Shown here: positions 1-64,000 of the stretch, piece after piece
How positions within the stretch are numbered: position 1 is the stretch's first letter
Layout: each line of letters opens with the position of its first letter
Assembly (NCBI GenBank): GCA_963727775.1
Contig: CAVSHB010000001.1
Span: 1,312,001 to 1,376,000, forward strand
From: an uncultured Nitrospiraceae bacterium
GTDB taxonomy: Bacteria; Nitrospirota; Thermodesulfovibrionia; Thermodesulfovibrionales; SM23-35
DNA: 64,000 bases
Direction of reading: 5' to 3'
The notes under the pieces: generated by a model
Databases searched by the model: none
Seen by the model: only the letters and a program-made list of their open reading frames with translations
Told to the model about the DNA's origin: nothing
Position numbers and translations under genes: made by a program

Positions 1-612
1 TGGAGCCGGAAAACCGGAAGTAATGATGTAGTTTATTATTCCTTGCTCATTACTTCCGGTCTTTGCTTTATTGTGACACTGTTTATGGCCTTTTTCTTCA
101 GGGACCCTGAAAGGACAGTCCCTGCCGGAGAAGGTCTCTTTGTAGCACCTGCCGATGGGAAGGTCATACTCATAAAAGATGTCTACGAAAAAGATTACCT
201 GAACTCCGACATGAAAGAGATAAGCATTTTCATGTCGCCGCTTGATGTGCACGTCAATCGTGCGCCGTGTGACGGAAAAGTGAGTATCGTGAAATACTCC
301 CCCGGGAAGTATATGGCCGCGTATAAGGAAGAATCATCTCTCAAAAACGAGAATATAGTCATGGTCCTTGATTGCGCAAAGGGAAGAGTGCTTGTGAGAC
401 AGGTTGCGGGTTTTCTGGCGAGAAGGGCAGTATGCAGGGCAAAGGTGGGCGATATGCTGCAGCGCGGCGAAAGGTATGGGATTATAAAGTTTAGTTCAAG
501 GCTCGATGTCTATCTGCCCGTAACCGCAAACATTACAGTGAAACCTGGTGATCGGGTAAAGGCCGGGGAGTCCGTGATTGCAAACATTACAACCGCTCTC
601 CCTTTAAATTAA
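1..612 (+). CDS. psd: Phosphatidylserine decarboxylase proenzyme (5' end probably outside window)
   Basis: Frame is open from base 1. Motifs FFRDPER, APADGKV, IFMSPLDVHVNRAP and GERYGIIKFSSRLD. Confidence 0.93.
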   Translation, partial: WSRKTGSNDVVYYSLLITSGLCFIVTLFMAFFFRDPERTVPAGEGLFVAPADGKVILIKDVYEKDYLNSDMKEISIFMSPLDVHVNRAPCDGKVSIVKYSPGKYMAAYKEESSLKNENIVMVLDCAKGRVLVRQVAGFLARRAVCRAKVGDMLQRGERYGIIKFSSRLDVYLPVTANITVKPGDRVKAGESVIANITTALPLN

Positions 613-775
613 GCAAGACGCCTGAACGTGGGTATTTTTCAACTGACTAATTAATGAAAATACTTGCTTCATCAAACATTTCAGACTCATAATATTTCTA
701 ACGCATATTATTCATGAATTTTTTGATGTATATGGCGGATATACTGTTTTCGCTCAATTGATATTTGGTAGGATT

Positions 776-1516
776 ATGGATGAATTAATTTATCATACAC
801 AACGTAGCATTAAACTTGCCTATTTAGGAGTTTCGAATTTATCTAAGGACATATTCTATTTAGACGGTATGTCTAGTCCTAAGGTAAGGGCTTTTCTTAA
901 TAATCTATGCGAAAGAGAAGGCACAAGATATCTCGAAATAGGATCATGGAAAGGGTCAACTCTCATTAGTGCATTATATGCTAATGAGCAAATGGTAGAT
1001 TTAGCCATTGGAATTGATAATTTCACCGAATTTGCCGACTTAGGGACTACTATAAACCTTATCAGTATCTCTCAAGACACTCTTGACCGAAGAAGATCTC
1101 CACAGCAAAAACATCCACGTGAGTGTTGTAGAGAAAATATTGATAGATTTTTGAGAAAACCGCTAAACTTACATTTCTACGATAATGACTGTTTTTCATC
1201 AGTGTTTATAGATGCACTTAAGCAACACCATCCGCAGGCGCACATCAATGTATATTTATTTGATGGTGAACACACTGAATCATCTCAATATTCAGGTTTC
1301 ACAGAATACGATTTCATATTAGATGATACATTCATTGCTATTATTGATGACTGGAACTGGGAGGAAGTTAAGGTTGGCACACGCAGAGCATTCGCTGATT
1401 TAAGATACAAAGTTCTAAAGGAGTGGGAGTTGCCAGGTAAAGGCACCAATGATATAGAAAACTGGTGGAATGGGTTATACGTAGCTGTTGTACAGAAGAT
1501 AAAGGAAAGACAATAA
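776..1516 (+). CDS. Class I SAM-dependent methyltransferase (Methyltransf_24-like)
   Basis: YLEIGSWKGST, IGIDNF, LFDGEH and IIDDWNW motifs. ATG at 776 (ORF track starts at TTG 758). Visibly AT-rich. Confidence 0.8.
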   Translation: MDELIYHTQRSIKLAYLGVSNLSKDIFYLDGMSSPKVRAFLNNLCEREGTRYLEIGSWKGSTLISALYANEQMVDLAIGIDNFTEFADLGTTINLISISQDTLDRRRSPQQKHPRECCRENIDRFLRKPLNLHFYDNDCFSSVFIDALKQHHPQAHINVYLFDGEHTESSQYSGFTEYDFILDDTFIAIIDDWNWEEVKVGTRRAFADLRYKVLKEWELPGKGTNDIENWWNGLYVAVVQKIKERQ

Positions 1517-1876
1517 AAGTCCTATTCAATCTCGGGACACACTGTGTTGAATCTCGAAGAAGAATCGCTGGACGCTGGATTTTTGAGGATGCATATGATG
1601 AGAATCCTGACTCCAGAATACCTTTGGACATTTTATCTTTACAAATTCATTGAGCATTCCAATTCTGTACAGTTCTGCTATAAATTGAGACTGCTGAAAA
1701 AATTCTTTAGAGTTCCTCTATTTTTATTCTCTCTATTTTTTTTTAAAACATATCCATTAGCATTGTGAATCTCTGGATATGTTCGATGAGGAATCAACTG
1801 AGGCGAAAATCCCATAGCGACATAAGAATTAAAAAGCCGAAAATTACTTTATAATCAAATTGCGCAACTTGAAACC

Positions 1877-1903
1877 ACTGGATTTCCGTTTCCACCGGAA
1901 TGA
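1877..1903 (+). repeat. Degenerate REP-like palindrome
   Basis: CTGGATTTCCGTTTCCACCGGAATGAC resembles the widespread CTGGATTCCCGC..GCGGGAATGAC intergenic repeat. Confidence 0.45.
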
Positions 1904-1966
1904 CGACCTTTGCACCATAGAACTTTATAAACAAGCTCTAAATAAAATAACGGCCAAGACGGTTCA

Positions 1967-2848
1967 CTACATGGCCTTTTTCATTTGCTCAAGGTTGTAC
2001 TTCATGAGGCCTAAATACGTGTCACGCCCCGGAAGCCCGCCTTCAGGGTCAAGCATGATAACCTTCACCCCGGCCTCGCGCGCTATAACCTCGGCGGCTT
2101 TGGGATTAAACTGCGCTTCGGCAAAGACCGCTCTGATATGATAGTCCTTAATGGATTTTACAATCGCCTGTAGTTTCCTGGGTGTCGGCTCTTTGCCGGG
2201 CGATTCCTCTATTACTCCAACACTCTGAAGACCGTAGCGCAGGGCAAAGTAATCCCAGGCGGGATGAAAGCTCACGAAATTCTTTATTCTGAAGCTCGCA
2301 ACGGTCTTTCTGATCTCAGCGTCGAGTGTCTGAAGCTTTAAAAGATACTCGGCGCTCCGCTTGCGGTAACTCTCTGCGCCCGGGGGGTCTGCTTCTTCGA
2401 GGACCTTCGCGATCTTTTTGACCATTATTGCGGCAAGATTCGGGTCGAGCCAGACATGGGGGTTGCCTATTTCGTGCTCGTGGCCATGTCCGCTTTCTTT
2501 CAGGAGTTTTAAACCTTCTGAAAGGATGATGACCCTGATATTTTCTTTTGATGTTTTCACGAGCTTTTCCGCCCAGAAATCGAGCCCTGCGCCTATCTCA
2601 AAAAAGAGTCTTGACTTTGATAGTGCCTTTGCGATCCCGAATGTCGGCTCAAAGACGTGAGGGCTTGCTCCCGGCGGCAGCAGCACCAGCACTTCCACAC
2701 GGTCACCGCCCACCTGTCTTACCATGTCTCCGATCGGAGAGATACTTGCGGCGACCTTCAACTGCTCTGCAAAGGCGCTTGAGACGCTCAGGATAAAGGT
2801 GAAGAGAAAAACAGTCATCAACGCTTGCCTTTTCATAACTTGCATCAT
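1967..2848 (-). CDS. Metal (Zn/Mn) ABC transporter substrate-binding protein, ZnuA/TroA family
   Basis: Signal peptide, PGASPHVFEP, His-rich loop GHGHEHE, NPHVWLDP, FHPAWDYF. Confidence 0.92.
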   Translation of the reverse strand: MMQVMKRQALMTVFLFTFILSVSSAFAEQLKVAASISPIGDMVRQVGGDRVEVLVLLPPGASPHVFEPTFGIAKALSKSRLFFEIGAGLDFWAEKLVKTSKENIRVIILSEGLKLLKESGHGHEHEIGNPHVWLDPNLAAIMVKKIAKVLEEADPPGAESYRKRSAEYLLKLQTLDAEIRKTVASFRIKNFVSFHPAWDYFALRYGLQSVGVIEESPGKEPTPRKLQAIVKSIKDYHIRAVFAEAQFNPKAAEVIAREAGVKVIMLDPEGGLPGRDTYLGLMKYNLEQMKKAM

Positions 2849-2894
2849 TATAACAGGTTCAAAATATGTGCAGAAAGAATTATTTCAAACAGAG

Positions 2895-2908
2895 GCAGGC
2901 TATTTGCA
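2895..2908 (-). promoter_or_regulatory. Candidate Zur-type operator (TGCAA-N5-CTGC)
   Basis: Imperfect palindrome upstream of the znuA-like gene. A similar site lies at 53154-53167 upstream of the second metal ABC locus. Confidence 0.35.
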
Positions 2909-3027
2909 TTGAACCCTTATTTTGAAATCTGTTTGTGAAATGATAATATAAAATTACGTTTCCGGCATGTGGTAGTAATTTTTTCACATCTTGATTGATA
3001 ATTAATAAACACATCGGAGGAGTATAT

Positions 3028-3687
3028 ATGAGTGAAGGATCAAAAGGAGCTATTCTTCAGAGAGACAAAAAAACATATGCCATAGTGCCCAGAATCCCTA
3101 TGGGTATTCTGACCCCTGAGATTCTTGAGAAACTGGCAGAGGTCTCACGTAAATATAACGTGAGAATAATCAAGATAACCTCGGGACAGCGTATTGCGCT
3201 TGTCGGGGTAAACCCGGAGGATGTTGAGAAGGCATGGAAGGACCTCGGGACGGAAGTCGGCCCCGCGGAGGGATTGTGCGTTCATTATGTTCAGGCATGT
3301 CCCGGGACTTCAACCTGCAAGTTCGGCCAGGGGGATTCTCTCGGACTTGCCGCAAAGATCGAAAAGATGTATGTCGGCAAAGAGGGCGTTATCCCTGCCA
3401 AAACAAAATTCGGCATTTCGGGTTGCAGGCTTAACTGCGCTGAAAGTTATCTGAGAGACTTCGGGTTTTTTGCAGCGCCGGACGGGTGGGTCATTGTGGT
3501 GGGCGGCAATTCAGGCGGCAGGCCACGCATCGGTAATGTGGTTGCAGAAAAGCTTTCTGATGAGGAGGCCCTTGAACTGATAAAAAAATGCATCGATTAT
3601 TATGCAAAAAATGCTAAACCGAGAGAAAGAATGCCGCGTTTTATAGAGCGTACAGGGATAGAAGAGTTTAAAAAGGCGGTACTTTGA
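3028..3687 (+). CDS. Nitrite/sulfite reductase ferredoxin-like plus 4Fe-4S/siroheme domain protein
   Basis: GAILQRDK, KITSGQRI, CPGTSTC and SGCRLNC motifs. RBS GGAGGAG before ATG 3028. Confidence 0.88.
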   Translation: MSEGSKGAILQRDKKTYAIVPRIPMGILTPEILEKLAEVSRKYNVRIIKITSGQRIALVGVNPEDVEKAWKDLGTEVGPAEGLCVHYVQACPGTSTCKFGQGDSLGLAAKIEKMYVGKEGVIPAKTKFGISGCRLNCAESYLRDFGFFAAPDGWVIVVGGNSGGRPRIGNVVAEKLSDEEALELIKKCIDYYAKNAKPRERMPRFIERTGIEEFKKAVL

Positions 3688-3872
3688 GCGGAATAATGGC
3701 AGGCATATATGCGGAAAAATCTTCACAAATCGCAATTTGACTCTGATGGAAACCTGTCCATATAACGAAAATCCGAAGGCATTTCCATCGGGATTTGTCT
3801 TGCAAAGGTGGCGAAGTAAATCTTTTTCCGCACATCTGCCTGCCATATTATTTTGGAATAAAATATTCTGGG

Positions 3873-4205
3873 TTAACGTCTGCGGCGGGTTGATTCTTTC
3901 TTGAAACCGTCGATGAAGTGTGAAAGCGCTAACAATGGATGTCGGTACACTGTTCGGGGACCGGAGTATCTCATCACTTCTTTAATTTTTTCTCTCATAA
4001 CCGGCTTATAACAATGTATCCTGCAGTTTCCGCATGATGTTTTGCCTTCCTGAAAAGGACATCTGTCAAGCCTTTGCTTTGCATAATCAAGAAGTTCTCT
4101 GCAATCGGTACAGAGTTCGTTACGGGTTTCATGCCGGTTATGGCAATAGATTTTCAGCATTGCCTTAACAGTACTTCTCTCCCTCGTCATTCTGCTTTTT
4201 TTCAT
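3873..4205 (-). CDS. YgbA family (nitrous oxide-stimulated promoter) protein
   Basis: IYC..H, RLDRCP, CGNCRIHCY and VMRYSGPR motifs. Confidence 0.88.
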   Translation of the reverse strand: MKKSRMTRERSTVKAMLKIYCHNRHETRNELCTDCRELLDYAKQRLDRCPFQEGKTSCGNCRIHCYKPVMREKIKEVMRYSGPRTVYRHPLLALSHFIDGFKKESTRRRR

Positions 4206-4214
4206 GGAGGGCCG

Positions 4215-6656
4215 CTAACTGTAGAGTAAATATTTCGATCTTATTTTTTTAAAATGATTAAGGTCCTTCTGCCATTCAAGAAGGATGGAATGCGGGTCTT
4301 GATTATTCTTGATTTCCTGTAGGATCTGCTGCGATCCGATCAGGCCGACGGTTTTATTGAGCTGGAAATTTTTCGGATAAAGTTTGGCGAGAGCGCTGAT
4401 AATTTCGATTCCAAGGACAGTGGGATCGAGTGAAAAGCGGTCTTTCAGTATGATGCGAACACCATGGCATTTCTTTTTCCCCAATTTATCATTTTTAGGC
4501 ATAAAATCAACAGGCGTAAAGCTTATGCCTGCGATCTTTCGTTTGTTCAGGTAGAAGGCGAGTTTTTTGGACTGGATCCAGGGAGCGCCGACGACCTCAA
4601 ATGGGGTATTCGTACCTCTGCCTACGCTCACATTTGAGCCTTCAGCCAGCGCTACTCCGGGATAGAGAATTGCCTCTTTCAGATTGCGCACGTTCGGTGA
4701 CGGATTCACCCAGGGCAGACCTGTTTCATCATACCAGTATGAACGCCTGTAGCCGTTCATTTTAATAACATGTACTTTCGCGCCGATCTTATTTTCGGCA
4801 TTGAACATCTCCGCCAATTCACCCACTGTCATACCGTGACGGACAGGGAGTGGAAAGTATCCGGTAAATGATTTCATTCGTTCATCCATAATCGGGCCCT
4901 GAACATATAAGGCATTGAGGGGATTCGGACGGTCGAGAACGTAAAAGGCTATTCCCTTTCTTGCGGCGGCTTCCATTGCATAGGCCATTGTGGTGATATA
5001 GGTATAAAAACGTACGCCTATGTCCTGGACATCGAAGACCAGAGCGTCAAGACCGTCAAGCATTTCTTCTGAAGGACGCAGGGTCTTGCCATATAAGCTG
5101 TAAACAGGCAACCCCGTAATGGAATCCATGGTTGATGACACTTTTTTATCAGAGTTGCCGGACAGGCCGTGTTCCGGACTGAACAATGCCACAAGCTTTA
5201 TGCCCGGTGCTTTATAAAGCAGGTCCGCAGTACGTCTCCCTGCAAAATCAATCCCGGAATGATTTGTGATAAGACCGATGCGAAGTCCGTCGAGAGGCTT
5301 AAATTCTTCTTTCTCTAATACATCGATCCCGCTCGCAACCTTACTGTTGTGCGTTTTATTTAACCGGCTGTTTTTTGAAATCTCAGAATAATTTATCAAG
5401 GACGGTATGCATGCAAGAACTCTATCTTCCGTGAGATGTCCCCGGGTCTTCGAGACCAAAGATATAATTTCTCTGCGCAACGGGTCCGCATCACCTTTTC
5501 CGTTTGGGTGGACTCTATTGGTAAGGATGATAATATAAGTGTCCGTGACAGGGTCAATCCATATTAGAGTACCTGTGAAGCCTTTATGCCCGTAAGAACC
5601 TGCCGGGAATAATTCATCGCGGTTGGAGGCAAATGGAGAAGCAATGTTCCAGCCCAGGCCCCTCAGAGGTGTCTTGCCCGGCGGAGAATGGGGCATTGTC
5701 ATCTGCTCAACCATGTGGGGACCAAGTATCTTTACGCCGTTAAAAGATCCTCCGGCCAGGAGCATTCTTGCAAAGGTAGAGAGGTCGTCAGCAGTAGAAA
5801 AAAGCCCGGCGTGGCCTGCTACGCCCCCCATCCTGTTACAGGCGGGATCGTGTGCTTCACCCTGGAGCAATTCTCCTGAGTGTCCGTTTCTGTATTGGGT
5901 TGGAGCTATGCGGTTTCGTTGAGACAGGGCAGGGCTGAAGGAAGTGTCTTTCATCCCGAGGGGTTTGAAAATATGCTCTGAGCAGTACGCATCCAACGGC
6001 ATACCGGAAACTCTGCGGACGAGTTCGCCGAGAATCTCGAAATTGATGTCACTGTAAACAAAACCGGTACCTGGAGGTGAGAGAGGCTTTTCTTCAACGA
6101 TCATATTCAGTGCCGTGTCATATCCCTGCAATTCCGGCTTAAGATCAAGATCAGGCCGGAGTCCCGAATAATGGGTAAGAAGTTCCATCACCGTAATCCT
6201 GTCCTTGCCGTTGACCTTAAACTCCGGCCAGTATTTTGCAACAGGTTTTTCCAATTGTAGTTTTCCATCCTCTACAAGCTGCATTACTGCCGTAGTGGTG
6301 GCGATTACCTTTGTAAGGGAGGCCAGGTCAAAGATGGTATTTTCAGTCATGGGCGATTTTTTTGGTTTGGTTGCCTTATTGCCGAATGCCTTGCGGTAAA
6401 GTACTTTGTTGCGATTGCCGATAAGGACAACAGCTCCCGGTATTCTGCCTTTTCGAATTTCTCTATTGACAATAGCGGAGATCGGCGTCAATTGCTTTGT
6501 CCGCAGGGTCGGAACAACATGAATAATATCTTCTTTCGCCTGAGCAAAAGATGCGTACATAACAACTGTTACAATGAGTGCGCAAAATATTAACGTCAGG
6601 AAAATGTGGCGCGCCCGTTTCATTTTATTTTTAGGGCTTGGCATCCTTATGTCCAC
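4215..6656 (-). CDS. Beta-lactamase-family serine hydrolase fused to NamZ/DUF1343 exo-beta-N-acetylmuramidase
   Basis: N-half: FDLASLTK (SxxK), LLTHYSG, YSD, GHKGFTG. C-half: GLITNHSG, FSPEHG, DVQDIGVRFYTY, DRPNP, SVGRGT. Confidence 0.9.
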   Translation of the reverse strand: MDIRMPSPKNKMKRARHIFLTLIFCALIVTVVMYASFAQAKEDIIHVVPTLRTKQLTPISAIVNREIRKGRIPGAVVLIGNRNKVLYRKAFGNKATKPKKSPMTENTIFDLASLTKVIATTTAVMQLVEDGKLQLEKPVAKYWPEFKVNGKDRITVMELLTHYSGLRPDLDLKPELQGYDTALNMIVEEKPLSPPGTGFVYSDINFEILGELVRRVSGMPLDAYCSEHIFKPLGMKDTSFSPALSQRNRIAPTQYRNGHSGELLQGEAHDPACNRMGGVAGHAGLFSTADDLSTFARMLLAGGSFNGVKILGPHMVEQMTMPHSPPGKTPLRGLGWNIASPFASNRDELFPAGSYGHKGFTGTLIWIDPVTDTYIIILTNRVHPNGKGDADPLRREIISLVSKTRGHLTEDRVLACIPSLINYSEISKNSRLNKTHNSKVASGIDVLEKEEFKPLDGLRIGLITNHSGIDFAGRRTADLLYKAPGIKLVALFSPEHGLSGNSDKKVSSTMDSITGLPVYSLYGKTLRPSEEMLDGLDALVFDVQDIGVRFYTYITTMAYAMEAAARKGIAFYVLDRPNPLNALYVQGPIMDERMKSFTGYFPLPVRHGMTVGELAEMFNAENKIGAKVHVIKMNGYRRSYWYDETGLPWVNPSPNVRNLKEAILYPGVALAEGSNVSVGRGTNTPFEVVGAPWIQSKKLAFYLNKRKIAGISFTPVDFMPKNDKLGKKKCHGVRIILKDRFSLDPTVLGIEIISALAKLYPKNFQLNKTVGLIGSQQILQEIKNNQDPHSILLEWQKDLNHFKKIRSKYLLYS

Positions 6657-7932
6657 GTTTTTTCAACCCGTCTGAAGAATAAATGTTATGAGGGTTCCAG
6701 AGCATCCAGCCGTCAGAGCCGAACTTTTCAGCGGCGTTAATCTGGTCGCGTATCTCCTTGCCTGTAAAGTGCCTTCTGTCAAAGGCATAGTCCCTGAATG
6801 CCTGCAGCCATGGCCTGAAACGGACCGCCGGCAGGTTAACTCTTTCCTGTGCCCTATTGAGTGTAAGAAAAACGATCTCATAAGGATGTGCAACAGGATT
6901 TCTGTATTGTGGTATTCCGTACTGGAACCCTGAAGGATAAAGCATTAGAGACATGTACTCAAGCGTCGCTGCAAGGTCTTCAATCCTCTGGCCGATCTTT
7001 GTATCATTTTGATTCCACGATACATATCCGAATATATCGGCATCAAGAAAAACATTATAGGGAGCAAGCCTTCTTTTTGCTTCCGCTAGAAATCCGTAAA
7101 TGGCCTTCACCCTGCTTTCCTCCGTACTTTCCTGAGAAAACTTGAGTCCGCCGGCGTCGGGAAACCGCACATAATCAAACTGTATCTCATCAAACCCGTA
7201 CCGGGCCGCCTCAACAGCGATATCTATATTATAATCCCAAACCTTTGTTTTAAACGGGTCAACCCACGCAAGGGTTTCCCTGTCCTGCCATATCCGGCCG
7301 TCTTTGTGAATAGCCAGTTCAGGCTTTGCAAGGGCCAATGGATTATCTTTGAACACAACAATACGCGCTATTGTATAAATACCTTTTTCCCGCAAAGATT
7401 TTATCAGACCTTTCATGTCTTTTACTGTTGTTATTTTCTGGGCGCCGATTTCCGAGGCAAGGGGTACGGAGCTCTTAAAAGGTATAAAACCTCTGTCCCC
7501 TTTTATATCAATAACAAGGGCGTTGAGTTCGGTCTCTTCAATGAGCTTTAGCGCAGCCTCACGAAGCTTTTTGCTTCCAACGCCATAAACGGTAAGATAG
7601 AGTGCTTTCGGAGTAAATGGCACAAGCTTTATCTCAAGACGCGTAGTAACGAGAGGCGTGGCGATAACCTGCTCTGCTCTCAAGTATCCATAAGCTCTTA
7701 CCGCTATCTTTGCCCCAGTTGTTTTGAAGACGAACATGCCTTTTTCATCGGTAGTTACAACCTGGCTATTCATAGTGACGATAGCGCCGCCTATCGGCCT
7801 GTTCGTAAAATAATCGACTACTCTGCCGCTTGTGTAAGTTACGGCGGCAACGGGTTTCGTTGCACATGCCACAGACATGAATAAGGACATGAGAGCTAAA
7901 ACGAACGTGAAGACTTTGAGTTTGTTATTCAT
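6631..7932 (-). CDS. Putative glycoside hydrolase (DUF4015-like), exported
   Basis: NALVIDIKGDRG, IARIVVFKD, GFDEIQFDYVRFPD and RPWLQAF motifs. N-terminal signal peptide and a short Ig-like domain. Confidence 0.85.
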   Translation of the reverse strand: MNNKLKVFTFVLALMSLFMSVACATKPVAAVTYTSGRVVDYFTNRPIGGAIVTMNSQVVTTDEKGMFVFKTTGAKIAVRAYGYLRAEQVIATPLVTTRLEIKLVPFTPKALYLTVYGVGSKKLREAALKLIEETELNALVIDIKGDRGFIPFKSSVPLASEIGAQKITTVKDMKGLIKSLREKGIYTIARIVVFKDNPLALAKPELAIHKDGRIWQDRETLAWVDPFKTKVWDYNIDIAVEAARYGFDEIQFDYVRFPDAGGLKFSQESTEESRVKAIYGFLAEAKRRLAPYNVFLDADIFGYVSWNQNDTKIGQRIEDLAATLEYMSLMLYPSGFQYGIPQYRNPVAHPYEIVFLTLNRAQERVNLPAVRFRPWLQAFRDYAFDRRHFTGKEIRDQINAAEKFGSDGWMLWNPHNIYSSDGLKKRGHKDAKP

Positions 7933-7956
7933 TTTTTCCTGATTTATACCTTTCTG

Positions 7957-8808
7957 TTAATAAATTATATTTCGCCGGGGTGAATTTCCTTCCAGTATCC
8001 TGCCGAAAACATTTGCTTTATCTGCATTGATCATAATGTAACGGGGCAAAGCCATGATATTGTCGGAAGGACTTGTATGCCGCCGTTCAATCGTGAATGC
8101 AGCGATATAGCCTGCCCCGGACGCTCTTTTTTCAAGCCATTCATCATAAATGCCGAAAGGCCATGCAAGCATATCAACTTTAATCCCGAGCTTTTTCTCC
8201 AGTTTTTCTTTTGATTTCTTAAGCTGCATATCCGCGAACTTTTCATATTCGGAGGGAGACAACTTTTTTTTATCCTTCTTGAAATTAGGGTGCCAGTAAG
8301 TGTGCGACTGGATATCGCAAAGACCTGTTTTCCGTATCTCGCCGAGTTGGCGCCATGTCATGGCATATGATGCATTCGATATGGCGGAGGGGTATATAAA
8401 AAGCGTTACGGGAAAACGATATTTTTTTATCAACGGGAGCATAACCGAATAGACGGATTTGTGCCCGTCATCAGCGGCAATTACCACCGACTTTGGCGGT
8501 GGAGGCGATCCTTTGCCGAGGTAGAAATTTATAAGATGTCTCAAAGGTATTACCGTATAACCGTTGTCCTTCAGATATTTCAGGTGCGCCTCGAAAACAG
8601 GCGTTGTGACAGTCATACTGTCGGCAACCGTCGGACCGAAGCGGTGATAAAGAAGAATCGGCACCCTTACCTGGGGACGAACATCTTTATTATCACGCGC
8701 ATCCAACTCTGTCGGCAGAAATGAAGATAGACAAAGGATAAGAACAAATATTATTTTAGCATAAAAAATAAAGGTGGAGACTTGTTGGACCTTTAAACCC
8801 CTTTTCAA
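7957..8808 (-). CDS. Polysaccharide deacetylase (CE4)
   Basis: PILLYHRF, ADDG, QSHTYWHP and LAWPFG motifs. Confidence 0.9.
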   Translation of the reverse strand: MKRGLKVQQVSTFIFYAKIIFVLILCLSSFLPTELDARDNKDVRPQVRVPILLYHRFGPTVADSMTVTTPVFEAHLKYLKDNGYTVIPLRHLINFYLGKGSPPPPKSVVIAADDGHKSVYSVMLPLIKKYRFPVTLFIYPSAISNASYAMTWRQLGEIRKTGLCDIQSHTYWHPNFKKDKKKLSPSEYEKFADMQLKKSKEKLEKKLGIKVDMLAWPFGIYDEWLEKRASGAGYIAAFTIERRHTSPSDNIMALPRYIMINADKANVFGRILEGNSPRRNIIY

Positions 8809-8809
8809 T

Positions 8810-9307
8810 TTATCTGTAATTAATGAATTCGATATGATAATCGAACTCTTTTGCCTTAAGTGTCTGAATCACCAATTGAAGATCGTCGATCTTTTTTGCC
8901 CTGACCCGGACTTGGTCTTTCTGGATTTCTGACTGGACCTTGAGTTTCTTGTCTTTAATTATTTTCACAATCTCCTTTGCCCTCTCGGTAGATATGCCCT
9001 GCTGCAAATTAATTACCTGCCTTATGGTATCACCCGCCGCTTTTTCGGCATTGCCGAAATTTAAAGACTTCAAGGATACATTCCGTTTTACCAGCTTTGA
9101 CTTGAGGATTTCGGTCAGGCTTTGAAGCTTGTAGTCATCGTCGGCAACGAGAGTTATTTCAGCCTTGTCCTTATTGAGTTCTATGCTGCTTTTACTTCCC
9201 TTAAAGTCAAACCTCTGTGATATCTCCTTCACAGCCTGCTGCACAGCGTTTAAGACCTCCTGCATATCGACCCTGCTTACGATATCAAAAGAATGCTCAT
9301 CTGCCAT
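8810..9307 (-). CDS. yajQ: YajQ family nucleotide/c-di-GMP-binding protein
   Basis: SFDIVS, NAVQQA.KEI..RFDFKGS, QVRV..KKIDDLQ and C-terminal NYR. ATG 9307 follows GGAGG. Confidence 0.93.
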   Translation of the reverse strand: MADEHSFDIVSRVDMQEVLNAVQQAVKEISQRFDFKGSKSSIELNKDKAEITLVADDDYKLQSLTEILKSKLVKRNVSLKSLNFGNAEKAAGDTIRQVINLQQGISTERAKEIVKIIKDKKLKVQSEIQKDQVRVRAKKIDDLQLVIQTLKAKEFDYHIEFINYR

Positions 9308-9450
9308 ATGCCCCTCCATGTAAATAGGTTTATTCTGACAGTATATATTATAACCGTGAGCGATGAAAGTCGGATTTAAATTTTTTGACATTAAATTTGA
9401 GAGCTGGAAAGATTGAAGCAAATAATAATTATATTTATTATAATTACAAG

Positions 9451-10182
9451 ATGAGAAAAGGAATATATATACTTCCCAATACCCTTACGTTGTGCGGGAT
9501 GTTCATGGGATTTTATTCAATCTTGTCATCACTTAAGGGTCTTTATGTCCATGCTTCCTGGGCCATTATAATCGCCATGGTATTCGACGGGCTTGATGGC
9601 TGGGTGGCGCGACTTACAAACAGTACGACTAAGTTCGGGATTGAATTGGACTCCTTGTCGGATCTTGTCGCTTTTGGCGTTGCTCCGGCGGTGATGCTTT
9701 ACAAGTGGGCGCTCTGGCCTTTCGGAAGAATCGGGTGGTCTGCGGCTTTTTTATTTATGGCGTGCGGCGCTCTGAGACTTGCCAGATATAATGTACAGAT
9801 GGGGTCCAGAGAATCGAAATCATTCACCGGCATGCCGATTCCCGGCGCTGCGACAATTGTTGCAACGATGGTAATTTTTTATCATACGGCATGGGAGCCC
9901 ATGCCGGGGAAGAATATTTACATCTTATTATTAACATTCATTCTGGCTGTCCTTATGGTGAGCACATTGAGGTTTCACGGCGCAAAGGAGATAGACTTCA
10001 GCAGGAGGAAGCCGTTCTGGCTGCTGGTTGCGATCGTTGTGGCTTTTGCGATCGTGGTAATGCATCCCGCGGTTGCGCTTTTTATATTTGCAATGATCTA
10101 TTTAATCATCGGGGTAATTGAAAACGTCATTCTTTTTTACAGGAGAAGAAAGCAAATGAATAATGCAGGTGCAAGGCAATGA
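9451..10182 (+). CDS. pssA: CDP-diacylglycerol--serine O-phosphatidyltransferase
   Basis: LPN.LT, DGLDGWVAR, GIELDSLSDLVAFGVAP and LRLARYN motifs. Confidence 0.95.
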   Translation: MRKGIYILPNTLTLCGMFMGFYSILSSLKGLYVHASWAIIIAMVFDGLDGWVARLTNSTTKFGIELDSLSDLVAFGVAPAVMLYKWALWPFGRIGWSAAFLFMACGALRLARYNVQMGSRESKSFTGMPIPGAATIVATMVIFYHTAWEPMPGKNIYILLLTFILAVLMVSTLRFHGAKEIDFSRRKPFWLLVAIVVAFAIVVMHPAVALFIFAMIYLIIGVIENVILFYRRRKQMNNAGARQ

Positions 10183-11690
10183 GAATGATAAAAATATTCG
10201 ATACAACACTGCGTGACGGTGAACAGTCACCGGGCGCATCCATGAATGTCCAGGAAAAGCTGATGGTTGCAAAACAGCTTGCAAAAATGGGTGTCGATAT
10301 TATCGAGGCAGGATTCGCTTACAGTTCCCCAGGTGATTTTGAGGCGGTAAAGACCATAGGGAATGAAGTGACCGGACCGATCATCTGCAGTCTTGCAAGG
10401 GCAAGGGAAGAAGATATAAAGAGCGCATGGGAAGCGCTGAAGGAGGCGCCGAAGAAACGGATACATACGTTCCACTCTACCTCTGATATCCACCTCAAAT
10501 ATCAGTTTCGGGTGAGCAGGGAAGAGGCATTAAAAAGGTCTGTCGAGATGGTGAAGCTTGCGAGGAGTTATGTAGACGATGTCGAGTTTTCACCCATGGA
10601 TGCGACCAGAACAGATATCAATTATCTATGTGAGGTGATCGAAGCTGTGATAGCGGCCGGTGCTTCAACGGTAAATATACCCGATACCGTCGGATACAGC
10701 ATACCTGTTGAATTCGGAACAATGATAAAGACTATACACGAGAGGGTCAAGAATATTAACAACGCAATAATCTCTGTTCACTGCCACAACGACCTCGGGC
10801 TTTCGACTGCAAATTCCCTGTCAGCGGTGTTGAACGGCGCGGGGCAGATTGAGTGCACGATAAACGGCATCGGAGAACGTGCCGGCAACTGTTCAATGGA
10901 AGAGGTTGTTATGGCGTTAAGGACAAGACGCGACCTTTTCGATGCGGATACCAAACTGCATACAGAGGAAATCATGCGGTCCAGCAGGCTCGTGACCAAG
11001 ATAACCGGTATTTCCGTGCAACCGAATAAAGCGATTGTGGGTGCGAATGCGTTTGCGCATGAATCCGGCATCCATCAGGACGGCCTACTGAAAGAAAAGT
11101 CTACATATGAGATTATCCGGCCTGAAAGTATAGGCCTTTATTCTACGAAGCTTGTCCTCGGCAAGCACTCCGGAAGGCATGCGTTTAAGACAAGATTGAA
11201 AGATCTCGGTTACATCATTGGAGACGAGGAACTTAATAGGGCTTTCGAGCGGTTTAAAAAACTTGCGGACCAGAAAAAAGACATATTCGATGAAGATATT
11301 GAGGCTTTGGTTTCCGAAGGTGTTACAAAAGTGCCTGAGGTTTACAGTTTGATTGATTTGTATATTGTGGGAGGAGTCAACCAAAAGCCGACAGCGGCGA
11401 TCAAACTTAAAGTCGGTGAAAATGTCATAGACAAGCTGGAACACGGTGACGGGCCTGTTGACGCAACATATAAGGCCATTGAAGCGGCAACATTTACAAA
11501 GAGCAAACTGCTGAAATTTGAAGTTAAGAGCATAACAGGCGGTACGGACGCGCTCGGCGAAGTAGTGGTCTCGCTTGAAGAAGATGACAGGACTGCAAGG
11601 GGGCATGGCGCTGATACTGATATTATTGTGGCCGCTGCCAAGGCCTATATTAACGCGCTGAATAAACTTGAGGCGAGGAAGAAACAGTAA
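10179..11690 (+). CDS. leuA: 2-isopropylmalate synthase
   Basis: DTTLRDGEQ, HCHNDLGL, GIGERAGN, HESGIHQDG, LGKHSGRH and a C-terminal regulatory domain. Confidence 0.96.
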   Translation: MRMIKIFDTTLRDGEQSPGASMNVQEKLMVAKQLAKMGVDIIEAGFAYSSPGDFEAVKTIGNEVTGPIICSLARAREEDIKSAWEALKEAPKKRIHTFHSTSDIHLKYQFRVSREEALKRSVEMVKLARSYVDDVEFSPMDATRTDINYLCEVIEAVIAAGASTVNIPDTVGYSIPVEFGTMIKTIHERVKNINNAIISVHCHNDLGLSTANSLSAVLNGAGQIECTINGIGERAGNCSMEEVVMALRTRRDLFDADTKLHTEEIMRSSRLVTKITGISVQPNKAIVGANAFAHESGIHQDGLLKEKSTYEIIRPESIGLYSTKLVLGKHSGRHAFKTRLKDLGYIIGDEELNRAFERFKKLADQKKDIFDEDIEALVSEGVTKVPEVYSLIDLYIVGGVNQKPTAAIKLKVGENVIDKLEHGDGPVDATYKAIEAATFTKSKLLKFEVKSITGGTDALGEVVVSLEEDDRTARGHGADTDIIVAAAKAYINALNKLEARKKQ

Positions 11691-11696
11691 GCGCGA

Positions 11697-12494
11697 CTAT
11701 CTTTTTATAGAGGCTCCCCATTGCAGAAGGTTGTCTGCAATAAAATTGATGACCTTTTTATGGTCATCTTTACCTGTACCCTGGACCATAAACGGTTTGC
11801 CGAAAACCATATGAATCGATTTATCGCGGCTGATAGGTCCTATTTCCTTAAGGTATTTGCCGTTTCCCCAATAATCCGTCTTGAGAGCTACGGGTAAAAC
11901 CATTACACCTGCAGCTTTGGCAAGCTTGATGCCTAAGGAATTAAATTCTTCAGGAACAAGATCTTTGGTTCGCGTACTCTGAGGAAAAATGACGACGGAA
12001 ATTCCCTTATCCAAAAACTCTTTTCCCCTTACCATGACTGTTTGAAAATCTTCGCGTGGGTTCTTTCTGTTAACTAGTATGGGATTCCGGGCACCCATGA
12101 CGGGCCCGAACAAAGGATGCCTGACCAAGCTTTCCTTGACTACAAAAGTAACTTCCATTACGGGTGCGATTATGCCGGGAAATACCATTGTTTCCAGGGT
12201 ACTCATGTGGTTGCTGATAAAAACGACAGGCTTTCGACAAGAACGCAAGTTATCCAACCCTTCGAGGTGAAAACGCCCGCCGCAGCCCTCTATTAATTTA
12301 AATACCCTATAAGAGGACTCTGCCCAGGCTTTTCTGTCGTACAAGCCTTTGAGTGCTATGGAGCGCGATCTGAGGACCTCTCTTAGGTATTTTCCTGCAA
12401 AATACCATCGGGTATTCAGGGACAGCCTATCCCCGAAGAACCGGTGGCAATCCACGGGAGTATCATAGGATGAACCGGCAAAAAATGATTCCAC
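11697..12494 (-). CDS. Lysophospholipid acyltransferase (PlsC family)
   Basis: SNHMSTLE and IFPQSTRT motifs. Confidence 0.85.
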   Translation of the reverse strand: MESFFAGSSYDTPVDCHRFFGDRLSLNTRWYFAGKYLREVLRSRSIALKGLYDRKAWAESSYRVFKLIEGCGGRFHLEGLDNLRSCRKPVVFISNHMSTLETMVFPGIIAPVMEVTFVVKESLVRHPLFGPVMGARNPILVNRKNPREDFQTVMVRGKEFLDKGISVVIFPQSTRTKDLVPEEFNSLGIKLAKAAGVMVLPVALKTDYWGNGKYLKEIGPISRDKSIHMVFGKPFMVQGTGKDDHKKVINFIADNLLQWGASIKR

Positions 12495-12557
12495 AGCTGC
12501 AGTCTCCTTTGCTTAACGTACTGGAAGTACACGCTTATCTAAAGCGTATAACACAAA

Positions 12558-12791
12558 TCAATCAAGTATCTCCTTCACGCGTCCTACTTCTCCACTTTTC
12601 AGACGGACTTTAATGCCATGTGGATGTGAGGATGAATTGGTTAAGATATCATTAACAATTCCTTCTGTTAATTTCCCGGATCGTTGGTCTTTCTTCAAAA
12701 CGATTGAAACACGCAAGCCCGGTTTTACATCCGACCGATTAGTCCCATCCATTTTTCTCATATCAGAGTTATTCCTTGTTGATTTTATCAA
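12558..12791 (-). CDS. YwbE family (DUF2196) protein
   Basis: VLKKDQRSGKLTEG and HPHGIKVRL..G.VGRV. The true start may be the internal Met of MDGTNR. Confidence 0.88.
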   Translation of the reverse strand: MIKSTRNNSDMRKMDGTNRSDVKPGLRVSIVLKKDQRSGKLTEGIVNDILTNSSSHPHGIKVRLKSGEVGRVKEILD

Positions 12792-12848
12792 GATTTTCCT
12801 TATTAAAGAAAAATGCCTCTTGAAAAACCGATTAGTTAAAAAGTTGAA

Positions 12849-13274
12849 TTATATTTTTGACTCCGCGATATCTCTCAGTAATCCCTGGACCTTTTCCTTT
12901 ATCTCATCTCTGGCCCGTCTGAAATCTTTCATTATATGCTCTTCAGTTCCGAATGTCCCAACAGGGTCTTTAATGGGCCAATGAATGCGTTTAATCCCCG
13001 GGGGTGTCCTCGGACAGTATTCCTCAGCATTTGTGCACAGAGTGATGATGATATCCATCTGCTGAAGTAATTTCTGATCAATCTCCTTGGATTTCTGTCT
13101 GAAAATATCAATGCCGATTTCACTCATGACAGAAATAGCTCTTATGTGAACACCGGCTGCCATGAGGCCCGCACTGTATACTTCAACCAGCCCTTTCCCG
13201 TATTCTCTGGCAAATCCTTCTGCCATCTGGCTTCTGCAGGAGTTTGCAGTACACAAAAACATAATTTTCTTCAT
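12849..13274 (-). CDS. arsC: Arsenate reductase, LMW-PTP family
   Basis: FLCTANSCRSQMAEG P-loop, additional Cys residues (TLC, YCP) and HWPIKDP. Confidence 0.88.
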   Translation of the reverse strand: MKKIMFLCTANSCRSQMAEGFAREYGKGLVEVYSAGLMAAGVHIRAISVMSEIGIDIFRQKSKEIDQKLLQQMDIIITLCTNAEEYCPRTPPGIKRIHWPIKDPVGTFGTEEHIMKDFRRARDEIKEKVQGLLRDIAESKI

Positions 13275-13453
13275 AGATACACTCGATATTTATATTTTAA
13301 TAATTTAAATAAAAAAGGTATTTCTCGTAAATATGAGTTCTTAGTATACCTTAAACATAAAAAACGGTTAAATAACATTTTGTCACATTAGTGAATAAAA
13401 ACTTGAATAAATAAGTATATTTTATTATTATTAAAGAAAAATATGGAGGACAT

Positions 13454-13675
13454 ATGTTGAAGGAAGACGTGGAAAAGACACTCGAAAAGATAAGGTCCGG
13501 TCTTCAGAGAGACGGCGGAGATATAGAGCTCGTTGAGATAAAGGATACGGCAGTGTACGTAAAACTTAAAGGCGCTTGCGGCTCATGTCCAATGTCAACG
13601 CTGACATTGAAGAATTGGGTCGAGGCAACGCTCAAAAGAGAGATACCCGAAATAAGTTCTGTGCAGGCTGTTTAA
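13454..13675 (+). CDS. NifU/Nfu-type Fe-S cluster carrier
   Basis: LQRDGGDIEL and GACGSCP motifs. Confidence 0.9.
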   Translation: MLKEDVEKTLEKIRSGLQRDGGDIELVEIKDTAVYVKLKGACGSCPMSTLTLKNWVEATLKREIPEISSVQAV

Positions 13676-13737
13676 ATAATTATTTGGGGGTTGGAGAACA
13701 AAAATTGTTTTTAAACCTCGAATTATACAGTAGAAAT

Positions 13738-14883
13738 GTGTTGAAATATGTTGTTCTTCTATTGCTCTTTTTGTCTCCTTCGTTTTTAGCGGCTTCCGAT
13801 AAGGTCAAAGTAAAGGATATTCATCACTGGTCATCTCCGGATTACACAAGAATTGTGATTGATATGACAGGGCCTGCTGAGTTTTCAAAGAACCGTTTGT
13901 CAAACCCCGACAGGCTTTATTTTGATCTGAAGAATACCAGTATAGTGACGGAGATAAAGACCACTCTGCCCGTGGGAGACGGCATATTGAAGACGGTAAG
14001 AGCATCTCAGTTTAACCCTGATACGGTGCGGGTGGTACTTGATATCGAAGAGATTACAGATTATAACTCCTTTGTGCTTGAAGATCCTGCGCGGCTTGTG
14101 ATTGATTTATATGGAAAAGGCAAACAGATCGACAGATCGGCCACGAATATTTCGAAAAGAAGGATTGTCATTGATGCCGGGCATGGGGGCCACGATCCCG
14201 GAGCCATAGGGCCAAACAAACTCTACGAAAAAGACGTGGTGCTTGATATCGCGCTGAAGGTCAAAAAAATCCTCAAGGCAGATCCGATGTATGAAGTTTT
14301 TTTAACGAGGGAGAAAGATATATTCATACCTCTTGAAGAGAGAACGGCTATCGCAAACAGAAAGAATGCGGACCTCTTCGTATCAATTCATGCAAATGCA
14401 AGTCCGGGTATAAAGGCCAGAGGAGTCGAAACATACCTGCTTAACTGGACGGATGACGAGGAGGCGATGAAAGTCGCGGCAAGGGAGAACAGGATATCCT
14501 TGAAGAAAATGAAGGCGATGAACAGGCAGATGGACATTGTGGAGGTAATCAAGAGCGATCTCATGAGGGAAAACAAAAGGGACGAATCACTGAAGCTTGC
14601 CAATTATGTCCAGAGGTCTATGATATCAACCCTGGAGAATAACCATAACGTGCATGACCTCGGCGTGAAGCAGGCCCTTTTTTATGTGCTTTTTGGCGCA
14701 AAAATGCCGTCGGTGCTCGCGGAAGTCTCTTTTATCAGTAACCCGGATGAAGAAAAACTTTTGTCCTGTGATTCATACAGGATGGAAATAGCGAGGGCCA
14801 TCGCAGACGGCGTCACTACCTATTTCACTTCTACCCCGGCAGTCCAGAAGGTTGTAAGATTAAACAGCAGCCGACAAAGGTAA
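13738..14883 (+). CDS. N-acetylmuramoyl-L-alanine amidase with AMIN domains (AmiC-like)
   Basis: Signal peptide from GTG 13738, AMIN-like region, IDAGHGGHDPGA, SIHANA and LAEVSFISN. Confidence 0.92.
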   Translation: MLKYVVLLLLFLSPSFLAASDKVKVKDIHHWSSPDYTRIVIDMTGPAEFSKNRLSNPDRLYFDLKNTSIVTEIKTTLPVGDGILKTVRASQFNPDTVRVVLDIEEITDYNSFVLEDPARLVIDLYGKGKQIDRSATNISKRRIVIDAGHGGHDPGAIGPNKLYEKDVVLDIALKVKKILKADPMYEVFLTREKDIFIPLEERTAIANRKNADLFVSIHANASPGIKARGVETYLLNWTDDEEAMKVAARENRISLKKMKAMNRQMDIVEVIKSDLMRENKRDESLKLANYVQRSMISTLENNHNVHDLGVKQALFYVLFGAKMPSVLAEVSFISNPDEEKLLSCDSYRMEIARAIADGVTTYFTSTPAVQKVVRLNSSRQR

Positions 14884-14887
14884 GCTT

Positions 14888-15505
14888 TTGTTACCTGAGC
14901 TGAGGATTCTCTCATACATAATATTCATCATTTGTCTGTTTTTGATTAAAGACCTCTATGTTTATCTGTTCATAGGCATTGCGATATCGATGCTTCTGCT
15001 ATTTATTCCCATCAGATATGTAAAGAGCGGCTGGATCCCGATAAGCCTTTTTCTGGTTTTCACTTTTCTCGGCAATGTATTATTCCAGCATGGGAAAATA
15101 CTCTACTACGCAGGCCCACTGGTTATTACTCAGGAAGGGCTCAATGCGGCGTCGATTAGAACGCTCCGGGTATTTTTTATGATAGCCGGTGCAAAGATAT
15201 TGACTGCTACCACAAAGGTTGAATTGCTTGTCGGTGCTCTCGGTAAAATGTTAAATCCGTTGGAGCGGTTGGGTATACCTGTCCGCGAATTCTTCTCAAT
15301 GATGGGGTTGACCATGAAAACCCTACCAAAGCTTAAGGAGCATATTACCGTTGCATATAAAGAGAAGGTAAGGGACGGGAATATAACAGGCTTCTGGAAC
15401 AGGGCCAAGGTGATTTCTCTGTTCCTGGTGCCGTTATTTGTAAAAAGCATGCAATCTCCGGAGGTATTCTTTGAAGATGAATCAGACAGTGAGAAGAACG
15501 ATTGA
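14888..15505 (+). CDS. ECF transporter transmembrane component T (CbiQ/EcfT-like)
   Basis: Hydrophobic helices, LTATT..E.L..AL and PLERLGIPV. No partner ECF genes adjacent. Confidence 0.7.
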   Translation: MLPELRILSYIIFIICLFLIKDLYVYLFIGIAISMLLLFIPIRYVKSGWIPISLFLVFTFLGNVLFQHGKILYYAGPLVITQEGLNAASIRTLRVFFMIAGAKILTATTKVELLVGALGKMLNPLERLGIPVREFFSMMGLTMKTLPKLKEHITVAYKEKVRDGNITGFWNRAKVISLFLVPLFVKSMQSPEVFFEDESDSEKND

Positions 15506-17078
15506 TATATTGATCAAAGGCAGCCTGATCTTTGATGGCGCCGGTTCGGAGCCTTTTGAAGCGGACATAGGTATCGCGGGCGATGCAATTGCATTTATTG
15601 ACAAAAAGAAAAAATCTTGTCATGCAAAAAAAGTCATTGAGGCCGAAGGACTGGCAGTGGCGCCCGGATTTATAGATACCCATGCGCACTCCGAGTTTAC
15701 GTTGTTGGCCGACCCGCGCGCGGAAGGTAAAATATGTCAGGGTATAACAACTGAAATAAACGGAAACTGCGGCCTTTCCGCCGGACCGCTGTTCGGTAAG
15801 GCATTGAAGCAAAGGGAAGCGGACCTCAGGGAATTGGGCATACGGGAACGATGGGCGACCTTCAAGGAATATTTTGGAATACTTGAAGGCAGAGGAATCT
15901 CCCTTAATTTTGCCACGTTGGCCGGACATGGAAACATAAGGGCGTGTGTGGCGGGATATGACGACAGAAAGTTAACAGCTCCGGACATTAAGGATGCATG
16001 CGCTTTGCTAAGGAAGTCGATAGCAGAAGGCGCAATAGGACTTTCTACGGGATTGATATACCCGCCGGGCGTATATTCGGATACCGAAGAACTCATTGCT
16101 CTGGCAAAATGCTGCAACCGGCATATCTATACATCCCACATGAGGAGTGAAGGCGACAGGTTGATACAATCGGTTGAAGAGATACTAAGGATCGCCAAAG
16201 GAGCGGGGATTAAGGTCCATATCTCACACGTAAAGACAAGCGGCGAAAGAAACTGGCATAAGATAAATAACGTGATACAATTAATAAAAGAAGCGCAAGA
16301 GGAAGGAACCAATATCACCTGTGACAGGTATCCCTATACCGCCGCCTCTACCGACCTCGATACGGTATTACCGAATTGGGCATATGAAGGCGGTTCTGAA
16401 GAAGAGCTGCGGAGGTTAAGGGACCCTGCATTACAGGAGAAGTTAAGAAAGCAAGTGCTGTCCGAATATCCCGAAATGAAATACTGGGAAAGAATAACAA
16501 TATCATCAGTGGTCTCTGAGCAATACCGATGGATGGAGGGAAAGAACATGGCTTCGATAGCACAACGCGAAAAATCTGAGCCGGTAGACATCCTTTTCAA
16601 GGTGCTGACCGAAGAAAGACTCAGGGTAGGCGCGATATTTTTGTCGATGAATGAGGAGAATCTATCAAGATTTCTTTCGTTGCCCAACCTTATGATAGGG
16701 ACCGACAGCTCTGCGCGTTCTTCCGATGGTCCGACATTCAAAGGCAAGCCCCATCCGAGAGGATTTGGGAGTTTCCCGAGGTTCCTGGGCAAATATGTGA
16801 GAGACAATTCATTAATGGATATGAGCAAAGCGGTGCATAAAATAACGATGCTTCCAGCCAGGACATTCGGCATAAAGAAAAGAGGAGTTTTAAGGAAAGG
16901 AGTTTTTGCGGATATCGTTGTCTTTGACCATAAAAAAATAATCGATAGAGCGACATTCGATGATCCGTTTTTAAAGCCCGAAGGTATTCACTATGTTATA
17001 GTCAATGGACTGCCCGCTGTGTGGGAAGGTGAAATGACAGGTAACCGGTCCGGCAGAATACTCAGACATGGGAAATAA
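15471..17078 (+). CDS. N-acyl-D-amino-acid deacylase (D-aminoacylase)
   Basis: APGFIDTHAHS, GNCG, GLSTGLIYPPG, SHMRSE and HPRGFGSFPR motifs. Confidence 0.92.
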   Translation: MKMNQTVRRTIDILIKGSLIFDGAGSEPFEADIGIAGDAIAFIDKKKKSCHAKKVIEAEGLAVAPGFIDTHAHSEFTLLADPRAEGKICQGITTEINGNCGLSAGPLFGKALKQREADLRELGIRERWATFKEYFGILEGRGISLNFATLAGHGNIRACVAGYDDRKLTAPDIKDACALLRKSIAEGAIGLSTGLIYPPGVYSDTEELIALAKCCNRHIYTSHMRSEGDRLIQSVEEILRIAKGAGIKVHISHVKTSGERNWHKINNVIQLIKEAQEEGTNITCDRYPYTAASTDLDTVLPNWAYEGGSEEELRRLRDPALQEKLRKQVLSEYPEMKYWERITISSVVSEQYRWMEGKNMASIAQREKSEPVDILFKVLTEERLRVGAIFLSMNEENLSRFLSLPNLMIGTDSSARSSDGPTFKGKPHPRGFGSFPRFLGKYVRDNSLMDMSKAVHKITMLPARTFGIKKRGVLRKGVFADIVVFDHKKIIDRATFDDPFLKPEGIHYVIVNGLPAVWEGEMTGNRSGRILRHGK

Positions 17079-17736
17079 GCCTGTCATCGGAATAACTGCG
17101 GATTCAGATGAAAAATATTTAAGAGTGAAGCACGGCTATTGCGAAGCGGTTGCGGAAGCGGGCGGGATCCCTGTGTTGTTGCCGCATGTTGATAATCCGA
17201 AAGATTACGCAGAAATCATTAATGCGCTCCTTATCTCCGGAGGGGATGACCTCGATCCGTCGTATTATAATGAAGAACAATTGCTTCAGGTAAAACCTGT
17301 ATCGAGAAAACGGAGCGACTTTGAGTTCTCCTTACTCAGTGAAATGATTGGCCTTAAAAAACCGGTATTCGGCATCTGTTACGGCATGCAGCTTATAAAT
17401 GTATTCTTCGGCGGGACGTTATACCAGGATATCGGAACACAGCTTTCAGTGGAAACCGATCATAAAAAGGATTATCATTTGATAGTGATAACAAAAAACA
17501 GGTTTTTGAAAGAAGACCGGTTTTATGTGAACAGCACACATCATCAGGCTATAAAAAAGCTTGGTAACGGCCTTTTGCCTGTTGCATATTCTCAGGACGG
17601 GCTGATTGAAGCGTTTTCCAGGGAAGATTATAATTTTCTGATCGGTGTTCAGTGGCATCCGGAACGGCTGGCCGGCGAAGAGCTTTCCTTGAATCTTTTT
17701 AAATCTTTTATAGAAGTATCATGTGACGGAAAATAG
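17068..17736 (+). CDS. Peptidase C26 / gamma-glutamyl-gamma-aminobutyrate hydrolase family
   Basis: SGGDD, GICYGMQ, NSTHHQ and GVQWHPE (Cys-His-Glu triad). Confidence 0.9.
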   Translation: MGNKPVIGITADSDEKYLRVKHGYCEAVAEAGGIPVLLPHVDNPKDYAEIINALLISGGDDLDPSYYNEEQLLQVKPVSRKRSDFEFSLLSEMIGLKKPVFGICYGMQLINVFFGGTLYQDIGTQLSVETDHKKDYHLIVITKNRFLKEDRFYVNSTHHQAIKKLGNGLLPVAYSQDGLIEAFSREDYNFLIGVQWHPERLAGEELSLNLFKSFIEVSCDGK

Positions 17737-18775
17737 ATTCTATACGGCAATATCAATATTTTTAGTTCTTCTTCTGGGGTATTTGACTTATCAGATATTC
17801 CAGCCTTTTTTAAATTCGATCGCATGGGCGATTGTATTTGCGATCGTTTTCTATCCTGTATATATATTTTTACTGAAGCTTTTGAAAGTTAAAGCTGTAG
17901 CATCGACGGTGACGGTGCTCATAGTTATATTGATAATCCTGGGTCCGTTCACATATCTCTCATTCAGTCTTATTGATGAAATAGGGAATTCTGTGGACAG
18001 TATTAATAAGGGAGCGCTCGATTCCGTAAAGTCTTTTTTTACTTACACAAGGATAACGAAACTTGTTTATAAGCTGCAATCACATTTGGGGATAGAAGGT
18101 ATTGTCGGCAGAGAAGCAATCGCCGAAAATATCAAAATTGTCGGTAAGGCTGTCTCGGACAGGCTGTCTTCGGGTCTTACGAATATAGCCGGCATGCTTA
18201 TAGATTTTATATTTATGCTCCTTGCCGTATTTTTCTTCTTTAAGGACGGGCCTAATCTCCTCTCAAGGATAAGGGAATACCTCCCTTTCTCTGAAGAAAA
18301 CAAGAACAGGCTGATATTAAGGATAAAAGATATGGTCATATCAACCGTCTATGGAGGAGTTGTCATAGCCATTATTCAGGGAGTATTGGGTGGAATCGCA
18401 TTTTACTTCCTCGGGATTAAATCTCCGGTACTGTGGGGAAGTGCGATGAGTATTATGTCTTTTCTTCCCCTGCTCGGCACCTTTTCCATATGGGGGCCCG
18501 CTGCAGGCTATCTTTTTGCCCAGGGCAGTTTGGTCAAGGGAGTTGTCCTGCTTCTATACGGTGTTTTCGTTATCAGCATGATTGACAATATTTTAAGGCC
18601 GATAATCATAAGCGGCAGGACAAAGATGCCTGCGCTCGTTGTCTTTTTCAGTGTTCTCGGCGGAATAAAGCTTTTCGGAGTAGTAGGATTTATTATGGGT
18701 CCGTTGGTGACGGCCCTTTTTGTTTCGGTATTTGAAATGTTTAAACATACAGAAGGAGGACAAAATGCTCAGTAG
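17723..18775 (+). CDS. AI-2E family transporter
   Basis: Multi-pass membrane protein with FFFFKDG, IDNILRP and GFIMGP. Confidence 0.9.
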   Translation: MTENRFYTAISIFLVLLLGYLTYQIFQPFLNSIAWAIVFAIVFYPVYIFLLKLLKVKAVASTVTVLIVILIILGPFTYLSFSLIDEIGNSVDSINKGALDSVKSFFTYTRITKLVYKLQSHLGIEGIVGREAIAENIKIVGKAVSDRLSSGLTNIAGMLIDFIFMLLAVFFFFKDGPNLLSRIREYLPFSEENKNRLILRIKDMVISTVYGGVVIAIIQGVLGGIAFYFLGIKSPVLWGSAMSIMSFLPLLGTFSIWGPAAGYLFAQGSLVKGVVLLLYGVFVISMIDNILRPIIISGRTKMPALVVFFSVLGGIKLFGVVGFIMGPLVTALFVSVFEMFKHTEGGQNAQ

Positions 18776-19886
18776 AGAAGAACTTAAGGAAATTGCAAAG
18801 ATGCGGGGTGACGGCGCTTTTTTTGTAAGCATGTATTTGAACGTGAATCCGATGACGAACATAAAAGACAATTATGTGATACACGTAAAGAACATGCTTA
18901 AAGAGACGATAGAAACTCTGGACAAAGCGGTAGTGAAAAAAGTAAAAGACGATCTTGAAAAGATTGAATCGTATATCCTGGCCAATAAGAGGATATTTAA
19001 AAAAGGGCTTGCTATCCTGAGTTCACAGGAGAGAAAATTCTGGAAAGAATTTCATGTTGCAGTCCCGCTGAAGAATGAGATCACAGTAGACAACACGCCG
19101 TATATAAAGCCTTTGATCGATATCCTCGATAATTATCAAAGGTATGCCATACTCCTTGTCGGAAAAGAATCTGCGCGCCTGTTTCTCGTCCATCTCGGCG
19201 AGATAGAAGAATACTCCGAAGTCCATTCTGCCGATGTTCCGGGCAAACACAAAAAGGGCGGCTGGTTCTCGCTTTCAGAAAAGAGCTATGAGAGGCATAC
19301 CGATTATCATGTCGGACTCCATCTGAAAGACGTGCTCAAAGAGCTGGAGACCCTCCTCTCCGGCGAATATGTCGGTAGACTGATAATCGGCGGATCGGAG
19401 GAAACGGTTACAAAGGTAAAGTCCATGCTCCCCCAAACGACGGCTGATAAGATTATCGGCACCTTCCAGGCAGAGATGTTTGCAAACAGCAAAGAAATCC
19501 TTGAAAAGGTTGGGCCTGTCCTCCGCGCTTCTGAAGAAAAGAAAGAGGCGGAGACCATTGATGACTTGCTTACAAGGGCCATGAAGAATGAGAACGCCGT
19601 CATAGGCATAGAGAATGTGCTGAACGCGCTGCAGGAAGGCCGCATTATGAAGCTCATTTTTCTGAAGGATTATAAACAGTCCGGTCTATCATGCAAAACA
19701 TGCGAAAGCCTTACTATTCAGGACATATCATCCTGCCCTTATTGTAAAGGTGAAGTACAGAAGGCCAATTATATCGTCGACATGGTTGCGCAAAAGGCGG
19801 TCGAACAGGGGGCTATGGTTGAGGTAGCGGCCGCGAACAAAAAACTGCAGGATGCGGGCGGCATCGGAGCGTTTTTGAGGTTTTAA
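18765..19886 (+). CDS. Bacterial aeRF1/Vms1-like release-factor homologue (baeRF10-like)
   Basis: eRF1-like architecture, VPGKHKKGGW loop, Zn ribbon CKTC/CPYC and C-terminal GGIGAFLRF. RBS AGGAGG before ATG 18765. Confidence 0.85.
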   Translation: MLSREELKEIAKMRGDGAFFVSMYLNVNPMTNIKDNYVIHVKNMLKETIETLDKAVVKKVKDDLEKIESYILANKRIFKKGLAILSSQERKFWKEFHVAVPLKNEITVDNTPYIKPLIDILDNYQRYAILLVGKESARLFLVHLGEIEEYSEVHSADVPGKHKKGGWFSLSEKSYERHTDYHVGLHLKDVLKELETLLSGEYVGRLIIGGSEETVTKVKSMLPQTTADKIIGTFQAEMFANSKEILEKVGPVLRASEEKKEAETIDDLLTRAMKNENAVIGIENVLNALQEGRIMKLIFLKDYKQSGLSCKTCESLTIQDISSCPYCKGEVQKANYIVDMVAQKAVEQGAMVEVAAANKKLQDAGGIGAFLRF

Positions 19887-19893
19887 GAAATAA

Positions 19894-21453
19894 TTGTTAT
19901 TTCGTTATTTTTTATTATTATTGGTTTCCTGTTCTATAGTTTGTATTACAGCCTGTTCATCACAGAACCGTTTACAGGGGTATCTCTACTATAGGCTCAA
20001 CACGAATCCGACTACGCTCGATCCCGCTCTCATCGTTGATGTTACGGGAGGTTCTCTATCGGCCAAGCTTTTCAACGGCCTTGTGAGGATTTCTGATGAT
20101 CTGGGCATTATGCCTGATATTGCAGAAAATTGGTCGATGTCCAAAGACGGCTTAGTCTATACCTTTAACCTGAAACGGAACTTGCACTTCTCGAATGGAC
20201 GTGAAGTCAAGGCCGATGATTTTCAGTATTCGTTTCAAAGGATATTGGACCCTGCAAGTAAATCTCCGAATACATGGGTGTTCGAGAAGATACTCGGCGC
20301 TGATGAGTATATGAAAGGGAAGGCGGATGATGTTAAGGGGATAATGGTAACTGATGATTATACCCTGAAGATAAAGCTCAAAAAGCCGTTTTCTCCGTTT
20401 ATCAGGCTTCTGACCATGACTGCCGCATACGTAGTGCCCCGTGAAGAGGTAGAGAAATGGGGCCCGGATTTTTCGAGCCATCCTGTCGGGACAGGACCGT
20501 TTATCATGAGGGAGTGGTTGCCGAACAGGGAAATCCGGCTTGAAAAAAGAGATGGTTATTTTGATGTTCCTGCAAAGGTCAAAGGCATTGTTTACAGAAT
20601 AATACCTGAAGACCTGACAGCGGTAACTGAATTTGATATCGGGAACATTGATGTCCTTACGATTCCTGCGTCCGAATATTCAAGATACAAAAAAGACCCC
20701 GTGAAGCAGGGGCTGATTTTATCCATCAAAGGACTTAATACCTATTATGTAGGTCTTAATTGTTCGAAGCCCCCTTTCAACAACATTAATCTCAGAAAGG
20801 CGATGAATTACGCCATAGACCGCGAGAAGATACTGAACACAATTTATGAAAAACGCGGTAGAACGGCGGCGGGCCCGCTGCCCGATGTCATGAGAGAATG
20901 GGACATGACGGCGCGATATAAATATAATCCCCGGAAGGCAAGAGAGTTGATTATAAAAGAAGGGTTTAACGGAGGGGTAGTTCAATTTTATATTACGACC
21001 GACCAGGAAATTATCGACATAGCGGAAGTAATCCAGGCTTACCTCCGCAATGTCGGGCTTGATGTAAGAATAAAGCAGCTCGAATGGAGCGCATACAAAG
21101 AAGCTGTCAATAAAGGCGAGCCTGACTTGTTCTATCTCAGCTGGTGGGCTGATTATCCTGACCCGGAGAATTTTCTGTTCCCACTGTTTCATTCTTCCAA
21201 CCAAGGGCCTGCCGGGAACAGGACAAGGTATACAAATAAAACCGTTGACACGTTGATAGAAAAGGGCCAAAGCGCGTTGGATGATAAAATGAGACTCCTC
21301 TGTTACAAAAAGGCCGAAGAAATTATAGTTGACGATGCCCCATGGGTTTTTTTATGGCACAGGACGGATTTTACTATAAGACAGCCGTGGATAAAAAACT
21401 ATAAGATATATCCTATCTATAGTATGGATAAAGGGACTGATATATCTTTTTAG
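19894..21453 (+). CDS. Peptide/nickel ABC transporter substrate-binding lipoprotein (DppA/OppA family)
   Basis: Lipobox ITAC, PTTLDPA, PVGTGPF and WWADYPDPENFL. Confidence 0.92.
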   Translation: MLFRYFLLLLVSCSIVCITACSSQNRLQGYLYYRLNTNPTTLDPALIVDVTGGSLSAKLFNGLVRISDDLGIMPDIAENWSMSKDGLVYTFNLKRNLHFSNGREVKADDFQYSFQRILDPASKSPNTWVFEKILGADEYMKGKADDVKGIMVTDDYTLKIKLKKPFSPFIRLLTMTAAYVVPREEVEKWGPDFSSHPVGTGPFIMREWLPNREIRLEKRDGYFDVPAKVKGIVYRIIPEDLTAVTEFDIGNIDVLTIPASEYSRYKKDPVKQGLILSIKGLNTYYVGLNCSKPPFNNINLRKAMNYAIDREKILNTIYEKRGRTAAGPLPDVMREWDMTARYKYNPRKARELIIKEGFNGGVVQFYITTDQEIIDIAEVIQAYLRNVGLDVRIKQLEWSAYKEAVNKGEPDLFYLSWWADYPDPENFLFPLFHSSNQGPAGNRTRYTNKTVDTLIEKGQSALDDKMRLLCYKKAEEIIVDDAPWVFLWHRTDFTIRQPWIKNYKIYPIYSMDKGTDISF

Positions 21454-21603
21454 TGACTTACCTTCCTTCTCGGCAAAGCTTGTTTTACCAAGACATAGAA
21501 GACTTCAGATGAACAATTTGGGCAGTTTAAAAAGTTCTTGATTTTCCGGCGCCGTCCATTGTAATCTGAATTACAGTAATACATATTACGAAATAGGTAT
21601 GAA

Positions 21604-22926
21604 ATGAAATTCTATAACCGAAAAAACGAATTGGCGGAACTGACCAAGCTTTACGATCAGGCCAGCACGTCTGCAAGATTTACCGTCATTACCGGACGCC
21701 GCCGGGTCGGGAAAACCATGCTTGCGCTGGAATTTGCACGCAAACACAAACACCTGTATCTCTTTGTTTCGAAAAAATCAGAGCATCTGCTCTGCATGGA
21801 ATATATTGAAGAGATCAGAAAAAGCTTTTCCATTCCTGTCATAGGAGAGATAAAGACATTCAAAGAGATATTTATGCTGCTTATTGAGTACGCCAGGAAG
21901 GAACGCTTCACGCTGATCATTGATGAATTTCAGGAGTTCTTTAATATCGATCCCTCAGTTTACTCCGACATTCAGCACCTTTGGGATATAAATAAATCAT
22001 CCTGCAGGCTCAACCTAATCTGTATCGGCTCGGTCTATTCCCTTATGCATAAGATTTTCGAGGAATCAAAGGAACCCCTCTTTGGCCGGGCCGACAGGAT
22101 ATTATTTCTCCGACCCTTCTCTATCCGTGATATGTATGCTCTTCTAAGGGACCATGAGCACGCAGACGGCCGGACGCTTTTCGACTGCTTTTCGATAACC
22201 GGAGGGATGCCTAAATACCTCGACATCCTTGCATCAAACGACGTCTTTCAGTTTGACGGCATGGTGGACTTTATTCTTAAGGACAACTCTCCCTTTCTCA
22301 ATGAGGGCAGGAGCCTTCTTGTCGAAGAATTCGGCAAAGAATACGGCACATACTTTTCGATTATGGAACTGATCGCTTCCGGCAAGACTGCCAGAACAGA
22401 GATTGAATCTGTACTCGAAATACATGCGGGAGCATATCTGGCAAAGCTTGAAACCGATTACGCGCTCATCGCAAAGCTCAAACCCATAAATGCCAAACCC
22501 AACTCACGACTTCAAAAGTATCGCATCATTGATAATTTTCTTGGCTTCTGGTTCCGTTTCATATTCAAAAACCGTTCTGCAGTTGAGACAGGTAATTTCA
22601 GCTATATCAGGGAAATCATCAATCGGGACTATTCCACCTATGCCGGACGCATCCTTGAGAGTTTCTACCAGCAAGTCTTTGCTGAGTCCGGCAGATATAA
22701 CCGGATCGGCACATACTGGGAAAGAGGAAATCAGAACGAGATTGACCTTGTAGCTGTAAACGACTTAAGAAAAGAAGTCGTCTTTGGCGATATCAAGCTT
22801 GACTCTTATAGGATCAACCTGAAGGCTTTAAAAGAAAAAGCGTTAAAGCTGTCAGAAGAATATAAAGGTTATAAAAAAGAATGGCTGGGATTGCATATAC
22901 AAAATATCAGGGAGTTTCTTAAATAA
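21604..22926 (+). CDS. Archaeal-type AAA ATPase with C-terminal DUF234 nuclease-like domain
   Basis: FYNRKNEL, Walker A GRRRVGKT, Walker B IIDEFQ, TGGMPKY, DNFLGFWFRF and YW...NEIDLV. Confidence 0.88.
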   Translation: MKFYNRKNELAELTKLYDQASTSARFTVITGRRRVGKTMLALEFARKHKHLYLFVSKKSEHLLCMEYIEEIRKSFSIPVIGEIKTFKEIFMLLIEYARKERFTLIIDEFQEFFNIDPSVYSDIQHLWDINKSSCRLNLICIGSVYSLMHKIFEESKEPLFGRADRILFLRPFSIRDMYALLRDHEHADGRTLFDCFSITGGMPKYLDILASNDVFQFDGMVDFILKDNSPFLNEGRSLLVEEFGKEYGTYFSIMELIASGKTARTEIESVLEIHAGAYLAKLETDYALIAKLKPINAKPNSRLQKYRIIDNFLGFWFRFIFKNRSAVETGNFSYIREIINRDYSTYAGRILESFYQQVFAESGRYNRIGTYWERGNQNEIDLVAVNDLRKEVVFGDIKLDSYRINLKALKEKALKLSEEYKGYKKEWLGLHIQNIREFLK

Positions 22927-23031
22927 GGACTGAATGCTTAATGAAAGCAGGATTGAACAATTATGCAGAGTGATTGCGGATTATCCAAAGTCATATCCGG
23001 CGCTGCCGATCCCAAATTAATTTGCGTCTAT

Positions 23032-23050
23032 AAATAGCCTGTCCCCTTTA
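23032..23050 (-). repeat. GGGGACAG-type short repeat end (REP/STIR-like)
   Basis: The minus strand reads AAAGGGGACAGGCTATTT between two convergent accessory genes. Confidence 0.4.
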
Positions 23051-23116
23051 CCATTAATCAATCGTTTGTATCTCTGTAAATGTCAATGGTCAAGTCCGCC
23101 CCATCATCTACTGGCA

Positions 23117-25771
23117 TCATTGACTATGGAGAAGGCTATGGTATTGAAACATTCCCAGACAGTATGCATCGCGAAAAGGAAAGTTGACTTGAGACCCCTT
23201 TAGCGCTTCGCATCGTTTACTCCGCACTTCTTTATCCGATATTTGCTCAAGGAGTTCAATCGCCCTTTCTTTCGTTAATTCATACATATCCACAAGCGCA
23301 ATAATAAATGCTTGATCCGCCTTGTGCCGCTCTGCCAGTCTCTCATAGAATAGTGACGAAAATATGTACCCGACTATCTCGGGCTCATTCCATTGAGTTG
23401 CTACTACAGCGCATCGGCGGTTTAGGAGAAAAACTGAGGATAATCCTATCTTCTCATTTGTCAAGAATCCTTTAAAATAGTTTCTATTACTTGTAGTCCC
23501 GGTATTGCATCCGTTCAATACTACCAGTTTGAATTGTAGTTTATGTGCCTCTCTCTGGACGGATTCCAGCCATACGCCATTCTTTGTCTCATCAGTTGAA
23601 GTTGATACAAAAAATGGGTCAGTGAATGCATTCGCTGGCATGCTATGAGTTGCCAAGTGCAAATGGTGGGCTGAATTTGCAGGCGGCTTTGAGAAGTCAG
23701 CTTCTTCATGTTGAAGGTCGATTTCAAAGTAATCTTGACCAGCAAATGTTTTTTTGACGAGAGCTTTCTCTGGTTCAACCAATTCTAGAAATTTCACACT
23801 GTAAGAAACAAACAAGCTGGGTCCAGTGATTAAAGAATCTGTTGACTCTTCCCTGAGTGCCGGACATGTCCTAAAAACAAATCCTCCTTCTTTTATGCGT
23901 GACCTAAGCTGTTCGTTCGCAAGGATCGCGGGTAAAATGGGAACTCCTTCCGAAAGGGGGTCTGGCATAAACACAAGTTCCGATATTGAACTATTTTTTA
24001 GAACATCCACAATAATGGTCATTATTGGCTCTATACTCTTTTGCAGCTTGTTCAGCTGGGCATGAAAGGTGCTTCGGTCCGCATTGCCCCTCTGGTATTC
24101 ATGGAGCACCTTGGAAAATTGCCATAAGTTATCTAGTGGTATATCGTTCCTGAAGTATTTTCCTTCTGCAAGGAAAACGAAAACACAACCTTCCTTGCGT
24201 GCGAAAGAAAAGAGAAAGGCCGATTCGGACAAAAGCCGTTGGCTTAGCATGTTGACACCATTCAGTAGGGATGCTCCTTCGAACGGTAATGGATAAGAAT
24301 AGTCCTGACAAATTTGAGCGGTCAAATCATTGAACTCACGCCAAGGGAGGCTATAATCCAGTCCTCTTGCTACTTGTTCACCCAATTTCTCTGTAATTTC
24401 TCCGTCCGCAAGCTGAAACGGGTCATCATATTTTTCCCTAAAACCATACATGAATGGTGTTCCATGCCGTATCAAATTCTCCCTCTTGGCTGACAGTTCT
24501 TCCTTTACTGTGGCGGGAACTATTCCTGATTGCAGGATAAGTTCGATCCATTCCAGAACAGAAAACCAGTCATGGAGTGCATTTGAATTACAAAGCACAA
24601 GCGCATGCAGTACATCTTCAGCAACGCCCGACGCCTGCATGCTCAGCAGCATAGATTTAATTCGAGGGACATATCGTTCGCGAATACCTCGTCTATAATG
24701 CAGACGCTGATATTGATCAATCTGGCACTGTATTTCGATACATGCTTCCTTAAGGTGAGCAGTCCCTAGTAATAATTTATTAATACTAAAGCATGTCTTC
24801 GCCATAATAAGCCACGCCTCAATTCGTGTCTCAAGATCACATTGTGAAATGTTCAATTCAATTTGAGGCAATAAATCTTCAATGGCATTTATATCACCTA
24901 ATTCTCTATAACATACGAGAAGATTGGTCTTTATCTCGTTCTTCTGTGAAGGCTGTAATACATCCTCGTAGTCATTAAGTAACTCCGTATATATATCCTT
25001 TGCTGCCCCATATTCGTCCTTCCGTAATTTAATGAGCGCTGTATTTGATATCAATTCAACAGAAGGTGTTTCACCGATTGCTTTGTAAATCCCAAAGCAT
25101 TTCTGAAACTCAGCCTCTGCACACGACAGGTCTCCTTCTATCAGCGCTACCATTCCTTGCGTTTCAAGTATTCGCATCTGCAAGTTAACCAATTTGTGGC
25201 TGAGTGCAATCTGTCGAGCGTCATGGAGGGCTCGATAAGCGGATTGGAATGCCGCAGCATCTGCGAAGTACGATGCTGCAGCGCACAATGCTTCAATAGT
25301 GTCCTTGGGCTTTCCCAAAGTGTTAAAGAAGTCCGTTATTTGAGTAAGAAAATATGGTGCTTCATCAAGAGGCATTTGATTAGATGCAAAAAGCCGAAAG
25401 ACGTTTTGGGATAATGAGTAACCAGCCTCATAATGCCTGTTCTTCCGACAGAATGCAATGCCTTCTGTAAAGATAAATTTGGATTCTGGGATGTTATTTT
25501 GACAGATGGCTGCAATCATGCTGGTATTGTAATTATATGCCAGAAGGAGATTACGCTTTTTCCGGGTAAGCTTAGCAAAAAAAATCGAGTTGAGTCGGCA
25601 AATGCGCCCGACATCCACAGGATGCTCATCAACCGCTTTCAGTAATTCGTCATCAAGCTCGTCTACCTTGTATAAGGCATCCTTCTCCTTCAAAAGGGTG
25701 CCAATGTAAATTGTGTAATCTTTATCAGATAAGCTGAGTATTTCCTCAATGGATTTTGTTAAGTTTTGCAT
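23117..25771 (-). CDS. TPR-repeat protein with C-terminal CHAT (caspase-like) protease domain
   Basis: Helical TPR-like N-half, then LVFMPD..LP, HLATHS (His), LVVLNGCNTG (Cys) and VVATQW. ATG 25771 chosen (track starts at TTG 25804). Confidence 0.8.
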   Translation of the reverse strand: MQNLTKSIEEILSLSDKDYTIYIGTLLKEKDALYKVDELDDELLKAVDEHPVDVGRICRLNSIFFAKLTRKKRNLLLAYNYNTSMIAAICQNNIPESKFIFTEGIAFCRKNRHYEAGYSLSQNVFRLFASNQMPLDEAPYFLTQITDFFNTLGKPKDTIEALCAAASYFADAAAFQSAYRALHDARQIALSHKLVNLQMRILETQGMVALIEGDLSCAEAEFQKCFGIYKAIGETPSVELISNTALIKLRKDEYGAAKDIYTELLNDYEDVLQPSQKNEIKTNLLVCYRELGDINAIEDLLPQIELNISQCDLETRIEAWLIMAKTCFSINKLLLGTAHLKEACIEIQCQIDQYQRLHYRRGIRERYVPRIKSMLLSMQASGVAEDVLHALVLCNSNALHDWFSVLEWIELILQSGIVPATVKEELSAKRENLIRHGTPFMYGFREKYDDPFQLADGEITEKLGEQVARGLDYSLPWREFNDLTAQICQDYSYPLPFEGASLLNGVNMLSQRLLSESAFLFSFARKEGCVFVFLAEGKYFRNDIPLDNLWQFSKVLHEYQRGNADRSTFHAQLNKLQKSIEPIMTIIVDVLKNSSISELVFMPDPLSEGVPILPAILANEQLRSRIKEGGFVFRTCPALREESTDSLITGPSLFVSYSVKFLELVEPEKALVKKTFAGQDYFEIDLQHEEADFSKPPANSAHHLHLATHSMPANAFTDPFFVSTSTDETKNGVWLESVQREAHKLQFKLVVLNGCNTGTTSNRNYFKGFLTNEKIGLSSVFLLNRRCAVVATQWNEPEIVGYIFSSLFYERLAERHKADQAFIIALVDMYELTKERAIELLEQISDKEVRSKRCEALKGSQVNFPFRDAYCLGMFQYHSLLHSQ

Positions 25772-25810
25772 TTCCCCATTTTTCGCTCCACCCAGTCCAG
25801 TCAAGCCCCT

Positions 25811-26213
25811 CTATTTGCTATTTTGTCCAAAGTCCTTATCCATTCTGGCCAGCGCAAGGAATGCCTGTGAAATTTATAATTGATACACCCTGCGGTCTCT
25901 GCCGCAGGGTTCTTCACTCTATGGTTTTGTTGTCCAGCTTTTTGCCCTTCTTATTTTCAACAATGTAATCGTAAAGCTGCTCATCCTTGACGCAGTGGAC
26001 ATAACCGGTCGTGCCCCATTTTGCCTCGACGTAAGCTGAGGGGAAAGCAAATACGCCCTGAATGTAAGGATCAAGAGACGAGAGAACATTGATCTTCTCC
26101 TTGATGCTCATTATCCTCCGTGTGAGGTTCTTGATCTCTGGTTTTTGAGTCGCCTTTCCGTTCAAAAGAAGCTCGCCGTTGCCATCGGAAGCTACGACAC
26201 CTTTCCAATTCTT
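25811..26213 (-). pseudogene. Fragmented NERD-like nuclease-domain gene
   Basis: KNWKGVVASDGNGELLLNGK...QGVFAFPSAYV lacks an N-terminus. The frame stops at a palindromic insert and a C-terminal-like piece ISQAFLALARMDKDFGQNSK* follows in another frame. Confidence 0.6.
25875..25917 (-). mobile_element. About 43-bp palindromic insertion (IS200/IS605-end/PATE-like)
   Basis: Perfect 9-bp stem ACCCTGCGG-N6-CCGCAGGGT (25887-25910) at the point where the NERD-like frame breaks. Confidence 0.5.
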
Positions 26214-26225
26214 TGAGGAATTACT

Positions 26226-26323
26226 CAGGGTCAAACCTTCATTGTTCATTTAAAGAAACGAAAAGATAGAAATAGAAAATTTGAAGATCAAGATACTCAA
26301 TGAAGAATGAAGGTTTGACCCTG
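26226..26323. mobile_element. 98-bp miniature inverted-repeat element
   Basis: 25-bp terminal inverted repeats with 24/25 identity (CAGGGTCAAACCTTCATTGTTCATT and AATGAAGAATGAAGGTTTGACCCTG) around an A-rich 48-bp spacer. Confidence 0.7.
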
Positions 26324-26334
26324 GATGTCTTTTC

Positions 26335-26472
26335 CTGGGGGATAGATAATGTCCACTGATATCCGGGCTTTGTCATCATTACATGAGAGCCTTTTTGACG
26401 GACGGCGGTCCAGCCTGCTTTTTGAAATTTTCGGACTGCTTCAGAGCCGGAGCAGAGCTTTAATTGCCCCAT
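26335..26472 (-). pseudogene. hicA: Truncated HicA toxin
   Basis: MGQLKLCSGSEAVRKFQKAGWTAVRQKGSHVMMTKPG...LSIPQ, after which HicA resemblance stops at the inverted-repeat element. TAATG overlap with the hicB stop. Confidence 0.8.
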
Positions 26473-26560
26473 TAAACAGCAACTTCGATAAGTCTGGAAG
26501 GATCAGGGGATCGTTTGGATTCCATTACCTCAAGCCATCCTTCAATGGCTTCTTTGATAT

Positions 26561-27684
26561 TAAACATAACGACATAATAGTTGCCGCATAAATATGCTAT
26601 CATATAGCCATATCCCTTATAAGGAGGTGGCAATGCGGAAACTGATAATTGGAGATGCTGAGTTGATGCAAATTGCAATTCGCCAGGAAATAGATCGAAC
26701 AGATGAGTCGCGTTATGATCATCGTCTTCACGGAGTGCTTCTGGTTGCAAGTAATCACACATGCACCGAAGTAGCGAGATTGTTCGGTGAGGATCGCCGG
26801 ACGATCCAGCGGTGGGTCAAAAAGTTCGAAACGGGTGGCTTTGATGGTCTTCGAGAGGGAGATCATCCTGGCCGACCGGACAGGCTTGACGAGAGGCAGT
26901 GGGAGTCTGTAGCTGCTGACCTGCGAAAAAATCCTCGCGATTTTAGACATGGGCAAAACCTTTGGGATGGCAAAATGCTGAGTGAACATTTGAAACAGCG
27001 CTATCATGTTAAGCTTGGTGTGCGACAATGCCAACGTATGTTCAGCAAACTTGGGTTTCGACTGCGTAAGCCAAGACCTCAGGTAGCCCAAGCCGATCCC
27101 GTTAAGATCGATGTTTTTAAAAAAACTGCGGCGCCTGGCAAGAAAAAAGGACATTGAGATATGGAGTCTGGACGAATGCCATTTCCAGCAGCACGGCACA
27201 CGAAGCCGAATGTGGGTACCACCCGAAACAAAAGACCCGATATTGTACCATGCGCCTACTCGCAAATCGGTAGCGTGCTTCGGTGCGGTCAACATGAACA
27301 CTGGCAAGTTCGTTCGAACCATTTGCGACAAGTTCAACGCAGAAACATTCGAGCTTTTTCTGAAACAATTATTGCGACACCGAACACGCGGCAAACGGAT
27401 GGTGATCATCCTGGACAATGCCCGATACCACCATGCGGTGCTGCTTGTTCCATTATTGGAAAAATATCGCAGCATTCTGAGATTGGTGTTTCTGCCGCCA
27501 TACAGCCCGCAACTTGCTCCAATCGAGAGAGTATGGAAGCTTGCCAGGCGCATTGCAACACACAACCAATACTTTGTAACGTTGAGCATGTTGATAGAGG
27601 TCGTCGAATCATGTTTCGACCAATGGAAAAAACCAAACCGGATTCTGACAAGATTATGCGGCATAACTTAAGTCGCTATGTTTA
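26561..27684 (+). mobile_element. IS630-family insertion sequence (coordinates include both TA dinucleotides)
   Basis: Ends TAAACATAACGAC and GTCGCTATGTTTA are inverted repeats, with a TA target duplication and a DDE transposase inside. Confidence 0.93.
26633..27671 (+). CDS. IS630 transposase in two overlapping frames (HTH ORF 26633-27157, DDE ORF 27111-27671)
   Basis: HTH region RTIQRWVKKF and catalytic LDE, LDNARYH, LPPYSPQLAPIERVW. A T5A7 run lies at the frame junction. Confidence 0.9.
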
Positions 27685-27940
27685 GTAATGGCTTCTTCAT
27701 AAGTCTTTCCCTGAGAAAGACATCCAGGGAGTGCCGGCACTTCAACTACATAATAGCCGGCCTCATCTTTTTCTATGACTACATTTACTTTCATCTTTTT
27801 TCCTTTAGCAGATACGCTCTATCTAAACCTTACCATATGCATAATTTTTATGTCAAAAAACATCCTGACAAATAATAATGATTTGACTTAAACAGAAATC
27901 ATTGCTATTCTATAATAAAGAATACAATAGGCACACGTTT

Positions 27941-28219
27941 ATGAAATATTTTGACTGGAATGATGAGAAGAATGAAGTGCTTAAGAAAACACGGGGCGTA
28001 TCTTTTGAACAGGTTGAATTGGCAATAGCGTTGGGAGATTTGATCGACCGAGTAAAACATCCGAATTCAGCAAAATATCCGAATCAGAGAGTTTTTCTTG
28101 TTAAGATCGACAATTATATTTATTCAGTGCCCTATGTTGAGGATAACGAAAAAATATTCTTAAAAACGATAATACCAAACGGCAAAGCAACCAAAAAATA
28201 TTTTGGAGGCAAAAAATGA
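27941..28219 (+). CDS. BrnT-like toxin
   Basis: FDWNDEKN..LKKTRGVSFE, HPN..KYPNQ and FLKTIIP motifs. Confidence 0.82.
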   Translation: MKYFDWNDEKNEVLKKTRGVSFEQVELAIALGDLIDRVKHPNSAKYPNQRVFLVKIDNYIYSVPYVEDNEKIFLKTIIPNGKATKKYFGGKK

Positions 28220-28494
28220 AAAAGGCAACATATTTGGATAAAGACGAGATGGAGTTAGCAAGATCACTTGAAAATGAAGAATGGGTATCCGATCTTACCA
28301 GGAAGGAAAAGAAACAATACGAGGAATATGCACGCTATAGTCTCAATAAACAAAAGAGGATAAACATCCGAATGAGTGAGCGAGATTTAAAGAAAATCAG
28401 GGCGAAGGCAATTGAAGAGGGCATTCCGTATCAGTCCCTTATCTCGATGCTGATTCACAAATACAACGAAGGCAAAGTATCAATTAGCAGATAA
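28216..28494 (+). CDS. Antitoxin with ribbon-helix-helix (CopG/BrnA-like) C-terminus
   Basis: ATGA overlap with the toxin. KRINIRMSERDL..IRAKA..EGIPYQSLI. Confidence 0.82.
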   Translation: MKKATYLDKDEMELARSLENEEWVSDLTRKEKKQYEEYARYSLNKQKRINIRMSERDLKKIRAKAIEEGIPYQSLISMLIHKYNEGKVSISR

Positions 28495-28514
28495 AGGAAA
28501 TGGAGTGATTTCCA

Positions 28515-29447
28515 ATTAAAGGCTATCTGATAAAGAAATTGCTTCTGCTGATACCTGTCCTTTTCGGCATTACTCTCCTTACATTTACACTCACAAAAAC
28601 ATTGCCGGGTGATCCTGTTTTGAGCATGGTAGGTGAAAGAGCGCAACCTGAAGTTATAGAGAAGATCAGAAAAGAACTCGGCGCGGATAAAAATATTTTC
28701 AGCCAGTATGCCGGATATGTAAAATTGCTGATGACCGGAGAATTCGGGCGCTCCTATTATACAAACCGAAAGGTATTCGACGACCTCATGCTTAAATTCC
28801 CGAATACCTTAAAGCTGGCATTATGCGCCATGATAATAGCCATACCTGTCGGCCTGCTGCTGGGATTCATTTCCGCGATTTATAAGGATACCCTCACGGA
28901 CAGGCTGATTTCTTCTTTGTCGGTCATCGGACTAAGTGTGCCGGTTTTCTGGAGCGGACTCCTGATTATGCTTTTTTTTAGCCTGAAGCTTAGACTTTTC
29001 CCTCCGTCGGGAACGGGGGACCTCAGATTTCTTGTGCTGCCTTCGATAACTCTCGCCTTGCCTGCCCTTGCGACCTTATCAAGGCTTGTAAGGACCATAT
29101 GCATCGATATCATCGATATGCCTTTTGTTACAACGGCAAGGGCCAAGGGGATAAGGGAGACGAAGATAGCCCTAATCCATGTGCTCAAGAATGCGCTCAT
29201 TCCCATTATAACCGTCATAGGGCTTGATTTCGGAAGCTATCTGAACGGCGCGGTCCTTACCGAAACCATATTCGGATGGGACGGCATAGGAAGATTTACG
29301 ATGGAGGGAATAGTAAAGAGAGACTATCCCGTAATAATGGGATGTGTGATCTTGGGGACTGTTGTTTTCGTTATCGTTAATCTGCTTGTTGATCTTATTT
29401 ATCATCATCTTGATCCGAGGGTAAGAGTGCATGAAAGCAGCAGGTAA
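28515..29447 (+). CDS. Peptide ABC transporter permease (DppB/OppB)
   Basis: LPGDP, VPVFW, TARAKG and HVLKNALIP motifs. Start uncertain (ATT 28515 or TTG 28539). Confidence 0.92.
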   Translation: MKGYLIKKLLLLIPVLFGITLLTFTLTKTLPGDPVLSMVGERAQPEVIEKIRKELGADKNIFSQYAGYVKLLMTGEFGRSYYTNRKVFDDLMLKFPNTLKLALCAMIIAIPVGLLLGFISAIYKDTLTDRLISSLSVIGLSVPVFWSGLLIMLFFSLKLRLFPPSGTGDLRFLVLPSITLALPALATLSRLVRTICIDIIDMPFVTTARAKGIRETKIALIHVLKNALIPIITVIGLDFGSYLNGAVLTETIFGWDGIGRFTMEGIVKRDYPVIMGCVILGTVVFVIVNLLVDLIYHHLDPRVRVHESSR

Positions 29448-30240
29448 GATTTCGGTTTCCGTATTAATTTTAATATCACTGCTTTCTTTGTTTGCGCCTT
29501 TGATCTCTCATTATGACCCCGACAGAATTGACCTCGACAGCCTGAGAGAACCTCCGGGCGTAAACCACTTTTTAGGCACGGACAACAAAGGCAGGGACAT
29601 CTTTGCAAGGTTAATTTATGGGGGAAGGATATCGATAAGCATTGCGCTGAGCGCAGCGTTCGTATCGGTGGTTATCGGACTTATTGTCGGCTTGTGTTCA
29701 GGGTATTTTGGAGGGAAGACAGATACGGCTATTATGGCAATCGTCGATTTGATACTTTCTTTCCCGGCGCTGCTTCTCGCGATTGGAATCTCCATTATAT
29801 TTCCGCCCGGTATTTATACGGTAATGATAGCGATTGCCTCTGTCGGCTGGGCATCGTTTGCAAGGCTTATAAGAAGCCACATATTGACCTTGAGAGAAGC
29901 AAATTTTGTTGAAGCGGCAAGATCAATAGGATGCGGGGATGCACGGATATTATTTGTTCATCTCATGCCCCAATGCATATCTTTGGTGCTTGTCATGACA
30001 AGCATGAAGATAGGCGGGTATATACTGACGGAGGCGTCGCTAAGTTTCCTGGGTTTGGGCGCCCAGCCTCCTGCGGCAACCTGGGGGTCCATGATAAATG
30101 CAAACAGGGCTTATATTTCGTCCGCCCCCTGGATGGTATTTTCCCCGGGATTGATGATCGCTGTTACGGCACTCAGTTTTAATATTCTCGGAGATGCGCT
30201 GAGAGATAAATACGGATTGAGGACCAAAGGACAGAATTGA
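29431..30240 (+). CDS. Peptide ABC transporter permease (DppC/OppC)
   Basis: HFLGTDNKGRDIFAR, FVEAARSIG and EASLSFLGLG motifs. Confidence 0.93.
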   Translation: MKAAGKISVSVLILISLLSLFAPLISHYDPDRIDLDSLREPPGVNHFLGTDNKGRDIFARLIYGGRISISIALSAAFVSVVIGLIVGLCSGYFGGKTDTAIMAIVDLILSFPALLLAIGISIIFPPGIYTVMIAIASVGWASFARLIRSHILTLREANFVEAARSIGCGDARILFVHLMPQCISLVLVMTSMKIGGYILTEASLSFLGLGAQPPAATWGSMINANRAYISSAPWMVFSPGLMIAVTALSFNILGDALRDKYGLRTKGQN

Positions 30241-30257
30241 TATAGAGGCGGGACCTT

Positions 30258-30815
30258 TTACTTTTCCCTGAGTTTTTCTTCCTCTTCCTGTAAGGTTTTA
30301 CACTCTATGCACATAGTGGTGACCGGTCTTGCTTCGAGTCTCCTTATATCTATTTCCAGACCGCACTTGTCGCATATGCCGAATATACCCTGGCTCAGCC
30401 TTTCTAAGGCCTCGTCAATCTTTTTTATAAGTTTACGTTCCCTTCCCTTTAGCCTGAGCATGAAATTTCTATCGATTTCGGCAGTTGCCTGATCACCAAG
30501 GTCTGGAAACATAGTCTGTCCCGGCAATTCATTCAGTGCTTCCAGCGCGCCAAGCAAGAGGATTTTTTTCTGTGATAGGAGATTTTTCTTTATATCGTGC
30601 AATTTCTTTTCTCGCGGGTTCATCTTTATTGATTTGCCTGCTGTTTTTTTTGCGGTTGTTTTTGTAGTTGTTTTTGTAGTTGTTTTTGCTGTTATTTTTG
30701 CTGTTACCTTTTTTGTTTCTTTTATTGGTTCCTTTGCTTTCTTAGCCTTATCCTTAGCCTTAGTATTCGGCTTAGTATTCGGCTTCTTGGTTTTGACGGC
30801 CTGTTTCTTTGTCAT
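30258..30815 (-). CDS. dksA: RNA polymerase-binding protein DksA with a Lys/Thr-rich N-terminal extension
   Basis: Coiled-coil tip DLGDQA, RERKLIKKIDEAL and a 4-Cys Zn finger CDKC...RLEARP...CIEC. Confidence 0.92.
   Translation of the reverse strand: MTKKQAVKTKKPNTKPNTKAKDKAKKAKEPIKETKKVTAKITAKTTTKTTTKTTAKKTAGKSIKMNPREKKLHDIKKNLLSQKKILLLGALEALNELPGQTMFPDLGDQATAEIDRNFMLRLKGRERKLIKKIDEALERLSQGIFGICDKCGLEIDIRRLEARPVTTMCIECKTLQEEEEKLREK
30637..30785. repeat. Degenerate 12-bp tandem repeats within the 5' part of dksA
   Basis: GTTGTTTTTGYW-like units encode KTTT/KTTA/KITA, and CTTAGTATTCGG occurs twice (PNTK). Confidence 0.75.
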
Positions 30816-30969
30816 ATGGACTCCTAATAATATAAGATAATTACTTAACTTAACAAAAATATCCGAGTCCGGTCAATGGGAATATGGCGTGGTTTATCCG
30901 GGGGGGATTATTTAGACAGACGCTATACGGAAACAGAATGAAATTATGCCTGTTTAGGTAAAATAAAGA

Positions 30970-31752
30970 ATGAAGGATACGGAGAAGGACATCCGGTCGG
31001 CGCTTACTGCAACAGTGGAAGAGCTGAAGCTGCTTGTGCATCATCCTTCTTCCAGAGTTGTTGCAACCCTCCTTTACAATCCCAATTTGACTGAAGAACT
31101 TGCGCTCATGATCGCAAACAGAAAGAATATTGATCCGGTGATACTCGAATCCCTTCATCAGGACAAGCGATGGCTGAAAAGTTATCGCATCATGCTCGCA
31201 TTATGCAAAAACCCCAGGACGCCGCAGAAAGTCTTATTCTCGTTATTAAAATCTTTAAGAATATTTGATATCGCTGACCTGACAAGGAACCGGCAAGTCC
31301 CGCTGAATGTGAGGATGAAAGCGGAAACGCATATCAACGAGAAAATATTGTCGATGCCACTGGGCATTAAAACTGCGCTGGCGCGCATGGCAAGCGGCAG
31401 TGTTCTCATAAGATTGCTGGAGGACGGCATGAAGGAAGTTGTTGCAGTATGCCTTAACAGCATTTATATGACCGAAGGGGTCATATGCAAGCTTGTAAAC
31501 ATGAAAAAAATAGCTTCTCACGTAATTCGGCAGATAGCAGAACATCCAAAGTGGTCAGGCAGGTATGATGTGCGATGGTCGTTGATCCGCAACAGACACG
31601 CTCCGCTCTCACGTGTTGTGGGTTTCCTCAAGAATTTCAAGACTACCGACCTGGAGGAACTCTATGCCGCCCCGGAGGTGCCGGCAAGCACAAAGCCGTT
31701 TATTTACAGAGAGCTTATGGACAGGGAAGAAACCCGGGTATCTAAACATTAA
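30970..31752 (+). CDS. Hypothetical alpha-helical repeat protein
   Basis: 260-aa ORF with repeated NP-type motifs (LLYNPNL, LCKNPRTP, LIRNRHAP). Confidence 0.7.
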   Translation: MKDTEKDIRSALTATVEELKLLVHHPSSRVVATLLYNPNLTEELALMIANRKNIDPVILESLHQDKRWLKSYRIMLALCKNPRTPQKVLFSLLKSLRIFDIADLTRNRQVPLNVRMKAETHINEKILSMPLGIKTALARMASGSVLIRLLEDGMKEVVAVCLNSIYMTEGVICKLVNMKKIASHVIRQIAEHPKWSGRYDVRWSLIRNRHAPLSRVVGFLKNFKTTDLEELYAAPEVPASTKPFIYRELMDREETRVSKH

Positions 31753-32821
31753 ACCTGAAATTAATGATGTCCCCGTCCCTTACTTCATAGGTTTTCCCTT
31801 CCAGCCTCAGGAGACCTTTATCCCTTGCAGTGTGCATGTTTCCGCTGGAGATGAAGTCTTCATATGAAATGACTTCCGCCCTAATAAACCCTTTTTCTAT
31901 GTCGGAGTGTACCTTGCCGGCAGCTTTCTGAGCAATAGTCCCCTTATTTATAGTCCATGCCTTTACTTCATCTTCGCCGACCGTGAAAAAAGATATCAGA
32001 CCGAGGATGCCGTAGCACGCCTGAATAAGTTTATTGGATGCCGGTTCGTCAACGCCGAGGTCTTCAAGGAACAGCGCCGCTTCGTCGGGAGCGAGCTGTG
32101 CGATCTCCATCTCGATTTTCCCGCATAACGTCAGGACTGAAAGTGAAGTGTAGCGCTCACTGATTGAAGACTGAAGATTTTTAATATAATCCGAATTCAG
32201 GTCTTTTTCTCCCGTATTTAATACCACAATCTCAGGCACCGTTGAAAGAAATTGCAACGGCCTCATGGCCTTTAACTCTTCTTCCGTAAATTCCACATCC
32301 CTCAGGGCGACTTCTTTCATAAGAAAATCTCTGCACTTGAGCAATAATTTTTTTTCCGATTCATCCGGTTTTTTCCCCCGCTTTATAGCCTCATCCATCT
32401 TAGCCAGACGTTTTTCTATGAGCTCGAGGTCTCCGAATATCAACTCAAGTTCAACTGTGCCGATATCCCGCAGGGGATCGATATCCCCCATGGGGTGTAT
32501 GACCGTATCGTCAGCGAATGCCCTTACAATATGCACGATGGCGTCAACGTCTTTTATTAAATCGAAGACTTTTCTGTTTTGTGCGGCGTCGCCTTTTGTG
32601 AGACCGATGTAATCCAGATATTCGATCGAGGCGTTCGCAGTTTTCTTCGGTTTAAATATCCCGGAAAGTTTGTCAATTCTGGGGTCGGGCACCTTCACAA
32701 CACCGATATTTACTTCAGCGGAAGTAGTGGGATAGATTGTTGTTTCAAGGTTATGGCCTGTAAGCGCATTGAACAATGTTGTTTTGCCGGTGTTGGATAA
32801 TCCGATAATAGATACTCTCAC
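31742..32821 (-). CDS. ychF: Redox-regulated ATPase YchF
   Basis: GKTTLFNALT, VPDPR, FFTVGEDEVKAW, AAGKVHSD..GFIRAE and FRFNV. Confidence 0.95.
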   Translation of the reverse strand: MRVSIIGLSNTGKTTLFNALTGHNLETTIYPTTSAEVNIGVVKVPDPRIDKLSGIFKPKKTANASIEYLDYIGLTKGDAAQNRKVFDLIKDVDAIVHIVRAFADDTVIHPMGDIDPLRDIGTVELELIFGDLELIEKRLAKMDEAIKRGKKPDESEKKLLLKCRDFLMKEVALRDVEFTEEELKAMRPLQFLSTVPEIVVLNTGEKDLNSDYIKNLQSSISERYTSLSVLTLCGKIEMEIAQLAPDEAALFLEDLGVDEPASNKLIQACYGILGLISFFTVGEDEVKAWTINKGTIAQKAAGKVHSDIEKGFIRAEVISYEDFISSGNMHTARDKGLLRLEGKTYEVRDGDIINFRFNV

Positions 32822-32930
32822 TTTTTATTTGTCCTTCCTGTTTTTCGGTAATTCGCGAATTATTGATAAATTTATCATAAGTGTTATATTAAAATATATA
32901 TCATATGCAATCTTAAAAACAGGAGGAAAA

Positions 32931-34394
32931 ATGATTTTGAAAAGGAAGTGTTTGTATTCTTGTCTTTCTGCCGCGAAAACGTGGCTTGTTCTCGGGATTA
33001 TCTTATCGTTGTCATGCGGAGCATGGTCATCCGCTTTTGCAGGCGACCCGAAAATCTCACAGCAGTCCGTAGATTTGCTTACAAAAATCGGACAGGCCAC
33101 AGCGGAAGTTGTCGAGGCAGTGCGGCCGGCTGTAGTCAATATATCTACTACGCGCACCGTAAAGATGCAGGGCAATGCAAACCCGTTCATGGACGACCCG
33201 TTTTTCAGAAGATTTTTCGGCGACCAGTCCAGGGCACCCAAAGAACGCAAATCTGCAAGCCTGGGATCAGGCGTCATTGTCGATTCGAGGGGCTATATAT
33301 TAACGGCGAATCATGTTATCCAGGGCGCGGAAGAGATAAAGGTCACGCTGTCCGATAAAAGAGAGTTTAAAGGAAAGATCATCGGAAGTGATGCTTTGAC
33401 CGATATTGGAATAATAAAAATTGATGCGGATGACCACCTTCCGATTATAAAGTGGGGTGATTCAGACAAACTGAGGGTCGGCGAGATGGTGCTTGCAATC
33501 GGAAGTCCTTTCGGGCTGACCTCCACTGTCACTCAGGGCATAGTCAGCGCGGTCGGAAGGGCCAATGTCGGGATAGCTGATTACGAGGATTTCATACAAA
33601 CAGACGCAGCTATAAATCCTGGCAACTCAGGCGGAGCTTTGGTGAATGCAAAGGGTGAGCTTGTAGGCATTAATACTGCTATTTTCAGCACAAGCGGCGG
33701 GTATCAGGGAATAGGCTTTGCCGTTCCTACAAGTATGGCAAAGTCCGTTATGGACAGTTTGATCAATAAGGGTAAGGTCATACGAGGGTGGCTCGGCGTG
33801 ACAATTCAGCCCCTGACTCCTGAGCTTTCAAAGCAGTTCAACATAAAAGAGGAAAGGGGAGTATTGGTAGGCGACGTAGTCGAAGACGGCCCCGCTGAAA
33901 AAGCGGGATTGCAAAGAGGAGATGTCATTGTAGAATATGAGGGCAAGAAAATAGAAGAGCCGTCCCAACTGAGAAATATGGTTGCTAATACTGAACCGGG
34001 GCAGCAAGTCGAAATGAAAATTATCAGGGACGACAAGAAAGAGACCAAAAAAGTAACGATAACTGAATTGCCGGCTGAGTTGATGAAATCTTCAAAAGGT
34101 GAATACAATAACCTATTGAAAGGCGTATCCGTACAAGACCTGACCCCGGAAATGTACGGTAAAATGAATCTTTCCAAAAGACTTAAGGGAGTTGTTGTCA
34201 CAGAGGTCGATGAGGAAAGTCCGGTTGCCACGATGGTCATTCAGGGTGATGTGATACAGGAAATAAACAGGCAGAAGATATCCAGTGTCAGGGAATATGA
34301 GAAAGTTGCTTCCAGGATAAAACCGGGCAGCGATATCCTTCTCCTTATTTATAGAAACGGCACGTCCCTGTTCGTTACTTTGTCCAACAGATAG
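32931..34394 (+). CDS. DegP/DegQ (HtrA) serine protease with two PDZ domains
   Basis: SLGSGVI, TANHV and QTDAAINPGNSGG. RBS AGGAGG before ATG 32931. Confidence 0.94.
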   Translation: MILKRKCLYSCLSAAKTWLVLGIILSLSCGAWSSAFAGDPKISQQSVDLLTKIGQATAEVVEAVRPAVVNISTTRTVKMQGNANPFMDDPFFRRFFGDQSRAPKERKSASLGSGVIVDSRGYILTANHVIQGAEEIKVTLSDKREFKGKIIGSDALTDIGIIKIDADDHLPIIKWGDSDKLRVGEMVLAIGSPFGLTSTVTQGIVSAVGRANVGIADYEDFIQTDAAINPGNSGGALVNAKGELVGINTAIFSTSGGYQGIGFAVPTSMAKSVMDSLINKGKVIRGWLGVTIQPLTPELSKQFNIKEERGVLVGDVVEDGPAEKAGLQRGDVIVEYEGKKIEEPSQLRNMVANTEPGQQVEMKIIRDDKKETKKVTITELPAELMKSSKGEYNNLLKGVSVQDLTPEMYGKMNLSKRLKGVVVTEVDEESPVATMVIQGDVIQEINRQKISSVREYEKVASRIKPGSDILLLIYRNGTSLFVTLSNR

Positions 34395-34399
34395 ATTGT

Positions 34400-34438
34400 A
34401 TGACATAGGGTGGGTGGTGATCACCCGCCCTATGTCAT
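34400..34438. terminator. Hairpin between the convergent protease and larC genes
   Basis: ATGACATAGGGTGGGTG-N5-CACCCGCCCTATGTCAT followed by a T-rich tract on the + strand. Confidence 0.8.
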
Positions 34439-35640
34439 TTTATTTTTCTCATTACATCGATGAGGGGAATATTAAGTTTCTTTGCAATTCTCTTGCAATC
34501 TTCATATTCAGGGGTAACTTTAATAATTTCATTCCCGAGTTTCGAGACCTTTACCCTTATCTTGCCGAATTCCGTGTCTGTTTTTTTGATCTTGCGCTGG
34601 AGGACCCTTCTACCCGCCTTATAAAATCTCAGCCCGATTGTACTTGTCTCCCTGAGGATTATGTCCATTAAATCGTCATTCTTCTCTTCATTACAGAGCA
34701 CTGTCAGCTTTACTCCGGGCCTTGCCTTTTTCATCATGACATGTGTCAAATAGACATCGAGAGCGCCTGCTTTGTAGAGCTTCTCCATGACGTATTCAAA
34801 TATCTGGGGGTTCATGTCATCGATATCGGTTTCGATAACTGTCACTGCTTTATCGGATAATCGCCTCATACCCCTTTTACTAAAAAGCGGCAGGATGGGA
34901 TTACCGATTAATATCCTCAGAATGTTAGGCTGCTCTTTGAAATCCTTCTGCCCGGCGCCCGTACCGATCTTTTCAATATTCATCAAAGGTATGTCCGAGA
35001 ACCCTTCTGAAAGCTCTTTGATTATGGCCGCTCCTGTCGGGGTTGTCAGTTCGAATGAGACGCCGCCGGAGTATACAGGCGTATTTTTCAGGATCTCGGC
35101 AGTAGCAGGCGCCGGGACCGGAAGAATTCCATCTTCCGTCTCTATGAAACCTTTGCCGAGATTGAGAGGGGATGAATAGACCTTTTCTATGCCGAGGGCA
35201 TCCAGCCCGATAATGATCCCAAATACATCGACAATGCAATCAACGGCGCCAAGCTCATGGAGATGGACCTTATGAAATGGCTCCCCGTGTACCTTTGACT
35301 CAGCATCAAACAGCCGCTTGAAAACCCTGAGGCCTTTATGTTTAATGTCTTGAGACAAAGCTGAATTCAGAATTATCTCTTCGATATCTTTCCATCGTCT
35401 GATCAATAGCTTCTTAGTAGATGCATCCCTGCCTTTTTTTGCATTTTCCTGTAAAACAGATACCTTGCTTGCAGCAAGATGCCCCCGTTTTACTTTTTCA
35501 ATAACCAGCCGATAACTTTGAACAGGAATTTTATCGAGTTCTCCTTTTAATTTTTTAAAAGACAAACCTGCATCTACAAGTGCGCCGAGGCACATATCCC
35601 CGCTGATTCCCGAGAAACAGTCAAAATAGGCTATCTTCAA
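34435..35640 (-). CDS. larC: Nickel-pincer cofactor nickel insertase LarC
   Basis: YFDCFSGISGDM, VHLHELGAVD, PVPAPAT, ELTTPTGA, DDMNPQ and PEYEDC. TTG start 35640 after AGGAG. Confidence 0.93.
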   Translation of the reverse strand: MKIAYFDCFSGISGDMCLGALVDAGLSFKKLKGELDKIPVQSYRLVIEKVKRGHLAASKVSVLQENAKKGRDASTKKLLIRRWKDIEEIILNSALSQDIKHKGLRVFKRLFDAESKVHGEPFHKVHLHELGAVDCIVDVFGIIIGLDALGIEKVYSSPLNLGKGFIETEDGILPVPAPATAEILKNTPVYSGGVSFELTTPTGAAIIKELSEGFSDIPLMNIEKIGTGAGQKDFKEQPNILRILIGNPILPLFSKRGMRRLSDKAVTVIETDIDDMNPQIFEYVMEKLYKAGALDVYLTHVMMKKARPGVKLTVLCNEEKNDDLMDIILRETSTIGLRFYKAGRRVLQRKIKKTDTEFGKIRVKVSKLGNEIIKVTPEYEDCKRIAKKLNIPLIDVMRKIK

Positions 35641-35849
35641 AATAATGAAATCTCCTGTGATTGATATTTTACCACTGACCTTTGCCGATTCATACAAAAA
35701 TTGGTAAATTCGCCGGCATTCATCTAAAATTATCCCGTTCGATCTTATCTCAAAAAGGTGAATTTCGAAAAAGCTTGCTCTTGTAACCTTATTTGTGCAA
35801 AATATATAAGTTTTTAGAAACCTTCCGTTTTTAAGTTTTTTAAATTAAG

Positions 35850-36881
35850 ATGAATAAAAAACTTACCTATAAAAAGGCCGGTGTTGATATTGACGAGGGA
35901 GAGAGGTTTGTAAGGCGTATCTCCCCGATGGTCAAAAAGACATTCAGGTCTGAAGTAATTACGGATATAGGCTCATTCAGCGCTCTGTTCAAGCTTGACA
36001 AAAAATATAAAAATCCTGTTCTTGTCAGCGGAACAGACGGTGTCGGGACAAAGCTGAAGATTGCCTTTATGATGGGCAAGCATGACACTGTAGGGATCGA
36101 CCTTGTTGCGATGTGCGTGAACGATATACTTACCAGCGGGGCTGAGCCCTTATTTTTACTCGACTATTTTGCGACAGGCAAACTCAAATCTGAAAAAGCA
36201 TCTGAAGTCATAAAAGGTATAGTGAAAGGCTGTAAAGATGCCGGCTGTTCTCTCATAGGTGGTGAAACAGCAGAGATGCCCGGGTTCTATTCCGAGGGTG
36301 AATATGACCTGTCCGGATTCGCCGTCGGGGTTGTGGACAGAAAAAACATAATAGACGGATCGAAGATAAAAGCCGGAGACGCTGTTATTGGGCTTGCATC
36401 CAGCGGCCTCCACAGCAATGGATACTCACTTGTAAGAAAAATATTTTTCGATGTAAAGAAGATGGACATATCTTCATTTGTTCCGGACCTTGGAAGAACA
36501 ATAGGCGAGGAGCTTCTTAAGCCTACGAAAATATACGTTAAAGCGTTCAAGGGACTTAAAGACAAGATAACAATAAAGGGAATGGCGCATATAACAGGCG
36601 GCGGCATTCCGGGCAACCTTCCAAGAATATTGCCGGCAGGTATTTGCGCTCATATCAAACCAGGTTCATGGCCTGTCCCGAAAATATTTACCAGCATAAG
36701 AAACACGGGGAATGTCCCTGAAGATGATATGAAAAAGACTTTTAATATGGGGATTGGATATACCATAATCGTCTCGGGAAAAGCGGCAGAAGACACTGTT
36801 GCTATACTTAATAGATCTGGATATCCGGCCTTTATAATCGGCAGTACAGAGAAAGGAGGGAAGGGTGTTCGATATTCATAG
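35850..36881 (+). CDS. purM: Phosphoribosylformylglycinamidine cyclo-ligase
   Basis: YKKAGVD, TDGVGTK, GGETAEMPG, SSGLHSNGYSL, AHITGGG and TFNMG. Confidence 0.97.
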   Translation: MNKKLTYKKAGVDIDEGERFVRRISPMVKKTFRSEVITDIGSFSALFKLDKKYKNPVLVSGTDGVGTKLKIAFMMGKHDTVGIDLVAMCVNDILTSGAEPLFLLDYFATGKLKSEKASEVIKGIVKGCKDAGCSLIGGETAEMPGFYSEGEYDLSGFAVGVVDRKNIIDGSKIKAGDAVIGLASSGLHSNGYSLVRKIFFDVKKMDISSFVPDLGRTIGEELLKPTKIYVKAFKGLKDKITIKGMAHITGGGIPGNLPRILPAGICAHIKPGSWPVPKIFTSIRNTGNVPEDDMKKTFNMGIGYTIIVSGKAAEDTVAILNRSGYPAFIIGSTEKGGKGVRYS

Positions 36882-37710
36882 AATAAAAGCGTTGTTGAAA
36901 AAGGCATTCACTCCTGTAACAATAATGCTAGTCCCTCATAGTAAGAGCAAGCCATGGAATTTTAAGATGCCTTTCATAGGAATATTTACATCGGTAGTAT
37001 TATGTTGCTTCGGTATTGTGTATATTCTTTCTATTGCGGTAAATACCTTCGAATATTACCGTATGAAAGAAAAGCTGAATTATTATTCGCAACAGTTTAC
37101 AGAGTTGAACACAACAATATTTGCCCTTAAAAAGGCCGAACACGAATTCAAAAGGTTGTTTTCCCTTGGATCCAGGGAAAAAGTCCTTGAGAATATGAAT
37201 ACCTCGGACAGCGGCTCCATAGACATGGAAAGTTTAAAGAAACAGATTAAAATAACCATAGAAAGTGTAGGAGAAATAAAGGATTATTTGCATGTACAAA
37301 GAGATGTTTATATCTCGACTCCCAAAGGGTTTCCTGTAGCTGGGAACATCTCTTCGCCTTACGGAAAAAGGCTGAACCCTTTAGATGGAAGTGATGAATT
37401 TCACTCCGGCGTTGATCTCTCTACACAGCCCGGCAACCCTGTCAGAGCCACTGCGAACGGAATAGTGAGCTTTTCGGGGTGGAGCGGCGGCAACGGTAAT
37501 CTCGTTGTCCTGGAACATGGGCATGGGTTTTCAACATTTTATGCTCATAATAGGATGACCAAGGTAAAAGTAGGACAGAAAGTAAAAAGGGGTGATGTTA
37601 TCAGCTATGTGGGTTCTACCGGCAGCTCAACAGGACCTCATTTACATTATGAGATATGGAAAGACGGAAAATCGGTTAACCCCATCAATTATTTAAAAGG
37701 GAGGGCATGA
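36865..37710 (+). CDS. M23 family metallopeptidase
   Basis: TM helix plus coiled coil, HSGVD, YAH and GSTGSSTGPHLHYE. Confidence 0.92.
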   Translation: MFDIHRIKALLKKAFTPVTIMLVPHSKSKPWNFKMPFIGIFTSVVLCCFGIVYILSIAVNTFEYYRMKEKLNYYSQQFTELNTTIFALKKAEHEFKRLFSLGSREKVLENMNTSDSGSIDMESLKKQIKITIESVGEIKDYLHVQRDVYISTPKGFPVAGNISSPYGKRLNPLDGSDEFHSGVDLSTQPGNPVRATANGIVSFSGWSGGNGNLVVLEHGHGFSTFYAHNRMTKVKVGQKVKRGDVISYVGSTGSSTGPHLHYEIWKDGKSVNPINYLKGRA

Positions 37711-38081
37711 TGTTCAATAAAAATACCGAGAAACTTGAGTCGCTTATAGGATTAAATTCAAGCTTTAAAGGAGATATCGAGACCAAAGGAACACTGAGGA
37801 TTGACGGCAGCATGGAAGGCAATGTCACTGCCGACTGGGTTATCCTTGGCGAAAAAGCATCTTTAAAGGGAGATATCAGCTCACGAGGGATTGTGGTAGG
37901 CGGCAGGATCGAAGGTAATCTGAAGGCAAAAGAGATTGTGGAAATTAAGGCCAAGGGTCAGGTCTTTGGAGATATTCATACGCAAAAGCTTACTATTGTG
38001 GAAGGCGGCACGTTTGAGGGCAGGTCATCTATGTCGAAGGAAGAAAGCAAGGTCGTAGAGTTCCAGATGAAAAACTCATAG
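37707..38081 (+). CDS. Bactofilin (polymer-forming cytoskeletal protein)
   Basis: Beta-helix pattern GTLRIDGSMEGNV, VGGRIEGNL and IVEGGTFEG. Confidence 0.92.
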   Translation: MMFNKNTEKLESLIGLNSSFKGDIETKGTLRIDGSMEGNVTADWVILGEKASLKGDISSRGIVVGGRIEGNLKAKEIVEIKAKGQVFGDIHTQKLTIVEGGTFEGRSSMSKEESKVVEFQMKNS

Positions 38082-38175
38082 AATAATGACCCTTAATGGC
38101 TTAGCAATCATCAAAGAATTAATCGAAGGCATCAATAATTCTTCTTAATAAGAAGTACTTGGCTGAAGAGAGCAG

Positions 38176-39036
38176 TTAAACTCCCCAGGGTGCAGGAGAG
38201 GGCCGTTTATATCCCTTCTCCGATGCGAGAATATCCAGGTGAATGGTTATGATGTCTTCCAGTTGTAAATCAGGCGTGTAATCAAGCTTACGCGAATCCA
38301 CAGTCTTAATATACTGTTTACAGTGATCGCATATGTCAACCCTGTATGCTTCATGTCCTTCTTCATAAAGGTAGTGGAGTTTTTCATGGTCGGCATTTTC
38401 ACAATACGGGCATTTCAGCCGCTCAGACGGCCACTGAAAGCCGCAGAAAGAACACAGGAAGGAGCGTATCCCTTCATCCTTCAACTCTGATATCTGCGGA
38501 GATGAGCCACATACAGGGCAGTAACCTCTCAGCCAGTTTTTTAGATCGACCTGCCCCTTTAAATGTTCTACGTTGACGTTGAGGGAAGGTTGAATGCTTG
38601 AATGAATCAGGAATATCAGGACAGCCCCGTTGATATTGAACTCTTCCGCAATTCTGTTCACATACGCGTCATCAGAATGTCTCTTCAAGAGTTCCCTGAG
38701 ATTCAGCGCATTGATCGCAACAGCTTCTTCTATCGCCTGAATATTATCGCTCATCTTTTCATTTGAATTCCTTAAGATTCGGCATAACGACTCGAAGAGC
38801 CTTATGCATGATGGGATATCAAGAATAAAATCTTTTCTGTCGATGAGGGGAGAGCCCTCACGGGTCTGCAGACTTTTCATGCTATTTTGCGGAGCAGAAT
38901 GCAGAGTCACAACGGGTTGTACCGCTGCCTGTTCTTCGATTACCTTTTCATAAAAACCGAGGAGTTCCCGGTAGAGGGGATGCGTTTCTTTCAGATGTTC
39001 GATCAGTTTTTTTGTATGTTCCAGTGATTCGATCAC
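38176..39036 (-). CDS. fdhE: Formate dehydrogenase accessory protein FdhE
   Basis: CPVCGS.P, CSFC, CPYC and CDHC..YIKTVD, downstream of the fdh genes. Confidence 0.92.
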   Translation of the reverse strand: MIESLEHTKKLIEHLKETHPLYRELLGFYEKVIEEQAAVQPVVTLHSAPQNSMKSLQTREGSPLIDRKDFILDIPSCIRLFESLCRILRNSNEKMSDNIQAIEEAVAINALNLRELLKRHSDDAYVNRIAEEFNINGAVLIFLIHSSIQPSLNVNVEHLKGQVDLKNWLRGYCPVCGSSPQISELKDEGIRSFLCSFCGFQWPSERLKCPYCENADHEKLHYLYEEGHEAYRVDICDHCKQYIKTVDSRKLDYTPDLQLEDIITIHLDILASEKGYKRPSPAPWGV

Positions 39037-39053
39037 AATATATCCCCTTTAAG

Positions 39054-39093
39054 AAAAAAATGGCTTGTACCGTCATACGGAACAAGCCATTTT
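39054..39093 (-). terminator. Intrinsic terminator-like hairpin between the FDH beta gene and fdhE
   Basis: AAAATGGCTTGT...ACAAGCCATTTT stem followed by a U-run on the minus strand. Confidence 0.75.
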
Positions 39094-39111
39094 AGCACGT
39101 TTTATGTACTA

Positions 39112-39843
39112 TTATTCCGCTATCCGGGAAAGATCCACCAGAGGCTGAAATATCTTTTTTATCGCCGCAAATCTCGTTATTTCAGGCTCCCCTGCCGCAG
39201 CATACTTGTGGTACTTCCGCGGATCATCGATCACGAGGAAGATCGTACGGTGAAAATCATCATTGAGCAGCGCTGCCTTCGGGTATTTCACCTTCTCTTC
39301 AGTGAGACGTTTACGGGCCATTTCGAGTATTTTGTCCCGGTCGCCGAAATTCATCGTTCCGGTAGGACATGTTTTGACACATGCAGGAAGCATCCCTTCT
39401 TTAATCCTGTCGATACACATGGTGCATTTGGCCATTCCCTGGGTCTTTGCGTCCCATCGGGGGATGTCCCATGGACAGGCTTCTCTTATCTGTTTGAACT
39501 CTTTTTCCTTAACCTTCACCTTCGGATTATAAAGGACCGCGCCGGTTGACGCATCCTGTGCTATGGCTTTTACGTTCAAAGATTCGGCCATTATTTTGCA
39601 CGGAGGCGTAGTGCAGTGCCTGCACTGGTCAGGGAAGAAATACCATTTCGGTTTTCCATCTTCTTCCAATTCACTGAACCTTACGAGTTTATACGTAAAG
39701 TAGGAGAGATCTTCAGGGTTCTGATGACTTCCACGCTGAACGGTTTTAGTCCCCGGATTCATGTTCCACTGCTTGCATGCGATCTGGCATCCACGGCATG
39801 CCGTACATTTTGTGGTGTCTATAAAGAAGGATTTATCCGCCAT
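39112..39843 (-). CDS. Formate dehydrogenase iron-sulfur (beta) subunit
   Basis: CTACRGCQIAC, CRHC..PPC, CTMC and PACVKTCP motifs. Confidence 0.93.
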   Translation of the reverse strand: MADKSFFIDTTKCTACRGCQIACKQWNMNPGTKTVQRGSHQNPEDLSYFTYKLVRFSELEEDGKPKWYFFPDQCRHCTTPPCKIMAESLNVKAIAQDASTGAVLYNPKVKVKEKEFKQIREACPWDIPRWDAKTQGMAKCTMCIDRIKEGMLPACVKTCPTGTMNFGDRDKILEMARKRLTEEKVKYPKAALLNDDFHRTIFLVIDDPRKYHKYAAAGEPEITRFAAIKKIFQPLVDLSRIAE

Positions 39844-39857
39844 TTCTGATCACCTCC

Positions 39858-42800
39858 TTACGTTTTCCCGGGTTTTTTAGCCGGGTGTGCGGTTATCTTT
39901 GTTACGTTTGCCATAAATGCCTTTGACTCCGGTATCATCGTATTGGGATCGCCGATTGTAGGAGTAAGCAAGTTTGCACTTTCGCCTCCGTCCTTTGGAT
40001 GGAGCCATCCGAAGTGCCATGGTATGCCGATCTGATGGATGGTCTGGCCGGCGATGACAAAAGGTTTGAAGCGGAGTGTCACAATCGCTACAGCCTCAAC
40101 CTTTCCTCTCTGTGTCTCGACTAATACACGCTCACCGTTTTCGATGCCCCTCATTTTTGCGAGTTCATGGCTCATTTCACAGAACATCTGTGGCTCAGCC
40201 TCAGTAAGCCACGGGAGCCATCGTGTCAGTACCCCTGTCTGCCAATGTTCTGTGACGCGGTAGGTTGTGCAGACGAAGGGATACCTCGGATCACATGTTG
40301 CGAAGCTGTCCGCACCACCTTCAAATATTTTTACCACAGGATTGATCCTCTGGTTCGACATGATATTCTTCTCGATCGGGCATTCCAACGGCTCATAGTG
40401 CTCGGGGAATGGTCCGTCTTTCAGCCCCGGTCCGAAGAGTGAAGCCACGCCGTCCGGTTTCATAATGAACGGGTAAACTCCTTCTGTTCCCATAGGAGGC
40501 GCAGGCCCGTCAGGGATGTCACCGGCCCATTTCTTGTTTTCAGCATCCCACTTCAGCAGAGTCCTGTTCGGATTCCGTGGCTTTCCATCCAAATCGACAG
40601 AAGCCCTGTTATAGATAATCCTCCTGTTGACCGGCCATGTCCATGACCATTCGGGATAAAGACCCAATCCGGTCGGATCAGTCTTCTTTCTCCGGGCAGC
40701 CATGTTGCCGGCCTCTGTATAGCTTCCGGAATATATCCAGTTGCCGCAGGAGGTCCTTCCATCATCCAGAAGAAAGACGAAGCTCGGGACCAGTGTCCCT
40801 TTCTTATATACCTTTTTGTCCACGGGGTGTTCCGGTATATCAACGAGAAAATATCCATTAATTTCTTTGGCAACTTTATGGATATCGAATGTACCGTTTG
40901 TCTCATAATCCCATTTCACATTCATGATCGGAGCAGGGAAGGCGCCTTTTTCTTTCTTGTAAAGGGCGCGCACCTTTTTGAATAAGTTATACATGATTTC
41001 ACCGTCAGGCCGTGCGTTGCCCGGAGGGTTTGTTGCTTTCCAGCGCCACTGCATCCACCTGCCGCTGTTGCTGATGCTACCCTCTTTTTCGAGGAAGGCT
41101 GCGCACGGCAGTTGGAAGACCTCGGTCTTGATCTTTTTCGGATCCATGCCGGGACCTTTCCAGAACGAGCCTGTTTCGCTGTCAAAAACATTCACATTGA
41201 CCATCCAGTCCAGTTTTGCCAACGCCTGACGTACTTTACCTGCATTCGCGCTTGAGCATGCAGGGTTCATGCCCCAGGCAAAGAAACCGGTGAATGTTCC
41301 CTTGTACATCTGATCGAAGAGGTTGAGCCATGAGGCATCCTGCGTAGTGTCTAATTTCGGCAGCCATGAATACCCGAAATCGTTTTTTTTGGTTGCCGTA
41401 TCACCATAAAAAGATTTTAGCAGGCTTGCGACGTATTTTGGTCTGTTCTTCCACCAATTGACGCTTCTGGTATCTTTTGTTGCCGGGGTAGTTTTATTAA
41501 AGTCTTCAAGTGTTGCCCACTGAGCCCTGGGTGAAGGAATATATCCGGGGACGATATGGAAAAGCAGCCCCTGATCTGTCGATCCCTGCACATTTGACTC
41601 GCCTCTCAGGGCGTTCACTCCGCCTCCGGCTATCCCCATATTTCCAAGCAGTGTCTGGATAATGGACATGGCGCGGATGTTCTGAACTCCTACTGTATGC
41701 TGTGTCCATCCCATTGCGTAGAGGACAGTGCCGGCTTTATCAGGCTTTCCGGTTGCAGCATATGCACTGTACACTTTTTCGAGATCCTCCTGAGGTGTTC
41801 CGGTAATCGCGGTAACTTTCTCAGGGGTATAGCGGGAGTAGTGTTTTTTCAAAAGCTGTAATACGCATCGTTCGTTCTGCAATGTCATATCCCGCTTTGG
41901 TATGCCGTTTTCGTCTTTTTCCAATGCCCAGACAGACTGATCGTATGCCCTCTTATTAGGGTCGTACCCTGAGAAGAGACCGTCATCAAAATTATACTTG
42001 GGGTTAACAAGGCAGGAAGCATTACTGTAGTTCTTGACATAGAATTCATCATACAGGTTATTGTCAAGGATATACCTGATCATGCCGCCGAGGAAGGCGA
42101 TATCGGTGCCGGAGCGAAGTCTCGCAAAAATATCGGCTTTTGCCGATGTACGGGTAAAACGGGGGTCTACATGGATAAAGATACCCCCTTTATTTCTGGC
42201 TGCCTGAATCCACTTGAAGGAAACCGGATGGTTCTCGGCAACGTTACTTCCCATGTTGAGAATAACATCGGCGTTACGGAAATCAATAAAATGGTTTGTC
42301 ATTGCACCGCGCCCGAACGACTCTGCCAGAGCCGCTACTGTAGCGCTGTGTCATATACGGGCCTGATGTTCAATATAGACAAGGCCAAGAGCCCTGAGGA
42401 ATTTCTGGAAAAGCCAGCATTCTTCATTGTCCATGGCAGCGCTGCCTACCGAGGCGATTCCGTTCGCACAGTTGACGACTTTTCCGTCCGCATTCTTCTC
42501 CACAAAGCTCTTATCGCGGCTCTTCTTTATGTTGGCAGCGATTTTGTTCATCGCCCATTCCCAGTTGACTTCCTTCCATTTGTCACTGTGGGGGGCGCGA
42601 TAACGGACTTTCTTAAGTCGGTTGTCGTTTACCGCAATTTGATAGGTAGAACCACCTTTCGGACACAACGCTCCCTCACTGATCGGATGATCAGGATCTC
42701 CTTCTGCATTGATGACCTTACCTTTTTGGTCCGTAGATACGAGGATTCCGCATCCCACGGAGCAGTAACAGCAGATGGTGGGCGTTTCCTTAGCCCCTTT

Positions 42801-42935
42801 GATGCGGAGCTCAGTCCGAAGCTCGGCAGCATAAACCAGGGCAGGTGTCAGATCGAAGCCCAAACGGCTCAAAGCTAAGCTTGTCGCAGTGACTCCGGAG
42901 ATCTTCAGAAAATCTCTGCGCGTGATAACATTCAT
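39858..42935 (-). CDS. fdnG: Selenocysteine-containing formate dehydrogenase alpha subunit (Mo/W-bis-PGD, Tat-exported), 1025 aa
   Basis: Two track ORFs join through the in-frame TGA at 42351-42353 (EHQARI-U-HSATV). Tat motif TRRDFLK, CCYCSVGC...C and LRGESNVQG. Confidence 0.96.
42305..42350 (-). promoter_or_regulatory. Bacterial SECIS element
   Basis: Stem-loop immediately 3' of UGA: lower stem CACAGCGC/GCGCGGUG and upper stem GCGGCUCU-GGC-AGAGUCGU starting 15 nt after UGA. Confidence 0.88.
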
Positions 42936-43158
42936 AATCTCCCCCTTTTCTTCGGAAATGTTCTCAAAAACCCCCTCTGTGAATACAGAGATAACCTTTG
43001 TGTCTCTCTGATTTCATTTTTTGCTCTTCTTTTCATCGGGATTACCGACTATTCTCAGTTTTTTTTGATATGGGGGTTTCCCTATGGAGCACATAATGAT
43101 TAGGAACATGATTATATTATTACTATTCATATAATTAATGAATTCATATCATGCACTT

Positions 43159-43187
43159 TCTATATCACAAACCCGGATGCATGTCAA
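43159..43187 (-). promoter_or_regulatory. Sigma70-type promoter candidate for the fdh operon
   Basis: TTGACA-17 bp-TATAGA about 220 nt upstream of the fdnG start. Confidence 0.6.
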
Positions 43188-43301
43188 TATTTTTTATCTT
43201 CCGGACAGAGAAGCCGTTATTTTAATGTTTCCCGGGTTTGTGATGGTGGTAACAGCGGGTTGAACTGCGCTCAAAAACTTGAAGTAGGATAAAATAGAAC
43301 A

Positions 43302-44159
43302 ATGAACGCTCTCGACAAACTGCGAAGAATGGGAGACATGCTTGAAAAGAATGGCGTGAATGATGCCGATAGAGAGGCTGAAATCATAGTGTCTCATGCA
43401 CTCGGGGTGGACAGGGTCAGCCTTTATAGCGACAACCCTGATATCCCGGAAGAATCTATTCTGCAGATAGATCAATTTGTAAGAAGAAGAATAAGCCGGG
43501 AACCTCTGCAGTATATTCTCGGTTATACGGAATTTTATGGAATAAAAATAATGCTCGGCGCCGGTGTCCTAATACCACGTCCGGAGACGGAGTTGCTGGT
43601 TGAAGCAGCAATAAAAATAGTCTCTGAGTTCAAAGGCGGAAGTCCAAAGTTTAAGATAATTGATCTCTGCACGGGCAGTGGGTGCATAGCACTTGCACTT
43701 GCACAAAGATTTATTGATGCGAAGGTATACGGGACTGACATTTCAGAAGCAGCGCTTGGATATGCCGAAAAAAATGCCGGAATAAACAGTATTACCAATG
43801 TGACCTTTTTAAACGGCAGTTTGTTTGACCCGTTAAAAAAGAATCTCAGGTTTGACCTGATCATATCAAACCCGCCTTATATCAGGAGGCAAGACATAAA
43901 AGACTTGCAACCTGAGATAAAAGATTGGGAGCCTATCGAAGCGCTGGACGGAGGAGAAGACGGTCTCGATTATTACAGAGCAATAATACCGGAAGCGGGA
44001 ACCTATTTGAAAAAGCATGGCTGCCTTATGTTTGAGCTCGGCATCCACCAGGCGAAAGCTGTGAAGAAAATGGCAGAGGATGAAGGGTTCCGGAATATAT
44101 CTCTGATCAAGGATTATGCAAGGATTGACAGGATACTGATAGCTAAAAAGGATAGTTAA
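43302..44159 (+). CDS. prmC: Release factor glutamine methyltransferase
   Basis: EPLQYILG, LIPRPETE, DLCTGSG, SNPPY and ALDGG.DGL motifs. Confidence 0.96.
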   Translation: MNALDKLRRMGDMLEKNGVNDADREAEIIVSHALGVDRVSLYSDNPDIPEESILQIDQFVRRRISREPLQYILGYTEFYGIKIMLGAGVLIPRPETELLVEAAIKIVSEFKGGSPKFKIIDLCTGSGCIALALAQRFIDAKVYGTDISEAALGYAEKNAGINSITNVTFLNGSLFDPLKKNLRFDLIISNPPYIRRQDIKDLQPEIKDWEPIEALDGGEDGLDYYRAIIPEAGTYLKKHGCLMFELGIHQAKAVKKMAEDEGFRNISLIKDYARIDRILIAKKDS

Positions 44160-44174
44160 CCGTAAAATAAAAAA

Positions 44175-45620
44175 ATGAGCATAATTGAAGAAAACAGATT
44201 AATAGAAAAGCTTGACAAGGAATATATCTGGCATCCCTTTACACAAATGAAGGACTGGATTAAGGAAACGCCGATAATTATCGCTGAGGGCAGAGATTGT
44301 TTTATTAAGGATATTTACGGCAGGTGGTACCTTGACGGGGTATCATCCCTGTGGGTAAATATTTTCGGACATAGAAAACAGGAGATAGATGACGCAATAA
44401 AAGAACAGCTTGATAAGATCGCCCATACCACACTGCTCGGTCTGAGCAATGTCCCGGCTATAAAATTAGCTGAAAAATTAGTGCGGATAGTTCAGAAATC
44501 GTTTCAAAACGTCCAATCTTTTCCTGAAAAGAGTAAGAGAAAAGTTTTAAGTAAGGTCTTTTATTCCGACAACGGTTCTACCGCTGTTGAAGTCGCGCTG
44601 AAAATGGCATTTCAGTATTGGAAACACAAAGGGGTTGACGGAAAAAACACCTTTGTATCACTTAATAACGCATATCATGGCGATACCCTGGGAACTGTGA
44701 GTGTGGGTGGGGTTGATATATTCCATAAGGCATTCGGACCATTATTATTTAAAACATATAAAGCGCCTTCGCCATATTGTTACAGGTGCGAACTCGGAAA
44801 AACATATCCGGATTGTAAATACGCATGCCTCAAGAAAATGGAAAATATATTCAAGTGCCATTCAGCAAAGATAGCCGCTATGATTATAGAGCCTTTGGTC
44901 CAGGCAGCGGGTGGGATGATAACCTCTCCTCCGGGATACCTGAAAGGCGTCAGAAAATTGTGTGATAAGTACAATATCCTGATGATTGCCGATGAGGTCG
45001 CAACCGGCTTTGGAAGGACCGGCAAGATGTTCGCTTGTGAACACGAAGATGTTGTGCCTGACATTATGTGCTTATCAAAAGGAATAACCGGCGGTTACAT
45101 GCCGCTGGCAGTGACCCTTGCCACAGATGAAGTTTATAAGGCATTTTTCGGAAAATTCAAAGAACTGAAGACGTTCTTTCACGGCCACTCCTATACCGGG
45201 AATCCACTGGCATGTGCCGCTGCAATCGCATGCCTCGATGTATTTAAGAAAGAGGAGGTTTTGAAAACCCTTCAAGGGAAGATCAATATCCTTGAAACAT
45301 GGCTTAAGGATATATCGGCTCTCCGGCATGTCGGAGATGTAAGGAATGCCGGTTTTATTGCAGGTGTCGAGTTGGTAAGAAATAAAAAGACAAAGGAACC
45401 TTATAACTGGGAGGAAAAGACAGGATGGAAGGTAGCCTATTACGCAAGGGAAAAGGGGGTTCTTATCAGGCCACTCGGAAATATTATTGTCATCATGCCC
45501 CCATTAAGTATCAGCGAACAGAACCTAAGGCAATTGTTGAAGGTCATCGAAGAGTCCATCATTGAAGCGACAGCTAAGAAGCATTCGACTCATAAACCAA
45601 AGGGCAAATCAATTGAGTAA
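44175..45620 (+). CDS. bioA: Adenosylmethionine-8-amino-7-oxononanoate transaminase
   Basis: IWHPFTQM, DGVSSLW, SDNGSTAVEVALK, YHGDT, DEVATGFGRTG and HGHSYTGNP. Confidence 0.96.
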   Translation: MSIIEENRLIEKLDKEYIWHPFTQMKDWIKETPIIIAEGRDCFIKDIYGRWYLDGVSSLWVNIFGHRKQEIDDAIKEQLDKIAHTTLLGLSNVPAIKLAEKLVRIVQKSFQNVQSFPEKSKRKVLSKVFYSDNGSTAVEVALKMAFQYWKHKGVDGKNTFVSLNNAYHGDTLGTVSVGGVDIFHKAFGPLLFKTYKAPSPYCYRCELGKTYPDCKYACLKKMENIFKCHSAKIAAMIIEPLVQAAGGMITSPPGYLKGVRKLCDKYNILMIADEVATGFGRTGKMFACEHEDVVPDIMCLSKGITGGYMPLAVTLATDEVYKAFFGKFKELKTFFHGHSYTGNPLACAAAIACLDVFKKEEVLKTLQGKINILETWLKDISALRHVGDVRNAGFIAGVELVRNKKTKEPYNWEEKTGWKVAYYAREKGVLIRPLGNIIVIMPPLSISEQNLRQLLKVIEESIIEATAKKHSTHKPKGKSIE

Positions 45621-46065
45621 AAAATCCATAGTACTTTTGTTCCTTTTAATAGCCGTGCCGGTAATTATATATTTTCTATGGCCCTCTGATGAAAGCAGGA
45701 TAAAGAAACTCTTCAGGGAAGGATCGGTAGCGCTAGAAAAAAAAGACCTCGATGCGGTGATGTCAAAAGTGTCATTCAATTACCGCGATGAATATGGCTT
45801 TACATATCTTTATATAAAAGAAACGATGAAACATCTTTTTATGAAGATGAGCGACATTAAAATCGAATATGAAAATCTGCATATAAACATAGCCGACAAA
45901 ACTGCTACAGCGGACATGGACGTGAGAATTATAGCGACTATTGGAAATGATACGGGGTATATACTCGGAGATTTGCCAAAGCCGGTCCACCTGAAGTTTA
46001 CGCTCGAAAAAGAGAGAACAAAATGGCTTGTGACAAAAACCGATGGGCTACCTTTTAATTTTTAG
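45613..46065 (+). CDS. Hypothetical membrane-anchored protein (possible NTF2-like fold)
   Basis: N-terminal TM helix. The TTG start overlaps the bioA end. Confidence 0.65.
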   Translation: MSKKSIVLLFLLIAVPVIIYFLWPSDESRIKKLFREGSVALEKKDLDAVMSKVSFNYRDEYGFTYLYIKETMKHLFMKMSDIKIEYENLHINIADKTATADMDVRIIATIGNDTGYILGDLPKPVHLKFTLEKERTKWLVTKTDGLPFNF

Positions 46066-46090
46066 CAAAGGAATCGTATAATATTCGGAT

Positions 46091-46177
46091 GCCGAAGTGG
46101 CGGAACTGGCAGACGCGCTAGGTTCAGGGTCTAGTGGTCGAAAGGCCGTGCGGGTTCGAGTCCCGCCTTCGGCACCA
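46091..46177 (+). tRNA. tRNA-Leu(CAG)
   Basis: Acceptor GCCGAAG/CTTCGGC plus ACCA, anticodon arm CTAGG-TTCAGGG-TCTAG, long variable arm and GGTTCGAGTCC. Confidence 0.97.
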
Positions 46178-46648
46178 AATAAAGTATTAGATATCAATAT
46201 GTTACGAATGTATACCTCTATATATGCCGTCCGCAAATCTTCATCGATACCTGCAACACTTCTTCTTATAAATACTTTATGGATTTGGGTAGAGAGCCAT
46301 ATTCACCTGATCACGCGCGTAGGCGAAACCGCAACTCACGAAGACTTCGCCCCGAAGCATGCATTGGCACCGGGATCGAATGAGGAAGAAATCTCTGTGT
46401 ACCTGAATCTCGACTCCACCTGGACACCATTGGTATTTTCATTAACTAAGAAGTATGCGGGCAACACTTCTTCCTTGTTTACACCACACTAATTTAAATA
46501 TCCTTACCCTGTTTCTTTCCTTTTATACTCCTCGGAATGGGAAAACAGTCCTGACGCCCTATATCACACGTGTGTAACAATCCCGCATTAGAGGCAGATT
46601 TTATCCAGGAATGATTGAATCCACTCTGAGACGTACTTTTCCTCTTAG

Positions 46649-48298
46649 CCCACATAATTCATAAAATTTTGGCATATGAGATTATTGGTGGGTTTTTGAG
46701 TCAAACGAAGACAATAGAAGACTATTGCGAAGCAGTTTTATAGACGAGTCACGATCTGATCCCGTAAAATCAGACGGAGAAGGGCTTCGTGGCAGTTTTT
46801 AAGCGCACTTCACCATTGAGGACATTTCCTGTTGAAGTTTTTCCGTAAGAAAATGTTCAGGTCGTATCAGCAGCAAGCCGATGATATACTAATGCAAAGA
46901 TTTTCTTCCAGGGATAGCCACTGGCTAAGCGAAACCATACCCGTCGGGCTGTCTGGATTACCTGGGCTCCAATCTTCAGAAGCCTCAGCCTTAACTGCTG
47001 TATCTGCATTGAGGCAAATTCTGTTTTCTGAAGAGCTTCCCTGAGCCTCAGAACAAGCCAGTACGCCGCCATATGCAGGAAGAGTCTGAACTGGTTGGCA
47101 ACAAAGCGATGACAACTCAACCGGTCTGCCTTGAGCCCATTTTTAAACTCGTCAATCCGTACCTCACAGGTACCGCCACGCTCGGTGTAAAACTCATAGA
47201 GTTCTTTTGGTTCATAGGAGAGGTTGGTTACGACAAAACGACGGTTAGGTCCCTGTATCAGCCATTCAGCCTTCATGATAACCCGTCGCTCTTTCGGCCA
47301 ACTCTGCGCCTGATATAATCCCTCTGTAAACATCCTCTGTTTTTGTCCTGTTTCCGTATACTGCTTATGCGCTTTCTTGAGAATGGCTTCGATCATCCGC
47401 TCAAGCACATCATTACGGATCAGACCGATCATATATTTGAGACCCTCTTCTTCACAGTATTCATATAACTCTGGTACTGCAAATCCAGCATCGCCACGGA
47501 CGATGATCTCTGTTTTTGGAAACGCCTCCTTAAGTTTCGGAATGATCCGCTTGAGGATCGACACCGCTCCATAACTGGCATGCCGGTTACCAGCTCTGAG
47601 GGCCGCTGTTATCAGTTGCCCTGTGTCAGCATCGTAGATTACAAGCGGATGGTACATGTATTGGTCATAGTAGCCATGAAAGAACGTCAACTGCTGATTG
47701 CCGTATGTCGGATCGTCCGTCCCATCAAGGTCCAGAATAATCCTTTTTGGCTTTCTCTTCCGGTTCCGACGAATGTAAAGATTAATAAAATATTCTCCTA
47801 TCCTGTATAGATCGTTCCGGGTGATTGCGTTTTCCAAGCGTGACAAGGTGGGCTGTGAGCCAAGATCTTCATCGCTCAACTTCCGTCCACAGGCTGTCTT
47901 CAGTGCTGGATCTTTTCTTACTATGTTTGCATCGTTACAGTCCTCATACCCAGCAACGATTTGATATGTCCGCTGACGTAACAGTGTCTCCAGATTGTGA
48001 TCGGTGTAACGGTTGTCTCTTCGGTCTGTAATACATCCTGCCATCCCTGTTATCAACCGCAAAGCATTGTCTGCTTGCCTCACCAGCAACAAGCCCGAAT
48101 CAGAGGTTATCTCCCCTCCCTTAAAATCTACCGTTATTTTTTGCTTCCGTATGAATGAAAAGGTGAGCTGTTTTGTGATACACTCTGTCATATAGCCAAC
48201 CATCCTTTCTTTGGTTTTGAGCTCTCGTAAACTCAATAATACCAAAGGTCTTAGGATTGTTGGCTATTTTTTTAGGCAGAATTTATGAATAATCTGGG
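46649..48298 (-). mobile_element. IS1380-family insertion sequence, 1650 bp
   Basis: Inverted ends CCCACATAATTCATAAA and TTTATGAATAATCTGGG (15/17 identity) enclose one transposase. Confidence 0.9.
46857..48191 (-). CDS. IS1380 transposase
   Basis: FKGGEITSDSG, AGYEDCND, SQPTLSRLEN, LDLDGTDD, RGDAGF and Y..RG..E..I.E.K motifs. Confidence 0.94.
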   Translation of the reverse strand: MTECITKQLTFSFIRKQKITVDFKGGEITSDSGLLLVRQADNALRLITGMAGCITDRRDNRYTDHNLETLLRQRTYQIVAGYEDCNDANIVRKDPALKTACGRKLSDEDLGSQPTLSRLENAITRNDLYRIGEYFINLYIRRNRKRKPKRIILDLDGTDDPTYGNQQLTFFHGYYDQYMYHPLVIYDADTGQLITAALRAGNRHASYGAVSILKRIIPKLKEAFPKTEIIVRGDAGFAVPELYEYCEEEGLKYMIGLIRNDVLERMIEAILKKAHKQYTETGQKQRMFTEGLYQAQSWPKERRVIMKAEWLIQGPNRRFVVTNLSYEPKELYEFYTERGGTCEVRIDEFKNGLKADRLSCHRFVANQFRLFLHMAAYWLVLRLREALQKTEFASMQIQQLRLRLLKIGAQVIQTARRVWFRLASGYPWKKIFALVYHRLAADTT

Positions 48299-48374
48299 CT
48301 AAACGCTCGGCTATAGAAGCGCGGGAATCTTTCAAACCGAAATGAATAGCAACCTATTTTTACACCTATGCGAA

Positions 48375-48974
48375 TTACAATGGATCTATTTCCTTTTCAT
48401 CAAAGCTCACTCTAAAATCGTGGATGCCTTTATAAAACGTATATCCACTGACTCTGTCCCTCTGGTAAACCGGTGTGAAGTCCAGAATGTTTGTCTTTCC
48501 TTCAATTAGGTTAATATCAATCTCCTTCTGGACATTTTCTTCGGTCAAAACCAAACAAATTTTGTAACTCCCAGCCTGAAGTCTTATCCTTTTTTCGAGC
48601 AAATACTTTACACCTTCGCCACCTTCAGGATTTCTTTTGGAATCTACAATTCTCTGCTGAGTATCGGGTTTGCCCTTTGCCATCCAGGTAACATATTGCC
48701 CTCCGATATTAAAAATAAAGGGGTATTCAGACTTGCCACGAAGGGACTGCTTCGACTCAAAGATGTAGTATCCTGCGCGAGGGGTTTTGATATTCGCCTT
48801 TATCAGAAGGTCTGCAAAACCCTCGTGAATAGGTTCCCCCGGCTTGATTTCTGCAAAGACGTCAGCTCTCGCGCCTTGACATTTACTGTAAATCTCCTTT
48901 GACGTGGTGCAGCACCCTGCAAGTGCAAATGCAAGAACCGCTGCACAAATAATTCCGGCCTCAAGTGTTCTCAT
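48375..48974 (-). CDS. Hypothetical lipoprotein
   Basis: RBS AAGGAG and a lipobox LAGC after a hydrophobic signal. Confidence 0.7.
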   Translation of the reverse strand: MRTLEAGIICAAVLAFALAGCCTTSKEIYSKCQGARADVFAEIKPGEPIHEGFADLLIKANIKTPRAGYYIFESKQSLRGKSEYPFIFNIGGQYVTWMAKGKPDTQQRIVDSKRNPEGGEGVKYLLEKRIRLQAGSYKICLVLTEENVQKEIDINLIEGKTNILDFTPVYQRDRVSGYTFYKGIHDFRVSFDEKEIDPL

Positions 48975-49010
48975 GAGAATGCTCCTTTGGTAAAGTTTGG
49001 TCCTTATCAT

Positions 49011-49901
49011 TTAACTCTTATGAGGGTGTCGTGAACCTCCGGGGAGAAGCCTGGCGACAATCCATGCTATTGCGTAAAGCACGCCGAGGAGGACGACATC
49101 CGTAGGGCCGACGGGGAAATCATATTGGTAAGCGATCCAAAAGCCGAAAAACGCGATCGCACCACCGACTAGCGAGGCCAACATAGTGAACTGGCGCATA
49201 TTGTGCGCAAACAGGTGAGCCATCAGCGCAGGGATAAGCAAAAATCCGAATGCGATAAGCGGGCCGACGCTGAGCACCGCCATCGAGACCGTTAGACCGA
49301 TAAGTATATAGAGCAGCACGTCCCAAAAAATAACGTTCTTGTGAAGTATAATCGCCATCTCGCGGTCGAACGAGACCAAGAGCAACTCCTTGTGGAACAG
49401 TGCAAGAGCCGCAAGTACCAGAGCAAGCGCTGCCGCCGTCAGCACGAGATCGAAATTCGAGATGGTGATGACCTCCCCTTTCAGCATATCGAGCCAACCG
49501 ATTTCGCCGTAGGGGTTCTTTGACAGCAGCAAAATGCCCAATGCGGCGGCCACTACGTATGCAGTGCCGAGCCGGCCTTCGGGTTGTCCGCGACCTTGTC
49601 GCTCCATAAACGCCAACGCCAGAATCGCGGTAAGCGAGAAGGTGATAGATCCGGCAAAGGCGAGCGCGTGAGCGCTGTGTGAACCATGATCTGCCAGATT
49701 GAATCCGAGCCACATGGGAAGCGAGAGCGCGATAGCGACACCCGTCGAAGAAATCTGGGGCAGTGCCACTCCCATGAATACCAGCCGGCGCATCACGAGA
49801 AACACACCGACGAGCGGGCAAGCGAAGCCGATGAGCACGCTGGTGTAGATCGAGTTCCTGAGGAGAAAATCCGGCGAGAGAATCTGATAAAGCGTTTCCA
49901 T
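49011..49901 (-). CDS. Metal ABC transporter permease (ZnuB/MntB family)
   Basis: GVFLVMRRLVF, LVSFD and VGPL..F..L.IPA motifs. Confidence 0.9.
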   Translation of the reverse strand: METLYQILSPDFLLRNSIYTSVLIGFACPLVGVFLVMRRLVFMGVALPQISSTGVAIALSLPMWLGFNLADHGSHSAHALAFAGSITFSLTAILALAFMERQGRGQPEGRLGTAYVVAAALGILLLSKNPYGEIGWLDMLKGEVITISNFDLVLTAAALALVLAALALFHKELLLVSFDREMAIILHKNVIFWDVLLYILIGLTVSMAVLSVGPLIAFGFLLIPALMAHLFAHNMRQFTMLASLVGGAIAFFGFWIAYQYDFPVGPTDVVLLGVLYAIAWIVARLLPGGSRHPHKS

Positions 49902-49902
49902 A

Positions 49903-50616
49903 TCAGTCGATCCTCCCTTCAAACATTTCGGCTATCCGTTCGGCTGTAAGCAGTTCGTTCGTGGTGCCGCATAGCACTTTGCCCTCGTGAAGCCATATGA
50001 CTTGCTCGGCGCCGCGTCGCGCCGCCGCAAAGTCGTGAGTGACGAGCAAGACCGTGATCTTCCTTTCCTTGCGAATCTGCGAGATGAACTCCATCACCGC
50101 ATGCGTCGCATTACGGTCCACACCCGCAGTGGGCTCGTCCAGCACCAGTACATCGGGGCGCGTGGTCAGAGCGCGAGCGATGAGCACGCGCTGTTTCTGG
50201 CCCCCGGAGAGTTCGGCAAAACGCTGGCGGGCAAACTCCTCAGCGCCCGACGCACGCAGGCATTCATACGTGAATGCGCGTTCGACAGGCGGGACAAAAT
50301 GCCCTGCGCGCACGCGTCCATATACGCCCATAAGGGCAACCTCGAACGCAGTCAGCAGATAAATCGAATCGAATTGAATGGATTGGGGTACGTACCCGAA
50401 TACAAGTGGTGCGCCCGCCGATGAGGTATCTATGCGGCCGCCTACCGGTGGAAGCAGTCCAAGCACCGTCTTGAGCAGGGTCGATTTGCCCGAACCGTTT
50501 GCACCGAGAATGGCTGTGAAACTGCCCCGTGCAATAGATAGAGAAATGCCGGATAGCACAGCCTGGTTGTTGTAGCCAATACTTAGGTTGTCCAGTATCA
50601 TAAGTGTTTCATTCAT
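49903..50616 (-). CDS. Metal ABC transporter ATP-binding protein (ZnuC/MntA family)
   Basis: GANGSGKST, GYVPQ, LSGGQKQR, LDEPT and VTHD. Start placed at MNETL. Confidence 0.92.
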   Translation of the reverse strand: MNETLMILDNLSIGYNNQAVLSGISLSIARGSFTAILGANGSGKSTLLKTVLGLLPPVGGRIDTSSAGAPLVFGYVPQSIQFDSIYLLTAFEVALMGVYGRVRAGHFVPPVERAFTYECLRASGAEEFARQRFAELSGGQKQRVLIARALTTRPDVLVLDEPTAGVDRNATHAVMEFISQIRKERKITVLLVTHDFAAARRGAEQVIWLHEGKVLCGTTNELLTAERIAEMFEGRID

Positions 50617-50669
50617 AGTCTGTTGTGTGTGTCCGCCCGATATTTCAGGCGGACACGTTCTCCTTGTCT

Positions 50670-51602
50670 TTATTTCCTCGACTGGACGGCGGTAACCATC
50701 GTGTGAACAATATAGTCCATCATCTTGATGTACGTTTCCGTGTGTGGCACGCCGCCCGGCATGATGGGTAACGTTATCATGGTTGCACCGGTTTGCTCCG
50801 CAATGCGTTTCGGAACTTTCTCTGGGAACTGCGGCTCGCGCACAACAATAGGCACATACTGGGCTTTCATGGCGGCAGTCAGTTCCTCGATGTGACGTGC
50901 TGTCGGATCGATGCCCGGCCTCAGCTCGATCGTGCCGAAATAGTGCATGCCGAAGCGCTCTGCGAAGTATGGCCAATGCTCATGATAGGACACGAACTTA
51001 GTGCCCTTGAGCGGTTTGACTTCCTTCTCCCACTCGGCGATCTTGGCATTGAGCTTGGCGAGATACGCATCGCGGTTGTGTGTGAATTGCGCCTTGTCCT
51101 GTGGTGCGAACTCTACGAGCGCATTATAGATATTCTTAATCGCAGTCTTCGCCAATACCGGATCGAGCATGTAGTGCGGGTTACCGTAGGGGTGAACATC
51201 GCCGGCGGAGTGCTCGGTTGACTTAGGCACATCACGTGGGAAGATGCCTCTGGAGCAGTCCACGTAGCCGGACCTGCCTACCTGGATGCGCGGATTCTTG
51301 CTCGCCTCCAGCAACGCGGGCAGGAAGGCGTGTTCGCAATCAAACCCCACCAGGATCATCAGGTCGGCCCTGTTCATCATGGGCACGAAGCTGGGTTTCA
51401 TCGGCACGCCGTGCGTATCTTCAACGCCGGTAGCCAGGCTGTGGACCTCGACCAAATCCCCACCAACGGCGCGCGTAAAGTCTGCGAGATCGGTGAGTGT
51501 CGTTACAACACGGATTTTGGCCGCATGAGCCGGCATCACACCTATACAAAATACCCCGGCCAGAAAGATGATCGAGAACAAACAAAATAGTTTTGATTTC
51601 AT
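50670..51602 (-). CDS. Metal ABC transporter substrate-binding protein (ZnuA/TroA family)
   Basis: Signal peptide, EDTH, GDVHPYGNPHY and YHEHWPYF. Confidence 0.9.
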   Translation of the reverse strand: MKSKLFCLFSIIFLAGVFCIGVMPAHAAKIRVVTTLTDLADFTRAVGGDLVEVHSLATGVEDTHGVPMKPSFVPMMNRADLMILVGFDCEHAFLPALLEASKNPRIQVGRSGYVDCSRGIFPRDVPKSTEHSAGDVHPYGNPHYMLDPVLAKTAIKNIYNALVEFAPQDKAQFTHNRDAYLAKLNAKIAEWEKEVKPLKGTKFVSYHEHWPYFAERFGMHYFGTIELRPGIDPTARHIEELTAAMKAQYVPIVVREPQFPEKVPKRIAEQTGATMITLPIMPGGVPHTETYIKMMDYIVHTMVTAVQSRK

Positions 51603-51625
51603 ATTGACATTCATCCTTTCCATAT

Positions 51626-53110
51626 TCAGCGTTGCTGCCATCCATGCGAGTGTGAGCCGATGATCCACGCCCATTGCAGGTAAACGGCATTATCGGAGCG
51701 CAGACCGGATGCGACTGCTACGGCATTGCGGTCGGTGTATGTATATTGAAGCCGCAGTTGGTTCCAGTGGCTGAGCGCCCAGGTGATAAACGGAGAATAT
51801 TCGTAAGTCTTGGCTTTGTTGTCCTGGGCATCCTCCACAAAGCCAAACAAGAAGCCGGTTGACCACTGCCTGTGGAACTTGTAATTGAGATACGAGTAAA
51901 GGCCTAAGGAGCCGACAGACAGGCTGGACAGGGCGCTGCCCGAGGGATCCGTCATGTCATAACGGTTGCTGCTGTGAAGCACTTCAGTACCCCAGGTAAG
52001 GCTCTGGAACTGATTGTTACGGAGCGGCTTCCAACTGAGCGCCAGGTCTGCTCCTACCAGACGGCGCTCGCGTTCGGTGAACGTGCTGCCGGCTACCGTA
52101 GGAAACAGAGGATTAACACCGCCTGGGTCCGACCACTGTCCGGCCGTCTTTGGATTCCAGAGGCCTGAAACGCCGGATTCGAGTGAGATATCTGGTGTCA
52201 GATCGAAATATGTGGACAAGCGTCCAAAGTAATTCCAGCCGCTTAAATGACGGAATTGGCCAACATCGTTAGGTGGGTTGTCGCCTCCGAACTGGTTGCC
52301 AACGCCCACTGTCAGGTTGATATAATGCTCGACAGGCACCAACCAGTTGACCTGTATGCCGTCAGTCCTCGATTCGCCGCCTATGTATTGGGCGAGCACG
52401 AGTGGACGGTTCACGAAAGGCAGCTCATGATCGTGGATGTATGACAGCCGGCCGAACTCACCAAAGAACCGGCCCGCCTTCACAGTGAGGTTCCCAGGCA
52501 GCGACTCAGTCTGGAGCGCTGCCTCTTCGATACCAAAAGTCGACTCTCCGGTGTGGGCATCGACTGATGCGTTGGCCACTACATAGGCCTTCGCAAACGG
52601 GTCTACAGAAGCGGCCGCGTTTAGTTCCACGGAACGTTGGAATGCGTCGAACCCGCCGGGCCGGTCACTTCCCGTCTGCGCCGATCCCCTTCCGCGATAC
52701 GAGAAGAGCGTCTCACCCACGAGGCCGATAGAAGGATTGAAAACGCTCGGGACGGTCTTTGTCTGCGCCTCGGCCACCTGATCCACCTTCTCTTTCAACT
52801 CCTGTACCTGCTGCTGTATCTGCCCGGCCGCCAGCGGCGTCTCATTGACAGAGGCACTCTCGGTCGCTGCAGAAGGTTGGGTCTGTCTGACTTCAGCTTT
52901 CAATTCTTCTATCAACTTCCGTTGCTCAGCAATGGTTTGCTCCTGTTTTCTCAGGATTTCTTGAAGTCCTCTTATTTCCTTGATAGTTTGCTCTTGCTTC
53001 TTGAGGGTTTTCTCAAGAGCTTTTACCCGGTCTTCCAAGGTTTCAGCGAATACGCCTGTTGAAAACAATGACAAGATAAATAGCGTGATAAACATGCTCA
53101 TGATTTTCAT
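51626..53110 (-). CDS. Outer-membrane beta-barrel protein with N-terminal coiled coil (putative metal porin)
   Basis: Signal peptide, coiled coil, FNPSI, ASVDPF, IEEA, HDHELPFV.RP and C-terminal GSHSH. Confidence 0.75.
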   Translation of the reverse strand: MKIMSMFITLFILSLFSTGVFAETLEDRVKALEKTLKKQEQTIKEIRGLQEILRKQEQTIAEQRKLIEELKAEVRQTQPSAATESASVNETPLAAGQIQQQVQELKEKVDQVAEAQTKTVPSVFNPSIGLVGETLFSYRGRGSAQTGSDRPGGFDAFQRSVELNAAASVDPFAKAYVVANASVDAHTGESTFGIEEAALQTESLPGNLTVKAGRFFGEFGRLSYIHDHELPFVNRPLVLAQYIGGESRTDGIQVNWLVPVEHYINLTVGVGNQFGGDNPPNDVGQFRHLSGWNYFGRLSTYFDLTPDISLESGVSGLWNPKTAGQWSDPGGVNPLFPTVAGSTFTERERRLVGADLALSWKPLRNNQFQSLTWGTEVLHSSNRYDMTDPSGSALSSLSVGSLGLYSYLNYKFHRQWSTGFLFGFVEDAQDNKAKTYEYSPFITWALSHWNQLRLQYTYTDRNAVAVASGLRSDNAVYLQWAWIIGSHSHGWQQR

Positions 53111-53153
53111 GATGGGACCTCCACCTTTCAGTTCTTACAATGAAAATGCACAC

Positions 53154-53167
53154 GCAAATGGCTTGCA
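53154..53167 (-). promoter_or_regulatory. Candidate Zur-type operator (TGCAA-N5-TTGC)
   Basis: Palindrome GCAA-ATGGC-TTGC about 45 bp upstream of the porin start. Confidence 0.4.
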
Positions 53168-53209
53168 CTTGACGCGTGACAATAAAATTGAATGTAGTAT
53201 TGTAAGAAC

Positions 53210-53518
53210 TTAAGCGGGAGGCGCCCGGCAGGTTAGGAGAGTAAGTCGTATGCAGTCATAAAGAAACGGCTTTGTCGGTACTTCATAATTAGAAACGGTC
53301 TGATGAATTGCAAGAGAAAAACTATTGATGCTTGCAGGAGAAAAGTGATGACCGGCTGCGCAAACAGGGCAATCGTGGTGGTCGATGTCGTTATCATGAT
53401 GATAGTGAAAAGCCGTTGCTAAGGTGGCGAAAAGGAAAAGGATTAAAAAGAGAAAGGTTAGTTTCCCTGTCTTTCGAGTACGGCCGTTTTCTAAGCGCAT
53501 TTTTCGAATCATCAGCAT
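53210..53518 (-). CDS. DUF2946-like leader protein with His-rich/CxxC motif and C-terminal RAPP
   Basis: TM/signal segment, HYHHDNDIDHHDCPVC and terminal CRAPPA*. Confidence 0.8.
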   Translation of the reverse strand: MLMIRKMRLENGRTRKTGKLTFLFLILFLFATLATAFHYHHDNDIDHHDCPVCAAGHHFSPASINSFSLAIHQTVSNYEVPTKPFLYDCIRLTLLTCRAPPA

Positions 53519-53543
53519 CGTTTATAAATATAGAACAATTTAT

Positions 53544-53571
53544 ATTATGAACTTTTTACTCTTCATGTCAA
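53544..53571 (-). promoter_or_regulatory. Sigma70-type promoter candidate for the RAPP leader gene
   Basis: TTGACA-16 bp-CATAAT. Confidence 0.55.
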
Positions 53572-53596
53572 GAAAGCAAATACAAACATCTTCAAT

Positions 53597-54343
53597 TTAC
53601 TTATTTAAACGAAATGCCACCGGTACCAGTACCCATTCGTCAATCGGGGTCTCCCCTTGACGCGCTGGAACAAAGCGCCAGTTTTTTACGGCCTCAGCAG
53701 CGGCATTATCCAAAAGTTTGTAACCAGAGGAGCGGGATATATCAATTTTAACTGCTTTTCCTTCCCGGCTTACCAGCACCTTCAACGTCACTACTCCTTC
53801 CATTCCCATTCGTCTGGCCGAAGCAGGGTAGGCAGGTTTCGGATTGTTCAAATAGGCAGCACCAAACTGGGGAGGGATAACCGAAACAGTAGAAGTACTG
53901 GGTGAGACTTGAGGGTAGATTTGAACAGAGGGCTGGACGGTATTTGATGCCGCTTTATTGCCGGACGGCAAGCTTGTTTCAGGCACTGAAACAGTAGGCG
54001 TGGAGATGGACGGAGCGAGCGTCTCAACTTTGGGCTTAACCTCAGAGGTAGGCGGGCTCGTCGGTTGTTGTATTGGAGCGGGTGTTTGCGGCGGCGATTG
54101 GTGTATCGGCTTGGGCCTTGAAGGTATCGAAACAGCTGTGTGCTTGGCTGGCAACGGCAGCTCAATGAATTGCGCATCTATGGGTTCTAATGACTGGGAC
54201 TGCTCGGCTATCTGTCCCAGCAGTAGCCCGAATCCCCATAGCATCACTCCCCATATCAGTAGAGCCGTTAACAAAACCCAAGGCAGACGCTGCCAAGGGT
54301 TATCGATATCGGCAGATTGACGTGACAAAAAGTCTCTATTCAA
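53597..54343 (-). CDS. tonB: Energy transducer TonB
   Basis: TM anchor, Pro-rich linker, NPKPAYP.SARR.GMEG.V, SSGY.LLD.AA and WRFVPA. Confidence 0.92.
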   Translation of the reverse strand: MNRDFLSRQSADIDNPWQRLPWVLLTALLIWGVMLWGFGLLLGQIAEQSQSLEPIDAQFIELPLPAKHTAVSIPSRPKPIHQSPPQTPAPIQQPTSPPTSEVKPKVETLAPSISTPTVSVPETSLPSGNKAASNTVQPSVQIYPQVSPSTSTVSVIPPQFGAAYLNNPKPAYPASARRMGMEGVVTLKVLVSREGKAVKIDISRSSGYKLLDNAAAEAVKNWRFVPARQGETPIDEWVLVPVAFRLNK

Positions 54344-54740
54344 CGTACTTCACTGCAATCAGAAAATGTTCTGCTCCTGCATGGCGGGCCTCGAGCATGG
54401 CTCGTACCACCACTCCTTCCGGTGCTGCACTATCTGCAGCAACAATGATGTGACCATCCGAATCCTTTAACATGGGATGTAAAGTTCCGGCCAGAGCGTT
54501 AAGCGTCACAGGGGTGCTGTCTAATAAGATTGCGCTCTCCTTAGTCACAGTCAGTGTTACCGGGGTTCTGGCCTGCATCGGTGTAGCCTTGCCCTGTGGA
54601 AGATCAATGGGCAGGGAATGGAGTTTTTGCAAGGCAAGTGACGCAAGCATAAAGGTTGCCAGAAGGAAAAACATTACGTCAATCATAGGTATAATTTCTA
54701 TGCGCCCTCGACGGGACTGCCGGGACCTACGTAGTCTCAT
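54336..54740 (-). CDS. exbD: ExbD
   Basis: IEIIPMIDVMFFLLATF motif. Confidence 0.93.
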   Translation of the reverse strand: MRLRRSRQSRRGRIEIIPMIDVMFFLLATFMLASLALQKLHSLPIDLPQGKATPMQARTPVTLTVTKESAILLDSTPVTLNALAGTLHPMLKDSDGHIIVAADSAAPEGVVVRAMLEARHAGAEHFLIAVKYVE

Positions 54741-55380
54741 GACCACCTCCATTCTTTTCCTGATCCATTCGGATATGATCTACCAGTCGTGTACCAAGGC
54801 GTTCCATTTCATCCATAGTCCTGGATTGCAGGTGCGCAAAGAAGTTAAATGCAAACAGGGCAATAAGGGCAATGATAAGGCCAAGAGTGGTCGCTATTAG
54901 CGCTTGGGCCACTCCACCCGTTATTCCGGTTGGATTTACCAGCCCGGTGCCGCCAATCAACTTGAATGACTCCATCATGCCTATGATTGTCCCTACCAGA
55001 CCAAGCAGTGGCGCCGCAGTCACGATGGTCTCCAACACCCAGAGCCCCCTGTTTAAGGCCTTTTCTATCAACTGCGCCTCGTCTGCAGCACGAGACTCTA
55101 CCCACCAGGCAGGGTTAGCGCGGTTGTCCAGGATCACCTGGAAGAAACGTCTGAAGTAGTTTCCAGGCACAAAAGACTTTATCTGCTCGTCCAATTCTGT
55201 CCATGCAAAACTATAGGTCTCCACCAGTACGAGCAGCGAGGCAGACAGCTTGACATAACGCCTATATACGAACGCCTTATCTATGATAATAGTAAGGGCT
55301 ATAATCCCCAAAAGCAACAGCGGATACACCATCATACCGCCGAATTGCAGGGCCTTTAATGAATTAGAAAAATCGTGCAT
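54727..55380 (-). CDS. exbB: ExbB (MotA/TolQ/ExbB family)
   Basis: APLLGLVGTIIGM and GGVAQALIAT..GL motifs. Confidence 0.93.
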   Translation of the reverse strand: MHDFSNSLKALQFGGMMVYPLLLLGIIALTIIIDKAFVYRRYVKLSASLLVLVETYSFAWTELDEQIKSFVPGNYFRRFFQVILDNRANPAWWVESRAADEAQLIEKALNRGLWVLETIVTAAPLLGLVGTIIGMMESFKLIGGTGLVNPTGITGGVAQALIATTLGLIIALIALFAFNFFAHLQSRTMDEMERLGTRLVDHIRMDQEKNGGGHETT

Positions 55381-55424
55381 ATTCACACTCCTTCTTGAAT
55401 GAAATATATTTATCTTCCATGCGC

Positions 55425-57530
55425 CTAAAAGTAGTATATGACGCTTAGGCGAGCGGTAATCGGTTCTACCGGTTTAAAGTGTCTATCATTTACGCCCTGC
55501 AAGGGCTCCCCCGGCAGCCTGGAGGTATAATAATACGCAATGTCGCTGGCCTTGCTATTGAGTAAGTTCAACCCTTCCAATTCCATCGTCAAGTGCTTAG
55601 AGAATTTGTACCCTATTTGTGCTTCCACCAGGGTTGTGGCCCCTTCATGTTGGCTGTTGTCCTCTATAAGCGGGTACCCTCCAAGATAGCGCACCCTCAA
55701 GGATCCAAAATACGGACCTATATCATGTATTGATACACCCAGGGACCCAACACCTTGAACTGCGCCGGGTATATAATCTCCAACGACGCCGGGAACTTGC
55801 GGACCCGTAGAGCGGGCCTTGGTATATGCATAATCCAAGTCAATCGTTAACCAAGGGGTGGGGGTATAATAGTTGGCAAATTCAAATCCCGTCCGCAGGC
55901 TGGGACGGCCCGGCGAGGTCTCACCGCTATCTCCGTCCCACTGAAGTTCTGAGTCGAAATGCAACTGAAAAAATGTCAGTGAACTCTGAAGCTTTGGAAT
56001 GATAGCAGTGCGTGCGCCGACCTCATATCCCCTGGAACGTACCAACGGCGCAACTCGTTGATTCGGGCCCGCCGTTGGGTCGCTTATAGGAACCGAGGTG
56101 TCGATAGTGCTACGGGCGTCATTACTGTGAAAGCCCTCTCCCGAGTTGATATAGAACTCTGTCTTGGCCCAAGGACCGAATATCAAGCTTAACTTGGGAT
56201 TTACCATGCTGGCGGATGTTCTCCCCGAATTGGCGGTCACGCTTTTGTCGCTTATCTGCAAAAAGTCAACGCGGACACCAGCTTCGGTACGAAACTTTTC
56301 AAACCAATGGAAAGTGTTTTGAAAATACGCTGCTTCGCTGGATTCGACCACGTGGTCGTCCCGCCAAACAGTAAGAACTTGACGATCTTCAGTATGGTTA
56401 AGACCGACATGAATATTGTCATTTTGCAGTTGTATACCTACTTCATTCTCCACCTCATGTCCAAACCATTTGCCAGTCAAGGTATGGCTGGCGTTTAATG
56501 CGCTCATTGTTCTCTTGTCATGCTGTTCAAATTGATCCCCATGGATAGGGTCATCAAGAAAATAGGTGAAGTTTGAATATAACTCCATCGTCTTGTCGAT
56601 AAAATAGAGATTTGCTTTGGTAACGGAATTACCGGTAGTATGCTGCCAGGCCCCGGATAGACTGTAACGGCGAGTATAAGTGAAGTCACTTGGGTCAATA
56701 TAGCCGAAACGCGATATTAAACCCTCGGTTACTGCGCGTTCGGGAATCTGGTTAGTGGCTACCCCCTGGCTTGTATACGCCATTGCAGAGAAGGTAAAGC
56801 GGTCTTGCCCTTCAACTATAGTATAGCGCAACACTCCATTGACTTTTCGGAAGTCTGCGGTATTGGTCCACGGGCCATCGTTATGTATGTATTCCATAGC
56901 CCCGAGAAGGTTTCCTCCCAACAGCTTCATCGAGTCGGCAACAAGGCCGCGCTCATAACCCTGAAATCCCACGGTCGTCTTGGCCATCCCCTGATCCAGA
57001 GTATCTACATAGTTGATGTCAATGGCGCCTACAGAAGAGAAATCCCCGTACTCAGCATAGTAAGGCCCTTTTCTATATTGCATGTTGCTGATGAGTTCGG
57101 GTATCATGAAGTTCAAATCGGAATATCCCTGGCCATGCGCATTAGTGCGTTCATTGACTAACATGCCATCAACGGTAATCCGCAGGTCCGTACCGTGATC
57201 GAGATTAACACCCCTGAGAAAATATTGGTTGGCCTTTCCTTCTCCACTGTGCTGGGTCACGATCAGTCCCGGTGTTACTTCCAATAATTCGCCAATTCGG
57301 TTGTAAGGCCGCGATTGTACCTCCTCCCTCGGGACGGTCCCTTCATTTGCAGAGTCAGCTGTGCCGATCAGATTTTCGGTGGTATCAGTGACCACCACTT
57401 CCTGCAAAGTCTGGATACCGCCAGCGTTGGCCAATGAGACAAAAATCAAGCTAAGTAGCACCACGAATAATTTAGAACAGACTCGGGTCGTTCTCGGTGT
57501 GACATTAAATCGTGCGCGGGGTCTTCTCAT
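55425..57530 (-). CDS. TonB-dependent receptor
   Basis: TonB box EVVVT, plug QHSGEGKANQYFLRG.NLDHGTD and C-terminal Phe. RBS AGGAGGAG before ATG 57530. Confidence 0.92.
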   Translation of the reverse strand: MRRPRARFNVTPRTTRVCSKLFVVLLSLIFVSLANAGGIQTLQEVVVTDTTENLIGTADSANEGTVPREEVQSRPYNRIGELLEVTPGLIVTQHSGEGKANQYFLRGVNLDHGTDLRITVDGMLVNERTNAHGQGYSDLNFMIPELISNMQYRKGPYYAEYGDFSSVGAIDINYVDTLDQGMAKTTVGFQGYERGLVADSMKLLGGNLLGAMEYIHNDGPWTNTADFRKVNGVLRYTIVEGQDRFTFSAMAYTSQGVATNQIPERAVTEGLISRFGYIDPSDFTYTRRYSLSGAWQHTTGNSVTKANLYFIDKTMELYSNFTYFLDDPIHGDQFEQHDKRTMSALNASHTLTGKWFGHEVENEVGIQLQNDNIHVGLNHTEDRQVLTVWRDDHVVESSEAAYFQNTFHWFEKFRTEAGVRVDFLQISDKSVTANSGRTSASMVNPKLSLIFGPWAKTEFYINSGEGFHSNDARSTIDTSVPISDPTAGPNQRVAPLVRSRGYEVGARTAIIPKLQSSLTFFQLHFDSELQWDGDSGETSPGRPSLRTGFEFANYYTPTPWLTIDLDYAYTKARSTGPQVPGVVGDYIPGAVQGVGSLGVSIHDIGPYFGSLRVRYLGGYPLIEDNSQHEGATTLVEAQIGYKFSKHLTMELEGLNLLNSKASDIAYYYTSRLPGEPLQGVNDRHFKPVEPITARLSVIYYF

Positions 57531-57644
57531 AAAATCTCCTCCTGAAAAATAAAAAATAAAAAGCCACAAAGGCATTGTCTGCTATATATAATTCCTTCCA
57601 TATTGCCTCTCACAATTCATATTGAATGTTGCATTCGCCACTGT

Positions 57645-57845
57645 TCAACTGATCATCCTTTTGGCTTCTTCAAAGCGTCTGTTCAATCTTTTATGCTCCA
57701 TATAAAGCCTTACGAGTGTCCTTAACAATTCTTCATTACCAATAGAAGAGACCTTTTCCGCCCAGTCCATGTAAATCTTTGCGTGCTCGTTGTTATGCTC
57801 CGTCCAGTAATTGAGCAACCTTTTGAGTTTTTCCAGTTGTTCCAT
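57645..57845 (-). CDS. Small helical protein with W.EHN.EH motif (putative metal binding)
   Basis: MEQLEKLKRLLNYWTEHNNEHAKIYMDWAEK with RBS GGAGG. Confidence 0.7.
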   Translation of the reverse strand: MEQLEKLKRLLNYWTEHNNEHAKIYMDWAEKVSSIGNEELLRTLVRLYMEHKRLNRRFEEAKRMIS

Positions 57846-57854
57846 GAGTCCTCC

Positions 57855-57908
57855 AAATAAAAAAGCCATGAAAGATCACCTTCGGGTGAAATGCCTTCAT
57901 GGCTTTTT
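57855..57908 (-). terminator. Leader terminator/attenuator hairpin, copy 2
   Basis: AAAAAGCCAUGAAGG-(UCACC CGAA GGUGA)-CUUUCAUGGCUUUUUUAUUU directly before the RBS. Confidence 0.75.
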
Positions 57909-58000
57909 CTGAAATGTTCTTTAAATGTTTTTTTGTTTCAGCCCTTCAGGGCTTTTGAATCTTCAGCAGCGCCTTTTCAAAAAGCCCTCTTTCCCGTCGA

Positions 58001-58061
58001 AAATAAAAAAACCCCGAAAGCTTTTTGACCTGCTGGTCATTTTTTAAGCCTTCGTGGCTTT
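58001..58061 (-). terminator. Leader terminator/attenuator hairpin, copy 1
   Basis: AAAGCCACGAAGGCU-(UGACC AGCA GGUCA)-AGCUUUCGGGGUUUUUUUAUUU. Confidence 0.7.
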
Positions 58062-58119
58062 AATTCCTGATATTTCTTATAAAACAGCTTAGACTCTGAA
58101 CTTCATGTTCGGATAATTT

Positions 58120-58149
58120 AACATACCCCAAAATACAGAAATCCGTCAA
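58120..58149 (-). promoter_or_regulatory. Promoter candidate for the TonB operon leader
   Basis: TTGACG-18 bp-TATGTT. Confidence 0.45.
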
Positions 58150-58235
58150 GCATTTTTTACAACCCTTCGCGGTAGCGTTGAGTCGTGCTACTCCACCACT
58201 CTAAGCATTTTCACTTAAATACCCATTACGTTTAT

Positions 58236-58493
58236 CTATTTGTGCTTGTGGATTTCTTTCGCGTGTCCGGGATGCTTATGTTCATGAGGTCCGTGTTTGC
58301 CCGCATGCTCATGATTGTGAACCTCGGCTTTGCCTTTATGGTCATGTTCATGGCTGTGCTTATGCGGGTGCTCGTGATCGTGCGCGTGGGAATGTTCATG
58401 ACTATGTTTCTCGTCCTTGTGAAGATGCTCGTGGTCGTGAGTATGAGCATGCTTATGCGCATGCTCATGTTTGTGTTCATGTTCACCTTTCAT
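58236..58493 (-). CDS. Histidine-rich (HX)n small protein, putative metal storage/chaperone
   Basis: 33 His in 85 aa. RBS AGGAGG lies 7 nt before ATG. Confidence 0.8.
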   Translation of the reverse strand: MKGEHEHKHEHAHKHAHTHDHEHLHKDEKHSHEHSHAHDHEHPHKHSHEHDHKGKAEVHNHEHAGKHGPHEHKHPGHAKEIHKHK

Positions 58494-58608
58494 AATAAAT
58501 CCTCCTATCAGATTGGTTGATTATTTCTTAGAATCCTGATCCGTCTGACGATATGGCATGGTTCTCAGCGAAACATAGGCCCTCCTATACTCTTGAGGAA
58601 AAGGTCAT

Positions 58609-58803
58609 CTATACTGTAACTGCCTCCACACAGTCTTGCCTCCACAGGCAATTTAACTGATCACACTCATTAACAGAGTGAGTCGCAAAACAATCGGAAT
58701 TTCCCTCTGCCCTCTGTATGTCCCTGATCAATTTTGTCTTATTCATATTCCCAGCCTTGATGCCCATCCTCTTTGCTATTTCTTTAATTTTCTCTTTTTC
58801 CAT
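58609..58803 (-). CDS. Small SAP/Rho_N-like domain protein with four Cys
   Basis: IAKRMGIK...K..LIR.IQRAEGN.DCF...C.Q..CLWR.DC with RBS GAGG. Confidence 0.8.
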   Translation of the reverse strand: MEKEKIKEIAKRMGIKAGNMNKTKLIRDIQRAEGNSDCFATHSVNECDQLNCLWRQDCVEAVTV

Positions 58804-59029
58804 AAGACATCCTCACCTCCTTTTTTCAGTCTATCACCAAAAAAGGTAATACACAAATTACCCAGTGAGCAAATTGTTATAGCCGTGCGCCGCCGAAATA
58901 CTTACGTGAATGGCCTACCCGATCGAATAATGGTCTTTTCTTGAACAACTGTCATTTATGCTGTAAGCTTTATATTATAGGAATTATAATGGTAACCCAT
59001 GAATGAGGGTCACCAATAGGAGGTACATA

Positions 59030-59149
59030 ATGGAAAAAGCGCAACACAAGAGTTTTAGCAAGCCGGATGAGATTCGTAAGTTTCCAAAGGGACGACTTGA
59101 AGTTGTAGTTGATTTTCAGGGTATGATCGATTACGCAAAAACGAAGTAG
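59030..59149 (+). pseudogene. Internally deleted cupin gene (39 aa)
   Basis: RBS AGGAGG. MEKAQHKSFSKPDEIRKFPKGRLEV joins directly to VVDFQGMIDYAK, which look like the two termini of a cupin family. Confidence 0.65.
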
Positions 59150-59207
59150 ATTTTCCTTAGTGGTTTGTCAAAAAGGGTCTCGAGTGACAAGGGAGAATGG
59201 TTAAGTC

Positions 59208-60065
59208 ATGAAAAGAATTATTTTAATGATTACGATTGCGGTCTTTTTTTTATTAGGCACTGTAGTAGCGCATCAGGAGGATGTGGCGGGCAAGATCGGT
59301 ATAGTTGAAAAGAGGGGACAGCGAGTACCGCTTGACCTTACGTTTTCTGACGAAAACGGCAAGCCGGTGAAGTTGAGCAATATTGTAACGAAGCCTACCA
59401 TCCTTACTCTCGTCTATTATTCTTGTACTAATATCTGTCCCCAAATGCTGGGAGGGCTTGCCACTACCCTGGGCAGCATAAAACTCACGCCGGGCAAAGA
59501 TTATAACGTAGTGACGATTAGCTTCGATGAAGATGATACCCCGGCCATTGCGAAGAGTCAGAAGGTCAATTATATCAAGGCAACCGGCCTGTCTTTTCCG
59601 GAGGAGGCATGGAAGTTCCTAACCGGAAATAGAGAAAATATCGGGAGGATCACTGAAGCGGTCGGATTCAGTTTCCGAAGAGATGAGGAAACGGGATCTG
59701 TTGGATTCGCCTCAAGAAAAGTGTCACGCGGGTTCATCCATCCGTCAGTGCTGATCTTTCTGGCACCGGATGGCAAGATCACACAGTACGTTTATGTAGA
59801 TCGATCTCACTATGGGACGATGGCGCCGATTGCCTTTTTGCCTGTGGATATTACTACGGCGCTCATTAATGCCTCTCAGGGAAAGGTTTGGACCGGCTCA
59901 AAAAACCCGATAATCCTTTGTTTCCCCAATTTGTCTGAGCAGGAAGCTCGCTTCTACATGATTTTGGCAACCGTCGGGGCGGCGACACTCCTTTGCATAG
60001 TTGCTTTTTTCATTTACCTCAGGAAAACAAGCAGAGAAACGACGTCAAAAATAAATGAGAAATAG
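59208..60065 (+). CDS. SCO1/SenC copper chaperone family protein
   Basis: YYSCTNICP (CxxxC), ISFD, WKFLTG, conserved His in FIHPS and a C-terminal TM helix. Confidence 0.9.
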   Translation: MKRIILMITIAVFFLLGTVVAHQEDVAGKIGIVEKRGQRVPLDLTFSDENGKPVKLSNIVTKPTILTLVYYSCTNICPQMLGGLATTLGSIKLTPGKDYNVVTISFDEDDTPAIAKSQKVNYIKATGLSFPEEAWKFLTGNRENIGRITEAVGFSFRRDEETGSVGFASRKVSRGFIHPSVLIFLAPDGKITQYVYVDRSHYGTMAPIAFLPVDITTALINASQGKVWTGSKNPIILCFPNLSEQEARFYMILATVGAATLLCIVAFFIYLRKTSRETTSKINEK

Positions 60066-60162
60066 ATGATGGTGTTCGATCACAAATCCTACCCGATGGG
60101 TACCTGGCATCCTGCCGAATCTTCAGTAAAAAGGGCTATGCAAATAGTCACCTCACCAGCAG

Positions 60163-61905
60163 CTACTGAACTTTTACCATGAAATCGAAGAGAAGCACCG
60201 TGCCCTGATGGTTCACTTGACTGAAGATCTTATAGACACCTTTGACCGGAAAAACCACGATGGACTCTATCTCCGGTCCGAATTTTTCTCCAGGCTCGGC
60301 GTGCATGTGCATATGATCCATATGAGTGTGAGACTCCCCGGGAATAACACCGTGAGCATGAATGAACTGCTTCAGGTCTGCAAGCACAATGGCGAGGTGC
60401 ATCGGAGCACCTAAATATGGACTTAGATCTGCCACAGGTTTCTTGTTAGACTTAATAAGATATCGGAGTCTTGTCTCCTTGCCCGCCTTGATGATATCAG
60501 GGGATATTTTTAGTGTGACATGATATGCTCCGAAATCTTTCTCCGTGGAGAAATCTAGCTTCGGCTCTCCCATTCTCAGCTGGCTGGAGACTTTAATATG
60601 TGCTGTTTTACTGTAAAGCCCGTCCGCCGTTGCGAAGTCGAGTCCAACTAAATATTCTCCAGCCTTCGGGAAAGTGAAACGTAGCGGGAACGTTGCCTTC
60701 TTCAGCATCTCATCGGTTACAGGGCCTATATCTTCAGGATGTATATGCGCAAAGACGTTTAGATCGCTGCCTATGACAATAGCGTGGAGAATTCTTTCAT
60801 GATGAACCGTGAGCCCTTCAAGCGGCTTTCCGTTTTGCCCTTCGATGTGAACTGTCATCTTTGCACGTGTTCCCGCCTTAATATCTGAGGGGCTTGTCTC
60901 AAGGTGTATGACAGGTTCAGGCCCTGTATTAGCATAATGCTCGTGTTGACCGCCCTCATTACTGGCATGATTCCCCATGGTCATAGCATGTTCGATGTGC
61001 ATAAAATGTCGTGCGGGTATATTATGTGTAAGCAAGCCGGCGCATAGAAACACTCCTGATATGATGATTGCCTCAACACGCGTCCTATGAAGAAACTTCA
61101 TGGCAAATGCCGATTCATCCTGACCGTGCTGCGGAGGAGCAATGTATCTAAAGGCAAGAAAAAGGAGCAGCGCAATCTTCGCGGAAAGCACTCTTCCATA
61201 AGGAGTTGTAAAGAGTAACCCGAAACTTCCGACTTCAACCCAGGCATTATAGAGTCCGGTGAAAACCAATAGGGACAATACAGGGCCGAATAAAACATAA
61301 AATCTGTCAGCAATACCGGATACAATAAGCTGTTGCCTGCTATCCTCCGCAATAGTAGAGGGTCGGAAAATGATTGCTATGGCTATGAGTGCCCCACCCC
61401 AGAGTGAAGAGGCCGTAAAATGAAGCCAATCCGAAAGCTCCATCAAACTCAAGTCACCTAAGTCCGCAGCGTGGCTCGTCGCGCTACGTGAAAAAGCGAT
61501 GGCTGCGGATGCGCATAGCAGAAAGACTGCGACTAAGCGGGAATTCAGATGCCGCCTGCCGACAAACCACACAATCAAAGCCAGTCCGAGTCCACCTGAC
61601 CGAACTATTCCGATTCTCCCGTAGTGTGTCTTTAACAAGACGGTGGATAGTACGGGAAAGATCGCTGCGATGCCAAGACCGCTCATCTCCATGGTACGCT
61701 GTATAAAATTGCTGATGCTGCTTATAACCAGCGCAATCAAACAGAGCATGAGCAATCGCCGTAGCCTGCCGACAAACGGCGGAGAAGTGTCTTCAGCAAC
61801 CTTTGAGTGTGCAGTCCAAAAAAGGCATAAGGCAACTCCAACCAAGGTTGTCAATGCCGTAATGTCTATAAATGTTACTATGCTATGCAAAACCGTTTGG
61901 ACCAT
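60163..61905 (-). CDS. CopD-family copper transport membrane protein fused to a His-rich soluble domain
   Basis: TSHAA, DWLH...SLWGG.L, TGLYN and TPYGRVL.AK. The C-half has two H...DL..F.H.H repeats. Confidence 0.85.
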   Translation of the reverse strand: MVQTVLHSIVTFIDITALTTLVGVALCLFWTAHSKVAEDTSPPFVGRLRRLLMLCLIALVISSISNFIQRTMEMSGLGIAAIFPVLSTVLLKTHYGRIGIVRSGGLGLALIVWFVGRRHLNSRLVAVFLLCASAAIAFSRSATSHAADLGDLSLMELSDWLHFTASSLWGGALIAIAIIFRPSTIAEDSRQQLIVSGIADRFYVLFGPVLSLLVFTGLYNAWVEVGSFGLLFTTPYGRVLSAKIALLLFLAFRYIAPPQHGQDESAFAMKFLHRTRVEAIIISGVFLCAGLLTHNIPARHFMHIEHAMTMGNHASNEGGQHEHYANTGPEPVIHLETSPSDIKAGTRAKMTVHIEGQNGKPLEGLTVHHERILHAIVIGSDLNVFAHIHPEDIGPVTDEMLKKATFPLRFTFPKAGEYLVGLDFATADGLYSKTAHIKVSSQLRMGEPKLDFSTEKDFGAYHVTLKISPDIIKAGKETRLRYLIKSNKKPVADLSPYLGAPMHLAIVLADLKQFIHAHGVIPGESHTHMDHMHMHAEPGEKFGPEIESIVVFPVKGVYKIFSQVNHQGTVLLFDFMVKVQ

Positions 61906-61915
61906 ACTGTTAACC

Positions 61916-62287
61916 TCATTTAATTACGAATGTATAATCGCCCATGGTACGGTGCCCATCCCTCGCTACGACGCTCCAAAACACATGATAGGTTCCTCCC
62001 GGCAGCGGCGGCAAGCTGACTTCGAGCAACGTTGAGTTGGACGGATCTACCCTTCCATTCCCTTTGTCTATTTTTTTCCCGCCTGCGTCTTGAACAGCAA
62101 TCGTGCTGAATACAGGTTCCAGATCGCCATCGAACCAGATACGGACAACAGATGGGGAACCGGAAACCGTTGCCCCCACCTTCGGGTCTGAATGGTCAGG
62201 AAAAACATGCCCATGAGACACTCCCGGAAACAGCAGGAACGCAAGAAAAAATAACGAGGCCATTGTCCTGAGCTTCATGACTTGCAT
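61916..62287 (-). CDS. copC: Copper-binding periplasmic protein CopC
   Basis: Signal peptide, mature N-terminal His (HVFPDHSDP) and G.YHVFWSVVARDGH...G.YTF. Confidence 0.92.
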   Translation of the reverse strand: MQVMKLRTMASLFFLAFLLFPGVSHGHVFPDHSDPKVGATVSGSPSVVRIWFDGDLEPVFSTIAVQDAGGKKIDKGNGRVDPSNSTLLEVSLPPLPGGTYHVFWSVVARDGHRTMGDYTFVIK

Positions 62288-62293
62288 TGTATA

Positions 62294-63229
62294 TCAGCGA
62301 AAAATCGGCCCTCCTATACCCTTGGGGAAAAGGTCATCTATATACAAATGAATCAGGCCGAGAATGCCGACGTTTTTCCCTGAATTCGAGTTGATCGGGA
62401 TTTCCGCGGCGACACCAAACTCCATGAACTTGCCGCACCAGACGATTCCCGGATTAACCGTTCCAGTCGTCTGTCCTTTACCATCCTGTGATAGGTTTGT
62501 CTGCATGGGGAATTCGGTCACAATGATCATACGGTTAAACGGAACGCCGAGTCCGATATCTTTCACGAACGATTGGAGGTATATCAGACTGTATTGAAGG
62601 GTGAAGGCCCAGTTAAAGACGGTTGGATTGCGTTCTATACCTGTGTCCGTGACATTCTTGCTCCGCGTGGGGAAGCTCGTTCCGATAACTCCAGTGATTG
62701 CGAAAGGCCTTAGGAAATTGACCGATTCGGGCAGGTCACCCAATCCCTTTCCAAAGAAGATGGCCGGGGTAATGGTTGAAAAAGAATCCGATACCTGGTG
62801 CGCTCCCGTTCCGCCAATATCGATATCCGTGCCTATCGAGAGGATCAGTTCGTGAGGCTCGTTCGTAAGGAACTGCCATTTCGCGCCAACGCCAAGATTA
62901 TCCCAGCCGTTTGCTGAACTGCCGTCGTCTGCCCGATTGTGCAGGTACGCTTCATGAAATTCGAGCCCGAAGTTAGGAACAATACGTTTGGAATAGTCGA
63001 TATCTATTTCCGTGGTCTTTGCATCGGTTCCCTTCACGCGGTTAATCAGGATCGAAAACTCATCGGAAATAAACGGGTCATCAACCTGAAATGTGGTAGG
63101 GAAAAACCTCTTACCGGCAAACCCGTGGGCAAATGAAGATACCGGCGTCAGCAGAATTAACGATATGCTGAGACCGACGGAAAGCCACAACCATGCTGCA
63201 GATATGCTGCGAGATAAAGCTTCGCTCAT
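62294..63229 (-). CDS. Putative outer-membrane beta-barrel protein leading the copCD operon
   Basis: Signal peptide ending SFA-H, HGFAGKRFFPTT..VDDP and alternating beta-strand patterns. Confidence 0.65.
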   Translation of the reverse strand: MSEALSRSISAAWLWLSVGLSISLILLTPVSSFAHGFAGKRFFPTTFQVDDPFISDEFSILINRVKGTDAKTTEIDIDYSKRIVPNFGLEFHEAYLHNRADDGSSANGWDNLGVGAKWQFLTNEPHELILSIGTDIDIGGTGAHQVSDSFSTITPAIFFGKGLGDLPESVNFLRPFAITGVIGTSFPTRSKNVTDTGIERNPTVFNWAFTLQYSLIYLQSFVKDIGLGVPFNRMIIVTEFPMQTNLSQDGKGQTTGTVNPGIVWCGKFMEFGVAAEIPINSNSGKNVGILGLIHLYIDDLFPKGIGGPIFR

Positions 63230-63703
63230 TGTCCCCTCCTTGTCAACTCAATTCTATTTATTACTTTCCAACTCATTAATCAAATAGTATCAGTGAACCA
63301 TAACACTGTCAATCAGGCGAATGTAAGCTAACCACACAGACCTACTAAATCTCCGGAAGTACTCTGCAATACTCCGCACTTTACACGAAATGTCCGGGGT
63401 GTTCTGTATTGTTTGCTTCAAATATGATTCTGCATCCCGGCAAGACGAGGGCATCCTCTGGATGTAGCCAGACTACCCACAATTCAGGGCGTACTCCTCA
63501 GTTATGAAAAAACGATGATGGTATCAAGTACTGAGGAACGAACAACTCTTTGAGTCGTCGTTTCTAATTTTATTATGGGTGAGACATTGAAAGAATAAGG
63601 TTTCGATGAGAATTATAGAATGCTCTATAAAATTGTGACACATCGCGGAAAGCTGCTACACTGTAAACAGAACATCAGCATTCTCTCAGGGAGGATGACC
63701 GTT

Positions 63704-64000
63704 ATGACACGAAAGGTAAAAAAGGTGTGGAAGAGCAGGCCGACAATTGAAGGGGCTGGCGTCCATCTCGGTAATCAGGCCAGACAGACTATAATCATGT
63801 TTTGTAGCTTTATTTTCGCGGTCAGTCTTCTTTTCCTTCTAAGCGGAATATCCACCGCCGATGCCAGTGAAAGCGCCGCCTCAGAGTCCCTTGATTATTA
63901 CCGGAATCTCGCTAATCAGGGGGATGTAAACGCCCAATTGAGACTCGGCGGGATGTACCTGTCAGGTAAGGAAAAGGATTTCAAAGAAGCGGCTAAGTGG
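63704..64000 (+). CDS. Sel1-repeat protein (partial, runs off window) with a pirin-like N-terminal stub
   Basis: Open frame MTRKVKKVWKSRPTIEGAGVHL, then a hydrophobic signal-like segment, then LANQGDVNAQLRLGGMY...KDFKEAAKW. Confidence 0.75.
   Translation, partial: MTRKVKKVWKSRPTIEGAGVHLGNQARQTIIMFCSFIFAVSLLFLLSGISTADASESAASESLDYYRNLANQGDVNAQLRLGGMYLSGKEKDFKEAAKW

Follow-up and report, generated by a model that had tools for sequence, protein, structure and literature searches.

This locus raises the question of what the repeated hairpins do in the leader of a TonB-type metal-uptake operon, on the minus strand of the window (the whole stretch of 64,000 nt that was analysed), and what molecule reads them. 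The initial annotation had described two hairpins of the same build; both are present (elements A and B; Table 1), and all four sequence stretches it had pointed out were found. A feature it had not mentioned is that the 5′ arm of the terminator folds alone into a small hairpin with a GAA loop, here called P1. The element is almost certainly a regulatory RNA. On balance it is likely to be a stop-or-go attenuator for nickel-uptake genes, with the protein DUF3842 as its reader predicted from sequence comparison.

Table 1. Coordinates of the leader, its hairpin copies and the surrounding genes in the window
Feature	Position	Strand	Basis or remark
Sigma-70-like promoter match (TTGACG, 18 nt, TATGTT)	58120..58149	-	Consensus match only; predicted leader start
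Element A, full attenuator: P1 over the 5′ arm of the terminator, P2 nested, then 3′ arm and U tract	58000..58061	-	
P1 of element A (5′ arm), AAGCC-ACGAA-GGCUU hairpin	58046..58060	-	Exclusive with the terminator; likely a candidate protein-binding site
P2 of element A, hairpin nested in the loop of the terminator (its own loop AGCA)	58026..58039	-	
3′ arm of element A	58012..58021	-	
U tract of element A	58000..58011	-	
Copy C, free GAA-loop hairpin 5′ of element B	57940..57953	-	Likely an extra putative binding site
Element B, second full attenuator	57854..57908	-	Directly 5′ of the ribosome-binding site
P1 / 5′ arm core of element B	57893..57903	-	
P2 of element B (loop CGAA)	57876..57889	-	
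3′ arm of element B	57865..57874	-	
DUF8180 protein, 66 aa, conserved W-x-x-H-x-x-x-H	57645..57845	-	First regulated gene; PF26551; alignment
Copy D, 3′-arm-like hairpin and U tract preceding the receptor	57552..57578 (hairpin 57563..57573)	-	
TonB-dependent receptor	55425..57530	-	Pfam; predicted substrate likely nickel
exbB, exbD, tonB	53597..55386	-	Pfam
Porin-like protein and ZnuA/AztC-type metal ABC transporter (binding protein, ATPase, ABC-3 permease)	49011..53110	-	Porin-like protein a weak Pfam match
His-rich 85-aa protein, upstream of the promoter	58236..58493	-	No Pfam or NCBIfam match

The leader has a folding energy of -85.7 kcal/mol (z = -4.62), equalled by 0 of 200 shuffles, and the pattern of A and B occurs twice in the window versus not at all in 200 shuffled windows. 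P1 (GCC-AYGAA-GGC) overlaps the 5′ arm of the terminator, and only one of the two structures can form at a time. Folding of successive prefixes forms P1, then P2, ahead of the terminator in both elements, and the terminator is the more stable fold (-22.4 versus -14.9 kcal/mol for P1/P2 in element A, -26.4 versus -11.8 kcal/mol in element B). The family model scores element B at 58.2 bits, element A at 56.3 bits and copy D at 18.2 bits (E 0.11). Of the 3′-arm-only fourth copy proposed earlier, the sequence is present and the family score is weak; copy D is a degenerate or unrelated terminator and no full family member. For copy C, mutually exclusive folds with an upstream partner at 57976-57988 had been suggested. 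That switch is not conserved: in the relative G022 the copy C hairpin is identical and the partner is not kept. Free upstream hairpins resembling copy C are also found at L047, L239, L240 and L233.

Type-A copies (window 57989-57996; L005, L009-L015) have a conserved 3′ extension ending CGGGAAAG, which adjoins the ribosome-binding site and is able to pair with the 3′ arm of the terminator; it may add a translation-level layer. A leader peptide was considered and rejected, as the 5-codon frame near the leader start is absent in G022. No NikR, Zur or Fur sites are present in 57530-58240 within the mismatches allowed. A single Zur half-site of the delta-proteobacterial consensus given in a passage of PMC545781 lies at 57628-57634 (-), in the gap between the DUF8180 gene and the receptor gene, with no full site at three mismatches or fewer.

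At gathering score, Rfam 15 finds only a tRNA in the window and no leader family; the best Rfam leader match scores 21.4 bits (E 2.4), where the cut-off is 59. The Rfam cobalamin model does work in this genome, with one cobalamin riboswitch at C4:333912, away from the leader. The initial annotation had recognised no cobalamin, NiCo or ANTAR consensus here; the ANTAR comparison is taken up below. BLAST with the leader gives matches in 22 of 24 genomes of the same family, mostly to element A at 74-89% identity. A strict pattern has 97 matches, versus 2 for a reversed control; they fall in 55 of 301 genomes from the phylum, chiefly in those of the window's class. A scan of GTDB contigs adds at least 121 stretches, spread over Desulfobacterota, Nitrospirota, Firmicutes, NC10, Acidobacteriota and spirochaetes, with Sporomusa and Desulfoluna species among the carriers. 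The window's genome has three copies, all preceding metal-uptake operons; the third, on C4, stands before genes for a porin-like protein and for CbiM/NikM. About 11 nt make up the conserved core; P2 stems and linkers vary freely, and inter-arm spacing varies by more than 30 nt across the family. The training set excluded L018, L065, L090, L110, L115 and the duplicates L041, L044, L095 and L096, and 94 of 164 copies were aligned. No published description of this RNA was found in the open literature; supplements and most subscription papers lay outside the search. A term search in the main texts of the motif-discovery papers PMC11109978 and PMC8632094 finds no mention of nickel, cobalt or cbiM; their supplements could list the motif.

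A second conserved terminator, whose arm GCCACAAAG is similar but which has no P1, occurs in cold-shock gene leaders (G000:C2:398905-398947; L292-L295, L297-L299), in DUF3842-positive and -negative genomes alike; it may be a separate attenuator family.

The covariation and the neighbouring genes speak for the sequence-conserved attenuator family, absent from Rfam, that had been proposed for the leaders of metal-uptake genes. In 50 model hits, mostly missed by the strict pattern, 95.4% of terminator-stem cells are paired and double changes are seen at 7 of 13 pairs, a covariation score reached by 0 of 500 shuffles; the alignment behind these figures was itself fitted to the model, and some of its members are antisense or cold-shock-type hits. 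In the training alignment of 94 copies one pair changes on both sides (C-G 57, U-A 28), and the 3′ pyrimidines toggle opposite fixed G residues, both being forced in part by the search pattern. The outer P1 pair is kept in 177 of 180 copies (G-C 160, G-U 11, A-U 6), and several clostridial copies extend the P1 stem with other, covarying letters. The inner hairpin P2 occurs in 174 of 179 copies, where 111 would be expected. Its loops resemble that of P1, containing GAA or ending G-N-A, in 36 of 43 Nitrospirota copies and less often, in 63 of 120 scan copies, outside Nitrospirota; P1 loops are 5 nt, and P2 loops most commonly 4-5 nt. For 48 of 198 copies a promoter match lies no more than 100 nt upstream (3.0 in shuffles), often 10-20 nt before the copy.

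For the 79 scan hits scored by first downstream gene, after 5 of 84 without a downstream frame were left out (L096 being a duplicate), 47 genes are transporters, 9 methyltransferases, 2 DUF3842 and 4 other, with 17 lacking an assignment. The transport genes comprise 14 CbiM/CbiQ/DUF4198, 13 of the TonB system, 7 porins, 10 ABC and 3 ECF-S genes; across the family, copies lie in the 5′ leaders of uptake genes of the CbiM/NikM, TonB, porin and ABC kinds. Scatter at ordinary gene 3′ ends, which with an Rfam match was what had been held to tell against the proposal as far as computation can, is not seen. Class I SAM methyltransferases and tetrapyrrole methylases are also frequent first genes (L054, L058, L099, L100, L105, L106, L113; L056, L083), often ahead of TonB receptors or ABC transporters, and may make or modify a metal carrier.

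The leader would be expected to respond to a metal or to a protein. There is a good chance that nickel is the signal in the window's organism: homologs of the receptor (44-45% identity) lie near hoxN in Cupriavidus pHG1 and, within a hyp cluster of Afipia, divergent from nikR; the genome encodes NiFe hydrogenases; and its cobalamin riboswitch lies elsewhere. The genome also has the DUF3842-CooT pair and no NikR match. The last genes of the operon encode a ZnuA-type transporter, and corrin-type methylases lie under other copies; cobalt or zinc may thus be a signal as well, at this locus too.

The families recurring near the element are DUF3842, CooT and DUF8180. The 80-genome test used 36 pattern-positive and 44 pattern-negative genomes of the window's phylum, chosen blind to DUF3842 state, some of the 36 having fed the model. 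With a cut of E <= 0.0015, fixed after the data were seen, the RNA is present in 51 of 52 DUF3842-positive genomes and in 0 of 28 DUF3842-negative genomes; the lone positive exception (G182) has only a weak RNA hit. All 15 pattern-negative genomes rescued by the model are DUF3842-positive. Eight DUF3842-negative genomes have weak hits (E 0.006-0.04); of six inspected, all are P1-less terminators, five of the cold-shock-leader type. NikR shows the reverse, being in 21 of 28 DUF3842-negative genomes, often beside cbiM, versus 1 of 52 positive ones. The negative genomes mostly keep CbiM (25 of 28) and CooT (22 of 28), so the match of RNA and DUF3842 is not simply a match to the target. Families f2, f4, f7 and f16 each include both states. 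Fisher values of 1e-20 and 2e-12 for the 80 genomes are overstated, since kin are not independent.

In other phyla, DUF3842 is present in 43 of 47 element-bearing genomes and in 0 of 3 chance hits chosen beforehand; this test, on 50 of at least 121 scan loci, covers element-bearing genomes and those chance hits only. Of the 43, one clearly and one at the borderline has NikR. The element without DUF3842 is found at L058, L082, L056 and L153 (completeness of these genomes not given). Among 80 Clostridia genomes, 30 have DUF3842; the family model gives 6 hits, 5 in DUF3842-positive genomes, and a relaxed pattern 7 of 30 versus 0 of 50 negative. At the 30 DUF3842 loci, a loose scan for a GAA-loop hairpin overlapping a terminator gives 4 hits versus 0.15 in shuffles, two with GCGAA loops. 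In all, 10 of the 30 are accounted for, three of them rescued near the gene, and in 20 no element was seen, which counts against the DUF3842 reading; co-distribution in this class is one-way only.

DUF3842 is unlinked to the element in most genomes and co-occurs with it all the same. Its gene directly follows an element at L059, L072, L189, L192, L212, L278 and L286, as expected for autoregulation. In the window's genome DUF3842 is encoded at G000:C1, about 1250416-1250835; some 119 kb separate the DUF3842-CooT pair from the leader, and the pair has a promoter match in front and no element; second DUF3842-CooT copies elsewhere do follow an element, and in most non-clostridial loci CooT adjoins DUF3842. 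In L229, L233 and L236 (Clostridia) DUF3842 lacks an adjacent CooT, and the genes in front of it encode an ECF S-component-like protein and one of about 140 aa. The element at L229 and L233 is a variant whose loop is GCGAA; at L233 a free ACGAA hairpin lies upstream as well. These may be the same reader wired to another nutrient. In L200 and L230 (G390:C25:17094-21198) the element precedes an operon, glycyl-radical enzyme and activase-like by eye, that ends in DUF3842.

In the preferred reading, regulation very probably depends on DUF3842, and direct binding of the RNA by it appears fairly likely. DUF3842, with at least 7953 relatives found, is a 140-aa alpha/beta Rossmann-like domain by predicted fold (pLDDT 90.8), with an invariant glycine-rich motif, an invariant GTN motif, and three near-always basic positions; no His or Cys is invariant. 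By fold it comes closest to nucleotide-binding enzymes (best Z 9.3) and to a UbiX-like flavoprotein (E 3.6e-4); among the matches listed none is an RNA- or DNA-binding protein, only generic Rossmann. No close solved relative was found, and an Atlas search outside the family returned no usable match. A weak hit to ribosomal uL1 (E 0.76) was not confirmed by hhalign (probability 6%). The enzyme-like fold counts against the reading, and on the predicted structure it neither shows nor excludes RNA binding. Enzyme folds have been reused as attenuator proteins, PyrR being a precedent. For DUF3842 itself, the open literature searched yielded only unrelated matter.

Nickel sensing through CooT has about an even chance of being right. 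CooT binds one Ni per dimer with a Kd of 9 nM through Cys2, according to a passage of PMC6006190, and Cys2 is invariant in the CooT partners here. Its fold matches are only CooT structures, with no Sm/Hfq among the matches listed. CooT alone as reader was rejected: it is in 22 of 28 element-free genomes and absent from 9 of 10 chosen element-bearing genomes of Clostridia and Treponema, whose targets include ECF-S and non-metal genes.

During RNA synthesis, P1 and then P2 would fold first, and by default the 3′ arm would invade P1 and terminate transcription. When nickel is scarce, DUF3842, probably oligomeric, would bind the loops and keep P1 closed, stabilised together with P2 or with an upstream free hairpin such as copy C, giving read-through that would turn on DUF8180, the TonB receptor system and the ABC transporter. 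Nickel, probably via CooT, would release DUF3842 so that the terminator forms. Elements A and B in tandem would tighten the switch, and lineages without CooT would use another input. The broader picture, nickel-sensing antitermination that replaces NikR in Nitrospirota, Desulfobacterota and Firmicutes, DUF3842 being a new RNA-binding fold that reads GAA-loop hairpins, CooT, otherwise a CODH accessory protein, its nickel-sensing subunit and CooT-less lineages rewired to other nutrients, is offered only tentatively.

If true, this would give a testable function to a common uncharacterised protein, a possible regulatory role to CooT, whose function a cited review calls unclear, and an explanation of nickel-uptake control in nickel-dependent hydrogen- or CO-using anaerobes (sulfate reducers, syntrophs, acetogens), those found being mostly without NikR, which customarily regulates this uptake. 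The motif marks candidate nickel/cobalt uptake genes, including TonB receptors, porins and methyltransferases, and the element could serve as a compact metal-responsive part in anaerobe engineering.

By analogy, the mode of action would resemble ANTAR and BglG antitermination. Passages of PMC3369931 describe ANTAR dual-hairpin leaders (EutV, NasR, AmiR targets) as two similar-loop small hairpins in a 5′ leader, one overlapping the terminator, with default termination, tandem copies through an operon and RNA found together with protein, all of it alike here. They also give A1/G4 hexaloops and a second hairpin that overlaps the terminator, whereas the element has AYGAA pentaloops or N-G-N-A tetraloops and its first hairpin overlaps, the second being nested, that is, in reverse order. 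The ANTAR-like order does occur in copy C with element B and at L239 and L233. An ANTAR protein as reader was rejected: neither G000 (the window's genome, 96.8% complete) nor G030 has an ANTAR domain, while the same search was positive in three other genomes. The BglG/SacY RAT, per passages of PMC3369931, is likewise a conserved hairpin over a terminator 5′ arm, protein-stabilised as proposed here. It is 29-30 nt with BglG/SacY readers and PTS control; the element has an 11-nt core, metal-uptake targets, an unrelated candidate reader and no Rfam match. Two features general to protein-dependent antiterminators, a conserved hairpin exclusive with a 5′-leader terminator and a co-distributed dedicated protein, are both found. 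The NikR regulon, in a passage of PMC545781, shares nikMNQO-type ECF transporters and nickel TonB receptors as targets; NikR is a DNA-binding repressor and the element an RNA; the leader contains no NikR site, the genome gives no match to NikR itself, and the two nearly exclude each other across genomes. The NiCo (czcD) riboswitch, as passages of PMC11672702 have it, likewise controls metal transport at the RNA level in anaerobes; it is a four-way junction that binds metal directly and serves efflux genes, while the element is made of short hairpins before uptake genes and has no Rfam match. The HMP-PP riboswitch (PMC6478431) similarly has conserved sequence within an intrinsic terminator stem, but acts on thiamin genes, with direct ligand and no dedicated protein, and the element has no Rfam match.

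That DUF3842 acts upstream as a sensor or small enzyme, another protein touching the RNA (CooT, a cold-shock protein or a NusG paralog), is unlikely: the enzyme-like glycine-rich Rossmann fold, the P1-less terminators before cold-shock genes and the CooT gene beside DUF3842 in most non-clostridial loci fit it, yet CooT is distributed the wrong way, its fold matches are only CooT, and no other fitting family recurs near the element in 167 loci, genes elsewhere in the genome being possible. A very small riboswitch embedded in the terminator, P1/P2 binding Ni(II), Co(II) or a metabolite, possibly made by DUF3842, which would then be a regulon member, is less probable still. The HMP-PP riboswitch, an aptamer inside a terminator (PMC6478431), is a precedent, and the element precedes DUF3842, which is enzyme-like, in several loci. 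However, the conserved core spans only about 11 nt, and both the linkers and the P2 stems vary freely; DUF3842 is mostly unlinked and still co-occurs; free upstream hairpins (copy C; L047, L239, L233) better fit a multi-site protein reader; and the NiCo riboswitch affinity, micromolar in a passage of PMC11672702, is high for uptake control.

It is very improbable that the inverted repeats are DNA operators 3′ of the promoter for a metal-sensing repressor, the terminator look being incidental, even with near-palindromic copies often 10-20 nt past a promoter match and an element replacing NikR control: G-U wobbles and double changes keep RNA pairing and not DNA symmetry, the U tract is one-sided, arm spacing varies by more than 30 nt, and no DNA-binding domain is among the DUF3842 fold matches. 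Just as improbable is a mere damping of expression, whether by ordinary terminators, by leaky ones or by a small repeat family. The terminator is indeed the lowest-energy fold, and standard scans detect only hairpins; the same 11-nt arm across phyla, almost only in uptake-gene leaders, presence that follows DUF3842 and NikR, and three own-genome copies all before metal-uptake operons argue against it.

A suggested link to the flanking small His proteins is not supported. DUF8180 as reader was rejected: of the genomes tested, none of 5 with the element has it, and 3 of 5 without the element do. Like close relatives of DUF3842, the DUF8180 cluster bears a Nitrospirota label. The His-rich 85-aa protein is metal-store-like and outside the switch; its gene lies downstream of the element in G022 and is clustered with it in only 6 of 167 loci. 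Genes 3′ of DUF8180 differ between the window and its relatives, which suggests that the receptor-ABC block may have been inserted behind a pre-existing leader. At the far end of the operon, 46091-48245, are a tRNA and a transposase-like 462-aa frame recognised by eye. A 64-aa protein at 58609-58803 (-), 5′ of the His-rich gene, carries four Cys, all within the C-terminal half, and matches neither Pfam nor NCBIfam. The uptake operon adjoins a copper-handling cluster (59208-63229) of SCO1, CopD fused to a His-rich domain, CopC and an unassigned 311-aa protein.
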